A DNA stretch of 64,000 nucleotides. Origin: Planctomycetota bacterium. GTDB taxonomy: Bacteria; Planctomycetota; GCA-002687715; CAIWVZ01. Positions 1 through 64,000 of the stretch are shown one piece after another. Location: contig JBGANV010000001.1 of NCBI GenBank assembly GCA_044222185.1, positions 2,144,001 to 2,208,000 of the forward strand. Reading direction: 5' to 3'. The position numbers and the translations under genes were made by a program. Under the pieces are notes generated by a model. That model searched no databases and was not told the origin of the DNA. It was given only the letters and a program-made list of their open reading frames with translations. The stretch's first letter is position 1. Every line of letters starts with the position of its first letter.

Positions 1-72
1 GACGACGAGCGCACGAACGGCCGAGGTGCCGTAGTCGATGCCGATCGCGAAGGTGCGGGAATCGGACGTCAT
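1..72 (-). CDS. araB: Ribulokinase / FGGY-family sugar kinase, N-terminus only (runs off window start)
   Basis: Minus strand from 72 reads MTSDSRTFAIGIDYGTSAVRALVV, the FGGY/AraB ATP-binding motif GxDxGT. GGAG lies upstream. It is divergent from arabinofuranosidase genes. Not in the ORF track. Confidence 0.75.
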   Translation of the reverse strand, partial: MTSDSRTFAIGIDYGTSAVRALVV

Positions 73-125
73 GGGACTGCTCCGGGAGGGCAACAGTGTA
101 CGCGCTGATCCGGCTGGCGCTTCTC

Positions 126-684
126 CTCCGGAACGCCGCGTTCCAACGCGGCTGGATCGGCAGGGCTCCAGCCCTGCCGCGATTGGCGGACGGCAGCGCG
201 CAAACGCCGTCGCCGGGCTTCCGTCTTGCCACGCGCGCGCGAGTCCGGAGGCCTCGCGGTCCGGCCAGGCTGGTGCCTGGCGCTCCGGCTCCGGAACGCC
301 GCGTTCCAACGCGGCTGGATCGGCAGGGCTCCAGCCCTGCCGCGATTGGCGGACGGCAGCGCGCAAACGCCGTCGCGCGGCTTTCGTCTTGCCACGTGCT
401 CGCGAGTCCGGAGGCCTCGCGGGCCGGCCAGGCTGGTGCCTGGCGCTCCGGCTCCGGAACGCCGCGTTCCAACGCGGCTGGATCGGCAGGGCTCCAGCCC
501 TGCCGCGATCGACGGACGGCAGCACGCAAACGCCGTCGCCGGGCTTTCGTCTTGCCACGTGCTCGCGAGTCCGGAGGCCTCGCGGTCCGGCCAGGCTGGT
601 GCCTGGCGCTCCGGCTCCGGAACGCCGCGTTCCAACGCGGCTGGATCGGCAGGGCTCCAGCCCTGCCGCGATCGGCGGACGGCA
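126..684. repeat. 163-bp tandem repeat (~3.4 copies) built from REP-like palindromes (REPIN/BIME-like)
   Basis: CTCCGGAACGCCGCGTTCCAAC recurs at 126, 289, 452 and 615. Each unit has several hairpins, e.g. GCCGCGTT-cc-AACGCGGC, CGGCAGGGCT-cc-AGCCCTGCCG and GCCAGGC-tggt-GCCTGGC. Confidence 0.93.
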
Positions 685-811
685 TCGGGTATCCTCCGCG
701 GCTGTGAACGAAGGCGAGATCCAAGCGAGCGCGGTGTGGCTCAGGGCGTCGGGCGCGGATCGCGCCCGGCGGACGACCTTGCGGCCTACGGCGATCGCCC
801 GCCGCGGCAGC

Positions 812-3091
812 GTGCTCGCGCTCGTCGCCATCGTGACGGCGGCAGGGGGACAGACCACGAGCCGGCCGGCGTCGGTGCTGACGGCGTTCGCACCGCAGGA
901 CGTGACGATCACCGGCGGCCCGGCGCTCGCCGCCTTCGACACGAACCTGCGGTACCTGAGATCGCTGGACCCCGACCGCCTGCTCTGGACGTTCCGCAAG
1001 AACGCCGGTCTGCCGACGCCGGGCACGCCCTACGGCGGCTGGGAAGCCCCGGACTGCGAGCTGCGGGGCCACTTCGTCGGGCACTACCTCTCGGCCTGTG
1101 CCCGCGTCATGGCGTCGACGGCGGATCCCGAGATCGCGCGCAACGCGCGACGGGTCGTCGCCGGCCTCGCGGAATGCCAGCGCGCGCTCGGCGGCGGCTA
1201 CCTCTCGGCCTTCCCGTCCGAGTTCCTCGACCGCGTCGAACGACGCCAGGCCGTCTGGGCGCCCTATTACACCATCCACAAGATCCTCGCCGGCCTGGTC
1301 GACATGCGACGGCTCGTCGGCGACGAAGAGGCCCTTCGCGTCGCCGCGGGCCTCGCCGCAGGGATCGCCGCCCGCAGCGTTCACCTCGACGACGACGCAT
1401 TCCAAGCCATGCTCGGAAACGAGTTCGGCGGCATGCACGAGGCGCTGCTCGATCTCTTCGAGTTCACGCATCAGCCCGGTCACCGCATCCTCGCGGAACG
1501 GTTCCAAAAGCGTGCATTCCTCGATCCGCTCGCACGCGGAGAGGATCCGCTCGCCGGGCTCCACGCGAACACGCACCTACCCCAGATCCTCGGTCAGTGC
1601 CGCGCGTACGAACTCTTCGGCACTCCGGCCTGCGGCGACCTGATCCAGCACTTCTGGGCGACGCTCGCGCTGCGGCACAGCTACGTCACCGGCGGATCCA
1701 ACGAGGGCGAGTCCTGGGGCCCGGCCGACAAGCTCGCGAACACCCTCTCCGACGCCAATCAGGAGTTCTGCACGAGCTGGAATTGGCGCCGCATCAACCG
1801 CAGCCTCCTCCTCGCCACCGGCGACGTGAAATACGCCGACATGCTGGAGCGAGTCCTCTTCAATGGACTGTTCGTGAGCCAGCATCCGGAGAGCGGCCAG
1901 TTCATCTACTTCCTCGGACTCCGCGCCGGCAGCACCAAGGTCCACGGTACGCCCACGGAGACCTTCACGTGCTGCTACGGCACGGGACTCGAGGCTTGCA
2001 CGGCGTGGGCCGAAGACGTCTTCGCCCACGAGGGCGATGCCGCCCTGCGAGTCGTCCTTCCCATCGACGCACGCGTGTCGTGGCGGCGCGCCGGCGGCGT
2101 CGTGCAGATCGCCCAGGCGACTGACCCGGTGGATGTGGGACACGTGGTGATCTCCGTGACACCACCTGCGCGCGACACGAACTTCGTGCTGATGCTCCGC
2201 AGGCCCGCGTGGGCGAAGACCGGCGGTGCCATCCGCGTGGGCGCCGATCCGCTCGCCGTCGAGACGAAGGCCGGAAGCTGGATCAGGATCGACCGCGCCT
2301 GGAATCCGGGCGACGTCGTGGACGTCCGATGGGATGCGCCACTGTCCGTCGTCCCGATCAACGACGATCCGAATCTCTGCGCCGTGATGGCCGGGCCGCT
2401 CGTCCTCGCCGGCGTACTCGACGACGGCGACCTTCCCTTCGCCGACGTCCCGCCGCCCCCGCTCACGGGTGACAAGCTCACGCCCAAGCACTGGCTGAAA
2501 CCGATGGAAGGGTCTCCGCGCCGCTGGCGGACGCGCAATCAACCGAAGGATCTGACCTTCATCCCGCTCATGGACGTCGTCGAGCAACGCTACGGCGTCT
2601 ACTGGCGATTCGGCGTGATGGGTGGCTCCAATCAAAAGGCCTACGAGACGGCACTCGCGACGGCCAGGGACCGCGAAGCCCGCACGATCGACCGCGTCCT
2701 GATCGGCGACGAAGCGAGCGAGGCTGCGCACGTCTTCGTGGGGCGGAACTCGCGAACCGGGCGGCACGAGGGCGCACGGTGGCGCGACGCCGGCCCGGGC
2801 GGGGACTTCAGGTTCCGCCTCTCCGTCTCCCCCGATGCGCCGAACTCGCTCGCCGTGAGCTATTGGGGAAGCGACGGGGGCGCCCGGGTCTTCGACATCG
2901 AGGTCGAGGAACGTCGCATCGCGACCGAGAAGCTCGCGAACTCCGCGCCCGGCCGGTTCTTCACGGTCGAGTACCCGATTCCCCCGGGCCTCACGCAGGG
3001 CAAGACTCACGTGACCGTGCGGTTTGCCCCGGCGCCGAACGGCGAGATCGCAGGCGGCGTCTTCGGCCTCGCCTCTCTGCGCCGCAAGTAA
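812..3091 (+). CDS. GH127/GH146-family beta-L-arabinofuranosidase with C-terminal beta-sandwich domain (start uncertain)
   Basis: Motifs ELRGHFVGHYLSA, APYYTIHKI, EFGGM, HANTHLP, EFC and TCCYGTG (Zn/Cys catalytic set). The ORF-track N-terminal extension is only translation of the repeat. GTG at 812 precedes a hydrophobic signal-like stretch. Confidence 0.85.
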   Translation: MLALVAIVTAAGGQTTSRPASVLTAFAPQDVTITGGPALAAFDTNLRYLRSLDPDRLLWTFRKNAGLPTPGTPYGGWEAPDCELRGHFVGHYLSACARVMASTADPEIARNARRVVAGLAECQRALGGGYLSAFPSEFLDRVERRQAVWAPYYTIHKILAGLVDMRRLVGDEEALRVAAGLAAGIAARSVHLDDDAFQAMLGNEFGGMHEALLDLFEFTHQPGHRILAERFQKRAFLDPLARGEDPLAGLHANTHLPQILGQCRAYELFGTPACGDLIQHFWATLALRHSYVTGGSNEGESWGPADKLANTLSDANQEFCTSWNWRRINRSLLLATGDVKYADMLERVLFNGLFVSQHPESGQFIYFLGLRAGSTKVHGTPTETFTCCYGTGLEACTAWAEDVFAHEGDAALRVVLPIDARVSWRRAGGVVQIAQATDPVDVGHVVISVTPPARDTNFVLMLRRPAWAKTGGAIRVGADPLAVETKAGSWIRIDRAWNPGDVVDVRWDAPLSVVPINDDPNLCAVMAGPLVLAGVLDDGDLPFADVPPPPLTGDKLTPKHWLKPMEGSPRRWRTRNQPKDLTFIPLMDVVEQRYGVYWRFGVMGGSNQKAYETALATARDREARTIDRVLIGDEASEAAHVFVGRNSRTGRHEGARWRDAGPGGDFRFRLSVSPDAPNSLAVSYWGSDGGARVFDIEVEERRIATEKLANSAPGRFFTVEYPIPPGLTQGKTHVTVRFAPAPNGEIAGGVFGLASLRRK

Positions 3092-3135
3092 GATCGCGGC
3101 CGGCCGACGACCTCGCGTCGGCGGACTTCATCACG

Positions 3136-6100
3136 ATGCTCAACCCTCTCATCCGCTGCGTCTTCGTCGTCGTCCTGTGTGCCTCGGCCCTCGTGGCGCA
3201 GTCGACGGAGTCGCGGCCCTCGCGCCTGGACCCCGTTCCGTTCACTCACGTCTCCGTCGCCGACGCGTTCTGGTCCCCGCGACTCACGACGAACCGGACG
3301 GTCACCATCCCCTACGCCATGAAGATGTGCGAGGAGACGGGGCGCGTGGCGAACTTCGAGGCGGCGGCGAAGCACGCGGGCACGATGCGGGGGCTCTACT
3401 TCAACGATTCAGACGTGTACAAGGTGCTCGAGGGCGCAGCCTACGCGCTCGCCGTCGAACGCGACGCCGCGCTCGAATCTCGCTGCGACGAGATCATCGC
3501 GAAGATCGCCGCGGCCCAAGAACCCGACGGCTACCTCTACACGCCCCGGCAGATCCTCGACCGCAAGAACATGCCGCCGGGCGGCAAGGAGCGCTGGTCC
3601 GACATGGGCGGCGGCCACGAGCTGTACTGCCTGGGCCACCTGTACGAAGCGGCCGTCGCGTACTCGGATGCCACGGGCAAGAACGCCCTCCTCGACGTCG
3701 CGACGAAAAGCGCGAACCTCATCGTCGGCGTGTTCGGACCGGGCCGGAACACCCACCCCTGCGGCCATCCGGAGATCGAGATCGGCCTCGTCAAGCTGTT
3801 CCGCAAGACCCGCGATCAGCGCTACCTCGACCTCGCGAAGTTCTTCATCGACGCCCGAGGGCACGCCGACGGACGCGAGCTCTACGGCGAGTACGCGCAG
3901 GACCACCTGCCGTTGCTCGAACAAAAAACCGCCGTCGGCCATGCCGTCCGCGCCGCATACCTCTTCGCCGGCATCGCCGACGTGGCGGGGCTCACGGGCG
4001 AGCCGTCCTACCTCGTGGCCATCGATCGTCTGTGGCGCGACGTCGTGGGAACCAAGCTCTACCTCACCGGCGGGATCGGCAGTCAGGGCAACAACGAGGG
4101 ATTCGGTGCACCGTTCGACCTCCCGAACTCGAGTGCTTACGCGGAGACGTGCGCGGCCATCGCCAACGCCCTGTGGAATCACCGCCTCTTCCTCGCGTTC
4201 GGGGATGCGCGCTACGTCGACGTGCTCGAGCGCGTGATCTACAACGGATTCCTCTCCGGCTGGTCGTCGAAGGGCGATCGCTTCTTCTATCCCAACCCGC
4301 TGGAATCGGCGCACGGGCGGGAGCGATCACCGTGGTTCGACTGCTCGTGCTGTCCTTCGAACGTCGTGCGCTTCGTGCCCTCGATCCCGGGTTTCGCCTA
4401 CGCCACGTCGGGCGACGGCGTTCACGTCAACCTGTACCTGGGCGGGGCGGCCCGCGTCCGCGTCGCGGATCACCCGGTGACGCTGACGCAGGAGACCAAC
4501 TACCCGTGGGATGGGCGCGTGAAGATCCGCGTCGACCCGAAGGAGCCAACCGCATTCAAGCTCCGGCTTCGCATCCCTGGGTGGGCGCGCGGTGAAGTCT
4601 TCGCGAGCGACCTCTACACGTTCGCCGATGTGACGGACGCGCGCGCGACGATCGCCGTCGATGGTGTGGCCGAGCCGATCACGCTCGATCGCGGCTACGC
4701 GGTGCTCGAACGCCAGTGGAAGGCCGGCGACGTCGTGGAGTTGGATCTGCCCATGCCGGTCCGTCGCGTGATCGCCAACGCATCCGTCCGCGCCGATCAG
4801 GAACGAACGGCCTTCATGCGAGGGCCGATCGTCTACTGTTTCGAGGGGCATGACCAGCCCGATGGCCGCGTGCTCGATCGCGTCGCGACGGACACGGCAT
4901 TCAAACCGGTGGCGCGTCCAGGGCTGCTCGGGGGCGTCACCGTCCTCGAAGGTCGCCTCACGAGGTCACGGCGAACGCTCGCTGGCTCGATCGAGGGTGG
5001 CGAATCCGTCGAGGCCACGGCCATCCCCTATTTCGCGTGGGCCAACCGGGGCCGATCGCCCATGAGCGTCTGGGTCGCGCGTGCGCCCGCAGCCGCGCGC
5101 CCAGACGGCGCCCCCACGCTCGCGAAGCGCTCGAGGGCGACATCCTCCTTCGGCGGTGAGTTGGCCGCACTCGCAGATCAGTTCGAGCCGGCGTCGTCCG
5201 GCGACCACGCCAACCCGTTCCTCCACTGGTGGCCCCGGCTCGGGACGAAAGAGTGGATCCAATACGACTTTCCCGGACCGACGCGCGTGCACGGCGTCGA
5301 GGTGTATTGGTTCGACGACACGGGCCGTGGCGCCTGCCGGCTGCCCAAGTCGTGGCGCCTGCTCGCCAACGTGGCCGGTACGTGGCGCGAGGTCGACCAC
5401 CCGTCGGCCTTCGACACGCGGGGTGACACGTACAACCGCTGCACGTTCGACCCGTTGACGACGCTCGGCCTCCGGATCGAAGTCCAATCTGTCGCCGAAT
5501 TCGCTGGCGGCGTCCACGAGTGGCGGGTCCTGGAAGCTCCTCTCGCCGAGCCCCCATCCGCGCCGCAGGACGCCGGGGAGAATCTCCTTCCAAACGGATC
5601 CTTCGAGCGCGCCAGCGGCGGCCGGGCCGATGCATGGGCGACGGCTTCGTGGAACGGTCAAGCCACGTTCACGGCCGATGAGCCGGGTCGGAACGGCGGT
5701 CGGAGCGTCGCCATCACATCCGACGCCGGGGCCGACGTCGCGTGGGGCTGCACCGTGCCCGTGTCTCCCGGCTCGCGGTATCGACTCTCGGGGTGGATTC
5801 GCACAGAAGACGTGACGACGAAACGCGGAGGTCGCGGCGCGCTCTTCAACCTTCACGACCTGCAACCGATCCAGACCGCACCGGTCCTCGGGACGACCGA
5901 TTGGACCCGCGTCGAAGTCGAGTTCGAAACGGAAGACGTGGACGCAGTGACGGTGAACGCGCTGTTTGGCGGCTGGGGCCAGGCGACCGGCAAGGCCTGG
6001 TTCGACGACGTGTCGCTGACACTCGTTCGGAGGGCCGCGCCGCAGCCGCCGTCGATCACGATCCACGCCGACCAGCGCCTCGAACCGCTCTCGAAGTACG

Positions 6101-7857
6101 TCTACGGACAGTTCATCGAACACCTGGGCCGTTGCATCTATGGCGGAATCTGGGCCGAGATGCTCCAGGACCGCAAGTTCTTCGACGCCATCGGATCGCC
6201 GGGATCGGCATGGCGCATCGTGGGCCCGCCTGGCGCCGTACGCATGACGACGGACCGCCCGTTCGTGGGCGAGCACTCCCCAGAGGTCGTGCTGACGCAT
6301 GGCATCGGCGTCGGGATCGAACAGACGGGCCTCACGACGGAGGAGCGAGCGCGATACGTCGGCCACGTGTGGCTCGCAGGCGACGCGGCCGCCGGCCCCG
6401 TGGAGATCACGCTCGTCACGGCGGATTCCGGCTCGGTGCAGGCACGAGCCCTCATCCCGACGGTCGGGCCCGAGTTCCTACGCACGGACTTCGAGTTCGA
6501 AGCCACGTCGTCCGGGTCCGCAAGCCTCCGGATCGTCGGCCGCGGGAAGGGCTCGTTCCGGATCGGCACCGCGAGCCTCATGCCAGCCTCCAACGTGAAG
6601 GGCATGCGACGCGATACGTTGCGCCTCCTTCGGGACCTCGACGCGCCCGTCTACCGCTGGCCGGGCGGCAACTTCGTTTCGGGTTACGACTGGCGCGACG
6701 GCGTCGGCGATCGAGACCGGCGTCCGCCGCGCAAGAATCCCGCGTGGTCGGGGATCGAGCACGACGACTTCGGGATCGACGAGTTCATGATCCTCTGCCA
6801 GGAGCTCGGAACCGAGCCCTACGTCGTCGTGAACACCGGGCTCGGGTCCATCGAGAGCGCCGTCGCCGAGCTCGAGTACATGAATGGCTCCGCCGACTCG
6901 CCGCACGGGAAGCTGCGCGCACGAAACGGACATCCGACACCCTACGCCGTCAAGTGGATCGGGGTCGGCAACGAGATGTTCGGCTCCTGGCAACTGGGCA
7001 ACATCCCGCTCGCGGAATACACGAAACGTCACAACGCCTTCGTCGATGCCCTGCGTGCGAAGGATCCGTCGATCAAGGTCATCGGCGTCGGCGCCGCGGG
7101 CGAATGGAGCGAGCGGATGCTGACCGACTGTCAGGATCGACTCGACCTCCTCTCCGAGCACGTCTACTGGCAGGAACGCGCCGGGCTGCGCGCACACGTG
7201 GGGCAGCCCGCTCGCACGCTCGGTGAGATCGCGGCAGCCCACCGCGACTACCGCCGTCGCGTGCCGGGCCTCGCCGCCCGTGACATCCGCCTCGTTCAGG
7301 ATGAATGGAACTACTGGTACGGGCCGCACGTCTTCGGTGAACTCGGCACGCGCTACTTCCAGAAGGACGCTCTCGGCTGCGCCGCCGCGCTCAACACGTT
7401 CGCGAGGAACTCGGACCTGTTCTTCATGGCGAACTACGCGCAGACGGTGAACGTGATCGGTGCGGTGAAGACGAGCGCTACGCGCGCCGCGATGGAGACG
7501 ACCGGGCTCGTCCTCCAGATGTACCGCGAGCGGTTCGGCGTGGTTCCGTGCGCGACGGACGCGACCGTGGGACTCGACGCCGTGGCGGCGTTCACGGCCG
7601 ACGGCCGCGCCCTCACGATCGCCATGGTGAACGCATCGAATGCTGCGGTGGTCGTTCCGTTCGTGCTGAAGGGAACCTCGATCGACCCGGTCGGCGACAC
7701 GTGGTTCATCGCTGCCTCTCCGGATGCGTACAACGACCCGGATCAGGCGGCCCCATCCGTCCGGATCCAGACGGCGAAAACCGGCGACGTGCTCGCAGAA
7801 CACGGCCTCCGCCTCGCGCCTTGCAGCGTTACGATGGCCCGCTTCACGGTCCGATGA
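3136..7857 (+). CDS. Secreted multidomain glycosidase: GH127 beta-L-arabinofuranosidase + discoidin-like + CBM4_9-like + GH51 alpha-L-arabinofuranosidase
   Basis: Signal peptide MLNPLIRCVFVVVLCASALVA. GH127 motifs DSDVYK, HELYC, GHAVRA, YAETCA, CSCCPSN. NLLPNGSFE CBM start. GH51 motifs YGQFIEH, RWPGGNF, GNE, DEWN. Confidence 0.9.
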   Translation: MLNPLIRCVFVVVLCASALVAQSTESRPSRLDPVPFTHVSVADAFWSPRLTTNRTVTIPYAMKMCEETGRVANFEAAAKHAGTMRGLYFNDSDVYKVLEGAAYALAVERDAALESRCDEIIAKIAAAQEPDGYLYTPRQILDRKNMPPGGKERWSDMGGGHELYCLGHLYEAAVAYSDATGKNALLDVATKSANLIVGVFGPGRNTHPCGHPEIEIGLVKLFRKTRDQRYLDLAKFFIDARGHADGRELYGEYAQDHLPLLEQKTAVGHAVRAAYLFAGIADVAGLTGEPSYLVAIDRLWRDVVGTKLYLTGGIGSQGNNEGFGAPFDLPNSSAYAETCAAIANALWNHRLFLAFGDARYVDVLERVIYNGFLSGWSSKGDRFFYPNPLESAHGRERSPWFDCSCCPSNVVRFVPSIPGFAYATSGDGVHVNLYLGGAARVRVADHPVTLTQETNYPWDGRVKIRVDPKEPTAFKLRLRIPGWARGEVFASDLYTFADVTDARATIAVDGVAEPITLDRGYAVLERQWKAGDVVELDLPMPVRRVIANASVRADQERTAFMRGPIVYCFEGHDQPDGRVLDRVATDTAFKPVARPGLLGGVTVLEGRLTRSRRTLAGSIEGGESVEATAIPYFAWANRGRSPMSVWVARAPAAARPDGAPTLAKRSRATSSFGGELAALADQFEPASSGDHANPFLHWWPRLGTKEWIQYDFPGPTRVHGVEVYWFDDTGRGACRLPKSWRLLANVAGTWREVDHPSAFDTRGDTYNRCTFDPLTTLGLRIEVQSVAEFAGGVHEWRVLEAPLAEPPSAPQDAGENLLPNGSFERASGGRADAWATASWNGQATFTADEPGRNGGRSVAITSDAGADVAWGCTVPVSPGSRYRLSGWIRTEDVTTKRGGRGALFNLHDLQPIQTAPVLGTTDWTRVEVEFETEDVDAVTVNALFGGWGQATGKAWFDDVSLTLVRRAAPQPPSITIHADQRLEPLSKYVYGQFIEHLGRCIYGGIWAEMLQDRKFFDAIGSPGSAWRIVGPPGAVRMTTDRPFVGEHSPEVVLTHGIGVGIEQTGLTTEERARYVGHVWLAGDAAAGPVEITLVTADSGSVQARALIPTVGPEFLRTDFEFEATSSGSASLRIVGRGKGSFRIGTASLMPASNVKGMRRDTLRLLRDLDAPVYRWPGGNFVSGYDWRDGVGDRDRRPPRKNPAWSGIEHDDFGIDEFMILCQELGTEPYVVVNTGLGSIESAVAELEYMNGSADSPHGKLRARNGHPTPYAVKWIGVGNEMFGSWQLGNIPLAEYTKRHNAFVDALRAKDPSIKVIGVGAAGEWSERMLTDCQDRLDLLSEHVYWQERAGLRAHVGQPARTLGEIAAAHRDYRRRVPGLAARDIRLVQDEWNYWYGPHVFGELGTRYFQKDALGCAAALNTFARNSDLFFMANYAQTVNVIGAVKTSATRAAMETTGLVLQMYRERFGVVPCATDATVGLDAVAAFTADGRALTIAMVNASNAAVVVPFVLKGTSIDPVGDTWFIAASPDAYNDPDQAAPSVRIQTAKTGDVLAEHGLRLAPCSVTMARFTVR

Positions 7858-7886
7858 TGCCGACCTCCCGCGCAACGGAGAAACTC

Positions 7887-8876
7887 ATGCCCGACAGCCA
7901 CCGCACGGCGTCCGCCCTTCCCTGGATCCTGCTCGTCCTCTGCATGGGGCTGACCGCATGCTCGAAGGATCCGGGAACGAAAGAGGGCGGCGGAGGCGGT
8001 GCCCCGTTCCGCGTCGGGTTCGCCCAGATCGGGGCCGAGAGCGACTGGCGCCGCGCCAACACGGAGTCGATCCAGGCGGAAGCTTCGAAACGCGGGATCA
8101 AGCTCGAGTTCTCCGACGCACAGCAGAAGCAGGAGAACCAGATCAAGGCGCTTCGGAGCTTCATCGCGAACGGCGTCGACGTGATCGCATTCTCGCCGTG
8201 CAAAGAGACGGGGTTCGAGCCCGTGCTCCGCGAGATCAAGCAGGCCGGCATTCCGGTGATCCTGACTGATCGCGCCGTCGACGTGTCGGATCCGTCCCTG
8301 TTCGTGACTTTCATCGGTGCGGACTTCGTCGAAGAAGGACGACAGGCCGCGCGTTGGCTGATCCAGGCCACGGGTGGCAAGGCCACGATCGCCGAGCTTC
8401 AGGGAAGCCCCGGGTCGGCACCGGCCATCGATCGGAAGAAGGGGTTCGAGGAAGCCATCGCCAAGGCCCCGGGGATGAAGATCGTCAAATCACAATCCGG
8501 CGAATTCACGCGGAGCAAGGGCAAGGAAGTGATGGAGTCCTTCCTGAAGTCCGACGGCGGGCGCGACATCACGGCGTTGTTCGCGCACAACGACGACATG
8601 GCGATCGGTGCCATCCAGGCGATCGAAGAAGCCGGACGCAAGCCGGGGCAGGACATCCGCATCGTGTCGATCGACGCTGTCCGCGCGGCGTTCGACGCGA
8701 TGATCGCCGGGAAGCTCGACTGCACCGTCGAGTGCAATCCGCTCCTTGGGCCAGCGCTCTTCGACGCGGTCGAAGCCGTGCGGGCGAAGAAGCCCGTCTC
8801 GCGGCGCGTCGTCACGCCGGCGGTCGTCTTCGAGAAGGCGGGCGCCGCCGAGGCGATCAAGTCGCGCAAGTACTGA
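7887..8876 (+). CDS. Sugar ABC transporter substrate-binding lipoprotein (YtfQ-like, galactofuranose/arabinose)
   Basis: Lipobox LTAC. VGFAQIGAESDWRRANT, DAQQKQENQI, HNDDMAIGA and VECNPLLGP are typical of YtfQ. GGAG RBS. Confidence 0.88.
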   Translation: MPDSHRTASALPWILLVLCMGLTACSKDPGTKEGGGGGAPFRVGFAQIGAESDWRRANTESIQAEASKRGIKLEFSDAQQKQENQIKALRSFIANGVDVIAFSPCKETGFEPVLREIKQAGIPVILTDRAVDVSDPSLFVTFIGADFVEEGRQAARWLIQATGGKATIAELQGSPGSAPAIDRKKGFEEAIAKAPGMKIVKSQSGEFTRSKGKEVMESFLKSDGGRDITALFAHNDDMAIGAIQAIEEAGRKPGQDIRIVSIDAVRAAFDAMIAGKLDCTVECNPLLGPALFDAVEAVRAKKPVSRRVVTPAVVFEKAGAAEAIKSRKY

Positions 8877-8877
8877 C

Positions 8878-11391
8878 TCAGCGCAGCGTCGCGCGGCTCG
8901 CTTCGTCCACGGGGCGGAAGTGGTCCAGAACGGGCCTCCAGAGCGTCGCCGCCACCGCCGATGCGGACGCGATCGCCCAACCAAGCCCGTCCAACGGCGC
9001 CACGTGCAGCGCCGCCGCCATCGAGGGGACGTAGAAGACGGCGGGAAGGGTCAGTCCCGCGATCGACCAGGTGACCCAGGCGAGCCAGCGGGCTGCGAGG
9101 AAGGGCACGTCCGTCCCCTTCAACGCGTGACGCTCGATCCACACGGCGAGCTGGCAGCCGAGGAGCACCGTCGCGAAGGCCGTCCCCCGCGCGAGCGCCT
9201 CCCCCGCTGGGAGGCGGGCTCGAAACACCCCGAACGCCGCGGCGGTGACCGCCGCCCCAAGCAGCGCGGCGCGGATGACGGCCGCCCTGGGGAGCAACGG
9301 CGCGTTCGGTGGTCGCGGTCTGCGGCGCATCAGTCCCGCGTCCGGCTTGTCGCCCTGGAAGACGAGCGCCGACACCGGATGGATGATCAGCTCGAGCCAG
9401 ATCAGGTGGATCGGCATCAGCACCAACGGCGACCCGGTGAGTGGAGACAGGAGCGACAGTCCGACGATCGGCACGTGGAATGCGATGACGTAGAGGAACG
9501 CCGCGCGCAAGTTCGAGAAGAGGTGGCGCCCGTCGCGCACTGCGGTGGAAATCGACCCCAGGTCGTCGCCGAGGAGGACGAGGTCCGCCGCGCCGCGCGC
9601 CGTGGCGGTTCCGCGCTTCCCCATGGCGACCCCGACGTCGGCCCGCCGCATGGCCGGCGCGTCGTTGATGCCGTCGCCGGTCATCGCGACGATTTCTCCG
9701 CTGCGGCGCAACGAATCGACGATCGCATGTTTCTGCGCCGGCGTCGTCCGCGCGAAGACGACGGCATGCGAGATCGTCGCGTCGAGCGCCGCCCCGCTCA
9801 TCGTCTCCAGCGTCGCACCACTGACGACGGTGCTGGGATCGGTCGTCAGGCCCGCAGCCTCGGCGATGGCATAGGCCGTCAGCGCGTGATCACCCGTGAT
9901 CATCTTGACGGTGATCCCGGCACCGTGCAGCTCGGCGGCCGCGGCCTTCGCCTCCGGGCGGAGCGGATCCTGGAACCCCAGGAGGCCGAGGAATCGAAGA
10001 CCGCTCTCGTGCGACTCGCGGTCTCCCTCGGCGGTCGGAAGGTCCCTGGCCGCAACGCCGAGGACGCGCATTCCCCCGCCTGCGAGCCCCGCGTTGGCCT
10101 CGTCGGCGCCCCTCCGCGTCGCCTCGTCGACGGCACAGTGAGCGAGGATTCCCTCGAGCGCGCCCTTTGCCGCGATGCGCGCTGCGCCCGCACCTGGTGC
10201 ACCCCAGACGTGCGACATGTGCTTGCCGACCGGGTCGAAGTCGTAGTCCAAGAGCAGCTGCCAGCCAGGCCCGGGCGCGGCCTCCCTGGCCCCGTGCTCA
10301 GCGGCAAACGCGACGATGGCCTTCTCCATGGCATCCGCGGGACTCAGCTCGCACGCCGCGAGTGCGGCGTCGAGAAGCGCGCGCTCGGTCACACCGGCGG
10401 CGGGGACGCACTCCTTCAGGTCGAACCTCCCCCACGTCAACGTTCCCGTCTTGTCCGTGCAGATCACCGTGACGGAGCCCAACGTCTCGACGGCTGCAAG
10501 GCGTCGCACGAGGATCCCGTGCCGCGACAGCCCCCAGGCGCCCATGGTCAGGAACAGCGTGAAGACGATGGCGAACTCCTCGGGGATGGCTGCCATCGCG
10601 AGGCTGATGGACCCGAGCAGCGCGGTCGTCCAATTCTGGCCGCCGAACCACGAGATCAGGAACACGATCACGGCTACGGCGGTGGCGACGACCGAAAGGC
10701 GTCTGACCAGACGGCCGGTCTTTCGCTGAAGCGGAGTCGGAGCCGCATCCACCTGCGAAAGCAGCGACGCCACGGCGCCAAAGCGGGTCTCGCGCCCCGT
10801 CGCCACCACTTCGCCGAGCCCCTGTCCCGAGGACATGGTCGAGCCCGCGAAGAACCGCGCGTCCTCGGGAGCGACCTCCGGCGCGCCAGAAAATGCTTGC
10901 TTGGTGACGGGGGCGGATTCGCCGGTGAGCGGCGACTCGTCCGCCGAGAGGTTGGCGGCCGTGCGAATCACTCCGTCGGCATGAAGGGCGAGACCTTCGC
11001 GCAGGACCAGGACGTCGCCGGGCACGATGTCCCGCGGCGCGACGGTCTGCTCGACTCCGTCGCGAACGACGACCGCCAGGGGAGCCGTCGCCTCCGCAAG
11101 TCTCTTCAACGCGGATCGCGATCGCGCCTCGAGAATGACGTCCACCCCGAGCACGGGGACGAGGGCCGCGAGCATGAGCCAGCCATCCCGAGTCTCGCCC
11201 ACGATGAAGTACACCGTTGCGACGGCCGCGAGCATCACGGCCATCGGGTCGGCGAGCAATCGCAACGAATCGCGAAGCCAGCCGAGGCGTTCACGCTCCA
11301 CGAGTTCGTTCGCGCCATGCGCACGCAGACGCGCCCGGGCCTCGGCCGCGGAGAGTCCGGCCAGCGGCGCCCTGCCCGCCGGATCCCTCAT
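8878..11391 (-). CDS. Cation-transporting P-type ATPase (type II-like)
   Basis: TGES, PEEF (TM4), DKTGTLT, KGA, MITGD and GDGINDAP motifs. Start overlaps the upstream gene stop (ATGA). Confidence 0.92.
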   Translation of the reverse strand: MRDPAGRAPLAGLSAAEARARLRAHGANELVERERLGWLRDSLRLLADPMAVMLAAVATVYFIVGETRDGWLMLAALVPVLGVDVILEARSRSALKRLAEATAPLAVVVRDGVEQTVAPRDIVPGDVLVLREGLALHADGVIRTAANLSADESPLTGESAPVTKQAFSGAPEVAPEDARFFAGSTMSSGQGLGEVVATGRETRFGAVASLLSQVDAAPTPLQRKTGRLVRRLSVVATAVAVIVFLISWFGGQNWTTALLGSISLAMAAIPEEFAIVFTLFLTMGAWGLSRHGILVRRLAAVETLGSVTVICTDKTGTLTWGRFDLKECVPAAGVTERALLDAALAACELSPADAMEKAIVAFAAEHGAREAAPGPGWQLLLDYDFDPVGKHMSHVWGAPGAGAARIAAKGALEGILAHCAVDEATRRGADEANAGLAGGGMRVLGVAARDLPTAEGDRESHESGLRFLGLLGFQDPLRPEAKAAAAELHGAGITVKMITGDHALTAYAIAEAAGLTTDPSTVVSGATLETMSGAALDATISHAVVFARTTPAQKHAIVDSLRRSGEIVAMTGDGINDAPAMRRADVGVAMGKRGTATARGAADLVLLGDDLGSISTAVRDGRHLFSNLRAAFLYVIAFHVPIVGLSLLSPLTGSPLVLMPIHLIWLELIIHPVSALVFQGDKPDAGLMRRRPRPPNAPLLPRAAVIRAALLGAAVTAAAFGVFRARLPAGEALARGTAFATVLLGCQLAVWIERHALKGTDVPFLAARWLAWVTWSIAGLTLPAVFYVPSMAAALHVAPLDGLGWAIASASAVAATLWRPVLDHFRPVDEASRATLR

Positions 11392-12710
11392 TTGGATGCC
11401 ACATCGGCGCCGGAGAGGGCGAACGCCTCGTGGAGATCCCGCAGGATGTCCTCCGGCGGTTCCAAGCCGATCGAGAGTCGCACGAGCCCAGGCTCGATCC
11501 CGGCCTCCAACTGCCGTTCGACCGGAATCGGCGCGTGCGTCATCGACGATGGGTGCTCGATGAGCGTGCGAATCTGACCGAGGGAAACGGCGAGCGTGAT
11601 CGAGAGCGAGTTGTCGGCGAGGAAATTCATGGCCGCGCGCGCCTTCCGCTGAGCGGCCTCCGGCGCTCCGCGAACGACGAACGAGATCACGATCCCCGGG
11701 GCGAAGTTGCCATCGGGATCGCGCATCTGCCGCCTGGCGACCTCGTACTCCGGGTGACTCTCGAGCCCCGGGTAGATCACACGCTCGACGAAGGCATGTC
11801 GTTGGAGGTCGCGTGCGACGATCATCGCCGTTTCCATCTGGCGACGCGAACGGACCGCGAGCGTCGGCAGCCCGTGAACGAGCGGCGGCCACGCCGACTT
11901 CGGTGCCAACGGTGCCCCGAAGTCCTTGCGGAACAGAAGCAGGTCCGGCTCGAGCAATCGCGGACCGACCACGACTCCGCCCATGTCCGTGCCGAATCCA
12001 CCGATGTTCTTCGTGAGCGAGTGGCAGACGAGGTCGACCCCGAACTCGATGGGGCGCTGACAGAACGGAGTGGCGAACGTGTTGTCGACGACGATGAACA
12101 CCTTGCGCCGCTTTCCCCGCTTCGCGTTGACGTCGTCGACGAGACGCCGGAGCGCCGCGAGGTCCACGATCTCCAGCGTCGGATTGGCGGGTGTCTCCAG
12201 GTAGACGGCCATCACGTCGTCCGTGATCGCGTTTCGGAGCGCCGCCAGGTCCCGGAAGTCGAGCATGGCGGATTCGACGCCGAACCGGGGGAGCCAGTTG
12301 GTCAGCAGCGACCACGTGCAGCCGTAGAGCGACCGATGCGCGAGGATCCGATCGCCGGAGCGGACGAGAACGCCGAGGGCAGCGCTGATCGCGGCCATTC
12401 CGGTGGAGAAGCACACGCCGCACTCGGCACCCTCGGCGTGGGCGAGCGCCTCCTCCAGCATGGAGCGCGTCGGTTCATCCAGGCGGTCGTAGATGTAGAT
12501 CGGTGGATGCTCCTCGCGGTTGAACTCGGGGTTCGCGAACTCGAGGAACCCCGTCGCGCCTCGCTCGGCGCTCTCGAGCCGGTATGCCGCGGACGAGGAG
12601 ATCGGCGGCACGATGTGGTCGCGATAATCCCAGTGCACGCTGTGGAACGTGCCATGGATCATGCGGGTCTCGGGGTGGTAGACGCGTTTGGGATCCTTGG
12701 CGGAAGTCAT
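11388..12710 (-). CDS. PLP-dependent trans-sulfuration enzyme (methionine gamma-lyase / cystathionine gamma-synthase family)
   Basis: YDRLDEPT, STGMAAI, ETPANPT, DNTFATP, SLTK (PLP Lys), VSLG and LVRLSIGLE. Confidence 0.9.
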   Translation of the reverse strand: MTSAKDPKRVYHPETRMIHGTFHSVHWDYRDHIVPPISSSAAYRLESAERGATGFLEFANPEFNREEHPPIYIYDRLDEPTRSMLEEALAHAEGAECGVCFSTGMAAISAALGVLVRSGDRILAHRSLYGCTWSLLTNWLPRFGVESAMLDFRDLAALRNAITDDVMAVYLETPANPTLEIVDLAALRRLVDDVNAKRGKRRKVFIVVDNTFATPFCQRPIEFGVDLVCHSLTKNIGGFGTDMGGVVVGPRLLEPDLLLFRKDFGAPLAPKSAWPPLVHGLPTLAVRSRRQMETAMIVARDLQRHAFVERVIYPGLESHPEYEVARRQMRDPDGNFAPGIVISFVVRGAPEAAQRKARAAMNFLADNSLSITLAVSLGQIRTLIEHPSSMTHAPIPVERQLEAGIEPGLVRLSIGLEPPEDILRDLHEAFALSGADVASK

Positions 12711-12891
12711 GTGATCCTCGATGCGGCGCGACGGCCGCCGATCGAATCTGACGCCGATAAACCCGTGCGCAAGGAGCGGCCGGGCCCGAAGGCCCCCCCA
12801 AGTCCGTAGACCGCGCCTCAGCCGTTCGGCGGAGCCCTCGACGTCGCGCGGTCTCGACGATCGACGCCGATGGATCGTGTGCGGCCCCACC

Positions 12892-13717
12892 ATGCTCGAT
12901 GAGCCGGACACGCCACGCTTTTCGATCGCGCGCTGGATCGACTACCCACGCGCGTTCATGCACACCGGGCTCGGGTTCTTCCTGTCCGCTTTCGTGGCCG
13001 TCGCCGCGGTCGTTGGAGTCGTTCGCTGGGGCCGCGCAAGACCCGTCCCCAGCGCTCATCGAGGGGGCCCTTCGAACCCCGGATGGCTGCTCGCCGCGGA
13101 TGCGATCGTCGCCGACACCCTGACGCCGATCGGACAGGTCGCGGGCCACAGCCAGTACGTGATGAACCTCGTGCCCGGCGCCGCCATCCTCGCGGCAGCC
13201 GCCGTTCGGTGGCCCGCGCGACACGCCGTCAGGATCGAACTTCGAATCGGGCTCGGCGTGATCGCCGTGTGGAACGTGACGGTCGCGACGCGTCCGTTCG
13301 ACCACGATCTCGCCACGACGGAATGGAACGGCATCGAATTGGTCCCTGGCGTCGACCACTACATCACCACCCGGGCCCGCGAATGGCGCCTTCCGGCGTC
13401 CTCGGACTGCGAAGACGGGCACGTCCGTGAGATCGTCGACACGATCGCGCGTGCTCCTGCCGAGCCCGGGCCGATGGTCCGCGCGCCGCATCCCTACGTT
13501 TCCGACGCTGGCGCTCAAGGCGGATCGAATGAAACGGACGTCGGCATCGGCTCCGTCGGCGGCGGAATCGGACGACTGCATCGCCGACGCGTACCACTTC
13601 TCGGCGGACCAGATCCTCGGCGCCCTGCGGCGCGTCGGCGGAAGCCCATCCATCCTGCTCGACCGACCGGTGACGCCTCGCTTTCGGATCCTCGTGATCC
13701 GGACCGGCGCGAGGTGA
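12892..13717 (+). pseudogene. Possible frameshifted membrane-protein remnant
   Basis: Hydrophobic TM-like segments in the frame starting at 12892 lose protein-like character near 13500. A plausible continuation lies in another frame ending at 13717. Confidence 0.3.
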
Positions 13718-13809
13718 GGTGGCAGAGCCGCGCGGCCCTCGGCGTCAGAGGAGTCAGTGCACACCCACCGCGGCGCACCGTCATGCCGCGAGCGCTACAC
13801 CGTCGGCGC

Positions 13810-14979
13810 TCAGTGCCACGCGGACGAAAAGAACGGAAGGATCAGGGAGATCAGGATCAGGATGATGACGATCCACTCGAGCGCCTCCAGGCGACGCGCA
13901 GCCTGCTCATCGGCGGTCTTCTCGTAGAGCCGCTGGAGGATGTCGAGCTTGCGACGGATCGTCTTGTCCCAGTCGTCGAGGTGGAGACGGCGTGCGGCGA
14001 GGCGGTAGAGGCGGCAAAGGAAGTTGTCGCCGAGGAGCTTCAGCGCGTTGTTGACTCCTTCGAAGAGAAGCGCGCTGTCCATTTGGAGGATCGCGAGCCG
14101 CCGGCGTTCCGCTCGGACAGAGGCGCCGGGCGTCACGCGGAACGCATGACGCGCGTCGCCACGGGCGATCGACCGGTAGGCGCGATCCAGCACGGCGTCC
14201 AATCGGTCGTCGAGGAACCGCATCTCCAGGAGCTGAACGTTCGCGAATTCGAGGACGGCGAGGACGTCCGCGGCGCTCGATGGGTCCGACTCGAAGGTGA
14301 TCGTGGCGTTCCAGTCGATCACCGTGAGATCGCGCAGGCCGTAGGCGATCGCACATCCGAGGGCGTCGGCGACCTCGTCCGCCGAGAGTGGCTCCGTCGC
14401 AGCCCGCAGGCTTGCAGCGATCTCGGAGCCGATCGTGTGCACGTCGAGGGCCTGGCACTGGGATCCCTCACCCGGTTCTGCACCGTCCGACGACCAACGC
14501 GCAACGTGAAAGACGCGGTAGTCCTCCACCAGGTCCGTGACGCACGGGCGAACCACCGCGGACCCGAGCTCCGAGACGAACGCGTGCACGCGATGACGAG
14601 CATCGGCGAGCAGGGCCTCGCATTCGAAGACAGCGTCCGCGAAGGTGGCTAGGCCGTCGAGGCGGGCGCCGTCGAGCGTGATGCCATAGGCGATGGAAAT
14701 CGCCCCGAAGTCGTAGAGCGTGAACTGCACGCTGGGGACGGTGCACCACGACTCCGAACCGGCCCCGGGCGCAGAGATCGGAATCGACTCGGCCGCCCGG
14801 GTCGTGCGGACGGGGCTCGGCCGGAACTGGAACGACGAAGCCGTGCCGCGCGTCGTCGACAGCGTCTCCCGCTCGGCCCCGGCGCTCGCACGCAGGGTAC
14901 GCTCGGCGGCGTCCAGGTCGATGGAGACCCCCACGTCGAACGCGTAGTGACTCCAGCAGGTTGCCGACGTCAGCTCCAT
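13810..14979 (-). CDS. RMD1/DUF155-like protein with C-terminal TM helix
   Basis: YAFDVG...IDL N-terminus, LEFANVQLLEMRFLDDRLD, and C-terminal LEWIVIILILIS. Alternative start at 15036. Confidence 0.7.
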   Translation of the reverse strand: MELTSATCWSHYAFDVGVSIDLDAAERTLRASAGAERETLSTTRGTASSFQFRPSPVRTTRAAESIPISAPGAGSESWCTVPSVQFTLYDFGAISIAYGITLDGARLDGLATFADAVFECEALLADARHRVHAFVSELGSAVVRPCVTDLVEDYRVFHVARWSSDGAEPGEGSQCQALDVHTIGSEIAASLRAATEPLSADEVADALGCAIAYGLRDLTVIDWNATITFESDPSSAADVLAVLEFANVQLLEMRFLDDRLDAVLDRAYRSIARGDARHAFRVTPGASVRAERRRLAILQMDSALLFEGVNNALKLLGDNFLCRLYRLAARRLHLDDWDKTIRRKLDILQRLYEKTADEQAARRLEALEWIVIILILISLILPFFSSAWH

Positions 14980-15710
14980 CGGCACCAAGCCGCGTCCACC
15001 CGGGCGTTTCATCAGGCCTTCCGCGCTCGCGTCCATCACGGCATAGGATCGCACCGCCCCGCGGCGAATGGAAATACGAAGCAGCGCCCAGCGACGTCGG
15101 TTGAACCTGGCGTCGACGGTATCGAGATCGCGAACGCCATCCGCGCCGGCATCGTGTGGCCCGTCGCGAGGATGTCGACGGCGAAACCGTCGGGCCCCCC
15201 TGGGCCGAGGCCGGCGAGCAGGCCTGCACGCAGACACGGGTGGAACGAAGCTGCGAGGGGGTTCGGACTGCGCTCGTGCATCGAGGGTCAAGGGACGTGC
15301 GACCGGCCTCGGGTCGACGGCGTTCGGACATCGCCCCGGTCGGCGCGGCTGCCCGGCGTCGGGAACGACGCCGTGAGGCCACCGGATCGATGGACGGCGA
15401 CCGAGGTGCGCGGGCCGAGTTCCCAGCCGAATCGGGAAACGTCCCCCCAGGGCTCGTGCCCATTCGCGTTGCCGTCGTGAGCAGGATGCACGCGGCGACG
15501 GCCACCCGCGCAACCGCTGCCGTTGCGCCATGCGAGGTCACGCCGCGCGCTGACGTGGATCGCGCCTCGGGCGAGCCGCGGTCGTTCGCGACGACTCTCG
15601 GAGGCTACACACGAGGGATTCGATCGCCCGGGGGCGAGTCGTGCTCGGGCGCTCGACGCGGTCGTCGGGTCCGTTTGGACGGGCCGGGCGCTCGCCTTGG
15701 GGCTCAGGCA

Positions 15711-15745
15711 GAAAAAAACCCCTCGCGGTTCACGCAGGGGGTTTC
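15711..15745 (-). terminator. Rho-independent terminator downstream of tRNA-Ala
   Basis: Minus strand has a GC hairpin AAACCCC...GGGGTTT running into a U-tract, starting about 8 nt after the tRNA 3' end. Confidence 0.8.
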
Positions 15746-15752
15746 GGTCCGA

Positions 15753-15825
15753 TGGAGCTGATGGGGGTCGAACCCACGACCTCTTCGTTGCGAACGAAGC
15801 GCTCTCCCAATTGAGCTACAGCCCC
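15753..15825 (-). tRNA. tRNA-Ala (anticodon CGC), CCA not encoded
   Basis: GGGGCTGTAGCTCAATTGGGAGAGCG CTTCG-TTCGCAA-CGAAG AGGTC GTGGGTTCGACCCCCAT CAGCTCCA. The G3:U70 alanine identity pair is present. Confidence 0.97.
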
Positions 15826-15945
15826 AGGAAGGAGCCGGATGCTATGGGGCCGCGATCGACCCTTCAAGGATGACCACGCGCCCGATGGCCGGGGAGTCGA
15901 CGAACGAGGAGGTGTCCGACGACCGGGCGCGTGATCCCTGATGAT

Positions 15946-17355
15946 TCAGAAGTCGAGCTGCGTGTAGAAATTCAGCCGGACCGCGTTCCCGAGGGCGACG
16001 TCCTTGTACTGAGTCTCCCAGTAGATCGCGTCGAGGCCGAGCTTCAGCCCGCCGCCGGCGTCGTAACGCGTGCCCAGGTACATCGACCAGTTCAGGTCGG
16101 CGTTCCCCGTGGAGAGATCGTTGGCGTCCGGGTTGTCGACCGTTCCACCGACGACCACGGTGAAGCTGTCGGTGAGCGCGCATTGGAGCTCGCCCCAGCC
16201 GCCGATGGCTGCGATCTCATCACCGAGGGCCGTGTTGATCGCCTGGCCGATCCCGCCGCGGAAGTCGCCGAGCGCCTTCCCGATCCAGAACTCGCCCTTC
16301 GCGGTGATGGGTCCGAACAACGGCAGGGTCGCGTCCAGACCGCCGAGCCATGACGTGAACGAGTCCTGGCCCTGGAACTTCGTGTCGGTTTCGAGGCCGG
16401 CGAGTGCCCCCCACACCCCGACGGTCGCGGTCTTGCCCTCGACCCAGGACTTGAACGTCACGCCCGCGCGCGTTTGTCCATGCGGATGCCCTGCGTCGAA
16501 ACCGTCGCGCTCGGTCGTCGACAGCAGCGGCGGTGCGCCGGTCGTATCGAGGTCCTGATTGTTGATCGCGCCGGTGAGGCCCGCGGACAGGACCCACTGG
16601 AACGCGAATTCCTTGGGATCGCCACTGTCGTAGCGGAGCTCGATCTGCGGGCGGCGGTCGCCAAGGTTACCGGCGTTCCACATCAGCAATTCGGCGTTCA
16701 CCCAGGGGAAGATCGGCGAGATGACGTCCCAGTCCTGGCCCATGCGCACGGCGAGCGCCCCGAAATCGATGTCGATGTAGGCCAGGCGGATGCGCGGCGT
16801 CTCGCGTGACTCGGCGATGCCCGCCGGGAAGTTCGCGAAGTCCGTCTCCAACTTGCCCATGACGTCCGCGCTCCCGATCTTGCCGGCGTTGACGTCGAAT
16901 CCGAAACGCGTGAGGCGCGCGTCGAGCGCGAATTGATCGTCGTTGTCGCGCGCGGCAACGCCGTTCTCCGGCTGTACCTTCGACGGAACGATCACGCTGT
17001 CGAAGCGGGCCGAGTTGTAATACGCGTCGAGTCGGATGAACCCGTAGAACTTCAGGGGATTACCCGAGCGAACGAGGTTCTTCCACGTCACGCCTTCCTG
17101 GAGGGATGACGATACGCGATTGACCTGCGTCTCGAGCGTCGCGTCGTACACGGCCGAGTTGTCCTCGTGAAGGCGCGACACCTCCGCTTCGAGGGCCGCG
17201 TTGCGCGATTCCGCGGACTGCAATCGATCGAGGATCGCCCGGTTCTGCTCCTCGAGCTGGCGGATTCGCTCCTCATGACTCTGCGGGGTGGTCGTCTGCG
17301 CCGTCAGGAGCGTCGAGACCAGGGAGACCACTACGAATGTCCAACGAGCACGCAT
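15946..17355 (-). CDS. DcaP-like outer-membrane porin with N-terminal coiled coil
   Basis: Signal peptide, coiled coil (EERIRQLEEQNR), KFYGFIRLD, TRFGF, KLETDF, PRIRLAY, RRPQI, and C-terminal Phe. Confidence 0.78.
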   Translation of the reverse strand: MRARWTFVVVSLVSTLLTAQTTTPQSHEERIRQLEEQNRAILDRLQSAESRNAALEAEVSRLHEDNSAVYDATLETQVNRVSSSLQEGVTWKNLVRSGNPLKFYGFIRLDAYYNSARFDSVIVPSKVQPENGVAARDNDDQFALDARLTRFGFDVNAGKIGSADVMGKLETDFANFPAGIAESRETPRIRLAYIDIDFGALAVRMGQDWDVISPIFPWVNAELLMWNAGNLGDRRPQIELRYDSGDPKEFAFQWVLSAGLTGAINNQDLDTTGAPPLLSTTERDGFDAGHPHGQTRAGVTFKSWVEGKTATVGVWGALAGLETDTKFQGQDSFTSWLGGLDATLPLFGPITAKGEFWIGKALGDFRGGIGQAINTALGDEIAAIGGWGELQCALTDSFTVVVGGTVDNPDANDLSTGNADLNWSMYLGTRYDAGGGLKLGLDAIYWETQYKDVALGNAVRLNFYTQLDF

Positions 17356-17417
17356 CACGGAAACTCCTTCTCCAGAAAGTGCGGCGGGCGATCGAACGGT
17401 GCTGGGCGTCGCGACAC

Positions 17418-18473
17418 TCAGAGGTCGCGGTACTTGAAGTCGTGCTTCTCGGCGAGCGGTTTCCCGTCCGCCTCGACGAGTGGGTAGATGAAGAAGTTCT
17501 GGCGGCCGGACGCGGGCGCCGGAACGAGGTCGAGGTCGCGCCCCTTGGTGAACGCCACGCGGTCCTCGGTGAGCGCACCGAAGTAGTACTGGGCGAGTTC
17601 GGGGTGCTTGTCGGCCTCCGAGATGTCGACGGGGACCCATCCCATCTCCGGAACGAAGAACTCGGCCCAGCAGTGGTAACCGCCGATGGCGCCGGCGCCG
17701 CGCTCGGGCGGGAGCGGGATTCCCATGTGGAATCGCGCCGGCACGCCGCGGGCACGGGCGAAGCTCATGAACATGCTGTGGAAGTCGGTGCAGTTTCCGT
17801 AGCCGTTGTCGCAGGCCCAAAGCGTGTCGCCACGCCCCCAGCCGGTGCCCGTCTTCTTGTATTCCATGCGACCGAGGACGCAGTCGTAGAGGCTCCGCGC
17901 GACGTTCACGGAGTTCTTCTCGTCCTTGGCGACGGCCCCGGCGAGTTCCTCGACGCGACCCGTCGTCGGCACGAGGGAGTCGGCCTGCAGGTATTCCGCC
18001 ATCTGCTGGCGCTGCTCGGGCGTGAGGGGCTTCGTGCCCGCGCCGCGGAAGTAGTTGTTCACCTGCTCACGGCGGTTCACGACGTGCGTCGCCGTGAGGG
18101 TCACGCTCGCCGGAGGATTGGGGATCGTCACGAACCAGAAGTGGTTCTCCCCCTTCTTGTCCGTTCCCTCGGTGACCATGGCGCCGGACACCGGAGCGAG
18201 CGTGGACTGGATCACCTCCTGCTGGCCATCGACGGTCACCGGCCGCGGCATCCAGACGCGGAGTTCCTTCGTCCCGGCGGGGATGTCCGCGATCGTCGAT
18301 GCGTACGTCAACTCGAACTTGCGTGAACGCGCCGCCGACCACCCGCTGGCCGACGCCGCGGATTGTGGTGCAGCCTGCGCGGACGAGGCGACTGCGAGCT
18401 CAGACTGGGTCGAGGTGTTGGAACACGCTACGAGGGCAACACCGACGAGCGTGATGAGGGAACGCCGAGGCAT
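17418..18473 (-). CDS. Transglutaminase-like domain lipoprotein
   Basis: Lipobox LVAC. Catalytic triad GNCTDFH / HCWAEF / WVPVD. AGGAG RBS. Confidence 0.88.
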   Translation of the reverse strand: MPRRSLITLVGVALVACSNTSTQSELAVASSAQAAPQSAASASGWSAARSRKFELTYASTIADIPAGTKELRVWMPRPVTVDGQQEVIQSTLAPVSGAMVTEGTDKKGENHFWFVTIPNPPASVTLTATHVVNRREQVNNYFRGAGTKPLTPEQRQQMAEYLQADSLVPTTGRVEELAGAVAKDEKNSVNVARSLYDCVLGRMEYKKTGTGWGRGDTLWACDNGYGNCTDFHSMFMSFARARGVPARFHMGIPLPPERGAGAIGGYHCWAEFFVPEMGWVPVDISEADKHPELAQYYFGALTEDRVAFTKGRDLDLVPAPASGRQNFFIYPLVEADGKPLAEKHDFKYRDL

Positions 18474-18626
18474 CGAGCTTCTCCTGGGCGGCTCGTGCGA
18501 CGACGGGGGTATGGCCTTCTGGGCCTCTCAGGATCCGGACCGGACCCACCCGCCGGGCGCAAGCCGGCGGGCCATTCAGGTCGGGTGAAGTGGGCGGGTC
18601 ATGTTCATCGGGATCCGAAGGCGCAC

Positions 18627-18665
18627 AGGTTAGGGGCGAGGTATCGCTCCAGTCAAGAGGGAGCG
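18627..18665 (-). promoter_or_regulatory. Sigma70-type promoter with inverted repeat around -35
   Basis: Minus strand TTGACT (18651-18656) N18 TAACCT (18627-18632). A CGCTCC...GGAGCG inverted repeat flanks the -35. Confidence 0.5.
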
Positions 18666-18734
18666 TCCCGATTGCCCGATCACCCGTCGGACGGTGTCTT
18701 CGGATGCTCGGGGGCCTCGGCCGCCGACATGCCC

Positions 18735-20201
18735 TCAGCGGACCGCGAGCCGTGCGCTTTCGATTTCGAGGAGGACCTCCTCGCTGACGTCACCCGTCGG
18801 GTACTTGCCCGTGAAGCACGCGTTGCAGAAGTGCTCGAACGTGGCCTGACCCTCACGAACCGCGGCATTCATGTCCGAAACGGTCTGGTAGAAGACCGCG
18901 TCCGCCCCAAGGGCCTTCGCGATCTCCTCGTTGTTGCGTTCACGCGCCATGAGCTCCTGGCGGGTCGACATGTCGATGCCGTACACGCACGGGAACTTGA
19001 TCGGCGCCGAATAGGACGCGAGGTAGATGCGCCGCGCGCCAGACTTGCGGGCCATGGAGACGAGCTCGCGCGACGTGTTCCCTCGCACGATGGAGTCGTC
19101 GAGGATCAGGACGTCCTTGCCCTCGAACTCGAGCTTGATGGCGTTCAGCTTGTGCCGAAGGCTCCGCTTGCGCTCGAGCTGCCCGGGCATGATGAACGTG
19201 CGACCGATGTAGCGGTTCTTGACGAATCCCTCGCGGTAGGGAACGCCGAGTTTCGCCGCGAGACCCGTGGCCGCGGCGCGCGCCGAGTCGGGAACGGGGA
19301 TCACCGCGTCGATTCTCAGCCCGCTGGCCACGATCTGGTTCGCGAGGGCCTCGCCCAGTCGGACGTGCGTGCGATAGACGCTCACCTTGTCGATCAGGGA
19401 GTCGGGCCGCGCGAAGTAGATCCACTCGAAGACGCACGGGTGGTGGTTGGGAGTCGCCATCATGCGGCTGTGCACTTCTCCCGCATCCGTGATGTAGACC
19501 ACCTCGCCCGGCTGGATGTCGCGCGTGACCGTGTAGCCCATGAGGTCCAGGGAGACGCTCTCGGATGCGACGCACCACGACGCCTTGCCTGACGGCTCGA
19601 CCCGCGTGCCCATGATCGCCGGCTTGATGCCGAAGGGGTCGCGGAAGGCGACGAGGCCCTGGCCCGCGATGTAGCCGACTGCGGAGTACGCACCCTTGAT
19701 GTCCCGAAACACGCGGGCCACCGAGTTGAAGATGACCTCCGGCGACAGCGCCTGCCCCATCCCGCCCTTGCCGATCTGGAGCTCGAGCTCGTCGGCGAAC
19801 ACGTTCAGGATGACTTCGCAGTCGCATTCGCTGTCGATGTAGCGCCGGTGGGTCCGGGCGAGCTGCTCCTTCACCTGGCGGAAGTTCGTGATGTTCCCGT
19901 TGTGGGCCATCGCGATTCCCAGCGGCGCGGTGACGATGAACGGCTGCGCGTCCTCGGCAGTCCCGTTGCCAACCGTCGGATAGCGGACGTGCCCCACGCC
20001 GACGGTTCCACGAAGTCGGTCCATGTTCTTCTGGCGGAACACGTCCCGGACGAGGCCGTCACCCTTCTTCAGGTGGAAGCGCTGATCGAAGGTGGCGATT
20101 CCGGCCGCGTCCTGACCGCGATGCTGGAGCGCCAGAAGACCGTCATAGAGTGCTGAAACCGCCGGGTCGTCCCGGCCGATGATGCCGATGAATCCGCACA
20201 T
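18735..20201 (-). CDS. purF: Amidophosphoribosyltransferase
   Basis: N-terminal MCG, LQHRGQD, GHVRYPT, HNGN, CVFEWIYFARPDS, DDSIVRGNT and YGIDM. Confidence 0.97.
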   Translation of the reverse strand: MCGFIGIIGRDDPAVSALYDGLLALQHRGQDAAGIATFDQRFHLKKGDGLVRDVFRQKNMDRLRGTVGVGHVRYPTVGNGTAEDAQPFIVTAPLGIAMAHNGNITNFRQVKEQLARTHRRYIDSECDCEVILNVFADELELQIGKGGMGQALSPEVIFNSVARVFRDIKGAYSAVGYIAGQGLVAFRDPFGIKPAIMGTRVEPSGKASWCVASESVSLDLMGYTVTRDIQPGEVVYITDAGEVHSRMMATPNHHPCVFEWIYFARPDSLIDKVSVYRTHVRLGEALANQIVASGLRIDAVIPVPDSARAAATGLAAKLGVPYREGFVKNRYIGRTFIMPGQLERKRSLRHKLNAIKLEFEGKDVLILDDSIVRGNTSRELVSMARKSGARRIYLASYSAPIKFPCVYGIDMSTRQELMARERNNEEIAKALGADAVFYQTVSDMNAAVREGQATFEHFCNACFTGKYPTGDVSEEVLLEIESARLAVR

Positions 20202-20282
20202 TCTTTGAGCCTCGCCGCCGACTGGAGGTCGCGCGGCGGAACGTAGCACCCTGAACCTGGAACCGGAAGAAGTCCGAGGGCG

Positions 20283-23200
20283 TCAGCCATCGAGCTTCTT
20301 CAGCACGATCTGCCGTTGCTCGGCCGCATCGATCTCCTTCAGATTCCGTGCGAGCTTCGGAAAGTCGGATGCGGGGATGTTCGCGGGCTCGAGCGCAACG
20401 ATCCGCTGCAGCGTGATCTTGCGTCCATCCAACGACCTGCGCAGCGAGAAAGAGCCGAGCGGTCCCCGCGTGACGAATCCCTCGGGGAACTCGCCCACGG
20501 TCCACGACGGCGCGAGCGTCACGTGCGCCGTCTGATCGAGGACCTCGTAGTTGTGGAACCACAGCGGGTGCTTGCGTTCCGAGCGGTCCACGAACGACTT
20601 CGACAGGTTCATGGGGATGAGCGGCGACTGGAGCGCCACCTGGTCTCCCTTCTTGCGCAGAAGCTTCGAGAGCTGGAGCTCGACGCTGAACTCCAACGGT
20701 TCGTTGCGGTCGGCGCCATTGCGCACCTCGACGGGGGACGTGGGTTTGGCGCTGAAACGGCCGAGCTCGCGCACCATCAGCATGAGGGCCACCTCTTCCA
20801 CCTTCTTCTTCTCCATCCGCTCGAGCATGTCCTTCAGCTGAGAGGCCTCGACGCCGTGGAGCTTCATCGAGATCCGGCCACGCGCGATCCCGGCGTCGTC
20901 GAGCTCGAGGTCGAGCGTGGACTCAACGCCCCCGGCCTCGCGGATCGGAGCGGCCGGTGTCCGGTCGATCCACCCACCCTCTCGGGAGCAGACGAACACC
21001 GGAGCATCGGTGAGCGCAAACGGAATGCTTCCGAACGGGGCCCAGCGAAGTGCCGTGATGACGTAGATCGGTTGACCCATCGCCGGCTGGATCCTGACGA
21101 GAGGCGAATCGAACAGGGCCTGACTGACGGCCGACCAATCGATGGGTGCCGACATGCGCTCCTGCGTCCTCCCCATGGCGAGTTGGTACGGCACGTCGAC
21201 GGCGCGGAGCATCGCCATGTACAGGCCGAAGCGATCCCCGCTCTTCTCGATCAGCGTCTCCGTCGGGCGACCGCGCCCCTCCTCGGACGGGATCGTGTCC
21301 ATGATCCAGTCGTAGAGCTTGCGGGCACACTTCACGGGATCCTGCTCGTCGCCGACGACCTTGCGGGCAGCGTCCACGATGGGTGGCGTCGGGCGCGAGA
21401 CCGACTCCCATTCGTCGAGCCAGCGTCGGTTGATGCGATCCCAGGCGTCGGGCCGCCGGAACTCCACGTACGGCGCGATCTCGCTCGGGTCGGGCATCAA
21501 CGGCTCCTGGACGAGGCGCGGCACCCGCTCGAGTGAGAAGTCGTAGACGATGTCGTCCCCGCGCTCCTCGCGCTTCCACTTCCCCGGGAACCGCAGCACG
21601 CGGGGTTCGAGGCCCAGCTTCTTCGGCACGATCACCACGTAGCGCGTGTAGTGGTACGGCTCGACGAGCTGGGTGTCCTGGAAGTAGAAGCCTCCAAAAT
21701 CTTCCGGACGCCCGGGCTGGCGCTCGTGGAACGTGCGCACGTGTTTCTCGACGACGACACCGGGCTCGAGCCCGGCCATCTCGAATGCACCGCGGTTCAC
21801 CGAGTTCGGAACGAGGCGCGTTCCATCGGGCTTGATGGTCTGGACGGCGATGATCTCGCCCGTGGCTTCGATGGTTCCGAGCTGGTCCTTGCCGCGCGGG
21901 TCCTGAAGCCGGCGGAGCTGGTGGACCTCCTGCACGAAGGTTCCATCTTCGCGCACGCGGACGATCATCTGATCCAGGAGCAGGGCGACCGCCGAGTCGG
22001 AATAGGCGTCGATGCCCGGCACGGTCTTCAGGAACTCCTTGGTGTCGACGCCGTACTCCTTGAACCAATCGGGCTCAGTCCGTTTCGCGAGCTCGATCTC
22101 AGCACGCACATGGCGGAGGTTGGGGTCGCGGGCCAGTTCCTGCTTCCAGAAGCCGAGCGCCTCGTCGAGCCTCCCTGCGAGCTTCGCCCGCTGCGCGAGG
22201 AGGTCCAGCGCGGAGGTCTCGAAGGGAAAGTCGGCGACGATGCCTTCGAGGACCTGGCGGGAACCCGGTCGGTCCGATTGCTCGAGGCGAAGTGTGGCCA
22301 GATCGTGTCTGAAGGTCGCCGTCCGGGGGAACGCACGGATCAGGAATGAAAGCTCGCGCTCGGCACCGGCGAAGTCCCGCCTGGCGATGAGACGGCGAGC
22401 GAGCCGCGTCCGCACGTCGGCGTTCGACGCGTCGAGCGCGAGCACGCGCCGCATGAGCGCCACCGCGCCGTCGACGTCGCCGCGACTCTCGAGGATCCGC
22501 ATGCGGCTCTCGATGGCGGCAATCGCGCCCGGGTAGTGCGCGAGCATGGCGTCGACCGACCGCTCATGATCGACGTCGAAGCCGAGCCGGCGCAGGATCG
22601 CAGCCTCGGCCGTGCGGAGGAGCGCCGACTTGGGCGCGACCTTCAATGCCGCCGCGATGAGCTCGAGGCCAGCCTCTCCCCGGTCGTTCTCGGCCTCCTG
22701 ATCCGCGAGCACGGCGGTCGCGAAGGGCCATGTGTTCTCCGGCGCCAGCACGCTCTGGGCCACCTTGAGCGTCCGCGCTCGCCGCGCCGTCTCCGGGAGC
22801 TCGTCCGCATTGGAGAGGACGTCGAGCGCGAGGAACGCCTCGGCAGGCGTGAGGTCGGTGGCATCGACCGCGGAATCGACGCGCGCCAGGGCTTGCATGG
22901 GCAGCCCGCGTCGGGAAAGCAGCGCCGCATGGAGCAGCGCCCGCAGGCGATTCTGCGAGGGTGGAAATCGGCGCCGCGCGTCCGTGAGCTCGTACGAGCC
23001 GCCGGACTTCGGAGGGGCAAGCGGCGCCTCGGGCTCGTGCAGCACGCCACCCGTCTCCACGAGGATGCCATCCCTCGCGGACGACGGAGCCAGCGCGAGC
23101 GGCCCGTCGTTCTGGTCGCGCAACTCGAGCGAGAACCCGTCCGCGTCGCGACTCGCGAGCTTGACGAGAATCCGGTGCCAGCCACGTGCCAGCGGCAAGG

Positions 23201-23948
23201 CGGTCTCCACGCCGTTGCCACGGAACTCCCGTGCGCGATCCAGGACGATCACCGAGCGGCCATCGACGAAGACCTCCGCGCTTCCCGGCGTGTGAAACGA
23301 GAGGCTCACGGCCCGGTCCTCCGGGATGCGGATCTGTGCCAGGGCGTAGGTGACGCCGGGAGCGGACTTCAGCACGTCGAGCGGCCGAATTTGCGAGTCG
23401 AGGGGCGCCTCGGTGTACGGCGTCCAGTGAACCTTGCCGTCCGTTCCATCGAGGACCTCGTCGAAGGCGATGCGCCGCTCGGGCGGAAACGGAATGCCGA
23501 GGAAGTTGTCTCCCTCGAAACCAAGAGGCCCGACCACCATCCAATCGCGGACGACGCCGTCGCGGCCTGCGGTGCGCTCGAGCCCGACGAGGTCCCCCGC
23601 CCGGCGCAGAGACTCGCGGCGATAGCTCGCTGCCAGTCCGCGTCGCCAGGCCGGCGGCTCGCCCTGCCCCGAGGCTTCGGAGTCCAGTCGGTCGAGCCAG
23701 GCGTCCGTCGGCGGAACGACGTTCGTGAGCCCGAGCCACGTATCACCGGCGAAGACTCCGAGCGACGGATCCGTGGTCGTCGTCATGATCTCGAACGTCA
23801 GCGCGGCGACGCGCTCCGTGTCGGTCGATTCGGCGATCATCCGGTCGAGCGCGGCCTTCAACGCCGCGTCGGCATCGAGCGAGGTCTGCGCGACGGCGCC
23901 GGCCGTGATCCAACCGCAGATCGCGAACACGAGGTGGTGGCGTTTCAT
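20283..23948 (-). CDS. Secreted TPR + DUF3857 + degenerate transglutaminase-like protein
   Basis: Signal peptide, W-x-V-x-GP beta-domain, TPR helices, DUF3857-like region. The transglutaminase position lacks Cys (KSGDRFGLYMAML). Confidence 0.7.
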   Translation of the reverse strand: MKRHHLVFAICGWITAGAVAQTSLDADAALKAALDRMIAESTDTERVAALTFEIMTTTTDPSLGVFAGDTWLGLTNVVPPTDAWLDRLDSEASGQGEPPAWRRGLAASYRRESLRRAGDLVGLERTAGRDGVVRDWMVVGPLGFEGDNFLGIPFPPERRIAFDEVLDGTDGKVHWTPYTEAPLDSQIRPLDVLKSAPGVTYALAQIRIPEDRAVSLSFHTPGSAEVFVDGRSVIVLDRAREFRGNGVETALPLARGWHRILVKLASRDADGFSLELRDQNDGPLALAPSSARDGILVETGGVLHEPEAPLAPPKSGGSYELTDARRRFPPSQNRLRALLHAALLSRRGLPMQALARVDSAVDATDLTPAEAFLALDVLSNADELPETARRARTLKVAQSVLAPENTWPFATAVLADQEAENDRGEAGLELIAAALKVAPKSALLRTAEAAILRRLGFDVDHERSVDAMLAHYPGAIAAIESRMRILESRGDVDGAVALMRRVLALDASNADVRTRLARRLIARRDFAGAERELSFLIRAFPRTATFRHDLATLRLEQSDRPGSRQVLEGIVADFPFETSALDLLAQRAKLAGRLDEALGFWKQELARDPNLRHVRAEIELAKRTEPDWFKEYGVDTKEFLKTVPGIDAYSDSAVALLLDQMIVRVREDGTFVQEVHQLRRLQDPRGKDQLGTIEATGEIIAVQTIKPDGTRLVPNSVNRGAFEMAGLEPGVVVEKHVRTFHERQPGRPEDFGGFYFQDTQLVEPYHYTRYVVIVPKKLGLEPRVLRFPGKWKREERGDDIVYDFSLERVPRLVQEPLMPDPSEIAPYVEFRRPDAWDRINRRWLDEWESVSRPTPPIVDAARKVVGDEQDPVKCARKLYDWIMDTIPSEEGRGRPTETLIEKSGDRFGLYMAMLRAVDVPYQLAMGRTQERMSAPIDWSAVSQALFDSPLVRIQPAMGQPIYVITALRWAPFGSIPFALTDAPVFVCSREGGWIDRTPAAPIREAGGVESTLDLELDDAGIARGRISMKLHGVEASQLKDMLERMEKKKVEEVALMLMVRELGRFSAKPTSPVEVRNGADRNEPLEFSVELQLSKLLRKKGDQVALQSPLIPMNLSKSFVDRSERKHPLWFHNYEVLDQTAHVTLAPSWTVGEFPEGFVTRGPLGSFSLRRSLDGRKITLQRIVALEPANIPASDFPKLARNLKEIDAAEQRQIVLKKLDG

Positions 23949-26900
23949 CAGCGGGACTCCTCGATCGTGGCGGTCTCCAGATCGGCGGCGGCCACCTGGG
24001 CGACGAATTGCTTGAACGCGCCGTAGTCGGAGGCCTTGACGCGGGATTGCTTCAGGATCAGCAGGCGGTGGAAGACGATCTTCCCGTCGGTCGCCTCACG
24101 CTTGAGCTCGTACCGCGCGAACGGCTGGTCGAGAACGACGTCCGCCGGGACCTCGGCCGCCCGCATCTTCGGGGGAAGCGTCACCGTGCAGGTCGTGGCC
24201 ACCTTGCTCGGCGCGCCGAGAAGGATGTCGAAGCGACGCGTCTCGGTGACGGTGATGCTCGTCCAATCCAGGGGCGGCCACAGAGGCTTCAAGCGCGCAC
24301 GCGCGCCGTCGCGCGTCAGAGCGTCTGCGACTTCGAACCGATACGCCATCGAGACCGGCACGGAGAGGTCGTCGAGCTTCGAGAACGCGATCTTGCCGAA
24401 CTCGCCCTGCCCGAAGCGACGATTGACGCCCGCGGTCAACTGTTCCTTGCGGTCTGCCTCGTTCACGTACGTCGCCCGGATCTGCACGGCATGGTGTCCG
24501 CGAGCGGTCGCCGAATAGTCGACGGATCCCGCGCCGTCCTTGCGCAGCGCGACGTCGACGGTTTCGTCCTGACCGTTCTCCTCCGGCGTCGCCGTGGGGA
24601 TCTGCTGGGGGTCGGCGTGTCCGTCGCGCACGACGATGACCTTCGCGCCGCGGTCGCCGTCGGGGCAATCATCCGCCGAGTGGTACTCGGCCGTCCCGTC
24701 GAGGAACTGGTAGGACTTCCCGTCCTCGCTGGGCACGGCCGCGATGCAGTGGTTGAAGTGCTCCACGAGGGGAAGCGTGAGGTCTTCCTCCGGACGCTGA
24801 TCGTCGAGGCGGATCAGCACGGGGTACGCCGCGATGCCGGCGTCCTCGAGCAGGGCGCTGATCAGCAGGGCCTTGTCCTTGCAGTCGCCGAAGCGCCGAT
24901 CGAAGATCGCCGACGTGCGATAAGGCTTGTAACCGTGCACGCCGAACTCCCAGGCGACGTACCGCACGTCGCTGACGACGAAGTCGTAGATCGCGCGGAT
25001 CTTCTCCTGGCGCGAGCCCGCGGCCGCGAGCTTCTCCCGGAAGTGGGCGCGCATGGCGTCGGTGACGTCGTACTGCTCCTTCACGAGGTTCCACCACCAG
25101 CCCGCCAGTTCGTCCCACGTGCCATACGTCGACACCTGCACTTCCGGCAGGATCTCGCGAGGGTCCGGCATGGCCACCTCGGGAGTGATCGGTTTCAAGT
25201 TCGCGAGAACGTAGCGGCGCCCCTCGAACCCATCGAGGAACGCCGGGAGGGTGACGAGCTCTGGCTCGATCGTCGTGTTGCGGACGTGCGTGTGGAACGT
25301 GCGCGCTTTCGGCAGGATCAACAGGAGCTCGGAGCGAAGCACTTCCTCGAGCTTCGCGTCCTGGAAGTCGTGAACGTACCCGAAGTAGTTCCCGAAGAAG
25401 CTCTGCCGGAGGTCGTCCACGCGCCAGGCCCACTCGACCACGTCTCCGGGTTGCAACGTCGGGAACTTCGCACCGAACCCACCGAGGCGGTCGGCTTCGA
25501 CGGGCGCGGCTCCACCCCGGAACAGGCGCGCGACCTTGAAGCGCGCGCGCTGCTCGCTGCGGTCGAACCGAGCGCGCGCGACGCCGAGGGCTTCTGCGCC
25601 GTTCTGGTTCAGGACCTGGGCGATGACGTGGCGGTATTCGCCGGACGTGCCGTCGGCATTGACGCGCACGATCACCCGTTGCTGGAGCACCCGGTACGAC
25701 CGGTTGTCGGGATTCGCCTTCCAATCCGGCGCCGCCCGGACGACCGCATCCGCGTCCACGGCCCACGCGTCCTCGAACGACTTCTCGTGGCCCGACATCC
25801 AACCCTCGAGTCGCCGAAGCTTCGCGTTGCCCGGCTCGATCTGCAGCGCGTGCTCCACGGACTCGAGCGCCTTCGCCCGATCCCCCAGCCTGTCAGCGAC
25901 GAGCGTCAGGCGGCGAAGCGCCTCAACGTTGTCCGGATTCAGTTCGAGCTGCGCCTCCAGTTCCGCGCGCGCACCCGCGGTGTCGCCCCGGCCGTCGAGC
26001 ACGGATGCCACGGCCTGGCGGAACTCCGGATTCGTGGGATCGAGCACCTGTCGCGCTCGCGCGAGCTTCAACGCTCCATCATGATCTCCCGCGTCGATGC
26101 GCAGACGGATCGCCGCCGCCAGCAGCGAGGGATCGCCCGGGTGGTGCGCCCGTGCCGCATCCAGGACCGCCTGCGCCTCGCCGATTCGGTGACGGCGGAT
26201 GAGGAAGTCGGCAAACAGGCTCGCCTCGCGCGTCGCGCCCACCTCGACGGCGTGGCGCAGCGTCGCTTCCACGTCCGCGACGAACCCACGCGACTCGAGC
26301 ACCTGGGCCTTCAGTGCGAGGGCCGATGGCGCATCCGGATTTGCCGCGAGCGCTGCGTCCAAGTGCGACTCCGCGACCGCCACGTGGCGCAGCTCTTCGA
26401 AGAACGTGCGCGCGAGCTCCACGCGGACCGGGACCCGCCCCGGGTCCGCTGCGGCGGCGGCCTCCAGCGCCGCGATCCGTTCGTTGTCTTCCTTCTCGGC
26501 CGCGACGAGCACGGTGCGGCGCAGGGCCTGGGCGTGCAGCTCGCGGGTGCGCGCGTCGTCCGGCTCGAGGGCGAGCGCCCGGGCGGTGAACGACTTGGTC
26601 ATGGGGTGCGCCTGGTCATCGAGCCGCAGGAGGAGGCGCAGCGAAGCCCAGCGCAACAGATCATCGTGAGTGGCCTTTTCGCTTTCGGCTGCTGCGCGAG
26701 CGCGATGCAGCGCGTCGGTCGCGGCTGCCGGCGACGTGGGGCGTTGAACCGGACGCGAGGCTCGGGAATCGGCCCCTGGGTTCGCGGATGGGAACGCCGA
26801 CGCATCCGACTCGATGCGCGCCCAATCGGGGCACGGGCCGCCGTCCTCGGCAGCGACGCGGATCGCAAGCTGAAGCGCCCCGTTCGTCACGCCGGTCTTC

Positions 26901-27688
26901 ACGAGGAGGATGTTCGGACCCGCCACGAGGTCGCAGGAAACGTGCTCCTGGTCCGCGACGGCGTCGCGGCGGAACTCGCCCGCATACAAGAGGCTGCCGT
27001 TCATCCAAACCTTCGTGGCGCCACTCGCCCCCAGTCCGATCGCCGCGCGTCCCGCGCGCTCGGCTCGGATGACGCACGCCAAATAGGCGAGACACTGCTC
27101 GCGCGGCGTCAGGGCATCCGCCACGTCCACGATCCCCGTCGGTGACGATGCGCGGAACGAGCGCCACGCGACGGAGCGGTCCTTGCCCTTGAAGGTCTGG
27201 TCGAGTTTCGGCGGTCCGTCCTCGGGCGGCAACGCGGGAGCGAACCCCGCACCGCGCTCGTTGTCGAACGGACCGACGAGAAGGAACCGGTCGATGAACC
27301 CGTTGCGGCGCGACAGCTCCAGGGCTTCCTGCACGCGGCCCAGATTCGCGAGGGCGCGCTGGCGCTCGACGGCGATCCTCGCGGCCAGCCAGCCGTTCGC
27401 ATGCGCGCCGTCCAGCACCGCGAGGAACGCGGGAATGTCGTAGGCCGCGTACTGCGCAGTCCGCAGGAGCGCGATCTCGGCAGCGATCTCCTCGTCGCCT
27501 TCCGGGGCACGTTTGCACCGCCGGGTGAGCTCCGCGCAACCGGCCATGAGTGCACCGCGAAGATCGCCGCGGGCTGACGCAGCATCCAACGTCGAGGCGG
27601 GCGCTGACGCCGGCTGCTGCGCGGGAACGAGTACGGAAAGAGCCACTGCAACGGCGCCGCAGCGCGCCGACCATCGTCGCATGAGCAT
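23948..27688 (-). CDS. Secreted TPR + DUF3857 + transglutaminase-like protein (intact triad)
   Basis: Signal peptide, GPFDNE domain, TPRs, VRYVAWEFG, GDCKDKA, FNHCI and LDGT. Its stop overlaps the next gene's start. Confidence 0.82.
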   Translation of the reverse strand: MLMRRWSARCGAVAVALSVLVPAQQPASAPASTLDAASARGDLRGALMAGCAELTRRCKRAPEGDEEIAAEIALLRTAQYAAYDIPAFLAVLDGAHANGWLAARIAVERQRALANLGRVQEALELSRRNGFIDRFLLVGPFDNERGAGFAPALPPEDGPPKLDQTFKGKDRSVAWRSFRASSPTGIVDVADALTPREQCLAYLACVIRAERAGRAAIGLGASGATKVWMNGSLLYAGEFRRDAVADQEHVSCDLVAGPNILLVKTGVTNGALQLAIRVAAEDGGPCPDWARIESDASAFPSANPGADSRASRPVQRPTSPAAATDALHRARAAAESEKATHDDLLRWASLRLLLRLDDQAHPMTKSFTARALALEPDDARTRELHAQALRRTVLVAAEKEDNERIAALEAAAAADPGRVPVRVELARTFFEELRHVAVAESHLDAALAANPDAPSALALKAQVLESRGFVADVEATLRHAVEVGATREASLFADFLIRRHRIGEAQAVLDAARAHHPGDPSLLAAAIRLRIDAGDHDGALKLARARQVLDPTNPEFRQAVASVLDGRGDTAGARAELEAQLELNPDNVEALRRLTLVADRLGDRAKALESVEHALQIEPGNAKLRRLEGWMSGHEKSFEDAWAVDADAVVRAAPDWKANPDNRSYRVLQQRVIVRVNADGTSGEYRHVIAQVLNQNGAEALGVARARFDRSEQRARFKVARLFRGGAAPVEADRLGGFGAKFPTLQPGDVVEWAWRVDDLRQSFFGNYFGYVHDFQDAKLEEVLRSELLLILPKARTFHTHVRNTTIEPELVTLPAFLDGFEGRRYVLANLKPITPEVAMPDPREILPEVQVSTYGTWDELAGWWWNLVKEQYDVTDAMRAHFREKLAAAGSRQEKIRAIYDFVVSDVRYVAWEFGVHGYKPYRTSAIFDRRFGDCKDKALLISALLEDAGIAAYPVLIRLDDQRPEEDLTLPLVEHFNHCIAAVPSEDGKSYQFLDGTAEYHSADDCPDGDRGAKVIVVRDGHADPQQIPTATPEENGQDETVDVALRKDGAGSVDYSATARGHHAVQIRATYVNEADRKEQLTAGVNRRFGQGEFGKIAFSKLDDLSVPVSMAYRFEVADALTRDGARARLKPLWPPLDWTSITVTETRRFDILLGAPSKVATTCTVTLPPKMRAAEVPADVVLDQPFARYELKREATDGKIVFHRLLILKQSRVKASDYGAFKQFVAQVAAADLETATIEESR

Positions 27689-27755
27689 AAGGCGGGGATT
27701 GTATGAAAACCCCGACGCCATTCCGCGGCGGCGCCAGAAGACGGCGCGCCGAGAG

Positions 27756-29045
27756 TCACTGGGCGATGAGGTCGATGACGCTCTGCAGGGCGAGAGCGTC
27801 GACGAATCCGCCGTTTCCGCCCGTCATCCGCGCCGATCCGGTGACGGTGCGGTTGCGGGCCACCGCCGGTGACGCGAGCGCTGATGCGACTTCCGCCGCA
27901 TCCGGCGACCGCTCGCGGAAGCGATCGATCAGGCGCAGCACGTCGGGTGCGACGGAGCGCTTCGAACGGCCCAGGAGGCCGAGCGCGAGCATTGCGTAGG
28001 CCGGGTCGCCGGTGTCGCTCTCGAAGTTGCGATCGATGAGGTCCAGGCTGCGTGGGTCGGCGCGGCCCGCGAGCGAGATGAGGCTCATCACTCGCGTCGT
28101 GGCGTCACGCCCGTCCCGCGCCGCATCGGACAACGCTGGACCGATGGGGTCGTCGGGCTCCGGTGCCACGAGCCAGGCCGAACCCGCGACGCCGCGCCCC
28201 GCGCCTTTCGGGTCCGTCGCGAGGAGCGCTGCGAACGTCTGGCGCCCGTCGCGGAGCCCGCCGATCACTCGCCCCATGCCCACGGCCGCCGCCTCTCGCG
28301 CCGCGGTGCCTCCGCGCCCGTCGCGCAGATAGCGGAGGAAGAGCGGTGCATCGCGATCCTGCGTGGACAGGCCGAGCGAAAGGAGGAGTGCCGCTTCCAC
28401 GGCATCCTCCCGCGCGGTTCCGTCGGTGAGCGCTCCGCGAACCGCGCCAGCAGCCGTCGCGTGCGTGACGAGACCGAGACCGAGCGACGCCGCGATGCGC
28501 TTTTGGATCGTGATCGGCGATTCGGCGGTGACCTTCCGCCCCGCGATGTCGTCCGCGACGACCGATTCGAGGATCGCGACCACGGATGGCTGGTTCGTCA
28601 TGCCGAGCGCGACGATGGCCGCCGCCCCGTGCTCGCCGGGAAGTGCCACGCGCGGAAGGAGGTCCCCGGCCGTCATGCCGGCTTCCACGTCGTTCGCACA
28701 CGCGATGGCGAACGACTCGGCGCTCATGCCGAGCCAGGTTGCGCGCATGGCGATCGCGCTGAAGCGGGAGTCTAGCCGGGGCGCAAGCGTGCGCGACCTG
28801 ACCGGTTCACGAAGGTCGATCAGGCGACGGTTGCGCCTCCACCACGTCTTCCACGAAGTGGTGGCTGGACGCTGCACCACCGTGGGCCGATCTTCGGGGC
28901 TGTTGCGCATCGACGCCGGCGTCGACAACGCGACCGACGAGGCGACCATCGCTTGAAGCGCGCCCGCATCCTGCGCCGAAGCGCACCAGGCGAGCGCCAG
29001 GGCGGCAAACGAAGCTCTGAGGATTTGTGGTCCCAATCCGGGCAT
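27756..29045 (-). CDS. Secreted HEAT/ARM-like helical repeat protein
   Basis: Signal peptide (ASA-Q), WKTWWRRN motif, repeated AxxxLG helices. Confidence 0.65.
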   Translation of the reverse strand: MPGLGPQILRASFAALALAWCASAQDAGALQAMVASSVALSTPASMRNSPEDRPTVVQRPATTSWKTWWRRNRRLIDLREPVRSRTLAPRLDSRFSAIAMRATWLGMSAESFAIACANDVEAGMTAGDLLPRVALPGEHGAAAIVALGMTNQPSVVAILESVVADDIAGRKVTAESPITIQKRIAASLGLGLVTHATAAGAVRGALTDGTAREDAVEAALLLSLGLSTQDRDAPLFLRYLRDGRGGTAAREAAAVGMGRVIGGLRDGRQTFAALLATDPKGAGRGVAGSAWLVAPEPDDPIGPALSDAARDGRDATTRVMSLISLAGRADPRSLDLIDRNFESDTGDPAYAMLALGLLGRSKRSVAPDVLRLIDRFRERSPDAAEVASALASPAVARNRTVTGSARMTGGNGGFVDALALQSVIDLIAQ

Positions 29046-29274
29046 GCGGCCCCTCTACGGGAGCCTTTCGGTCGAGCGCGTCGGGCGCCAGCAGGGATTT
29101 CGTGCGCACATAGCTCGGAAGTATGGGAGCAACTGGCGGACCCAAGTATTCCCGGCGAGCGACGCCGTTGTTTCGCAGGCATTTGCGACGGGTTCGCCGT
29201 CACGGCGTCGTCCAGGCATCGCGTGTCCGCACGACGAGCGAGCACAAACGAACACCGGCGGGGACACCAGGCCC

Positions 29275-31344
29275 TCAGAGCAGGAACAGGACGTCGCGCA
29301 GCTCGGGCGTGTCTTCGTGGAAGAGGTTGCTCGCGCGCAGCCGCTGGAAGAGCGGGACGCCGTCGTGGTCGCAAAGAAGTCCGAGCGCGCAGGCGGCGGC
29401 AGCGCGTGCATCCGCAGGGACGTCGACGCGCGTCGCGATGTCCATCAGCGCGTGCGCGGCGTCGCGGTTGCCGATGAAGCCGAGCGCGAGCGAGCATGCA
29501 CCGCGGACGAAAGCAGAGCCGTCCTGGAGCGTCGCCACCAGCTCGGCGACCGCTGCGCCACGCATCCCGCAAGATCCGACTGCGAGCGCGGCCGCGTGGC
29601 GCAATCGCGGGTTGTGTTCGTCGTGGAGGAGGCGAACCAGGGCCCGGACGTCCGGGCACTCGCCGATCATCGCGATTCCTTCGAGGGCGTAGCTCCGAAG
29701 CTCGGGATCGGACCCGCTCTGCGCGAGCCGCAGCAGCTCGGCCGCCTTGCTCCGATCGTGGACGAGGCCGAACGCGATGCAGTGTGCGCCGCGCGCGTCG
29801 TTGCTCGACGCGGCGATGTAGGACGCCGAGAGAGCCTCCCGCGCGGCCGCAACCTCTTCGTCGGTCCGGGCGGAGAGCGCAAGCGCAATCGGCCCGAATC
29901 CCGTCAGCGCTCCCTTGCGACCGAGCTTTTCCCGGCATGCGGCGGCGGCGGTATCACCGCCGATACGCCCGAGCGCCACGAGAGCGAGGGCCCGTACGAC
30001 CTGGTCCTGGTGCGTGTCGACGAGCGAGATGAGCGCCTTCAGCACGCCGTCGTCCGTCGGTTTCGCGGTGATCCCGAGGGCGATGGTGGCGGCGCGCACG
30101 ATCTCGTGCGATCGCTCACCGAGCGCCCGAGCCAGGATCGATTGCACGGAGGCGCCGCCGTCGCGGATCCGGCCGAGTGCGATGGCACAGCTGGCGCGGA
30201 CGCGCGTCTCTTCGGCATCGTCCGCCAGGTGGCGGCACAGCGCCGGCACCACGGCACCGTCTCCGAGGATGCCGAGCGCCTGGGCGACGAAGACGCGGAT
30301 CGCGGGCGCCGCGTCACCATCCAGCGAACGCACGAGGATCGGTGCCGCCCGATGATCGCCCATGAATCCGAGCCCGAGTGCCGCGCCCTGCCGGACCCAT
30401 TCGGAAACAGGTGCATCGGAGGTCGTGGCCATGGCGCGACCGGCCCGCGTGTCTTCGAGGATGTCGGCGAGGATCTGCAGCCCCTCTGGCCTGCCGAGAA
30501 GCCCGATCGAGAGCGCAGCGGCGCGCGCCACGTTCAGGTCGTCATCGTGCAGCGCGGGGACGAGGTGCCCGAAGGCCTCCTTCTCGCCCGATTTCCCGAG
30601 CGCGATCGCTGCAGCCACGCGCGGGAGCGGGTTGCGGTCGCAACGCAGCACGCGACCGAGCGTGGGGACCGCGAGCCATCGGCGAAGGTCCGTGTCGACG
30701 ACCTCCTCGCCGTCGAGTCCGGCCGTGGTCCCGGTGCGGTGCCCGGCGTCGTCGAGCATCCTCCGCACGTTCATCAACTCGTACTTGTTGAAGTTCCACC
30801 ACGTGACCCAGTTCTCGATGCCGTCCGAATTTCGTTTCGTCTTGCCGGGAGCCGCGCCGCCAAGCCCGCGACCGCCGGCACTCGGGGCCGCGATCGCGGC
30901 GCCGCCGCGCGTGACGCCTCCGACGGAATTCGACGTTCCAGTGCCCGTTGGCGTCGGGTGGGTCGGCTTGGGCCCTGAGCCGTTTCCGCCGCCGGTGCGT
31001 CCGGGGTCGCCGCCACCCATGACACCGCCGTTGTTGCTGGCGCCGCCGCCGGAGGTGCCGGAACCCGGCTGACCGCCGCCCGCCGACGCCGAGTGGGTCG
31101 AATTCCCGCCGCCGTTTGCACCGCCGTAGGAGCCTCCCGTCGACGTCCCGTTCGAGCCGGATCCTGGGGGTTGTGTTGGCGAATACGACGGCGAGTCCGG
31201 ACAGATCTGGGCCGACGCCGTAGCGCCACTCGCGAGCGCGAGCACGGCGAGCGCCGCCCACGAGAGGGAGACCAGGTTCGTCGGTGCGAGGGCCCTGCGA
31301 CCGACGTTTCGAATTCGAATGATCCCGGCGAACGCACCCGACAT
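29275..31344 (-). CDS. Secreted HEAT-repeat protein with Gly-rich N-terminal region (start uncertain)
   Basis: Signal-like segment (ASA-Q), Gly/Ser/Thr-rich linker, NWVTWWNFN motif, many RxxAAxALG HEAT repeats. Confidence 0.78.
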   Translation of the reverse strand: MSGAFAGIIRIRNVGRRALAPTNLVSLSWAALAVLALASGATASAQICPDSPSYSPTQPPGSGSNGTSTGGSYGGANGGGNSTHSASAGGGQPGSGTSGGGASNNGGVMGGGDPGRTGGGNGSGPKPTHPTPTGTGTSNSVGGVTRGGAAIAAPSAGGRGLGGAAPGKTKRNSDGIENWVTWWNFNKYELMNVRRMLDDAGHRTGTTAGLDGEEVVDTDLRRWLAVPTLGRVLRCDRNPLPRVAAAIALGKSGEKEAFGHLVPALHDDDLNVARAAALSIGLLGRPEGLQILADILEDTRAGRAMATTSDAPVSEWVRQGAALGLGFMGDHRAAPILVRSLDGDAAPAIRVFVAQALGILGDGAVVPALCRHLADDAEETRVRASCAIALGRIRDGGASVQSILARALGERSHEIVRAATIALGITAKPTDDGVLKALISLVDTHQDQVVRALALVALGRIGGDTAAAACREKLGRKGALTGFGPIALALSARTDEEVAAAREALSASYIAASSNDARGAHCIAFGLVHDRSKAAELLRLAQSGSDPELRSYALEGIAMIGECPDVRALVRLLHDEHNPRLRHAAALAVGSCGMRGAAVAELVATLQDGSAFVRGACSLALGFIGNRDAAHALMDIATRVDVPADARAAAACALGLLCDHDGVPLFQRLRASNLFHEDTPELRDVLFLL

Positions 31345-31547
31345 CAGCGCATCTCGCAGCTGGGCGAGCCTCCGACTCGATCGGATCACGAACAGGCTGG
31401 AGTTCGTCACCCGAAGGATGCGGCGGAGTCTACAGAGATGAACCATGGCAGGTGAAGAGGTCTTTGGACCGACGGCCGTGTGGGCGCGCTCCCGGACCGG
31501 CCCCGGACCGTGGGAAGGATCGGCCTCAGCACGCAACATGCCGGATC

Positions 31548-32363
31548 ATGCCGACCCTCGACCTGCCGTTCGGGACGATCTTCTACCGGGAGAAGGGTTC
31601 GGGGCCCGCCCTCGTCATGCTGATGGGAACGGGCGCGGATCACACGAGTTGGGCCCGCCAGCTCCCCGCGCTGTCCGCTGCATTCCGGGTCGTGACGCCG
31701 GACAATCGCGGGTCAGGACGGAGCATTCCGCCGCCTCCACGCACGTTCGAGACGAGCGACTTCGCACGGGAAGCGATCCAGTTCCTCGATGGCATCGGCA
31801 TTCGGAGTTTCCACCTCAGCGGGTTCTCGTTCGGCTCGGCGGTGGCACTCGCGGTCGCCCTTGCGGCGCCGTCTCGCATCCTCGCACTGTCGGTTCATGC
31901 CGGCTGGGCGGGTCCCAATCCCATCACGACGCCTGCCCTCGAACGTTCCGTCGAGCGGATCGAGACGGAGGGCGTGCAGTCGTTCCTCCAAGCCGCGTGC
32001 GAGCGGAACTTCAGCCCCACGTTCCGACAGGCCGACCCGGCGGTGTGGGAGTCGTTCCTGAAGAACGTCACCAACAGCGTGACGCGTCCGAGCGCCGAGG
32101 GGGTCATCGCCCAGGCCAACGCGGGGCTCCGGCATGACGTACGCGCCCGGCTCGGCGAGTTGACGATGCCCGTCCTCGTCACGACGGGCGAGCACGACCC
32201 CGTGGCCCCGCCAGCCGTCGCGGAGGAACTGGCGGCGCGAATTCCCAGCGCGGCGCTCCATGTCTTCCGGGGGCCGCGCGCGTGGCACGCCATCCCCCTC
32301 GAGATGGCGGAGGAGTTCAACGGCGTCATGCTCGACTTCCACGGACGCCACCCGGCGCCGTGA
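31548..32363 (+). CDS. Alpha/beta hydrolase (3-oxoadipate enol-lactonase-like)
   Basis: DNRGSGRS, GFSFG nucleophile elbow, GEHD and C-terminal His. Confidence 0.88.
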   Translation: MPTLDLPFGTIFYREKGSGPALVMLMGTGADHTSWARQLPALSAAFRVVTPDNRGSGRSIPPPPRTFETSDFAREAIQFLDGIGIRSFHLSGFSFGSAVALAVALAAPSRILALSVHAGWAGPNPITTPALERSVERIETEGVQSFLQAACERNFSPTFRQADPAVWESFLKNVTNSVTRPSAEGVIAQANAGLRHDVRARLGELTMPVLVTTGEHDPVAPPAVAEELAARIPSAALHVFRGPRAWHAIPLEMAEEFNGVMLDFHGRHPAP

Positions 32364-32364
32364 T

Positions 32365-35136
32365 TCAGTCCAGACGGCGTGCCGGGCGGACGCCCAGGTC
32401 GTCGTTGTGGTAGTTCGGCGCGAGACCGTAGCGAAACGAGACTCGCGCATAATTCGCGTTGAACGTGAAGCTGCCGCCTCGCGCGATGAACCCGTCCGAC
32501 TGATCACCGGCACGAAGCCCTTCCGGACCCGACGCCGCCAGTTCCTTGTATTGCGCGTAGGGCTCGCGGGTCATCTCGAAGACGTTGCCGTGGACCTCGT
32601 GCAGCCCGAAGGGATTCGCGCGCGTCGATCCGACGGGGGCATGCAGCACGAAACCATCATCGAGTTCGGGCCAGTCGCCGATCGCGGGCCACTGAGCACC
32701 ACCTCGCAGTGCGGCCTGATCCGCCAGGTTCGCCGCGACTCCGTGCTGGCGCAGGGACTCGCGGTCTGGTCCGCTCCACCACGGGGTCGCCGTGCCCGCG
32801 CGCGCCGCGTATTCCCACTGAGCCTCGGTCGGCACCGTGAGACCGAGCTGCCACGACACACGGATCGCGTCCGCGTGTCCGATGGACTCGACCGGATGCG
32901 TCAACGTGAACACCGTCCCCCCGGCGCGCAGTCCCGCAGCATAGGACGCCGGGTTTCGACCCGTCGCACGGAGCCACTGCCCCTGGGTCATCTCGTATTT
33001 CGAGATGAAGAACGGAGCGAGAGTCACACGGTTCACCGGGCTCTCGTCGGCGACGGCCGCGGCGTCCACGTTGGGTTCGCCGGACGTCTGCGCGTCGTCG
33101 GGTCGAGCCGCGCCCATGGCGAACGTCCCACCGGGCACGAGGACGAGCACCACGCCGTCCTCCGGCACGAGGGCATATCGTCCATCGGGCCCGACCTTGG
33201 GCTGCGGCCCATGACCCGGGGCGACGGTCGCCACGTGGATGAACTCCCAGAGCCCCGAGTCGGGATCGCGGCGAATCGGGACGAGCCCCAACTGCGGTCG
33301 GATCCGCAGCCCACCGTACTTCGGACAGGCGGCCGCATCGCCGATCGATGCGACGGCCTCGTTCCATTGCGCCGCGAAGCGCCCGACCGTCCGCTCGGTG
33401 ACCGTGCGTGAGGTCTGCAATCGCGCGTCGACGTCGGCGATCAGACCGATGGCCGGATCGGGATCCGAGAGCCGTGCGAGGTCATCCACGAGCCCCGTCA
33501 GGTAATCGTGCTTCCACTGGTCTTCCGTTCGCGAGAAGCGCCACTCGGTCCGTTTTGCACGCGTGTCCGCTGGAGCCGATGCAGGGCGCTCGTTGGCGCC
33601 GGCGCGGAGGTTCGCCAGCGCGACCCGGTGCGCCTCGAGGTTCGACGCGAGCTGCCGCGCCCGGCGCAACCAGTCCTCGAGGCGCGCGGTCATCTCCGGC
33701 ATCGCCGGGAAGAGGTCGGCCGCCTCGCGCGCGAGATCCGCCAGCCGCTTTCCGTCGGCGAGTCGCTCGTAATCCGCCAGCGCGACGGCGCGAGTCCGCG
33801 CGTTCTCGTCGGCGCGATCGCGCTCACGCTCGGTGGCGTGAAGGAGACTCTGGCTGACGATGAGCGCCGCCCCGAGGATCACGAAGATCGCGACGAGGGC
33901 CGTTGCGAGCGATGGATTCCGGCGACTCCAGCTCACCGCCCGCGACAACGCCGTCGCGGGTTTGGCCAGGATCGGTTCGTGGTTCCGCACGCGATGCAGG
34001 TCTTCCGCGAACGCCAGTGCGCTCTGGTAGCGACGGTCGCGATCCTTGCTCAGCGCCGTTGCGATGACGACGCCCAGGTCCCGCGAGATCGACAGGTTCA
34101 GCACGCGAGGATCGGCCGGTTCGTCCCGGAGGATTCGCTGCCAGAGCGCGGCGCGCGTCGGCGCTTCGAACGGTGGACGCAGCGTCACGCACTCGTACAG
34201 CGTGGCTCCGAGCGAGTAGACGTCCGTCCGGCGATCGAGGACTCCCGTCGCAGCGACCTGCTCGGGTGACATGTAGGCCGGCGTCCCGAAGAGGTCGCCC
34301 GCCTGGGTCAGACCGACGTCGTCAGCCCAGAGGTCGCGCGCGAGTCCGAAGTCGAGAACCACGGGGTTTCCGTCCTCGCCCACCATGATGTTCCCCGGCT
34401 TGATGTCGCGGTGGATCACCCCCGCCTCGTGTGCGGCGTGAAGTGCGCGCGCGGCCTTCTCGACGAGCTCGATGGCGGCGAGCAGGTCCGGGCGGATCGG
34501 AACGGTGGCCTGGTCGACGCGGCGGACCGCCGTCGCCTCCCGCGCCGTCCGGTGCGTCACGCCGAGGTCGACGTAGGTGCTGTCGGTGGCGGTGCCGGTC
34601 CGAAGCGATTGGATGCGGCGCGCGAGCGTCTCGCCGCGGACGTAGCGCATGGCGATGTATGGGGTCTCGCCCACCACGCCGGAGTCGTACACCGTGCAGA
34701 TACCCGCGTGGTCCAACCGCGAGGCGACCTCGGCCTCGCGCTGGAAGCGGCGAACGGTCTCCGAGCCTGGGGCCGCCGTGGACGACAGCAGCTTCAGCGC
34801 CACGCGTCGGTGCAGCCGGGTGTCCGTCGCGAGATACACCGCACCCTGGCCGCCACGCCCCAGTTCGTCCTCGATCTGGTATTGCGCCAGCCTGTCGCCC
34901 GGACGCCAATCAGTGGCTTGCTTGCGGGTTTCACGGCCGACGCGGACGGTCTCGTCCGACGCCGAGACGCGGGAGTGCTCACGGGCGATGAGGCTCTCAT
35001 GACCCGGCCACAAAGCCTGATAATCGGCCAGGCTACGGATCCGGCCCGCCGCACGATCGGCGCGGTAGAGGTCCTGGAATTCCTGGGTCGGGTCGACGTC
35101 AGCCATGCGTGGTATCGGCGCGGTTGCCGAGGCCAT
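32365..35136 (-). CDS. Ser/Thr protein kinase fused to FGE-sulfatase (SUMF1) domain
   Basis: GRGGQG, VALK, HRDIKPGN, DFG, GTPAYMSPE, one TM, then FxMG, PTEAQWEYAARAG, NPFGLHEVHGNV and RGGS. The ORF-track extension to 36012 is the shadow of the + strand gene. Confidence 0.9.
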   Translation of the reverse strand: MASATAPIPRMADVDPTQEFQDLYRADRAAGRIRSLADYQALWPGHESLIAREHSRVSASDETVRVGRETRKQATDWRPGDRLAQYQIEDELGRGGQGAVYLATDTRLHRRVALKLLSSTAAPGSETVRRFQREAEVASRLDHAGICTVYDSGVVGETPYIAMRYVRGETLARRIQSLRTGTATDSTYVDLGVTHRTAREATAVRRVDQATVPIRPDLLAAIELVEKAARALHAAHEAGVIHRDIKPGNIMVGEDGNPVVLDFGLARDLWADDVGLTQAGDLFGTPAYMSPEQVAATGVLDRRTDVYSLGATLYECVTLRPPFEAPTRAALWQRILRDEPADPRVLNLSISRDLGVVIATALSKDRDRRYQSALAFAEDLHRVRNHEPILAKPATALSRAVSWSRRNPSLATALVAIFVILGAALIVSQSLLHATERERDRADENARTRAVALADYERLADGKRLADLAREAADLFPAMPEMTARLEDWLRRARQLASNLEAHRVALANLRAGANERPASAPADTRAKRTEWRFSRTEDQWKHDYLTGLVDDLARLSDPDPAIGLIADVDARLQTSRTVTERTVGRFAAQWNEAVASIGDAAACPKYGGLRIRPQLGLVPIRRDPDSGLWEFIHVATVAPGHGPQPKVGPDGRYALVPEDGVVLVLVPGGTFAMGAARPDDAQTSGEPNVDAAAVADESPVNRVTLAPFFISKYEMTQGQWLRATGRNPASYAAGLRAGGTVFTLTHPVESIGHADAIRVSWQLGLTVPTEAQWEYAARAGTATPWWSGPDRESLRQHGVAANLADQAALRGGAQWPAIGDWPELDDGFVLHAPVGSTRANPFGLHEVHGNVFEMTREPYAQYKELAASGPEGLRAGDQSDGFIARGGSFTFNANYARVSFRYGLAPNYHNDDLGVRPARRLD

Positions 35137-35283
35137 GGATACCACGCGGGGTGGCGCGCTGCCGGCAGCTCCCGACCCCAGCGGGATTTTTTCCTTGGGC
35201 CTCGCCGTCTCCGTCGACGAAGATCGGCCCCACTGCGAGGGCCGCGCGACAGGACTGCGGCCCCCCAAGACGAGGACCGAACC

Positions 35284-36015
35284 ATGCCGAGATCCGGACG
35301 ATGGCTCCAGTTGACGGCCGCCAGCCTGCTCGGGCTCGCGTTCGTGCTGGCGAGTGGGACCGCGCACGCCCAGGCCGAGGATGACGACGCATTCGACCAC
35401 GCCGGGACGTTGCGCCAGATCCGACGGAACATGGCGAAGATCGAGGAGGAGCTGGGACGGCTCGGCCCTCACGACCCCAAGACCGGTGAGAAGGTCATCG
35501 AGGACATCGACAGGGTCCTCGATCAGGCGAAGAAGCGTGGCGACCAGATCGTGAGCGACATCGACACGTTCCTCGATCATCTGAAGTGTTGAAGCGGCGG
35601 GGCCGGTTCCAGCCCGGGTGGCGGGAATCCCAAGGGATCGTCGAAGCCGAACGGCAAGGGTTCGCAGGCGCGCGGCGCGGCGCGAGACCGCAACAAGTCC
35701 GACAAGCCGGATGACTCGGCCAGGCGTCCGGGCAAGAAGAAACCCGGTGAGTCGGCGGGCGGCAAGAAGGGCGGCGGCCCCGAAGACGGCACCGCTCGTG
35801 AGAAGGCCGGCGGCCAGAACGTCGACGGGCCCGAGAAGGAGCCAGGGCCGAAGCAGAAGGTTCCGATGGACCTCGTGAACGAGCTGTGGGGCAACCTCCC
35901 GCGCGAGCTCCGCCAGAAGCTCGTGGACCGCAACTTCGACGAGGTGACGCCCGAGTACGAGGCGGAGGTCGTCGAGTACTTCAAGAAGACGAACGTGCCG
36001 GTGAAGAAGCACTGA
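35284..36015 (+). CDS. Secreted 243-aa protein with in-frame UGA at codon 103 (Cys-Sec motif); candidate selenoprotein
   Basis: GAGG RBS and signal peptide (AHA-Q), then a helical domain ending LKC-TGA (35590-35592). The frame stays open with GC3-rich codons through a G/K/S/P linker to a WGNLP...PEYEAEVVEYFK domain, stop 36013-36015. SECIS-like hairpin at 35605-35629. Confidence 0.72.
35605..35629 (+). promoter_or_regulatory. Putative bacterial SECIS element
   Basis: GGTTCC-A-GCC-[CGGGT]-GGC-G-GGAATC: 6-bp plus 3-bp stem, 5-nt loop with G at position 2, and 22 nt between UGA and loop. Confidence 0.55.
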
Positions 36016-36082
36016 TTCCGACCCGGCGCGTGCGAAGGCCCCGATCGGTCGAGGTCCCCTCCAAACGGAACGGCTGCAGGAA

Positions 36083-36420
36083 CTGCGCGCGATGACCGCC
36101 GACGACCGTCCGACGAACCGAGCGGTCCTCGAGCATCAGCCATAGGTGTGGAGCGTCGATCACACCTCGGCCGGGTCCGCCGCGGAGACAGGCACGAACT
36201 TCGACATCGTCCTCGTCGATCGTCAGATGCCCGACGAAGACGGGTCGTCGTTCGTTCGGTGGCTCCGCGCCACGACGGACGGAACGATCGTGCGTGTCGT
36301 GATGATGACCTCCGCGGACGCGGTGTCAGGCCTGGCGGGCGTGCCACACGCCATGAACGGAGCCGGTCCCTGCAAGCGGCCGGTCTTGAATCGCTCCGAG
36401 CGCGGGCCCGCGGACGGCGT
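36083..36420 (+). pseudogene. Degenerate response-regulator receiver domain remnant
   Basis: Reads LRAMTADDRPTNRAVLEHQP*VWSVD...FDIVLVDRQMPDEDG...VVMMTS...KRPV, with in-frame TAG at 36143-36145. Confidence 0.65.
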
Positions 36421-36749
36421 CAGAACGCGTCGGCGACGGTGCCGGGAAGACTCCGCCCGTCGCTCGACGGAAGGTCGTCGTCGTCATCGAATTCGCCGAA
36501 GTCCATGGCGTCGGCGCCAGGCTTGATCTCGTCGAGGATCTCGCGGGCGCGCGCGAGGTCGCGCGCCGGCACCGATATCTCGCAGCCCAGCGCGCCGATG
36601 ATCGTCTGCCACGTCGCCCAGCCATCCGCGAGGAAACGACCGGGAATGACCGCATGGATTCCCTCACGCTCGAGCGCCTCCGCCCACATACCAGCGATCA
36701 CCGGGTTCGGCGCACGGCCGACGACGACATGGGGACCGGGGCCTTCCAT
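36420..36749 (-). CDS. DUF2007-like putative signal-transducing protein
   Basis: AxxxxxxLEREGI...ISVPARDLARAREIL pattern with an acidic tail. Confidence 0.75.
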   Translation of the reverse strand: MEGPGPHVVVGRAPNPVIAGMWAEALEREGIHAVIPGRFLADGWATWQTIIGALGCEISVPARDLARAREILDEIKPGADAMDFGEFDDDDDLPSSDGRSLPGTVADAF

Positions 36750-36844
36750 GGGAAACTCCTTGCCCGGCAGCGCCCCGCCGGATCGAAGGACCGCAGTCTA
36801 TCCGGTGTGCTAACCTCGCGCCCGCCCCGTCGCGGCCGATCACC

Positions 36845-37150
36845 ATGACACTCGACCGAGCCACTCTCCGAGCCCTTCGAAGCCAGGCCCACCACCTCAC
36901 GCCGACCGTCCGCATCGGACCCAACGGCGTCACCCCCGGAGTCGTGCAGGCGCTCGACGTCGAGTTCAAGAAAACCGAGCTCGTGAAGGTCCAATGCACC
37001 AAGGCGACGGCCGAGACCACGGCCGCCGCGGCGACCGAGCTGGCGGCGGCAGCCAGGGCCGACGTCGTTCAGGTCATCGGACACACGTTCACGCTGCACC
37101 GCGCGCGACGCGATACACCGCCGGACGACGACGTCGACCTCGGCGACTGA
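36845..37150 (+). CDS. yhbY: YhbY/CRM-domain RNA-binding protein
   Basis: LRSQAHHLTPTVRIGPNG, ELVKV and VQVIGHTFTLHR. Confidence 0.9.
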   Translation: MTLDRATLRALRSQAHHLTPTVRIGPNGVTPGVVQALDVEFKKTELVKVQCTKATAETTAAAATELAAAARADVVQVIGHTFTLHRARRDTPPDDDVDLGD

Positions 37151-37170
37151 GGACGACGCGGTCGCGAGCC

Positions 37171-39789
37171 TCAGGCTTTGACCTTCACGGTGGCGCGCAG
37201 TCGGATGTCAGCGGACGAGGCGCCGAACCGGATCTCGTAGGAGCCCGCGGGCACGACCCAACGCTGCCCGACCGGGTCCCAGGACCCGAAGTCCCGCACG
37301 CGAAGCTCGAGCTCGACGGACGCCGTGGCCTTCGGCTCCAGTTGGATCCGCTTGAACGCCACGAGCCGCTGCTCGGGTTGGACTGCGAACGGCTGGACCG
37401 CGTGGACATAGGCCTGCACGACCTCGGCGCCGGCACGTGAGCCCGAGTTCGTCAGGCGCACCACGCAGGTCACGGTGCCATCCGCAGGGACCTCTTCCGG
37501 GCTCGCGGTCGCGTTGCCGTACTCGAACGTCGTGTAGCTCAGCCCGTGACCGAACGCGAAGAGCGGCCGCGTCGGCAGATACTGGTAGGTGCGCCCTCGC
37601 GAGATTTCGTAATCGCCGATCCGCGGGAGCTGCTCCGTGGACGCGACGACGGTCACGGGCAGTCGTCCCGACGGGTTCGTCGCGCCAAAGAGCATCTCGC
37701 CGAGCGCCGTCCCACCTTCCTCACCCGGGTACCAGATCTCCAAGATGGCCGGCACGTGCTCCGCCGCCCACGGCACCGACAGCGGCCCGCCATTCATGAG
37801 AACCAGGACCGTGTTCGGATTCGCGGCCATCAGGGCTTGCAGATAGCTCTCCTGATCCTTCGGTAGTCCCAACTCGCGCCGGTCGCGATCTTCGTCTTCG
37901 AACTCCGGCCCCAGGCCCATCACGGCGACGACGACGTCGCAGGACTTCGCGAGCTCGTATTCGGGCGCGAGGCGATCGACCTGACGCTTCTCCGGCGTCA
38001 CCCAATCGAGGCGCGCGCTCGCATCGCCCTGCTTGTCGAAGTACTCGAGCACGATGCGGTACGCCTTGCCGCCTTCGAGGGTGACGGTGATCGAATCGTG
38101 AACCGGACCCCGCTCGTGCCATGCGTCGATCACGAGCTTGTCGTCCAGGAAGAGTCGCGCGCCGTCGTCCGTCTTGGCGCCGATGTCGTAGTCACCGGAC
38201 GTGGGCGGCGTCAGCACGCCGCTCCACCTGACGCTGAAACTCTCCGTGGGCATGGATGGATCCGGGGCCTTCTTGCCCCAGTCGAAATCCACCGTGGCAT
38301 CGAGGCGCGTGAGCACTTCGCCGTCGAGGTTGCGGTTGCGGAAATACACTCCGCGCAAACCGTGGGCGTTGGGAGGCGCATCCGCAGCGGGACGCAGGAC
38401 CGCCGTCGGGATCGTCTCGAACCAGGTCTCCTTCTCGGCGAGCGCCCACTTCTGGGTCTTCACCTCGACTCCCGGCCCTGCCGCCTTCTTCACGCCTTCG
38501 ACGGGCGACAGGACCTCGCGGGCCGCTTCGCCGCTGTAACCGCCGAACAGGATCCGATGGGCGTTGGGGCCGAGGACCGCGATGCTCCTGATCTTGGACG
38601 CGTCGATCGGGAGTAGCGCGGCGTTCGTCTTCGCGCTCGGGGCGTTCTTCAGCAGCACGAACGACTGCCGCGCCGACTCCAATGCGAGTGCGATGTGCTC
38701 GTCACAGCCGACGACGCTCGCAGGAATCTTCGACCACGGAACCCGGTCCACGGGGTCGAACATCCCGAGTCGGAATCGCGTGGAGAGACTGCGGAACAGC
38801 GCGCGATCGAGCGTGGCCTCGTCCAGCAGCCCCGTGCGAACGGCCTCCACGATGTACTTGGAGAAGTCCGGAAGCCACGGTGACATCACGTCGGCACCAG
38901 CCTTGAACGAAGCGGCGGCGGCCTGCGGATAGGAGTCGACCTTGCCGTGGCTGTCCTTCATCCGCTCGGGCGCGGAGACATCCGTGACGACCGTCCCCCG
39001 GAAGCCCCACTCGCTGCGGAGCACGTCCGTCAGCAACCACGGGTTCATGGAGTTCGGAACGTCGTTGATGCCGTTGTACGAGCTCATGATGGACTCGCAT
39101 CCGGCCTCCACGATCGCCGTGCGGAATGCCGGCAGGTAGTACTCGCGCAACGCGCGCTCGGAGATCATCGGACGCGTGGTGTATCGGGCGTCCTCTTCGT
39201 TGTTCGCGGCGAAGTGCTTCACCGTCGCCGCAATCTTCAGGTAGCGCGGATCATCGCCCTGAAGGCCGCGCACGAAGGCGGCGGCGAACTTCCCACAGAG
39301 GTACGGATCCTCGCCGTAGGTCTCCTCCGTGCGGCCCCACCGCGGGTCGCGCGCCATGTTGATCGTGGGGCTCCAGTACGTGAGCCCGCCGTACTGATCG
39401 CTGAACTTCCCGTGCTGGTGTTTGGCGCGAGCCTCGTCCGAGATCGCGCTCGCGATGGCGAAGTGCAGGTTCGTGTTCCACGTCGCCGCGAGGCCGATCG
39501 CCTGCGGGAACACCGTCGCCTTGCCGGCCCGTGCGACGCCGTGGAGGCACTCGCTCCACCAGTGGTATCGCGGGATGCCCAAACGAGGGATCGCCGCGCA
39601 GTTCATCACTCCCTGGCTCGCCTTCTCCTCGAGAGTGAGACGGCCGATTAGGTCGCGGACGCGCGCGTCGAGTGGAAGGTCCGGGTCCTGGAACGGGAGC
39701 CTGGCGTCAGGCGGCTGCTGCGCACCGGCGACGAGAGCGAGCACCAACCAACCACAAAGCAGGGCACTGACGTTCCACCGGCGACCCAT
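37171..39789 (-). CDS. GH3 beta-glucosidase/beta-xylosidase with PA14 insert and Fn3-like domain
   Basis: Signal peptide, WSECLHGV, RDPRWGR, KHF, VVTD nucleophile, PA14 FSVRWSG, WYPGEEGG and FGHGLSYT. Confidence 0.93.
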   Translation of the reverse strand: MGRRWNVSALLCGWLVLALVAGAQQPPDARLPFQDPDLPLDARVRDLIGRLTLEEKASQGVMNCAAIPRLGIPRYHWWSECLHGVARAGKATVFPQAIGLAATWNTNLHFAIASAISDEARAKHQHGKFSDQYGGLTYWSPTINMARDPRWGRTEETYGEDPYLCGKFAAAFVRGLQGDDPRYLKIAATVKHFAANNEEDARYTTRPMISERALREYYLPAFRTAIVEAGCESIMSSYNGINDVPNSMNPWLLTDVLRSEWGFRGTVVTDVSAPERMKDSHGKVDSYPQAAAASFKAGADVMSPWLPDFSKYIVEAVRTGLLDEATLDRALFRSLSTRFRLGMFDPVDRVPWSKIPASVVGCDEHIALALESARQSFVLLKNAPSAKTNAALLPIDASKIRSIAVLGPNAHRILFGGYSGEAAREVLSPVEGVKKAAGPGVEVKTQKWALAEKETWFETIPTAVLRPAADAPPNAHGLRGVYFRNRNLDGEVLTRLDATVDFDWGKKAPDPSMPTESFSVRWSGVLTPPTSGDYDIGAKTDDGARLFLDDKLVIDAWHERGPVHDSITVTLEGGKAYRIVLEYFDKQGDASARLDWVTPEKRQVDRLAPEYELAKSCDVVVAVMGLGPEFEDEDRDRRELGLPKDQESYLQALMAANPNTVLVLMNGGPLSVPWAAEHVPAILEIWYPGEEGGTALGEMLFGATNPSGRLPVTVVASTEQLPRIGDYEISRGRTYQYLPTRPLFAFGHGLSYTTFEYGNATASPEEVPADGTVTCVVRLTNSGSRAGAEVVQAYVHAVQPFAVQPEQRLVAFKRIQLEPKATASVELELRVRDFGSWDPVGQRWVVPAGSYEIRFGASSADIRLRATVKVKA

Positions 39790-39870
39790 CGGCTGACTCC
39801 GATCCCCCATTCCCGAGGGCGCGGCGATCATACGCGCGGTGTCAACCCCGAGGGCGCCGAGGTCCCAACC

Positions 39871-40581
39871 TCACGTCGCCGGCTTGCGTCGCGCCAGTTC
39901 CTCCATCAGCTCGACCTGGATCTTCTGAATCTCCAGGAGGTGGCTCCACTGGTGAGTGAGGAGCTGGTCCATCTTCAGATTCAGGTGTCGAATCTCGAGC
40001 TCGGCCTTCAAGTTCACACGGTAATCGTGCTCGGCGCGCAGACGATCTTTCGCCTCCTGGCGGTTCTGGCTCATCATGATGATCGGAGCCTGGATCGCGG
40101 CGAGGCAGGAGAGGATGAGATTCAGAAGGATGAACGGATAGGGGTCGAATGCCCGCGTCGACCCTGCGACCACGTTGATGACGATCCAGACCAGGAGGAC
40201 GGCGCCGAACGCGAGGATGAACCGCCAGCTGCCGCCGAACGAGGCGACTCGATCCGCGAGGCGCGCCCCCAACGACACGTCCTTCTCGAACTCGGCGTTG
40301 AGGTTCCTCGCGAGGACCTCGTGCTCCCGGAGGCTCTGGATGACGTCGTGTTCGAGGCGCGTGAGTTCCCCGCGTTCCACTTTCAGCACGTGCTCGACGT
40401 ACTGCGCCCGGTATCGGCGCAGGCAGGCCGTGCACAACGGGCCTGACGCCGGCCATCGAGGGTGATCGCGGCGGATCAAGGTGATGACGCGGGACCGCAC
40501 GGCCTGCGCCAGAATCAGATCCGCGACCGGGTGGGCCTCGTTGCAGATCGGGCACGTGAAGGTGTCGGCGGGCTCGCTCAT
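39871..40581 (-). CDS. DUF1003 membrane protein
   Basis: ADRVASFGGSW, FDPYPFILLNL, QAPIIMMSQNRQ, and N-terminal CxxC...CxxC. Confidence 0.92.
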   Translation of the reverse strand: MSEPADTFTCPICNEAHPVADLILAQAVRSRVITLIRRDHPRWPASGPLCTACLRRYRAQYVEHVLKVERGELTRLEHDVIQSLREHEVLARNLNAEFEKDVSLGARLADRVASFGGSWRFILAFGAVLLVWIVINVVAGSTRAFDPYPFILLNLILSCLAAIQAPIIMMSQNRQEAKDRLRAEHDYRVNLKAELEIRHLNLKMDQLLTHQWSHLLEIQKIQVELMEELARRKPAT

Positions 40582-40908
40582 GGGCCGATTATCGCAGCCC
40601 TGCCGCGGCCGGTTGGGATGTCGTCGACCCGGGGCCGGGCGGCACCTGCGGGGTCCGAGCCGGGTAAAAATGACACGAGACTGAGATCTGGTCGCTCAGA
40701 CTTCTATGACGTGAGAGTTCGACGGCTCGCCGAGGGCGACCGCCGCCGACGCGTCGGCCCGCGTCGGTGGTCGCGCGCCTCCTCACTCGTCATGCGCGCC
40801 GTCTCGCCGTTCACGGCGAGTTCATTGGCCACGGTACGTCACGCACATCTCTTCGTGTCACGCGGCGCGGGCTGACGTTGGAGCAGGCGCGTCGGGAACA
40901 GGACCACC

Positions 40909-41517
40909 ATGTCGAATCGCAACTGGATCGCCGTCTGCCTCCTCGTCGTCGGGCTCGTCGCCGCATCGGCCGAGGCCCAGCAGGTCCACTTCCGCGGCAA
41001 AGTCGAGAACGGCGAAGCGGTCTGCTACTACTGCCCGGGCACGGGATTCGTCGTGGATTGCACGAAGGTCCGGATCTCGAGCACGGCCTACAACCTCCAG
41101 GCGCTCGTGGGCCAGCACATCGAAGCGGACGGCGTCTGGAACGGCTCGACCACCCTGCCCATGGTGAACATCACCTACCTCCAGGTGACGAACGAGACCT
41201 TCTCCATCGGCGGTGGCGCAAACATCGGACAGCACGCCGATTTCACGGCCTTCGGCAACCCGGGTGATTCGGCCGTCGTTGCGCTCGCCCTGAACGTGAG
41301 CGTGCTGAACTTTGGACCCCCAGGCCTCGCGTTCCTCCACCCGAGCTCCGCCGTCGTCCTCGGGTCCGGCACCATGGACAGCTCCGGGGAATTCAGCGTC
41401 ACGGTGCAGATCCCGAACCTGCCGCAGCTCAGCGGACTGAACGTGTTCGGACAGGGATTCGTGGTTCCGCTCAACGGGGCTCCGTACGTCACGAATCCCG
41501 ATTGGAAGCAGCTCTGA
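40909..41517 (+). CDS. Secreted hypothetical protein
   Basis: AGGA RBS, signal peptide (AEA-Q), CYYC motif, beta-rich C-terminal domain, coding-like codon bias. Confidence 0.8.
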   Translation: MSNRNWIAVCLLVVGLVAASAEAQQVHFRGKVENGEAVCYYCPGTGFVVDCTKVRISSTAYNLQALVGQHIEADGVWNGSTTLPMVNITYLQVTNETFSIGGGANIGQHADFTAFGNPGDSAVVALALNVSVLNFGPPGLAFLHPSSAVVLGSGTMDSSGEFSVTVQIPNLPQLSGLNVFGQGFVVPLNGAPYVTNPDWKQL

Positions 41518-41921
41518 GCTGACGTGACGATGCGCGTCGCCCTGGGACGCGCTCCTCGATCGTGTTGGGGACCGCCGGACGGCGGGATCCGGGCTCGCGT
41601 CGACCTCGCCGCCACCCGCCGCCCGTCTACGGAGGCGCCCCGCACGGAGGACGGCGAGCGCCCCTCCGTCGCGCGCGGCGCCGGAAGACGCTGCACCAAG
41701 GCCTGCCCCTCCCCGGGAACGGCACTCTGACACCTCGCCGCGTCAGCATGCGAACGTGCCCGGGCGGACGACGCAACCGGGGGCCGCGAGCGCACGGCCA
41801 TCGCCGCGGTGGATCCCCCCGCTCCCCGCATCGGCCGCACGAACGCCCGGCCCCGTCGCTTGTCCGCGCCGAGCCCGCGTCCTAAAACCCCACGTCCGCG
41901 CAGCACGTGGCGACGCCTTCC

Positions 41922-42815
41922 ATGGACCCCGGCATCCGCAGAAAACCCGAGTGGCTGAAAGTGCGCCCGCCGTCCGGCGAGAACTACCTCCGGATCAAGG
42001 GCCTGCGACAGGAGTTGGGCCTGTCGACAGTCTGCGAAGAGGCCCGGTGCCCGAACATCGGTGAGTGTTGGGGCGCTGGCACCGCGACGTTCATGGTGAT
42101 GGGTGACACCTGCACCCGTGCGTGCCGCTTCTGCAACGTGAAGACCGGCAACCCGCGAGGGTGGCTCGACGCAGACGAACCGAACAAGGTCGGTCACGCC
42201 GTCGCGACGATGCGCCTGGGCTACGTCGTCCTCACGATGGTCGACCGGGACGATCTGCCCGACGGGGGCGCGGCCCACGTCATCCGCTGCGTCGACGGCA
42301 TCAAGGCCGCCTCGCCGACCACGCTCGTGGAGGCCCTCCTGGGCGATTTCCGCGCGCGTGAACGGGACCTGGAGCCCCTCGCGAAGTCGTCCATAGACGT
42401 GCTGGCGCACAACTTGGAGACCGTCGAACGCATCACGAAGAAGGTCCGGGACGGAAAGAGCAGTTACCGGCAATCGCTGGCCGCGCTCGAGCTGTTGAAG
42501 CGCCATGGACCGCCGCGTCTCGTCAAATCCTCGATCATGCTCGGCCTCGGTGAGACGGAGGACGAGGTCCGCCAGACGCTGAAGGACCTGCGCCACGTCG
42601 GGGTCGACGTCGTCACGCTTGGTCAGTACCTCCAGCCCACTCCCGATCACCTCCCCGTCGCCGACTTCATCCCTCCGGCCCGATTCGATGCCTGGCGGGA
42701 CGAGGCCCTCGGTCTCGGGTTCCTCTTCTGCGCGTCCGGGCCGCTCGTCCGTTCGTCCTACAAGGCCGGCGAGCTGTTCGTCGAGCGGTACCTGCGCGAG
42801 CGAACGGAGGTTTGA
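41922..42815 (+). CDS. lipA: Lipoyl synthase
   Basis: RKPEWLK, CEEARCPNIGEC, CTRACRFC and RSSY. Confidence 0.97.
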   Translation: MDPGIRRKPEWLKVRPPSGENYLRIKGLRQELGLSTVCEEARCPNIGECWGAGTATFMVMGDTCTRACRFCNVKTGNPRGWLDADEPNKVGHAVATMRLGYVVLTMVDRDDLPDGGAAHVIRCVDGIKAASPTTLVEALLGDFRARERDLEPLAKSSIDVLAHNLETVERITKKVRDGKSSYRQSLAALELLKRHGPPRLVKSSIMLGLGETEDEVRQTLKDLRHVGVDVVTLGQYLQPTPDHLPVADFIPPARFDAWRDEALGLGFLFCASGPLVRSSYKAGELFVERYLRERTEV

Positions 42816-43012
42816 TGCGGTCCGGCCGCCGCGGACGCCGCGATCGGCGCCGACCGGGCCGCCCCGACCCGCGCCGCCGCCAGCGCCATCGCGCCAGCCG
42901 CGCCTCCCCCGTCTCGATAACTTCGCCCGATCCGCTACCCTCTCCGTCCCCGCAACCGGACGAGGGAGAGACATCGCCGGCGCGGTCGCAAACGCTGCCC
43001 CCATCGCCCGTC

Positions 43013-43990
43013 ATGACCACCCAGACCGTCCTCCAAGCGATCCAATCGGCCCTCCGGGAGGAGATGGCCCGCGACGAGCGCGTGGTCGTCCTGGGCGAGG
43101 ACATCGCGAAGAACGGCGGCGTGTTCCGGGCGACGGAGGGGCTCCTCGACGCGTTCGGCGAGGCGCGCGTGATCGACACCCCGCTCGCCGAGTCGGGGAT
43201 CGTCGGGACGGCCATCGGGATGGCGATGTACGGGCTCAAGCCGGTCGTCGAGATCCAGTTCGCCGATTTCATCTACCCGGCATTCGACCAGATCACGTCC
43301 GAACTCGCGAAGATGCGCTACCGCTCGGGCGGCGAGTTCACGTGCCCGCTGGTCATCAGGACGCCCGCCGGCGGCGGCATCCGCGGCGGTGGGTACCACT
43401 CCCAGTCGCCGGAGGCGTACTTCGTCCACACGGCCGGGTTGCACGTCTACTACCCCTCGACGCCGGCCGATGCCAAGGGCCTGCTGAAGGCCGCGATCCG
43501 CGGGGACGACCCCGTGATCTTCTTCGAACCGAAGAAGATCTACCGGACGGTGAAGGACGAGGTCTCCGACGACCCGACCCTCGTGGTGGAGCCGGGACGG
43601 GCCCGCACCGCGCGCGAGGGGTCGCACGTCGCGCTGATTTCCTACGGATCCTGCGTTCACCTGTGCCTGGACGCTGCCGCCACGCTCGCATCCCGGGGGA
43701 TCGAGGCGCTCGTGCTCGACCTGCGCACCCTGGTCCCCATGGACGTGGATGCCATCCTGTCCGCAGCGCGTGCCACGGGTCGCGTCGTCATCGTCGCGGA
43801 AGCGCCGCGCACCTGCAGCGTCGCCGCGGAGATCGCCGCCCTCGTCGCCGAGGGCGCCATCGAATCACTCGAAGCCCCGGTCCTGCGCGTGACCGGATTC
43901 GACACACCGTTCCCATACGCGCTCGAACACGTGTACATGCCGAGCGCGGAGCGCATCCTCGCGGCCGTCGACAAGGTCATGAACTTCTGA
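43013..43990 (+). CDS. 2-oxoacid (probably branched-chain) dehydrogenase E1 beta
   Basis: GEDI..NGGVFRAT, DTPLAE, EIQFADF and HSQSPE. Confidence 0.93.
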   Translation: MTTQTVLQAIQSALREEMARDERVVVLGEDIAKNGGVFRATEGLLDAFGEARVIDTPLAESGIVGTAIGMAMYGLKPVVEIQFADFIYPAFDQITSELAKMRYRSGGEFTCPLVIRTPAGGGIRGGGYHSQSPEAYFVHTAGLHVYYPSTPADAKGLLKAAIRGDDPVIFFEPKKIYRTVKDEVSDDPTLVVEPGRARTAREGSHVALISYGSCVHLCLDAAATLASRGIEALVLDLRTLVPMDVDAILSAARATGRVVIVAEAPRTCSVAAEIAALVAEGAIESLEAPVLRVTGFDTPFPYALEHVYMPSAERILAAVDKVMNF

Positions 43991-44030
43991 ACCGGCCCGT
44001 GGCATCCGCCACCGCCGGGGAGACGAACCC

Positions 44031-45410
44031 ATGCCGTACGAATTCAAACTGCCGGACATCGGTGAAGGCGTCGCCGAGGGCGAGATCACGAAGTGGCTCG
44101 TGAAGGAAGGCGACTCGGTCAAGGAAGACCAGCCCATGGTCGAGGTGATGACCGACAAGGCGACGGTCGAGATCACGTCCCCGGTCGGGGGCCGCGTCCA
44201 GAAGATCCTCGTGAAGGAAGGCGGCGTGGCGCCGGTGCACTCGGTGATCGTCGTGATCGAACAGATCGCCGGCGGGGCCGCGGCCCCGGCGGTGGCGACG
44301 CCCCCGGCGCCCGCGGCAAAGCCCGCGCCTGCGCCGGCTCCCAAACCGGCGGCGCCGGTTACGCCCCCCGCGCCCGCCCCAAGAGCCGCAGCGCCAACGC
44401 CGCAACCCGCGGCGAAGCCCGCGCCCGTCGCTGCGCCTGCAGCCGCCGCGCCGGCACAGCCCGCCGTCGTGGCCCCTGCTGCTCCCGCAACCCCGCGCGA
44501 CAAGGTCCTGGCGACGCCGGCGACCCGAAAACTCGCGCGCGAACTGGGCGTCGACCTCGCGCAGGTCGCCGGAAGCGGACCGCGCGGGCGCGTGCTGAAG
44601 GACGACGTCCGCTCGGTGCTGGCGCCCGTCGCCGAGCCGGCCCAGCCGAACGGCGGCGAGCCCGTCATCTCCCGCGCCGTCGAGAGCTACGCGCCGACAC
44701 CCGCCGGCGGAGCCGAGGAACGCATCCCCTACCGCGGACTGCGCAAGGCCATCGGCGACCAGATGGTGCGGTCGCTCTACACCGCCCCACACTTCACGCT
44801 CGTCGACGAGATCGACTTCTCGGCGATCGACGGGCTGCGCCAGGCCTCGAAGGACGAAGCCTCGGCGGCTGGGACCAAGCTCACGTACCTGCCCTTCGTC
44901 ATGAAGGCGCTCTTCCAGACGATCCGCAAGTTCCCGTCGATCAACGCGACTCTGGACGAAGCCCGTGGCGAATTCGTCATCAAGCACGACGTGCACGTGG
45001 GATTTGCCCTCGACACGGACCGCGGCTTGATGGTGCCCGTCGTGAAGAACGTGGCCCGTCGTGGCGTCCTCTCGATCGCCAAGGAGATCTCGCGCCTCTC
45101 CGAGCTCGGTCGCGCCGGCAAGGCGTCGCGGGAAGACCTCATCGGATCCACGATCACGATCACCTCGGCCGGGTCGATCGGCGGGTTGTTCGCGACGCCG
45201 ATCATCAATTACCCGGAGGTGGCGATCCTCGGCCTCTATCAGATCGCCGACCGCCCCGTCGTCCGTGACGGCCAGATCGTCATCCGCAAGATGGGCTACG
45301 TCTCCATCACCCTCGACCACCGCGTCGTCGACGGCGCCACGGCCTCACGCGTCCTCCTCGAGCTCAAGCGTCTGCTCGGCAACCCGGGCCTCCTGCTCCT
45401 GGGCGACTGA
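44031..45410 (+). CDS. Dihydrolipoamide acyltransferase E2
   Basis: Lipoyl domain TDKA, Pro/Ala linker, E3-binding ATPATRKLA..GSG, and catalytic DHRVVDG. Confidence 0.95.
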   Translation: MPYEFKLPDIGEGVAEGEITKWLVKEGDSVKEDQPMVEVMTDKATVEITSPVGGRVQKILVKEGGVAPVHSVIVVIEQIAGGAAAPAVATPPAPAAKPAPAPAPKPAAPVTPPAPAPRAAAPTPQPAAKPAPVAAPAAAAPAQPAVVAPAAPATPRDKVLATPATRKLARELGVDLAQVAGSGPRGRVLKDDVRSVLAPVAEPAQPNGGEPVISRAVESYAPTPAGGAEERIPYRGLRKAIGDQMVRSLYTAPHFTLVDEIDFSAIDGLRQASKDEASAAGTKLTYLPFVMKALFQTIRKFPSINATLDEARGEFVIKHDVHVGFALDTDRGLMVPVVKNVARRGVLSIAKEISRLSELGRAGKASREDLIGSTITITSAGSIGGLFATPIINYPEVAILGLYQIADRPVVRDGQIVIRKMGYVSITLDHRVVDGATASRVLLELKRLLGNPGLLLLGD

Positions 45411-45420
45411 CGTGCAGCCC

Positions 45421-46509
45421 ATGCTGCGAGTCATGCCCGTCGCGGGCGAGCCCGCGACGATCCCGGCACCCGAGTTGTCGCCGACGGAGCTCCTGTCGCT
45501 GCTTCGCTGGATGCTTCTGATCCGGGCGCTCGACGAGAAGATGTTGCTCCTGCAACGGCAAGGGCGCATCGCCTTCTTCGGGCCCAGCGCCGGACAGGAG
45601 GCGTCGATCGCGGGCTCCGGCTTCGTCGCGCGCGCGACCGACTGGATCTACCCGGCCCTCCGGGAGGGCGGCATCCTGCTCATGCGCGGTTTCCCCATCG
45701 CTCGCTACTTCGGGCAGATGTTCGGGAACGTGCTCGACACGCAGAAGGGCCGCCAGATGCCCATGCATTTTTCGAGCGGCGAGCACCGGTTCGTGTCGCT
45801 CTCGTCCGTGATCGCGACGCAGCTTCCGCAGGCCGTGGGCACGGCCTGGGCCGCGAAGATCCGCAAGGACGACGTGGTGACCTACGGTTACATCGGCGAC
45901 GGCGGAACCTCCGAAGGCGACTTCCACTGCGCGCTGAACTTCGCGGCGGTCGGTCGCGTGCCCTGCGTGATCATCTGTCAGAACAACCAATGGGCGATCT
46001 CAGTGCCGTTCGCGAAGCAGACGGCGTCCGACGGCATCGCGATCAAGGCGACGGCCTATGGCATGCCGGGTGTCCGCGTCGACGGCAACGACGTGCTCGC
46101 CGTCGTCTCGGCCGTCCGCGAGGCGCACGAGCGCGCGCGTCGCGGGGATGGCCCCACGCTCGTCGAATGCGTCACGTATCGCCGCGGCGGCCACTCGTCG
46201 TCCGACGATCCCACGCGGTATCGCGACGAATCCAAGATGCAGCCGTGGCTGCTGGTGGATCCAATCGAGCGGTTCAAGGAACACCTCACCGCCCGCAGTG
46301 TTCTCGACCAGGCGGAACTCGACCGCATGCTCGGCGAGATCCGCAGTGAGATCGACGCGGGACTGAAGACGGCCGAGCCGGCGATCCAGCCCGCCGTCGA
46401 CACCCTGTTCACCGACGTGTACAGCAAGCTGCCGCAGACGCTCGCCGCCCAACGCGCGGAAGTCGTCGGGGATGGCAGCGGTACCGCCGAAGGAGCGTTC
46501 CCACTCTGA
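45421..46509 (+). CDS. 2-oxoacid dehydrogenase E1 alpha
   Basis: QRQGRI, GQEA, GRQMPMH, TPP motif GDG...NN and HSSSDDP. Confidence 0.93.
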   Translation: MLRVMPVAGEPATIPAPELSPTELLSLLRWMLLIRALDEKMLLLQRQGRIAFFGPSAGQEASIAGSGFVARATDWIYPALREGGILLMRGFPIARYFGQMFGNVLDTQKGRQMPMHFSSGEHRFVSLSSVIATQLPQAVGTAWAAKIRKDDVVTYGYIGDGGTSEGDFHCALNFAAVGRVPCVIICQNNQWAISVPFAKQTASDGIAIKATAYGMPGVRVDGNDVLAVVSAVREAHERARRGDGPTLVECVTYRRGGHSSSDDPTRYRDESKMQPWLLVDPIERFKEHLTARSVLDQAELDRMLGEIRSEIDAGLKTAEPAIQPAVDTLFTDVYSKLPQTLAAQRAEVVGDGSGTAEGAFPL

Positions 46510-47915
46510 TGAAAACGACCAAAGCCTGCGTCATCGGTTCGGGTCCCGGCGGATACGTCGCCGCGATCCGCCTCGCCCAGCTCGGCATCGAGACGATCGT
46601 CGTCGAGCGCGAAGCCCTCGGCGGAGTCTGCCTCAACTGGGGCTGCATTCCCTCGAAGGCGTACATCGGCGCAGCCAAGCTCTACGAGAAGGTGAAGACC
46701 GCCGACGAGTGCGGGATCTCCGTCAAGGACATCCACGTCGACCTCCCGAAGATGCGCGAGTGGAAGAACTCGGTCGTCACGCGGATGAAGAACGGGATCG
46801 GCGAGCTGTTCAAGCGCAACACGATCACGACGGTCTGGGGGAACGCGAAGTTCACGGGCCCCGACACCATCGAGGTCACGAGCAAGGACGGAGCGACCGA
46901 GACGATCAAGGCCGAGAAGTTCCTCATCGCCACGGGCTCGCGGCCGTTCGATCTGCCCACCTTCCCGGTGGATGGACGCAAGATCATCACGTCGACCGAA
47001 GCGCTCGACCTCGACCACGTTCCCAAGAGCCTGCTCGTGCTCGGGGGCGGCGTCATCGGCCTCGAGATCGGCATGTACCTGATGAAGTTCGGCACGGAGC
47101 TCACGGTCGTCGAGATGATGGACCAGCTCCTCCCGGGCACGGATCCCGATCTCGTCGCCGTCGTCGCCCGCAACCTCAAGAAGAAGAAGGCCACGGTCCA
47201 CCTCCAGACGAAGGCCCTGGGCGCGACCGTGAAGGGCGACGTCGTCGAGACGCGGATCCAGACCCCCAAGGGCGAGCAGGTGATCACGACCGAGCACGTC
47301 CTCGTCTCCATCGGGCGCAAGCCGAACACGGAGAACCTGGGCCTCGACAAGGCGGGGGTCAAGACGACGCAGCGCGGATACATCGAGGTCGATGCGCACA
47401 TGCGCACGTCCAATCCGCGGTGCTGGGCCATCGGCGACGTCGTCGGGGGCGCACTGCTCGCACACAAGGCGTCCAAGGAAGGTCTGGTCGCCGCCGCCGT
47501 GATGGCCGGCAAGTCGGAGGCCTACGACGTGGTCGCCATGCCTGGGGCCATCTTCACGGATCCGGAAATCGCGCAGACGGGACTCACGGAAGCGGAAGCG
47601 AAGAAGCGCGGCTACGAAGTGAAGGTCGGCACGTTCCCGTTCGCGGCACTGGGTCGCGCCGTCGCCGGCCGCGAGACCGACGGGCTCATCAAGATGGTGA
47701 CGGACGCCAAGGACGACCGGATCCTCGGCGTCGGCATCGCCGGCGCGAATGCGTCGGACCTCATCGCCGAATCGACGCTGGCCATCGAAGCAGGCCTCAC
47801 GGCCGAAGACGTGGCGCTGACCGTTCACGCACATCCGACGCTCGCCGAGAGTCTGATGGAGGTGTCCGAAGCCGTTCACGGCGACGCCATCCACATCTAC
47901 CAGCCGAAGAAGTGA
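46509..47915 (+). CDS. lpdA: Dihydrolipoamide dehydrogenase E3
   Basis: GSGPGG, CLNWGCIPSK, GGGVIG and HPTLAE. Confidence 0.97.
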   Translation: MKTTKACVIGSGPGGYVAAIRLAQLGIETIVVEREALGGVCLNWGCIPSKAYIGAAKLYEKVKTADECGISVKDIHVDLPKMREWKNSVVTRMKNGIGELFKRNTITTVWGNAKFTGPDTIEVTSKDGATETIKAEKFLIATGSRPFDLPTFPVDGRKIITSTEALDLDHVPKSLLVLGGGVIGLEIGMYLMKFGTELTVVEMMDQLLPGTDPDLVAVVARNLKKKKATVHLQTKALGATVKGDVVETRIQTPKGEQVITTEHVLVSIGRKPNTENLGLDKAGVKTTQRGYIEVDAHMRTSNPRCWAIGDVVGGALLAHKASKEGLVAAAVMAGKSEAYDVVAMPGAIFTDPEIAQTGLTEAEAKKRGYEVKVGTFPFAALGRAVAGRETDGLIKMVTDAKDDRILGVGIAGANASDLIAESTLAIEAGLTAEDVALTVHAHPTLAESLMEVSEAVHGDAIHIYQPKK

Positions 47916-47925
47916 GCGGAGCGCG

Positions 47926-48537
47926 ATGCGCGTCGTCCACTGGGGGATCACCGAGTACGACGACGCGTTGCGCCGCCAGCACGAGTTGGTGGCGGCGCGC
48001 TTGCGGGGCGAGGTCCCGGATACGCTCGTCCTCACCGAGCACTCGCCCGTCATCACGCTCGGCCGAGGAACGAGGCGAACCAACGTGCTCGACCCGCGCT
48101 TCCCGGTGGTCGAGGTCGAGCGTGGCGGCGACGTGACGTTCCACGGGCCGGGTCAACTCGTCGGATACGTCGTCAGACTTCTCCCTCCCGGTCGACGAGA
48201 CCTCCACGCGTGGATGCGCGCCGTCGAGCAACTTTTGATCGACGCGCTGAGCCTCTTCGGAATCAGGGGCGAACGCATCGCCGGCAAGACCGGCGTCTGG
48301 GTCGGACCGAGCGATGCGACTGGGGCGCGGAAGATCGCGAGTCTCGGTATCGCAGCCCGCAACTGGTGCACGTTCCATGGCTTCGCCTTGAACGTGACGA
48401 CGAACCTGGCGGATTTCCGAGCGATCAACCCGTGCGGATTCGACGCATCCGTCATGACGTCGGTCGCACGCGAGCTGGGCCGCGACGTTCGAATGAGCGA
48501 GGTCGCAGTGGCGATCGAGCAGCTCGCCTCGCGTTGA
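47926..48537 (+). CDS. lipB: Octanoyltransferase
   Basis: EHSPVITLG, RGGDVTFHGPGQ, KIASLG, HGFALN and PCG. Confidence 0.95.
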   Translation: MRVVHWGITEYDDALRRQHELVAARLRGEVPDTLVLTEHSPVITLGRGTRRTNVLDPRFPVVEVERGGDVTFHGPGQLVGYVVRLLPPGRRDLHAWMRAVEQLLIDALSLFGIRGERIAGKTGVWVGPSDATGARKIASLGIAARNWCTFHGFALNVTTNLADFRAINPCGFDASVMTSVARELGRDVRMSEVAVAIEQLASR

Positions 48538-48610
48538 GCACGCGCGCCGACTCGCGTACGATCCGGCCCCGCCGCGCACACTCACTCTGCGGCGAAGGGA
48601 GCCATGCGGT

Positions 48611-49822
48611 ATGTCGCGCGGGATCTACACCGAAGAGAACCTCCACTGGCGGGCCAAGGCCCATGAAGTCGCAGAGAAGTTCGTCCGCCCGGTCGCACGC
48701 AAGTACGACCTGAGCCAGGAATACCCGTGGGAGATCCGCGACGCGCTGGCGAAGGCCGGCTTGATGTCCGTGTGGATCCCGAAGGAGTACGGCGGCGCGG
48801 GCGGCGGGGTCATGAACCTCTGCCTCGTCGTCGAGGAGCTGTCGCGTGCGTGCCCCGGCGTCGGCGTGCTCTTCGCCGTGAACGCGCTGGGCTCGTTCCC
48901 GATCATCCTGGCGGGCACCGAGGACCAGAAGAAGAAGTACCTGCCGAAGATCGCGACCGGTGAGACGCTCATCGCGTTCTGCCTCTCGGAGAAGACTGCC
49001 GGATCCGACGCTGGCAGCCTGAAGGTACGGGCCGTGCCGCAGGGATCGAGCTGGCGCATCCACGGCGAGAAGAAGTGGACGACGAACGGCGGTGCCGCGA
49101 ACCTCTACAGCGTGTTCGCCGTGACGGAGAAGGACCGCGGCTCGCGCGGCATGTCGGCGTTCCTCGTGGAGAAGGGCGATCCCGGGTTCACCATCGGGAA
49201 GGTCGAGGACAAGATGGGCATCCGCTGCGTGCCCGTCGTCGAGACCGTGTTCGATGGCGTCGAGGTCGGACCTGAGCGGCTCCTCGGCGGGAAGCCCGGG
49301 TTGGGGTTCAAGCACGCCATGCAGACGCTCGACCGCGCTCGCCCGGGCGTGGCGGCACAAGGCGTCGGATGTGCCCAGGGCGCGCTCGAACTCGCGACGC
49401 GATACACCATGCGCCGTCACCAGTTCGGCCAGTCGGTCTCCTCGTTCCAGATGGTCCAGCAGATGCTCGCCGACATGGCGATGCAGACCGAAGCCGCCCG
49501 CCAGCTCGTCTACGCCTCCGCACGCGTGATCGACGCCGGCGACGGCAATGGCACGAAGATCGCCGCCATGGCCAAGTGCTTCGCGACCGACGTCGCCATG
49601 AAGGTCACGACGGATGCCGTCCAGCTCTTCGGTGGCTACGGCTTCATGCGCGACTACCCCATCGAGAAGTACATGCGTGACGCCAAGATCACGCAGATCT
49701 ACGAAGGCACGAACCAGGTTCAGCGCCTCGTCGTCGCGCGCAACGTGCTGAACGAGGCGAACGAGCTGTCGTTCCTCGACACGTACATCCCGACCGAGGC
49801 ACAGAACATCTTCGACGGCTGA
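48611..49822 (+). CDS. Acyl-CoA dehydrogenase
   Basis: FCLSE..AGSD, KKWTTNG, KMGIR, QLFGGYG and IYEGTNQVQR. Confidence 0.95.
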   Translation: MSRGIYTEENLHWRAKAHEVAEKFVRPVARKYDLSQEYPWEIRDALAKAGLMSVWIPKEYGGAGGGVMNLCLVVEELSRACPGVGVLFAVNALGSFPIILAGTEDQKKKYLPKIATGETLIAFCLSEKTAGSDAGSLKVRAVPQGSSWRIHGEKKWTTNGGAANLYSVFAVTEKDRGSRGMSAFLVEKGDPGFTIGKVEDKMGIRCVPVVETVFDGVEVGPERLLGGKPGLGFKHAMQTLDRARPGVAAQGVGCAQGALELATRYTMRRHQFGQSVSSFQMVQQMLADMAMQTEAARQLVYASARVIDAGDGNGTKIAAMAKCFATDVAMKVTTDAVQLFGGYGFMRDYPIEKYMRDAKITQIYEGTNQVQRLVVARNVLNEANELSFLDTYIPTEAQNIFDG

Positions 49823-50105
49823 GCGGGTCGTCCTTGCGCGGGCCGTCGCCCGCGCCGACGCGCCGCACCACCGACCGAGGCACACGGCGCGATGGGCCTG
49901 CGGCGTCAGGCGACGCTGGCCCGGTATCCGCACCGACAGGCCGCTCCCGAAGCGCGGCGACGACGCCCGCGTCGCGCCACGCACCGGATCGATCCGATCG
50001 AGCCCGGTGCGAGCGTCGAGTTTCCGCGGCCTCGCGCTGAGGTGACGTCGGTCGGAGCGCCTCGCAGACTGGTGCCGGAGGTGGTGCCGAAGGCCAGTGC
50101 CGCCC

Positions 50106-51518
50106 TCAGAACTGGAAATACAGGAACGGGCTGTATTCCTGGAAGAGCATGTGCGCGACCGCCGCCATGAACGAGAGACTCAATGCGAACGCGATGATCG
50201 GCTCGCGGATGGTGCCGCGGATCTCGACCAACTTGTCCGATTGAATGCCGACGTAGACGAGCACGAGCGCGATCGTCGAGAGTCCGAGGTACAGCGGGTT
50301 GATGAGCATCACCTGGGAGAGGCCCGCATCCCAGCCCGACAAGCCGGCCATTCCCTTCAGCATGACGCCAGCCTTCCCGAACGTCTCGGCACGGAAAAAG
50401 ACCCAGCCGATCATCACGAGCACGAGGGTGAACGCCGTCTGCAGCGGGCCAGGCAGGAACGACCACGGCGCCTTCTTGCCGATGGCGCGCTCGATCGCAA
50501 GCCACAGCCCGTGGAATGCACCCCACGCGAGGAACGTCCATTGGGCCCCGTGCCACAGGCCGCCGAGGAGCATCGTGAGCGCCAGGTTCACGTAGGTGCG
50601 GACCGGCCCCTTCCGGTTGCCGCCGAGCGGCACGTAGAGGTAGTCACGAAGCCAGTTGCTCAACGAGATGTGCCAGCGGCGCCAGAACTCCGTGATGGAC
50701 TTGGACCGATAGGGCGACGCGAAATTGATGATGAACTCGAACCCGAACATCTTGCCGAGGCCGATGGCGATGTCGGAGTACCCGCTGAAGTCGAAGTAGA
50801 TCTGGAGCGTGTAGCCGATAATGCCGAGCCACGCGGCCGCAGCGCCTGGAGCGGCCTGCCCGAAGACTTCGTCGGCGAGGCGCGCGGCCGAATCGGCGAG
50901 GAGGATCTTCTTCGAGAAGCCACACATGACGAGAAGCACGCCGCGACCGAACTTCTCGATCGTGTGCGTTCTTTCGTCCAACTGCTTCGCGATGTCGTGG
51001 TAGCGGACGATCGGGCCAGCCACGAGGCGTGGGAAGAACGCGACGAAGCCACTCATCTCCAGGAGACTCTTCGCCGGCGTGGCCTCCCGACGGTAGATGT
51101 CGATGGAGTAACTCATCGTCTCGAACGTGTAGAACGAGATGCCGGCGGGCAGCGCGACACGCGCGAACTCGATGGCATGGCCGCCGAACACCCCGATGAG
51201 CGAGTTCGTCGTGTCCATCGCCAGGTTGAAGTACTTGAAGTACAGCAACAGGCCCATGTTCACGCAGATGGAGATGGCGAGCGCCACCTTGCGCTTTGAG
51301 CCTTCGCGAGTCGAGATGAACTTCCCGCACCAGTAGTCCATGATCGTGCTGATCACGAGGAGCGCCGCGAAGTCGACGCGCGCCCAGCCGTAAAAGACGA
51401 GCGTCATCCCCGTGAGCCACACCGTGCGGGCGGTGCGGCTGACGGAGTTCAGCACGTAATAGACCGCGAGCACGACGGGCAAGAACAGGAACAGGAAGTG
51501 GTAGGTCGTGAAAACCAT
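50106..51518 (-). CDS. MBOAT O-acyltransferase (AlgI/PatA-like)
   Basis: MVFTT..FLFLFLP, GISFYTF, YFDFSGYSD, FWRRWHISL and GLWHGA. Confidence 0.93.
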   Translation of the reverse strand: MVFTTYHFLFLFLPVVLAVYYVLNSVSRTARTVWLTGMTLVFYGWARVDFAALLVISTIMDYWCGKFISTREGSKRKVALAISICVNMGLLLYFKYFNLAMDTTNSLIGVFGGHAIEFARVALPAGISFYTFETMSYSIDIYRREATPAKSLLEMSGFVAFFPRLVAGPIVRYHDIAKQLDERTHTIEKFGRGVLLVMCGFSKKILLADSAARLADEVFGQAAPGAAAAWLGIIGYTLQIYFDFSGYSDIAIGLGKMFGFEFIINFASPYRSKSITEFWRRWHISLSNWLRDYLYVPLGGNRKGPVRTYVNLALTMLLGGLWHGAQWTFLAWGAFHGLWLAIERAIGKKAPWSFLPGPLQTAFTLVLVMIGWVFFRAETFGKAGVMLKGMAGLSGWDAGLSQVMLINPLYLGLSTIALVLVYVGIQSDKLVEIRGTIREPIIAFALSLSFMAAVAHMLFQEYSPFLYFQF

Positions 51519-51738
51519 GCGGCGTGCCGGACGTTCCCGTGGCGAACCCACGCGTGCACGGGCGCTGCGAGCGCTGGCCCCGGGAATGAGCCGGGATCCT
51601 ACTGACGACCGTGCCGGCTTGACAGGCCGAGGCGACGGCCGCGCCGGCCCGGGCGAACGGACCGCGCGTCCCCGGATCCCTCCGGGGCATTATCGGCCGG
51701 GAGGAAGCTCGAACCGCAGCGTCGCGCGATCCCCCGCG

Positions 51739-52752
51739 TCACGGCCCGGTGAACCAGGGCGGCCACTCGTCGTAGTGGGGCCGATTGAGGTCGAACCAAG
51801 CCACGAGGGCGCGCCAGCGGCCCCAGCGCGCGTAGTAACGCTGGAGGCCCTTCATCGTCGCGGCCCGTCCCGGAACGCGATTCGTCCGAGCCTGGGCGAT
51901 GGCCCAGGAGTCGATCACCGGGTCGGCCTCCCGTGCCATGACGTGAAGCATGGACCGCACGGCGTAAGGCCCGAAACCGTACCAGCCGCGAATCGCATCG
52001 CGCAGCACGGCCGTCTCCGTCGCGTCGATGTCCCGCAGCTCCCCGGCGATGGCCCGCTCCGCCAGTTCGATCGCGCCTCGGGCCCGATAGCCGACGCGGA
52101 TGTCGTCCACGAGGACGCGAATCCCCGCGTCGCGCACGGCCTCCGGCGTCGGAAATGCGCGCTCGCCCGTGACGCGCTCCACCTCGCCCAACGTCTCGAC
52201 GAGACGTCCGACCATGCCGATGGTCTGCGTCCAGGTGCAATTCGTCGTGAGGAGCGTCTTCAGCGCGTCTTCGAAGAAAGTCGGTGCGCGAAGGACGCGC
52301 CCGAGACGGCGATCGGCGATCCAGGTGAGCTCCGGCGCCTCTCGGCAAAGCGCGTGGAACGGCGCGATCTCGACGTCGAGTGCGAGCATCCGGCGGACAC
52401 GTGCCTCGATGCATGCGCGCGCAGCGCGTGACAACCGGCGCGATGGACGACAGAGCAGATGGCCCCGCTCGGCCTCCCGAATCGTGACCGCAACCGGAGA
52501 GGCGTCGTCGTCAGGGACGACGCAACCGAGAGCGCGGTGCGCGTCGTCGTAGCGGAACGGCGGAAGCTGGTACCAGCCGTGAGAGGCCACCACCGCGAGG
52601 AGGGAGAAGTCCTCCGGTACATCAACGAAAAACGCCGCGGGGGCGCCGCGGCGTGTTCCGGATCGGACCTTCCGGAGATCAGAAGTCGTCGTCGGATTCG
52701 AAGAGATCTTGCGCGTCGTCCTCGGGGACCTCGGCTTCCGCTTCGTCATCAT
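51739..52752 (-). CDS. HhH-GPD family DNA glycosylase (AlkA/Ogg-like); start uncertain
   Basis: SHGWYQLPPF, FEDALKTLLTTNCTW, AFPTPE, GYRA, GFGPYA and IDSW. Confidence 0.78.
   Translation of the reverse strand: MMTKRKPRSPRTTRKISSNPTTTSDLRKVRSGTRRGAPAAFFVDVPEDFSLLAVVASHGWYQLPPFRYDDAHRALGCVVPDDDASPVAVTIREAERGHLLCRPSRRLSRAARACIEARVRRMLALDVEIAPFHALCREAPELTWIADRRLGRVLRAPTFFEDALKTLLTTNCTWTQTIGMVGRLVETLGEVERVTGERAFPTPEAVRDAGIRVLVDDIRVGYRARGAIELAERAIAGELRDIDATETAVLRDAIRGWYGFGPYAVRSMLHVMAREADPVIDSWAIAQARTNRVPGRAATMKGLQRYYARWGRWRALVAWFDLNRPHYDEWPPWFTGP
52628..52654 (-). terminator. Putative intrinsic terminator after the histone-like gene
   Basis: Minus strand ACGCCGCGG-cgccc-CCGCGGCGT followed by TTTT, about 25 nt after the stop at 52679. 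Confidence 0.55.
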
Positions 52753-53398
52753 CGTCCTCGTCGGCGCGGGCCGGCTCTTCGTGCGGTGCGGTGAACGCGT
52801 TGTCTTCCTCGAAGTCAGCGCCGCCGCCGATGCGATCCTCTTCCTCTTCGACGACCATGGGCTTGGGCTTGCGCGGTGCCGGCGAGGTCGTCGCGCCCGC
52901 AGCTGCCGCCTTCTTCCGCCCCTTCTTCGGCTCGCTACTGGCAGACTCCGACCCGGCGGCTTCTGCAGCGGCCGCGACGGCGACGAGCGGTGCCGCGGCT
53001 GGCGCCGCAGCGGGCGCTGCGGCCGGCGCGGCCTTGACGGCGACCTGCTTGGCGGGAGCAGGCTTGGCGGGAGCAGGCTTCACCGCTGCGGGTTTGGCGG
53101 GTGCGGCCTTCACCGGTGCAGGCTTCGCAGCCATGGGCTTCGCGGGCATCGGCTTCACCGCAGCGGGCTTGGCGGCCTTCATGGCCTTGGCAGGTGCGGC
53201 CTTCTTCGGGGCGGCCTTCATCGCCGGCTTGGCTGCGGGCTTGGCCTTCTTCGCAGGCGCGGCCTTCGCGACCTTCTTGGCCTTGGCCGGAGCGGCCATC
53301 TTCTTCTTCGCAGACTTGGGCGCTGACTTCGCCGCCTTGACCTTTGCCGCGGGTTTGGCTTTGGCCTTCGCCTTGCCCGCCTTCTTTGCGCTCGCCAT
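52679..53398 (-). CDS. Histone H1-like Lys/Ala/Pro-rich protein with acidic C-terminal tail
   Basis: PAKK/PAAK repeats, GGAG RBS, strong codon bias, and a tail with EEEED...EDDDDEAEAE. Confidence 0.82.
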   Translation of the reverse strand: MASAKKAGKAKAKAKPAAKVKAAKSAPKSAKKKMAAPAKAKKVAKAAPAKKAKPAAKPAMKAAPKKAAPAKAMKAAKPAAVKPMPAKPMAAKPAPVKAAPAKPAAVKPAPAKPAPAKQVAVKAAPAAAPAAAPAAAPLVAVAAAAEAAGSESASSEPKKGRKKAAAAGATTSPAPRKPKPMVVEEEEDRIGGGADFEEDNAFTAPHEEPARADEDDDDEAEAEVPEDDAQDLFESDDDF

Positions 53399-53508
53399 GG
53401 ATGCTCTCCTCTTGGGTCCGATGCGTTGACGGCGCAGAGCGTACGACGTTTCGCAAGGTCGTCAACGAACTTTCACCGGCTGAAAAGCCGGGTTTTCCGC
53501 GCGTTGCG

Positions 53509-53934
53509 TCACAGCTCCAGAAAGTCGGAGAACGCGTCGCGCAGGTCCCTCGGGATCGGCAACTTCGTGAACCGATCCATGTCGACGCACACGACCGTCG
53601 TCCGGGCCTCGGCACGGGGCTCATCCTCCCCGACTGCGCGGACCTGGTAGCGAAGCGACAGACTCGTCGTCCCGACCGCCCGCACGCTGAGGCCGATCGA
53701 AAGTCGAAGGCCGTAGGGCATCGGATCGTGGTAGTCGGCCTCGGTGTGGACGGTCGGGAAGCCGAGTTTCCTTTCGCTCAGCACCTTGGCGTAGGGCATC
53801 CCGACGACCGAGTCGAAGAACCCCTCCATCACCACGTGGCAGTAATGGAACAGCCTCGGGTAGTAGAGGATGCGCGCGTAGTCGACGTCGCCGAAGGAAA
53901 CCTGGATCTCATGGACGTAGATGCGGCCGGGCAT
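53509..53934 (-). CDS. Acyl-CoA thioesterase (4HBT/YbgC hot-dog family)
   Basis: VSFGDVDYARILYYPR motif; 141 aa. Confidence 0.88.
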   Translation of the reverse strand: MPGRIYVHEIQVSFGDVDYARILYYPRLFHYCHVVMEGFFDSVVGMPYAKVLSERKLGFPTVHTEADYHDPMPYGLRLSIGLSVRAVGTTSLSLRYQVRAVGEDEPRAEARTTVVCVDMDRFTKLPIPRDLRDAFSDFLEL

Positions 53935-54020
53935 GTGGGCACCCTACTGGCGCAAGCGAGCCCTGGGAAGCCAGCCGTGCGCGACGCTCAATTCCTCGTG
54001 GACCGCCCGCACCCCGGGAC

Positions 54021-54581
54021 CTACTTGAGCAGCCCCTGGACCTGCCGGAAGGCGTCCGACCCCGCGGCCTCGAGCCACTCGAACAGCACGGATTCAGCGC
54101 AGGTCACCTGAACTCCGGCCCGTGCGAGCCTGGCGAGCGCCGCCGCCCGGTTCATGGGGCTGCGCGAGGACACCGCGTCGGCCACCACGTGGACGCTGAA
54201 CCCGCGGGCCTGGAAGTCGAGCGCCGTCTGGAGGACGCAGATGTGGGCCTCGATCCCTGCGATCACCAACGTGTCGCGGTCGAAGCGGCGAACGGCCTCG
54301 ACGATGGCGGGATCGCCGCCGCAGGAGAACGCCGTCTTTTCGAGCACCGTCGCGCTCCTCGCAGCATCGCGAATCGGCGCGATCGTCATCCCAAGTCCTT
54401 TGGGGTACTGCTCCGAGACGAGGACCGGCACGTCGAGGATCCGCGCACCTCCCAGGAGTCGGAGGACGTTCGCCTGCACGGCCTCCCGTTCGTGGATCAC
54501 GGGAAAGAGTCGCTCCTGCATGTCGATCACGACGAGTAAGCTCTGCGCGCGCCGCGCCAGCGCCGGATGTCTCGAGTCCAT
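54021..54581 (-). CDS. Isochorismatase-family cysteine hydrolase
   Basis: VIDMQERL, SEQYPKGLG, K..FSC and GIEAHICV. Confidence 0.9.
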   Translation of the reverse strand: MDSRHPALARRAQSLLVVIDMQERLFPVIHEREAVQANVLRLLGGARILDVPVLVSEQYPKGLGMTIAPIRDAARSATVLEKTAFSCGGDPAIVEAVRRFDRDTLVIAGIEAHICVLQTALDFQARGFSVHVVADAVSSRSPMNRAAALARLARAGVQVTCAESVLFEWLEAAGSDAFRQVQGLLK

Positions 54582-54610
54582 GGCGTGCATCCTACGAGCC
54601 CAAACGACCC

Positions 54611-55564
54611 ATGGCGATCCTCAAGAACGAGCTCTCGTGGTCACGCACGCGCGCGACCACGTTCAACGAATGTCGTCGGCGCTACTTCTTCCAGTACTAC
54701 CTCAAGTGGAACGGCTGGGACTCGGACGCTCCTGCGGAACGACGCATCGCGTATCGCCTCTCCCAGATGACCTGCCTGCCCCTGCTGGCCGGGCTCGCAG
54801 CTCACGAGGCGATCCGGCTGCTCCTGGAAACGGTCCGCGGCCGCGCGACCCTGGAGGGGCCGCCCGAAGAGTACGCCGCGAACTACATGCGCAGGGTCTG
54901 GACGGACGCGCGAGCCCAGCGCTGGCTCACCCGGCCCAAGCAGTACCCGCCCGTCTTCGAGCTCTACTACCAGGATGGCGTCGCCCGGGAGGAACTGGTG
55001 CGGTTCGGCGAGATTTCGCGCCGCGCCGTCCGCAACTTCGCCGCCTCGCCGCTCTTTGCCGAGTTGCGCGAGAGCGACACGAAGGCCTGGCTCGCGGTCG
55101 ACGACCCCATCGACTTCAACTCGCCGGACGTGTTCACGATCGACGGCTGCCGCGTCTGGGCGAGGCCGGATTTCGCGCGCCAGGCCGGGGACCGCTGCGT
55201 GATCTTCGACTGGAAGACCGGCTCGCAGAAACCGGAAGACCGTACCCAGATCCTCTCCTACGCGCTCCACGCCCGTGATCGCTGGAAGTTCCCTGCCGAC
55301 CGGATCGACGCGGTCGCGGTCTACCTGGGCGACGGCGTCGAGCAGGTGCGCTTCGACGTCGACGACGAAGCTCTCGCCGAGGTCACGGACCTCATCCGAT
55401 CCGATCTCGGGCACCTCAAGACACTCGAGGCCCGAAGCAACGATGAGACGGCGTTCCCCACGGTCGACGATCCCCGGGCCTGCGCGCAGTGCTTCTTCCA
55501 GGAGATCTGCCCGGCCGTCAAGGCTGTGCCCATGCACCTCCGAGGGTCGACGACATCCTCATAG
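54611..55564 (+). CDS. PD-(D/E)XK nuclease with 4-Cys Fe-S staple (AddB/Cas4-like superfamily)
   Basis: SWS...ECRRRY, RPD...IFDWKTG, QxxxY and CAQC-x5-C. Confidence 0.85.
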   Translation: MAILKNELSWSRTRATTFNECRRRYFFQYYLKWNGWDSDAPAERRIAYRLSQMTCLPLLAGLAAHEAIRLLLETVRGRATLEGPPEEYAANYMRRVWTDARAQRWLTRPKQYPPVFELYYQDGVAREELVRFGEISRRAVRNFAASPLFAELRESDTKAWLAVDDPIDFNSPDVFTIDGCRVWARPDFARQAGDRCVIFDWKTGSQKPEDRTQILSYALHARDRWKFPADRIDAVAVYLGDGVEQVRFDVDDEALAEVTDLIRSDLGHLKTLEARSNDETAFPTVDDPRACAQCFFQEICPAVKAVPMHLRGSTTSS

Positions 55565-55617
55565 ACGTTGGCTCGCCCTACGGCCGACGTCACAATCGCC
55601 CGCCGAGGATTCATGCC

Positions 55618-55914
55618 GTGAAACTGAAGGACTTCGTCACACCTGAGAACATCACCCTGAACGTGAAGGGCCGCGAGCACCTCGCGGTCTGGGAGTCGGA
55701 ACTCTCCGAGGACGACCTGGCGAAGCTTCGCGACCCGGCCTACATCGCGAAGATCCAGCACGAGCACAAGGAGATCCAGGCCTATCACCTGGCCCGGTAC
55801 GCCAACGCGAAGTACGAACCGGCAGCGCTGGCGAAGCGGATGAAGGTCCCCGAGTCGCACATCTGGGCGTTCTGGGCCCTCCATGGCTCCCGGGGCACCG
55901 GGCTCTATTCCTGA
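55618..55914 (+). CDS. Small hypothetical protein (98 aa)
   Basis: GAGGA RBS before GTG. Strong GC3 codon bias: MKLKDFVTPENITLNVKG... Confidence 0.72.
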   Translation: MKLKDFVTPENITLNVKGREHLAVWESELSEDDLAKLRDPAYIAKIQHEHKEIQAYHLARYANAKYEPAALAKRMKVPESHIWAFWALHGSRGTGLYS

Positions 55915-55942
55915 ATCGGCGCCGCGTCGACCGCGCGCGGCT

Positions 55943-56629
55943 TCAGGGTTTTTGTTGCGGCTGCGAACGGCGCGCCAGTGACGGGTGCCGGATGATCTGG
56001 CCATCGACGGTGTAGACCACGTCCTCGGCGATGTTCGTGGCCAGGTCGGCGCAGCGCTCGAGGTTCTTCAAGACGGCGACCATGTCCAGTCCGGCGGACA
56101 CGTCCTGCGGGCTCGCCTGGATGTGCTTCTCGATCCGCTCGCACGCGCTCCGATAGAGCGCATCGACCTCGGCATCCGACCGACACACCTCCAACGCCCG
56201 CTCCTTGTCCATGGCGATGAGGGCGTCGAGGGACTTCTGCACCATGGCGACCGCGCGCTCACCGACCTCGTGGAGTCCTACGCGAATCCCCGGGCTCGAC
56301 CGGTTCAGGAGGCGCACGGCACGCTCGGCGATGTTCACCGCCTGATCGGCGATGCGCTCCAGATCGTTGTTGATCTTGAGCACGGCGGTCACGAAGCGGA
56401 GATCGAGCGCCACGGGCTGATGAAGAGCGAGTGCCTTCAGGCACTCCTCCTCGGTTTCGACCTCGTAGGCGTCGATCGTGGCGTCGCGCGCGATGACCCA
56501 CTTCGCCGCGTCACCATCTCCGTTTTCGACGGATCGGACGGCTTCCCGAAGCATCTCCTCCACCATGTCTCCGGTGGCGAGGATCCGCTGCTTCAACGCC
56601 GCCATCTCACGCTCGAAGTGTCGACTCAT
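55943..56629 (-). CDS. phoU: Phosphate signalling protein PhoU
   Basis: HQPVALDLR, DLERIAD and LERCADLATNIAE repeats. Confidence 0.96.
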   Translation of the reverse strand: MSRHFEREMAALKQRILATGDMVEEMLREAVRSVENGDGDAAKWVIARDATIDAYEVETEEECLKALALHQPVALDLRFVTAVLKINNDLERIADQAVNIAERAVRLLNRSSPGIRVGLHEVGERAVAMVQKSLDALIAMDKERALEVCRSDAEVDALYRSACERIEKHIQASPQDVSAGLDMVAVLKNLERCADLATNIAEDVVYTVDGQIIRHPSLARRSQPQQKP

Positions 56630-56716
56630 CGGGCCCTCGGTCTGGTCGAATCGGGAAGAGCCATGCCGCTCGCGACGTACGGCCTGTCGCTCCTCGATCC
56701 CGTCGATGGGATCGGA

Positions 56717-58132
56717 TCAGAATATCAGCTGAAGTTGCAGACGCAGGCGCCACTCGTCGAAGTCGGACGACGACGTCGCTCGGTCGAAGCGGTGATCCTC
56801 GACGCGGCCGAAGTCGAGTTGGAGCTTGTCGGCGTGTCCGTGCCAGTAGTAGCCGACGACGAGGAGGTACTCGCGGAGAGCCGTCGGGAGATTGGACGTG
56901 TTGCTGCCCGCGGCCGAAAGCGCCGCCAGTCCCGCCGTCTCGTAGTCCCAGTCGGCGACGCTGTAGCGAATGCCGACGTCGAGTTTCTCGGGGATCACGC
57001 AGTAGCCGAGCTGCGAGAACCAACCCGTCGTCTCGCGCTCCGTGACGTCGTGGTCGCGGCGATAGTGGAATTCGGTCTGTGAGTAGAAGCCCTCCCAGAT
57101 CATCGTGAGGTCGAGTCCCAGGCGATAGTTGTCCTCGTAGGTCGACAGGCCAGCGTCGGGCGCCGGGAACGACGTGTTGTTCTCCTGGTCGTAGAGCGCA
57201 TTCAGGGCGAACGTCGCCTTGAAGTCGTGGCGCTCCTCTGCCGGACGGAGATCAGCCTCCGAGTACGGGACCATGCCCCACGGGCTGATGGCGACGCGTC
57301 CCATGTACTCCAGACCGTCGTCGTTGTTGAAGGTGTTCTGCGGCTCGCCGTCGTAGACGCCGAGGCCGTACTCGATGAAGTCCGACTTCTCGCCGCCAAA
57401 CTTGCCGAAGATGTACAGCCCCGTCTCGTAGGCCGGCTCGAACACCCCGGCGATGATCGAGCGATCGACGAATTCGAGGACGCCCGACCCGGTCATCTCC
57501 GATGAACGACCGTACGGCGCCTTGAGCTGACCGGCGCCGACGTTGAAGGCGGGATCGAAGTCGTACTCGATGAACGCCGTCCGCAGGTTCGTGAAGCGGT
57601 TCGACGAGGTCGAGCTCCCGGCCGTCACGGGGTCGCCGGCGGCGTCGATTTGAAGCTCGTACTTCAGCTTCGGGTCGAATGCGAACCCGCGGAGCATGAA
57701 GCGGGCCCGCTGGACGGCGAAGTTCTGGAGATCCTGCCCCTGCGGATTGTTGGGCGTCTCCCGCTCGCGGAACTCGTACGTGAAGCGCGTCTGGATTCGT
57801 CCCGTGACGTTGAGGGAGAAGTTCCCGTCTGCCGTCGCGAACGTGAACCCGTTGCCCGGCTTGTACGACGTCTTGGGCGCGTCCTGCACGAGCCGCGACA
57901 CCATGGAGTCGACCTGTCCCTCCACACGCGTCTCGAGGTCGGACTGGGCGCGGATCTCGGCGAAGTCCTTCTTCAGATCCGCGTACTCGGCGTCGGTGAT
58001 GATCCCGCGCCGCTTGAGTATGTCGAGCAGTTTGCCGTCCGCGTCCGCGGGCTCGCCCTGGGCGACGGCCCAGGACGTCACTCCCACGAACGATGCCACC
58101 AAGGCCAGGACGGCGATCCGAGTCTTGAACAT
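56717..58132 (-). CDS. Phosphate-selective porin (OprO/OprP-like)
   Basis: Signal peptide, LLDILKRRGIIT domain, GRIQTRF, RARF, GQLKAP, FVDRS, and C-terminal LQLQLIF. Located in the pho cluster. Confidence 0.83.
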   Translation of the reverse strand: MFKTRIAVLALVASFVGVTSWAVAQGEPADADGKLLDILKRRGIITDAEYADLKKDFAEIRAQSDLETRVEGQVDSMVSRLVQDAPKTSYKPGNGFTFATADGNFSLNVTGRIQTRFTYEFRERETPNNPQGQDLQNFAVQRARFMLRGFAFDPKLKYELQIDAAGDPVTAGSSTSSNRFTNLRTAFIEYDFDPAFNVGAGQLKAPYGRSSEMTGSGVLEFVDRSIIAGVFEPAYETGLYIFGKFGGEKSDFIEYGLGVYDGEPQNTFNNDDGLEYMGRVAISPWGMVPYSEADLRPAEERHDFKATFALNALYDQENNTSFPAPDAGLSTYEDNYRLGLDLTMIWEGFYSQTEFHYRRDHDVTERETTGWFSQLGYCVIPEKLDVGIRYSVADWDYETAGLAALSAAGSNTSNLPTALREYLLVVGYYWHGHADKLQLDFGRVEDHRFDRATSSSDFDEWRLRLQLQLIF

Positions 58133-58203
58133 GAAGCGTCTCCTCGTGACCAACGACGACCGATTCTTCAGTCACCCCCCACGGGCGCGAACCGGCGAGA
58201 AGC

Positions 58204-58270
58204 AGACTAGAGGGCGCCGATGAAGATCCGGTAAACGTCCCGTGAACCCGGCGGCAGTTCGCGCGTGAAG
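58204..58270 (-). promoter_or_regulatory. PHO-box promoter of porin-phoU
   Basis: Minus strand GTTCAC-N5-GTTTAC-N5-CTTCAT-N10-TAGTCT (hexamers at 58242, 58231, 58220; -10 at 58204-58209). An extra CTTCAC lies at 58265. Confidence 0.72.
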
Positions 58271-58281
58271 ATCCGGGGTGG

Positions 58282-60045
58282 TCAGGCGGCGGCCGTCGTC
58301 GCGACGGGGAGCGAGAGCGTGAACGTCGACCCGACGGCCTCCTGGCTCACGACTCTGATGGATCCGCCATGGCGCTCCGCGACGTGCTTCACGATGGCGA
58401 GGCCGAGCCCGGTACCGCCGAGGGCACGCGAGCGCGCCTTGTCGACGCGGTAGAAGCGCTCGAATACGCGCTCGAGTTCCAGGGCGGGAATGCCGATCCC
58501 CGTGTCCTTCACCGAGATCTCGACCCGACCCGCGGCGAGCGCGCAGTCCACCGATATCGATCCGCCCGGCTTCGTGTAATGGATGGCGTTCTCGAGGAGG
58601 TTCACGAGCGCGCGGACCAACAGGTCGTGGTCCCCACGCACGAGCCACTCCCGCGGCGGAACGTCCACGCGAACGTGCAGCCCCTTCTCGCGCGCCTTGT
58701 CACCGCAGACGGCACCGGCCTCGCCGATGACGGCTGCGACGGGGAACGGCTCGGCATCGACCTGGATCCCGCCGGCTTCCACGCGAGAGAGCACGAGCAG
58801 ATCCGTGACGAGGTGGCCGAGGTTCCGGGCGTTGCGCTCGATTTTCGCCAGGAATTCCTGGGCAACCTCGGCGTCCCCGATGGCACCCGCCTGGAGAGTC
58901 TCGACGTACCCCTGGATGCTGGTCAGCGGCGTCTTCATCTCGTGGGAGACGTTGGCGACGAAGTCTCGGCGGATGCCCTCGAGTTTGTGGAGCCGCGTCA
59001 CGTCGCGGAACGACATCACGGTTCCGGCGTAGCCGCCGTCTGCCCCCCGAATGGGTGTGAGGCGGATCTCGAGGTCTCGGCTCGGAGGCGGGTGACTCAA
59101 CGACAGGCTGCCTTCGATCGCGCGCATGTCACGCCGCACCTGCGCCACGAGGTCGGGCACGCTCGCATCGCGCACCACTTCCCAGAACGGCCTGCCGACG
59201 GCACGGCGGTCCGCGTCGAACAGGCGCGCGGCCTCCGTGTTCAGGTGCGTGATCGAGTCGTCGGGCTTGACCGCGATGATGGCGTCCGCCACGGCGTCCA
59301 GAACGCTCGAGAGCTCGCGGCTGCCCGCGTGAAGATCGTCGATCTGTGTTCGAAGTCGTTCAGCCATGCGGTTCATCGCGCGGCCGAGCCGCGCCATCTC
59401 GTCCGAGCCTGTCGCGTCGATCCGCGCCGAGAAGTCTCCGTCCGCGATCCGATCCGCGATCGCCAGCTGTGCATCTACGCGTCGAGTGAGCCGTGACGCA
59501 ACGAAATATCCCAGGACGAGCGCCAGGATGAGCTCGGCGCCCAGGCCGCCGGCGAAGAGACGGTCGAGCATGTCGACCTTGCGCGCGACGCCATCGGCCC
59601 GCGCCGCGGCTCGAACCCACCCATCCCCCGTGCGCGAAACGACGGCGACGTAGAGCAAGTCGTCGCCGACGGACCCCGAATGCCGGAGGCTCCAGCCCGG
59701 TGCGCCGGCGCGCGCCTCCTGGATCTCGGGGCGGTTCGCATGATTCTCGAGGAGGCTCGGATCGCGCTCCGTGTCCGCGATGACGGTGCCATCCGCCGTG
59801 AGGATCGTGATGCGACACTGGGCGACACGACCGAGCTCGCCGACGCGTGCCTGGAGCGAGGCGCGAGACTCGAGGCCTCGGGCGCCGCCTGTGAACGCGT
59901 CGACGCTCTCCGCCGTCGCCGCCAACCGGTCGCGCTGCGAATCCAGCTCGACACGGCGCACCGCCGGCACGAGGACGAACCAGTTGGCCAGCGTGAACAC
60001 CAGCACGAGACCCAGATAGGTGATGAGTAGGCGGGTGCGCAGCAC
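58282..60045 (-). CDS. phoR: Phosphate regulon sensor histidine kinase
   Basis: Two TMs, ENHANRPE periplasmic domain, HAMP, PAS, DFVANVSHEMKTPLT, and FERFYRVDKARSR..GGTGLGL. Confidence 0.92.
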   Translation of the reverse strand: MLRTRLLITYLGLVLVFTLANWFVLVPAVRRVELDSQRDRLAATAESVDAFTGGARGLESRASLQARVGELGRVAQCRITILTADGTVIADTERDPSLLENHANRPEIQEARAGAPGWSLRHSGSVGDDLLYVAVVSRTGDGWVRAAARADGVARKVDMLDRLFAGGLGAELILALVLGYFVASRLTRRVDAQLAIADRIADGDFSARIDATGSDEMARLGRAMNRMAERLRTQIDDLHAGSRELSSVLDAVADAIIAVKPDDSITHLNTEAARLFDADRRAVGRPFWEVVRDASVPDLVAQVRRDMRAIEGSLSLSHPPPSRDLEIRLTPIRGADGGYAGTVMSFRDVTRLHKLEGIRRDFVANVSHEMKTPLTSIQGYVETLQAGAIGDAEVAQEFLAKIERNARNLGHLVTDLLVLSRVEAGGIQVDAEPFPVAAVIGEAGAVCGDKAREKGLHVRVDVPPREWLVRGDHDLLVRALVNLLENAIHYTKPGGSISVDCALAAGRVEISVKDTGIGIPALELERVFERFYRVDKARSRALGGTGLGLAIVKHVAERHGGSIRVVSQEAVGSTFTLSLPVATTAAA

Positions 60046-60110
60046 GAGTCCGAGCTCACGACGGCGTCCATGCGGTGAGTGCGCGCGCGGCCGTCACGCC
60101 GCGACACGCG

Positions 60111-60812
60111 TCAGAGCGAAGACTCGAACTTATATCCGACGCCGCGGACGGTGACGAGATGTTCCGCGCGACGTTCGCCGAGCTTCTTGCGCACGTTCCT
60201 CACGTGGACGTCGATGTTGCGGTCGACGACGATGACGCCGTCTCCGACGACGTGCGGCAGCAATTCCGTTCGAGTGAAGACGCGCCCTTCGTTGCGCATG
60301 AGGAAGTGGAGCAGGCGGAACTCCGCCAACGTGAACTGGACGGACTCGCCATCGACGTTCACGACGTGGCGAACGGGATCCACTTCGATGCCGCCGCGGG
60401 CCACCGGCCGGCGGTCGCTGCGCGCCCCACCGTCAGGGCGCGACCTCCGGAGCACGACCTTCACGCGTGCGAGCAGCTCCTTCACCGAGAACGGCTTCGT
60501 GACGTAGTCGTCGGCCCCCATCCCGAGACCGACGAGCACGTCGGACTCCTCGCCCTTGCTCGTGACCATGATGACGGGGAGATGCTCCGTCCGGGATTCC
60601 GTCCGCAAGCGGCGGCAGACGTCGAGACCATCGATGCCCGGGAGCATCAGGTCGAGGAGCACGAGGTCGTAGGCCTTGGATCGCGCCAGATCCAACCCTC
60701 TCTCGCCGTCGGATGCCACGTCGACGTCGTAGCCGTCCTTCTTGAGGTTGTAGCGGACGAGATCGGAGATGTCCGTCTCGTCTTCGATGACGAGGATCCG
60801 CTCGCGCTTCAT
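60111..60812 (-). CDS. phoB: Phosphate regulon response regulator (OmpR family)
   Basis: ILVIEDE, LDLMLP, GADDYVTKPFS and winged helix RNIDVHV...TVRGVGY. Adjacent to phoR and phoU. Confidence 0.88.
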   Translation of the reverse strand: MKRERILVIEDETDISDLVRYNLKKDGYDVDVASDGERGLDLARSKAYDLVLLDLMLPGIDGLDVCRRLRTESRTEHLPVIMVTSKGEESDVLVGLGMGADDYVTKPFSVKELLARVKVVLRRSRPDGGARSDRRPVARGGIEVDPVRHVVNVDGESVQFTLAEFRLLHFLMRNEGRVFTRTELLPHVVGDGVIVVDRNIDVHVRNVRKKLGERRAEHLVTVRGVGYKFESSL

Positions 60813-60953
60813 CGTTCGCCTTTCCACCGGGTGCGCGGGTCCGTGGGACGATGGCGAGATCGGCGACGGCCGGTGGACCACACCGATGGGCGCATCCGCA
60901 CGTCTGCCGGAGTCATCACGCTGGCTGCTCGTTCGAGGGTTCATCCGGAGGCG

Positions 60954-60986
60954 AGACTAGCCCCCGCAAATCAAGGAATGGTAAAG
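60954..60986 (-). promoter_or_regulatory. PHO-box promoter of phoB-phoR
   Basis: Minus strand CTTTAC-N5-CTTGAT-N10-TAGTCT, with the same geometry and -10 hexamer as at 58204. Confidence 0.68.
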
Positions 60987-61120
60987 ACGAGTTCGGTCGC
61001 GCATCAAACGTCGGGCTGAAAACGGAGCAGCCTGCGCGGCATTCCGAGAACCGCTGGCAGGCGCGCTGCCACCGTGCGCCGCGGCGCGCAGGGCTCGCAC
61101 GCCGACGTGGTGAGTCCGAA

Positions 61121-61870
61121 TCACGGACTTCGGCGGCTCGCCGCACCCCGCGAATCCGGGGCCGCAGAGTGAGCCCACGCGAGGTCGGACTCGAAGCCCG
61201 CCGGAAGCTCGCCCCGCGCCGCCAGGTCGTCGAGAACGGTGCGTGCCGTGCCGGGCGACTTCAGCAGGCGCCAGCTCAGGACGAGGGCGTGAAGCACGTC
61301 GGCCGACCCGGGCGCCTCCTCCCATGCCCGCTCGAGCATGGGCTCTGCGATCTCGGGCTGGGCCGCCACGAGGTGCGCCAGGCCCTGGTGGTAGGTGAGG
61401 CGTGGCAGGCTCGGGTCGAGTCGCCGGGCCCGGTTGAACATGGATGCGGCGACGAGCGCCTGTCCGCGTCCCTTGCGTCCGAGCGCCTGCGCCAGCATCA
61501 GCGCCGTCCGGCCGAGGAGGTCGGCGGAGGCCCCGGATCCGAAGTCGTAGCGCAGCGCCTGGGACATGGCCGCCTCCGCAGTCTCCAGGTCCCCGAGAGC
61601 GATGGATGCGCGCGCCACGCCGATCCAGGCGAGGAACGGCCGCTCCTCCCCCCGCATCGCCTCGTAGAAGAGGGCCCGGGCCTCGTCGGCTCGGCCTTCG
61701 TTCAGCGATCGCTCGCCGTTGGCTGCGAGGCCGGACGGGTCGGGCAAGCCCTTGGGTGCCGACGCGCACCCGCAACAGAGGAAGATCGCGACCGCCGCCA
61801 ACAGGCGCACCGGCCCGGGAATGCCCCTCCGTTCCGGCGAGGGGTCGTCAAGGACGGTCGGAGGATTCAT
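61121..61870 (-). CDS. TPR-containing putative lipoprotein
   Basis: Hydrophobic LLAAVAIFLCCGC lipobox-like segment followed by TPR-like helices. Confidence 0.65.
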   Translation of the reverse strand: MNPPTVLDDPSPERRGIPGPVRLLAAVAIFLCCGCASAPKGLPDPSGLAANGERSLNEGRADEARALFYEAMRGEERPFLAWIGVARASIALGDLETAEAAMSQALRYDFGSGASADLLGRTALMLAQALGRKGRGQALVAASMFNRARRLDPSLPRLTYHQGLAHLVAAQPEIAEPMLERAWEEAPGSADVLHALVLSWRLLKSPGTARTVLDDLAARGELPAGFESDLAWAHSAAPDSRGAASRRSP

Positions 61871-61915
61871 CGAGAGATCGTTAGACTCCCCGACCTCGAC
61901 GAAAGATGGAGCGGC

Positions 61916-64000
61916 ATGGAGACTCATGATCACGGCTGCGCTCGCCATTGGCAAGCGCGCGGACCCTTCGCACTCAATGGAACGACCCAACGTCACGCGC
62001 GCAGCCGCGTGCTCGACGTCACGCACATCCGGCTCGAAATTGCAGTCGACCTGGAGGAGCGGACGATCTCGGGTTCCGTCGAGCACACCGCGGAGGTCCT
62101 GCCCGATCAGCTCGAGGCATTCTCCCTCGACGCCGTCGGACTGACGATCGAGGACGTCACCATCGACGGGAAGACCACCGCGTTCGCCCATGACGGAGAG
62201 AACGTGCTGATCCGGCTCGCGTCAACGCTGACGCGCGGAACGAAGACGAAGATCGGGATTCGGTATCGCGGCTCACCGCAGCGCGGTCTCTACTTCGTGG
62301 GCCCCGACGAGGCCTACCCCTCGAAACCCAAGCAGGCCTGGACCCAGGGCCAGGACGAGGACGCCCGATACTGGTTCCCCTGCTACGACTACCCGAACCA
62401 GAAGTCGACGTCGGAGCTGCGGGTCACGGTGGCGCGTGGCCTGGACGCCGTCTCGAACGGGAAGCTGCTCGAGCGCGCCGAAGGCCCATCGACGATCACG
62501 TTCCACTGGCTGCAGGAGGTGCCGCACGTCACGTACCTCGTGTCGTTGGTGGTCGGCCGCTTCGACGTGGTCGAAGACGCCTCTGGGCCAGTCCCCCTGC
62601 GCTATCTCGTGCCAGAAGGTCGGCGCGGCGATGCCGTCCGGACGTTCGGTCGAACGGCCGCGATGATGCGCCGTTTCGCCGAGCTGGTCGGGCACCCGTA
62701 CCCGTTCGTGAAGTACGACCAGACCGTCGTCAGCGACTTCATCTTCGGAGGGATGGAGAACAGCTCGGCGACGACGCTCTTCGAGTACACGATGCTCGAT
62801 GCGAGCGTCGAGGGCATCATCGACCGCGACGACCTCGTCGCACACGAGCTCGCACACCAGTGGTTCGGCGACCTGGTCACGTGCCGTGACTGGTCCGAGG
62901 CGTGGCTCAACGAAGGCTTCGCGACGTATTTCGAGTGCCTCTGGTACGAACACGGCGACTCGCCTGAGCGCGGGCGCTACCACCTCTTAGAGGCGGCGCG
63001 CCGTTACTTCCAGGAGGACACCCAGGACTACCGCCGGCCCATCGTCTGCCGGACCTACGACGCGCCCACGGACCTCTTCGATCGCCATCTCTACGAGAAG
63101 GGCGCCTGCGTCCTTCACCATCTCCGACTCGAGCTCGGAAACGACGTCTTCTTCCGCGCTCTGCGCCGGTACGTGGCGTCTCACGCGCGCGGTCACGCAC
63201 AGACCGTGGACCTGCGACGCGCGATCGAGCAGGAGACCGGCCGGAACCTCGACGCGTTCTTCGACCAGTGGGTCCAGAAGGGCGGCCATCCCGACTTGGA
63301 GATCACGTCCGAATACGAACCGGCGTCGCGGCGGCTGACGCTCCGCGTGAAACAGCGACAGAAGGTCGACGCCGAGACCCCCCTGTTCGAATTCGACCTG
63401 CCGTGCCGCGTCTGGCACGCGGGTGGCCGCGGAAAGTTCGTCGATCGCACGTTCCGGGTCACGGGCGCCGAGCACAAATTCGACTGGGAGCTACCGGGCG
63501 ATCCGCGCGGGGTCCGGGTCAATCACGGCGGAGGTCCCCTCGTCCGAACGGATTTCGATCGGACGGACGGGTGGCTCACCACGCAGCTCAACGAGGACGA
63601 CGATCTGGTGGGGCGGATCGAGGCGGCAGATGCGCTTGCACGGTCGGCCTCGACGACCGCCGTGACGGCGCTCACACGAGCGCTGGCGAAGGAATCGCTC
63701 TGGATGGTCCGCTGCGAGATCGCCCGGGCTCTCGGCGTCATCGGGTCGCCGGCGGCGCGCGATGCGCTGATCGCCGCACTCACGCAACGTGACGCACGCG
63801 TACGTAGCGCGGTCGCGCACGCGCTCGGGATCCGCCACGACGCGGACGCAGCGCAGGCGCTCCGTCGCCAACTTCAGTCCGAGAAGACGACCTGGGTACG
63901 CGCCGCCGCCTACCGCGCACTGGGGCGGACACGCGCGGCGTTCGCGCGCGAGTTCCTCGCACAGGGGCTCGACGAGCGTGGGACCTGGAACGACATCGTT
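61916..64000 (+). CDS. M1-family Zn aminopeptidase with C-terminal HEAT repeats (runs off window end)
   Basis: Open frame from ATG 61916: WTQGQ..ARYWFPC, GGMEN, HELAHQW, NEGFA and YEKG. Absent from the ORF track because there is no stop in the window. Confidence 0.93.
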   Translation, partial: METHDHGCARHWQARGPFALNGTTQRHARSRVLDVTHIRLEIAVDLEERTISGSVEHTAEVLPDQLEAFSLDAVGLTIEDVTIDGKTTAFAHDGENVLIRLASTLTRGTKTKIGIRYRGSPQRGLYFVGPDEAYPSKPKQAWTQGQDEDARYWFPCYDYPNQKSTSELRVTVARGLDAVSNGKLLERAEGPSTITFHWLQEVPHVTYLVSLVVGRFDVVEDASGPVPLRYLVPEGRRGDAVRTFGRTAAMMRRFAELVGHPYPFVKYDQTVVSDFIFGGMENSSATTLFEYTMLDASVEGIIDRDDLVAHELAHQWFGDLVTCRDWSEAWLNEGFATYFECLWYEHGDSPERGRYHLLEAARRYFQEDTQDYRRPIVCRTYDAPTDLFDRHLYEKGACVLHHLRLELGNDVFFRALRRYVASHARGHAQTVDLRRAIEQETGRNLDAFFDQWVQKGGHPDLEITSEYEPASRRLTLRVKQRQKVDAETPLFEFDLPCRVWHAGGRGKFVDRTFRVTGAEHKFDWELPGDPRGVRVNHGGGPLVRTDFDRTDGWLTTQLNEDDDLVGRIEAADALARSASTTAVTALTRALAKESLWMVRCEIARALGVIGSPAARDALIAALTQRDARVRSAVAHALGIRHDADAAQALRRQLQSEKTTWVRAAAYRALGRTRAAFAREFLAQGLDERGTWNDIV

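Follow-up and report, generated by a model that had tools for sequence, protein, structure and literature searches.

We analyzed a 64,000-nucleotide stretch of a Planctomycetota genome (hereafter, the window) in which the original prediction, made from the DNA letters, had placed a candidate new secreted selenoprotein. The plus strand of the window carries a 243-codon gene with an in-frame TGA at codon 103 (35590-35592), directly after Cys102 in the sequence ...FLDHLKC, and a terminal stop, also TGA, at 36013-36015 (Table 1). As predicted, the frame continues for 140 sense codons past the first TGA, a Shine-Dalgarno-like sequence precedes the start codon, and the N terminus has the look of a Sec-type signal peptide. 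This last feature was judged by eye from the translation, in which MPRSGRW is followed by a hydrophobic segment and by AHA|QAEDDD; this hydrophobic segment at the N terminus is shared by homologs, in which it ends in A-x-A/Q. Because TGA also serves as the gene's own terminal stop, the TGA within the frame is not explained by reassignment of the genetic code.

Table 1. Features of the candidate selenoprotein gene and its product. Positions are those of the window.
Feature	Positions	Strand	Basis
Shine-Dalgarno-like GAGGA, 7-nt spacer to ATG 35284	35272..35276	+	direct sequence reading
Whole gene, 243 codons, predicted selenocysteine (U) at codon 103	35284..36015	+	translation, single-frame homologs, GC3
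Putative signal peptide, residues 1-29, predicted cleavage AHA/QA	35284..35370	+	read by eye
N-terminal helical hairpin, helices 39-59 and 65-104	35398..35595	+	AlphaFold2, block pLDDT 81-88
Cys102 (TGT) and predicted selenocysteine 103 (TGA), vicinal CU site at the end of helix 2	35587..35592	+	sequence and translation, aligned TGA copies, independent contigs
SECIS-like hairpin	35600..35631 (core 35605-35629)	+	fold -12.2 kcal/mol
Gly/Ser/Lys/Pro-rich disordered linker, residues 105-195	35596..35868	+	pLDDT 45-53 mostly
C-terminal module WGNLPxELRQKLVDRNF..TPEY....EYFKK	35869..36012	+	alignment and AlphaFold2

Reading frame and protein architecture

Codon usage on the two sides of the TGA is similar and typical of coding sequence, in line with the bias originally claimed: GC3 is 0.85 before the TGA and 0.89 after it, with GC2 at 0.40 and 0.49, respectively. 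A minus-strand open reading frame of 1,215 aa overlaps the gene and has GC1 of 0.87 and GC3 of 0.67 over this stretch; given these values, we regard it as a mirror of the plus-strand gene that is noncoding there. A scan for promoters and terminators around the gene detected one terminator-like site upstream (35170-35186, plus strand) and one on the minus strand within the end of the gene, with no element clearly tied to the gene.

The earliest in-frame ATG, GTG, or TTG past the TGA is the ATG at 35866, the 92nd codon, which bears out the claim that no internal start lies close behind the TGA. The gene was also expected to be split by standard annotation, and the public protein collection does contain two entries for it, P0157 (102 aa) and P0158 (49 aa), the second of which automatic annotation starts at ATG 35866.

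The AlphaFold2 model of the read-through product is of moderate quality (mean pLDDT 63.8, pTM 0.36). The N-terminal helical hairpin contains a conserved anchor motif, D-I-D-x-h-h, at residues 92 to 97. The linker has no secondary structure in the model and is of low complexity across all homologs, and its first approximately 12 codons double as the sequence of the RNA hairpin described below. The C-terminal module is modeled as three helices (residues 196 to 202, 207 to 215, and 223 to 236) and shows the strongest conservation in the family, with invariant or near-invariant columns at W202, L205, P206, Y225, and Y232 in an alignment of 43 sequences. A Foldseek search against the PDB produced generic two-helix hairpins and no match at E <= 0.001. 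Selenocysteine 103, with or without the adjacent cysteine counted, would provide the sole selenol or thiol of the mature window protein.

Recurrence of the TGA among relatives

Five database homologs of 236 to 240 aa span 87 to 95% of the read-through product, and all 50 of the 50 distinct genomic copies that we examined have a single reading frame. Relatives are therefore single proteins, as the original prediction had required, and their halves are never separate genes among those examined. These data bear on the possibility that the locus holds a small secreted helical protein and an independently translated downstream reading frame, which is how automatic annotation presents it. The 91 codons that follow the TGA lack an in-frame start, yet they have coding GC3 and can be aligned to the linker of the homologs. 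The homolog alignments thus refute a two-gene arrangement, to which we assign practically no weight.

We scanned 401 Planctomycetota genomes and found the family in 118 of them, with 24 rows that contain an in-frame TGA and one (G051) that contains a TAA. In the searches made here, this large family is essentially confined to the phylum. The set of TGA copies that we examined comprises the window gene and 20 fetched copies; it leaves out three TGA rows (G150, G215, and G291) and the TAA row. In all 21 copies, the TGA falls at the same aligned site, where the N-terminal helical hairpin ends, 9 to 13 residues past the D-I-D-E-L-I anchor. The TGA is therefore conserved in 20 other genomes that belong to eight further GTDB families, or nine families including that of the window.

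The TGA copies differ in the residues near the site. A CU context is present in the window gene, G372, G077, and G233, a UxxC context in G235, G029, G169, and G186, and a UxxxC context in G276, while the remaining 12 copies have U and no Cys close to it (G196, G136, G317, G345, G032, G088, G109, G324, G338, G059, G309, and G008). Among the best representatives of TGA-free relatives, 23 of 150 have Cys at the site and 127 have neither Cys nor selenocysteine. The Cys motifs of these 23 mirror the U forms, with CxxC matching UxxC, and the Cys is mostly the only one in the protein. Additional homologs with Cys at the site are P0003-P0006, L037, L039, and L046. The expectation that homologs would carry either Cys or a conserved TGA at this position is borne out by the 20 other genomes with TGA and by the 23 representatives with Cys, with the qualification that most TGA-free relatives have neither. 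Trp, Arg, Gly, or Ser at the site had been proposed as a sign of nonsense mutation or sequencing error; we found no Trp or Arg among the inspected sequences, and TGA-free forms have Cys or a small polar residue there. Given that 127 of the 150 TGA-free representatives lack both Cys and selenocysteine, we consider this residue an optional feature rather than the core of the family. Such a majority is unusual for a selenoprotein family, and by this comparison of sequences the residue appears dispensable for the core function.

A hairpin downstream of the TGA and the selenocysteine machinery

The stem-loop originally described, GGTTCC-A-GCC-[CGGGT]-GGC-G-GGAATC, is present as described; its stem and its loop are separated from the TGA by 12 nt and 22 nt, respectively. 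Considered by itself, this hairpin is no better than chance: the minimum free energy of the 66-nt region has a z score of 0.27, 117 of 200 shuffled sequences fold as well or better, and the unconstrained minimum free energy structure of the region differs from the proposed hairpin. What significance it has derives solely from comparison with homologs.

For this comparison, we selected the best single hairpin with a loop start 14 to 30 nt past the TGA codon or, in TGA-free homologs, past the codon at the aligned site. The mean energy was -12.1 kcal/mol for the 21 TGA forms and -6.4 kcal/mol for 29 TGA-free homologs (Mann-Whitney p = 2e-5, calculated on related and hence not independent sequences). 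The apical loop contains GT (GU in the RNA) in 18 of the 21 TGA forms and in 2 of the 29 TGA-free homologs. An AGTT loop motif occurs in two different reading frames, as agt-tcg in G077, G136, and G317 and as c-ag-tt in G235 and G186, which argues for constraint on the loop at the RNA level. We also detected compensatory changes in the stem (ggCtcc/ggaGcc in G109 versus ggTtcc/ggaAcc in G338). Overall, within the family, the hairpin is a specific property of the TGA forms.

The window loop, CGGGU, is unlike the commoner AGUUC, GGUCA, and GUC loops. A MAFFT alignment of the 56 nt past the TGA in 19 copies was good within subgroups only, and an alignment anchored on the folded hairpins would yield pairing by construction. 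A search of 35500-35720 against Rfam (E <= 10) matched no SECIS model and returned only a chance-level match to Twister-P5 (E = 2.8).

The genome of the window encodes the machinery for selenocysteine insertion that was named as a check on the prediction, with all components above curated cutoffs: SelA (396.9 bits), SelB (330.4 bits, cutoff 242), SelD (370.6 bits), and tRNA-Sec (74.7 bits), the gene for which directly adjoins selA. The selD gene itself contains one in-frame TGA, followed by a 7-bp stem with the loop GGTCC, and the hairpin of the family copy in G233 has an identical loop. SelA was detected in all 21 TGA-bearing genomes and in 38 of 40 TGA-free genomes, or 59 of 61 overall, all of which were picked for carrying the family; SelA went undetected in G337 (84% complete) and G054 (97% complete). 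Since SelA is also present in nearly all the TGA-free genomes, its presence does not discriminate between the two forms.

Taken alone, the unremarkable folding of the window hairpin and the lack of an Rfam SECIS match would fit a UGA that is read by a near-cognate tRNA (Trp or Cys) instead of selenocysteine, with a hairpin that merely slows termination. We consider such decoding very unlikely. The site pairs with Cys in TGA-free relatives, including CxxC for UxxC, and pairing of selenocysteine and Cys at one site is a classic signature of selenocysteine. Furthermore, SelA accompanies every TGA form tested, and the position and GU loops of the family's hairpins match the element in the genome's own selD.

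Sequence accuracy, paralogs, and selection

The TGA itself, for which the original prediction had advised a check in raw reads, was confirmed in contigs from two other studies: the contig from run X2 has no differences over 35114-35622, the contig from run X8 differs over 35118-35730 at positions 35180 and 35700 only, and both are identical to the window at 35590-35592. The TGA is therefore not a sequencing error. Two further runs, X7 and X16, have coverage that lies outside the TGA. Run X16, an RNA library, yielded contigs at 35630-35788 and 35835-36040, which are no proof of transcription or translation.

The genome also contains an intact, TGA-free paralog (G000:C12:1549-2250) that is 49% identical to the window gene. 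The tree places this paralog as the sister of the window gene (support 94/92), and the pair has a Ka/Ks of 0.58 to 0.72. Comparisons of the window gene with its nearest relatives gave high Ka/Ks, 0.34 to 0.72, with synonymous sites near saturation; selection on the window copy is therefore weakly resolved. The sister paralog and its Ka/Ks would fit a window gene that is a duplicate inactivated when a Cys or Ser codon mutated to a stop, or a product of misassembly. This explanation is highly improbable: 20 other genomes, from eight further families, share the TGA position, and the contigs of two independent studies contain the identical TGA. In addition, the 140 downstream codons contain no extra stop or frameshift, retain coding GC3 (0.89), and encode an intact C-terminal motif.

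Among the U forms, sequence downstream of the TGA is under purifying selection, with Ka/Ks of 0.29 (G372-G077), 0.12 (G109-G338), 0.24 (G032-G088), and 0.19 (G317-G345). These values are informative about a further possibility, namely, that the UGA acts mainly as a stop, so that a 102-residue secreted hairpin is the main product and the full-length selenoprotein a minor one, in a selenium-dependent switch between two products. Release factor 2 is a competitor of selenocysteine decoding at UGA, which typically has a low efficiency, and the helical hairpin is self-contained, confidently modeled, and ends exactly at the UGA. Moreover, a full-length paralog without Cys exists besides the U form in G372, G233, G235, and the genome of the window, which means that a truncated product would still leave the cell with a full-length protein. 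However, purifying selection on the downstream half in the closer pairs and retention of the invariant C-terminal motif argue that the full-length product matters. We judge termination as the main outcome to be unlikely, albeit less so than the other alternatives; it refines rather than contradicts our preferred explanation, a full-length selenoprotein.

In a tree of 50 copies, the U label is scattered, with nine changes, at least four of which are forced by well-supported branches. The tree gives no order of gains and losses, its root being arbitrary and its TGA-free rows having been drawn from the best-scoring loci rather than from a fair sample.

Genomic neighborhood

Of 12 loci examined, 9 have a homologous large gene immediately upstream of the family gene. 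The products of these upstream neighbors show weak to moderate matches to DUF4175 (PF13779), and in one protein, P0142 (1,204 aa), an upstream-type protein is fused to the family domain at residues 974 to 1201; this fused part shares 40% identity with the neighbor in G317 across 959 aa. The family gene thus usually follows a long DUF4175-like coiled-coil gene of 1,000 to 1,240 codons, with prenyltransferase-like and PQQ/BamB-like beta-propeller genes nearby. The window copy, in contrast, sits outside such neighborhoods, among a Pkinase+FGE-sulfatase gene, DUF2007, YhbY, and GH3. PF13779 itself matches only the usual upstream neighbors and does not match the window protein. We considered a bridge between selenocysteine and a Cys of the DUF4175-like partner and rejected it: mature partners lack Cys, so a Se-S bridge to the upstream partner is unlikely.

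Comparison with known selenoproteins

The claim that the protein resembles no recognized selenoprotein family agrees with our searches. The read-through product and two homologs matched no Pfam family at E <= 1, and NCBIfam release 20 yielded only CbtB (E = 0.16, 12.5 bits against a cutoff of 64.4). The ESM Atlas returned unnamed "hypothetical protein" clusters of Planctomycetota only, the nearest named lead being DUF4175, with a score of 0.76 on 16% of members; we found no literature that combines "DUF4175" with "selenocysteine." A 2026 catalogue lists 119 prokaryotic selenoprotein families, each with a domain identifier (PMC13188914, Table 1). None of the Pfam, NCBIfam, or TIGRFAM models of those families matched; families with only CDD or PTHR identifiers fall outside this search, and the comparison covers the catalogue's table rather than the supplementary sequence lists of the papers. 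Selenoprotein candidates from two planctomycetes are given in table S9 of PMC4807772, and that table, Table S2 of deep-Sep, and Table S2 of BSepDB might list the family.

One close likeness is to selenoproteins with a CU motif, which in the catalogue's table comprise KCU-star/DUF466, SaoC, SaoL, HgcA, MbdU, and Csac_0668 (PMC13188914). These share with the window gene a vicinal Cys-selenocysteine dipeptide, and in databases their genes end prematurely at CU (PMC13188914; bioRxiv 10.1101/2022.07.06.499078). However, NF033934, NF040734, NF040728, NF040863, and NF045648 are absent from the NCBIfam matches of the window protein (Csac_0668, with CDD identifier cd10141, lies outside the model searches made), and in the window family CU is one of three contexts, besides UxxC and lone U.

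In a broader group of bacterial selenoproteins, such as Escherichia coli FdhF and SelD, decoding of the UGA depends on a SECIS hairpin that immediately follows it. The window family resembles this group in its in-frame UGA, a hairpin within approximately 12 nt, a G-U apical loop, Cys at the site in homologs, and the presence of SelA, SelB, SelD, and tRNA-Sec. The genome's own selD has the same arrangement of UGA and hairpin. The family differs in that the window protein has no oxidoreductase fold, being built of a helical hairpin, a linker, and a helical module, and in that most members have neither selenocysteine nor Cys.

Discussion

Considering all the evidence together, we hold it to be highly likely that a single gene occupies 35284-36015, that its 243-residue product is exported, and that its UGA103 encodes selenocysteine. 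This supports the original interpretation of an exported Cys-selenocysteine protein, of which we infer both selenocysteine insertion and export. The three refuting outcomes named with that interpretation were each checked, and every check turned out in its favor. Sequence comparisons make it very probable that the in-frame TGA genuinely encodes selenocysteine in a predicted secreted protein, and its recurrence in many Planctomycetota points to a selenoprotein family outside current catalogues.

By the standard bacterial mechanism, SelB and Sec-tRNA(Sec) would bind the hairpin that starts 12 nt past the UGA, and this binding to a hairpin encoded by the linker would deliver selenocysteine to the ribosome. 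Where delivery failed, translation would halt and leave a 102-residue fragment. The Sec-type signal peptide would then export the protein from the cytoplasm. The mature protein would consist of the helical hairpin with Cys102 and selenocysteine 103 at its tip, approximately 90 disordered residues, and the three-helix C-terminal module, which probably docks onto a DUF4175-like partner or the same envelope structure. Our best guess is that selenocysteine serves as a redox-active, metal(loid)-binding, or cross-linking site on a structural envelope protein rather than as the catalytic center of an enzyme.

More broadly, and with somewhat better than even confidence, we propose an uncatalogued, exported selenoprotein family without a thioredoxin fold, widespread in Planctomycetota, in which selenocysteine at the junction of hairpin and linker alternates with Cys or with nothing, often beside a tandem paralog that lacks Cys. 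In this family, linker codons would serve as the SECIS element, and selenocysteine would act in the cell envelope by cross-linking, by binding a metal(loid), or as a structural residue rather than in catalysis.

Bacterial selenoproteins are mostly found through searches for known families; as a result, lineage-specific families are missed and annotated as two fragments. The phylum concerned here, the Planctomycetota, is barely mentioned in the parts of the selenoprotein literature consulted. The finding would correct the annotation of dozens of genomes, and models of bacterial SECIS elements could be improved with the approximately 20 diverse hairpins. A further gain would be a rare example of a predicted exported, apparently nonenzymatic selenoprotein. 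If the family is as proposed, it could partly explain the presence of selenocysteine machinery in 59 of the 61 tested genomes, all of which carry the family. Finally, the natural series of U, C, or neither at one site, together with tandem paralogs, makes the family suited to asking what purpose selenocysteine serves.

The interrupted reading frame

The window gene is very probably a real selenoprotein gene. Its frame continues across the TGA as originally predicted: Cys102 is immediately N-terminal to the TGA codon, 140 sense codons follow it, and GC3 is 0.85 on its 5' side and 0.89 on its 3' side. The claim that about 90 downstream codons lack a start also held, with no in-frame ATG, GTG, or TTG after the TGA before codon 92 (ATG at 35866). 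A minus-strand ORF of 1215 aa covers the same bases, with mirror-image composition there (GC1 0.87, GC3 0.67); we rejected it as a false over-extension (to 36012) of the kinase and FGE-sulfatase gene, whose true N-terminus lies near 35140. The DUF2007 and YhbY/CRS1 genes (36420 to 37150) have no apparent link to the selenoprotein gene.

Features of the window, its genome, and related loci (G, scanned genome, G000 being the window's own; C, contig; L, fetched locus)
Feature	Position	Strand	Remarks
Window gene	35284-36015	+	Single frame, 243 codons; sole interruption TGA 35590-35592 (translation)
GAGGA	7 nt upstream of window gene's ATG	+	Read from sequence
Predicted Sec signal peptide	Residues 1-29		Ends AHA|QA; judged by eye from translation
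Ser/Thr kinase (N-terminal) and FGE-sulfatase/SUMF1-like (C-terminal) protein	32365-35142	-	Divergent from selenoprotein gene
Small DUF2007 gene	36420-36749	-	Beyond selenoprotein gene
YhbY/CRS1 RNA-binding gene	36845-37150	+	Beyond selenoprotein gene
selA and tRNA-Sec	G000:C1:1631414-1632718 (L001/L002)		tRNA-Sec 74.7 bits, within ~120 nt after selA
selB	G000:C1:529551		Apart from selA
selD	G000:C14:427704-428624 (L010)		Apart from selA; itself a selenoprotein gene (TGA, GGGU-ACK context)
Helical hairpin	Residues 39-59 and 65-104		AlphaFold2, block pLDDT 81-88
Disordered stretch	Residues 105-195		AlphaFold2
Three short helices	Residues 196-236		AlphaFold2
Cys-less paralog (G235)	L076:11845-12789		Directly upstream of Sec form
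Cys-less paralog (G372)	L048:1385-2083		Directly upstream of Sec form
Cys-less paralog (G233)	L050:1293-2045		Directly upstream of Sec form

The TGA did not differ in contigs from the runs of two other studies, and because TGA also ends the window gene, the genetic code is standard. As anticipated, Sec machinery is present in the genome, with SelA, SelB, SelD, and tRNA-Sec each above the curated cut-off. SelA occurs in 21/21 TGA-bearing genomes and also in 38 of 40 TGA-free family genomes; the result agrees with the claim without discriminating.

Single-protein homologs spanning both halves had been expected, and a search of a 5.8-billion-protein collection returned five, of 236 to 240 aa, which align with the window product across the TGA position (87 to 95% of the read-through product covered, 42 to 47% identity). 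The window gene itself is represented there only by 102-aa and 49-aa fragments, the foreseen split by standard annotation. Between closer pairs of U forms (family copies with an in-frame TGA), Ka/Ks after the TGA was 0.12 to 0.29, with similar values before it; comparisons of the window gene with its distant nearest relatives (0.34 to 0.72) are less informative, since synonymous sites are near saturation. The window protein keeps an intact C-terminal motif, in which W202, L205, P206, Y225, and Y232 are invariant or almost invariant across 43 sequences. These sequence data indicate that translation proceeds beyond the TGA.

Conservation of the Sec site

We ran the family profile against 401 Planctomycetota genomes with stops read through, and 118 had a family match, with an in-frame TGA in 24 rows and TAA in one. 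Twenty of the TGA rows were fetched, translated, and anchored on the conserved D-I-D-E-L-I motif, giving 21 copies with the window. The predicted alignment of the TGA among homologs was found in 21/21 copies, 9 to 13 residues past the anchor, where the second helix ends and just ahead of a Gly/Ser-rich linker. The TGA-bearing genomes span nine GTDB families. The context is CU in the window, G372, G077, and G233, UxxC in G235, G029, G169, and G186, and UxxxC in G276; in all others, U has no neighboring Cys. The G008 copy (L058, G008:C116, minus strand) has a second TGA eight codons after the first (...GGSU MSSGGL U KASP..., locus coordinates ~1025 to 1080). The hairpin that follows the first TGA carries this second one in its apical loop, and the conserved C-terminal module continues in frame past both; the possibilities are a protein with two Sec residues, an error, or a genuine stop.

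The family profile, run against 1.84 billion cluster representatives, recovered 5036 members at E ≤ 0.001, of which 1481 reached E ≤ 1e-10. The best 150 representatives are all TGA-free; the Cys predicted at the aligned site is present in 23, as the sole Cys in most; in the remaining 127, Ser, Gln, or Gly takes its place. For this reason, the site is a genuine Sec/Cys position, yet an optional one within the family. The Cys motifs resemble the U forms (GGSCSSG versus GGTUSGS; IPLCDSC versus IPLUNSC).

In the maximum-likelihood tree, copies labeled U are dispersed (nine label changes, at least four forced by well-supported branches), and the sister of a U form is often a Cys-less paralog from the same genome. 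The window gene and its own genome's TGA-free paralog (G000:C12:1549-2250) are sisters (support 94/92), as is the G233 pair (100/98). A U form and a Cys-less paralog lie in tandem in G372, G233, and G235, an arrangement recurring across different GTDB families.

The hairpin downstream of the TGA

The claimed hairpin is located at 35605 to 35629, its loop beginning 22 nt after the TGA as described. Taken alone, it is not special: the 66-nt region containing it is no more stable than its shuffled versions (z = 0.27), and its unconstrained optimum is another structure. No Rfam model matched. On the predicted covariation among homologs, simple compensatory stem changes occur within unambiguously aligning subgroups. 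We compared the best single hairpin per copy with an apical loop starting 14 to 30 nt past the codon. Mean energy was -12.1 kcal/mol in 21 TGA forms versus -6.4 at the aligned position in 29 TGA-free homologs (Mann-Whitney p = 2e-5, with related sequences not independent), at similar G+C (0.65 versus 0.63). GT was within the loop in 18/21 versus 2/29. The window's best constrained hairpin is the one originally proposed, extended to 35600 to 35631 (-12.2 kcal/mol). Depending on the lineage, the AGTT loop motif falls in one or the other of two reading frames, which argues for RNA rather than protein constraint. In the genome's own selD, a 7-bp stem capped by loop GGTCC begins 26 nt past the TGA; the G233 family copy shares this loop.

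Novelty, architecture, and possible role

The interpretation of the UGA as Sec-decoded is thus supported: the window gene follows the decoding logic of ordinary bacterial selenoproteins and agrees with them in every testable membership feature. The protein was said to resemble no known selenoprotein family, and it matched no Pfam or NCBIfam model. A May 2026 catalogue of 119 prokaryotic selenoprotein families gives a domain accession for each (PMC13188914). Planctomycetes are unmentioned in the main texts of BSepDB (111 families) and deep-Sep (PMC12013277, PMC13326102), and we found no paper on DUF4175 together with selenocysteine. The family may already be listed in supplementary tables of selenoprotein papers.

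An AlphaFold2 model built with the 43-sequence alignment had a mean pLDDT of 63.8, and Foldseek returned only generic helical hairpins for it. In 9/12 loci examined, a large homologous gene with weak to moderate DUF4175 matches precedes the family gene, and genes of prenyltransferase-like, PQQ/BamB-like, and vWA-like type are found close by; the window copy, a dispersed paralog, is located outside this neighborhood. In P0142, a 1204-aa protein in the representative library, the DUF4175-like upstream protein and a family domain (974 to 1201) are naturally fused. In many assemblies (G000:C12, G077:C5, G059:C2, G338:C28, G109:C18, G309:C77), the contig starts only 150 to 2000 nt ahead of the family gene, within the DUF4175-like gene; being long, repetitive, and coiled-coil, that gene may be a regular cause of assembly breaks. 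No Cys was found in the mature DUF4175-like partners. We tentatively predict that the protein has a structural or adaptor role at the envelope and that its C-terminal module might dock to the DUF4175-like system. Sec, with or without Cys, could conceivably serve as an extra site for redox chemistry, metal(loid) binding, or self-cross-linking.
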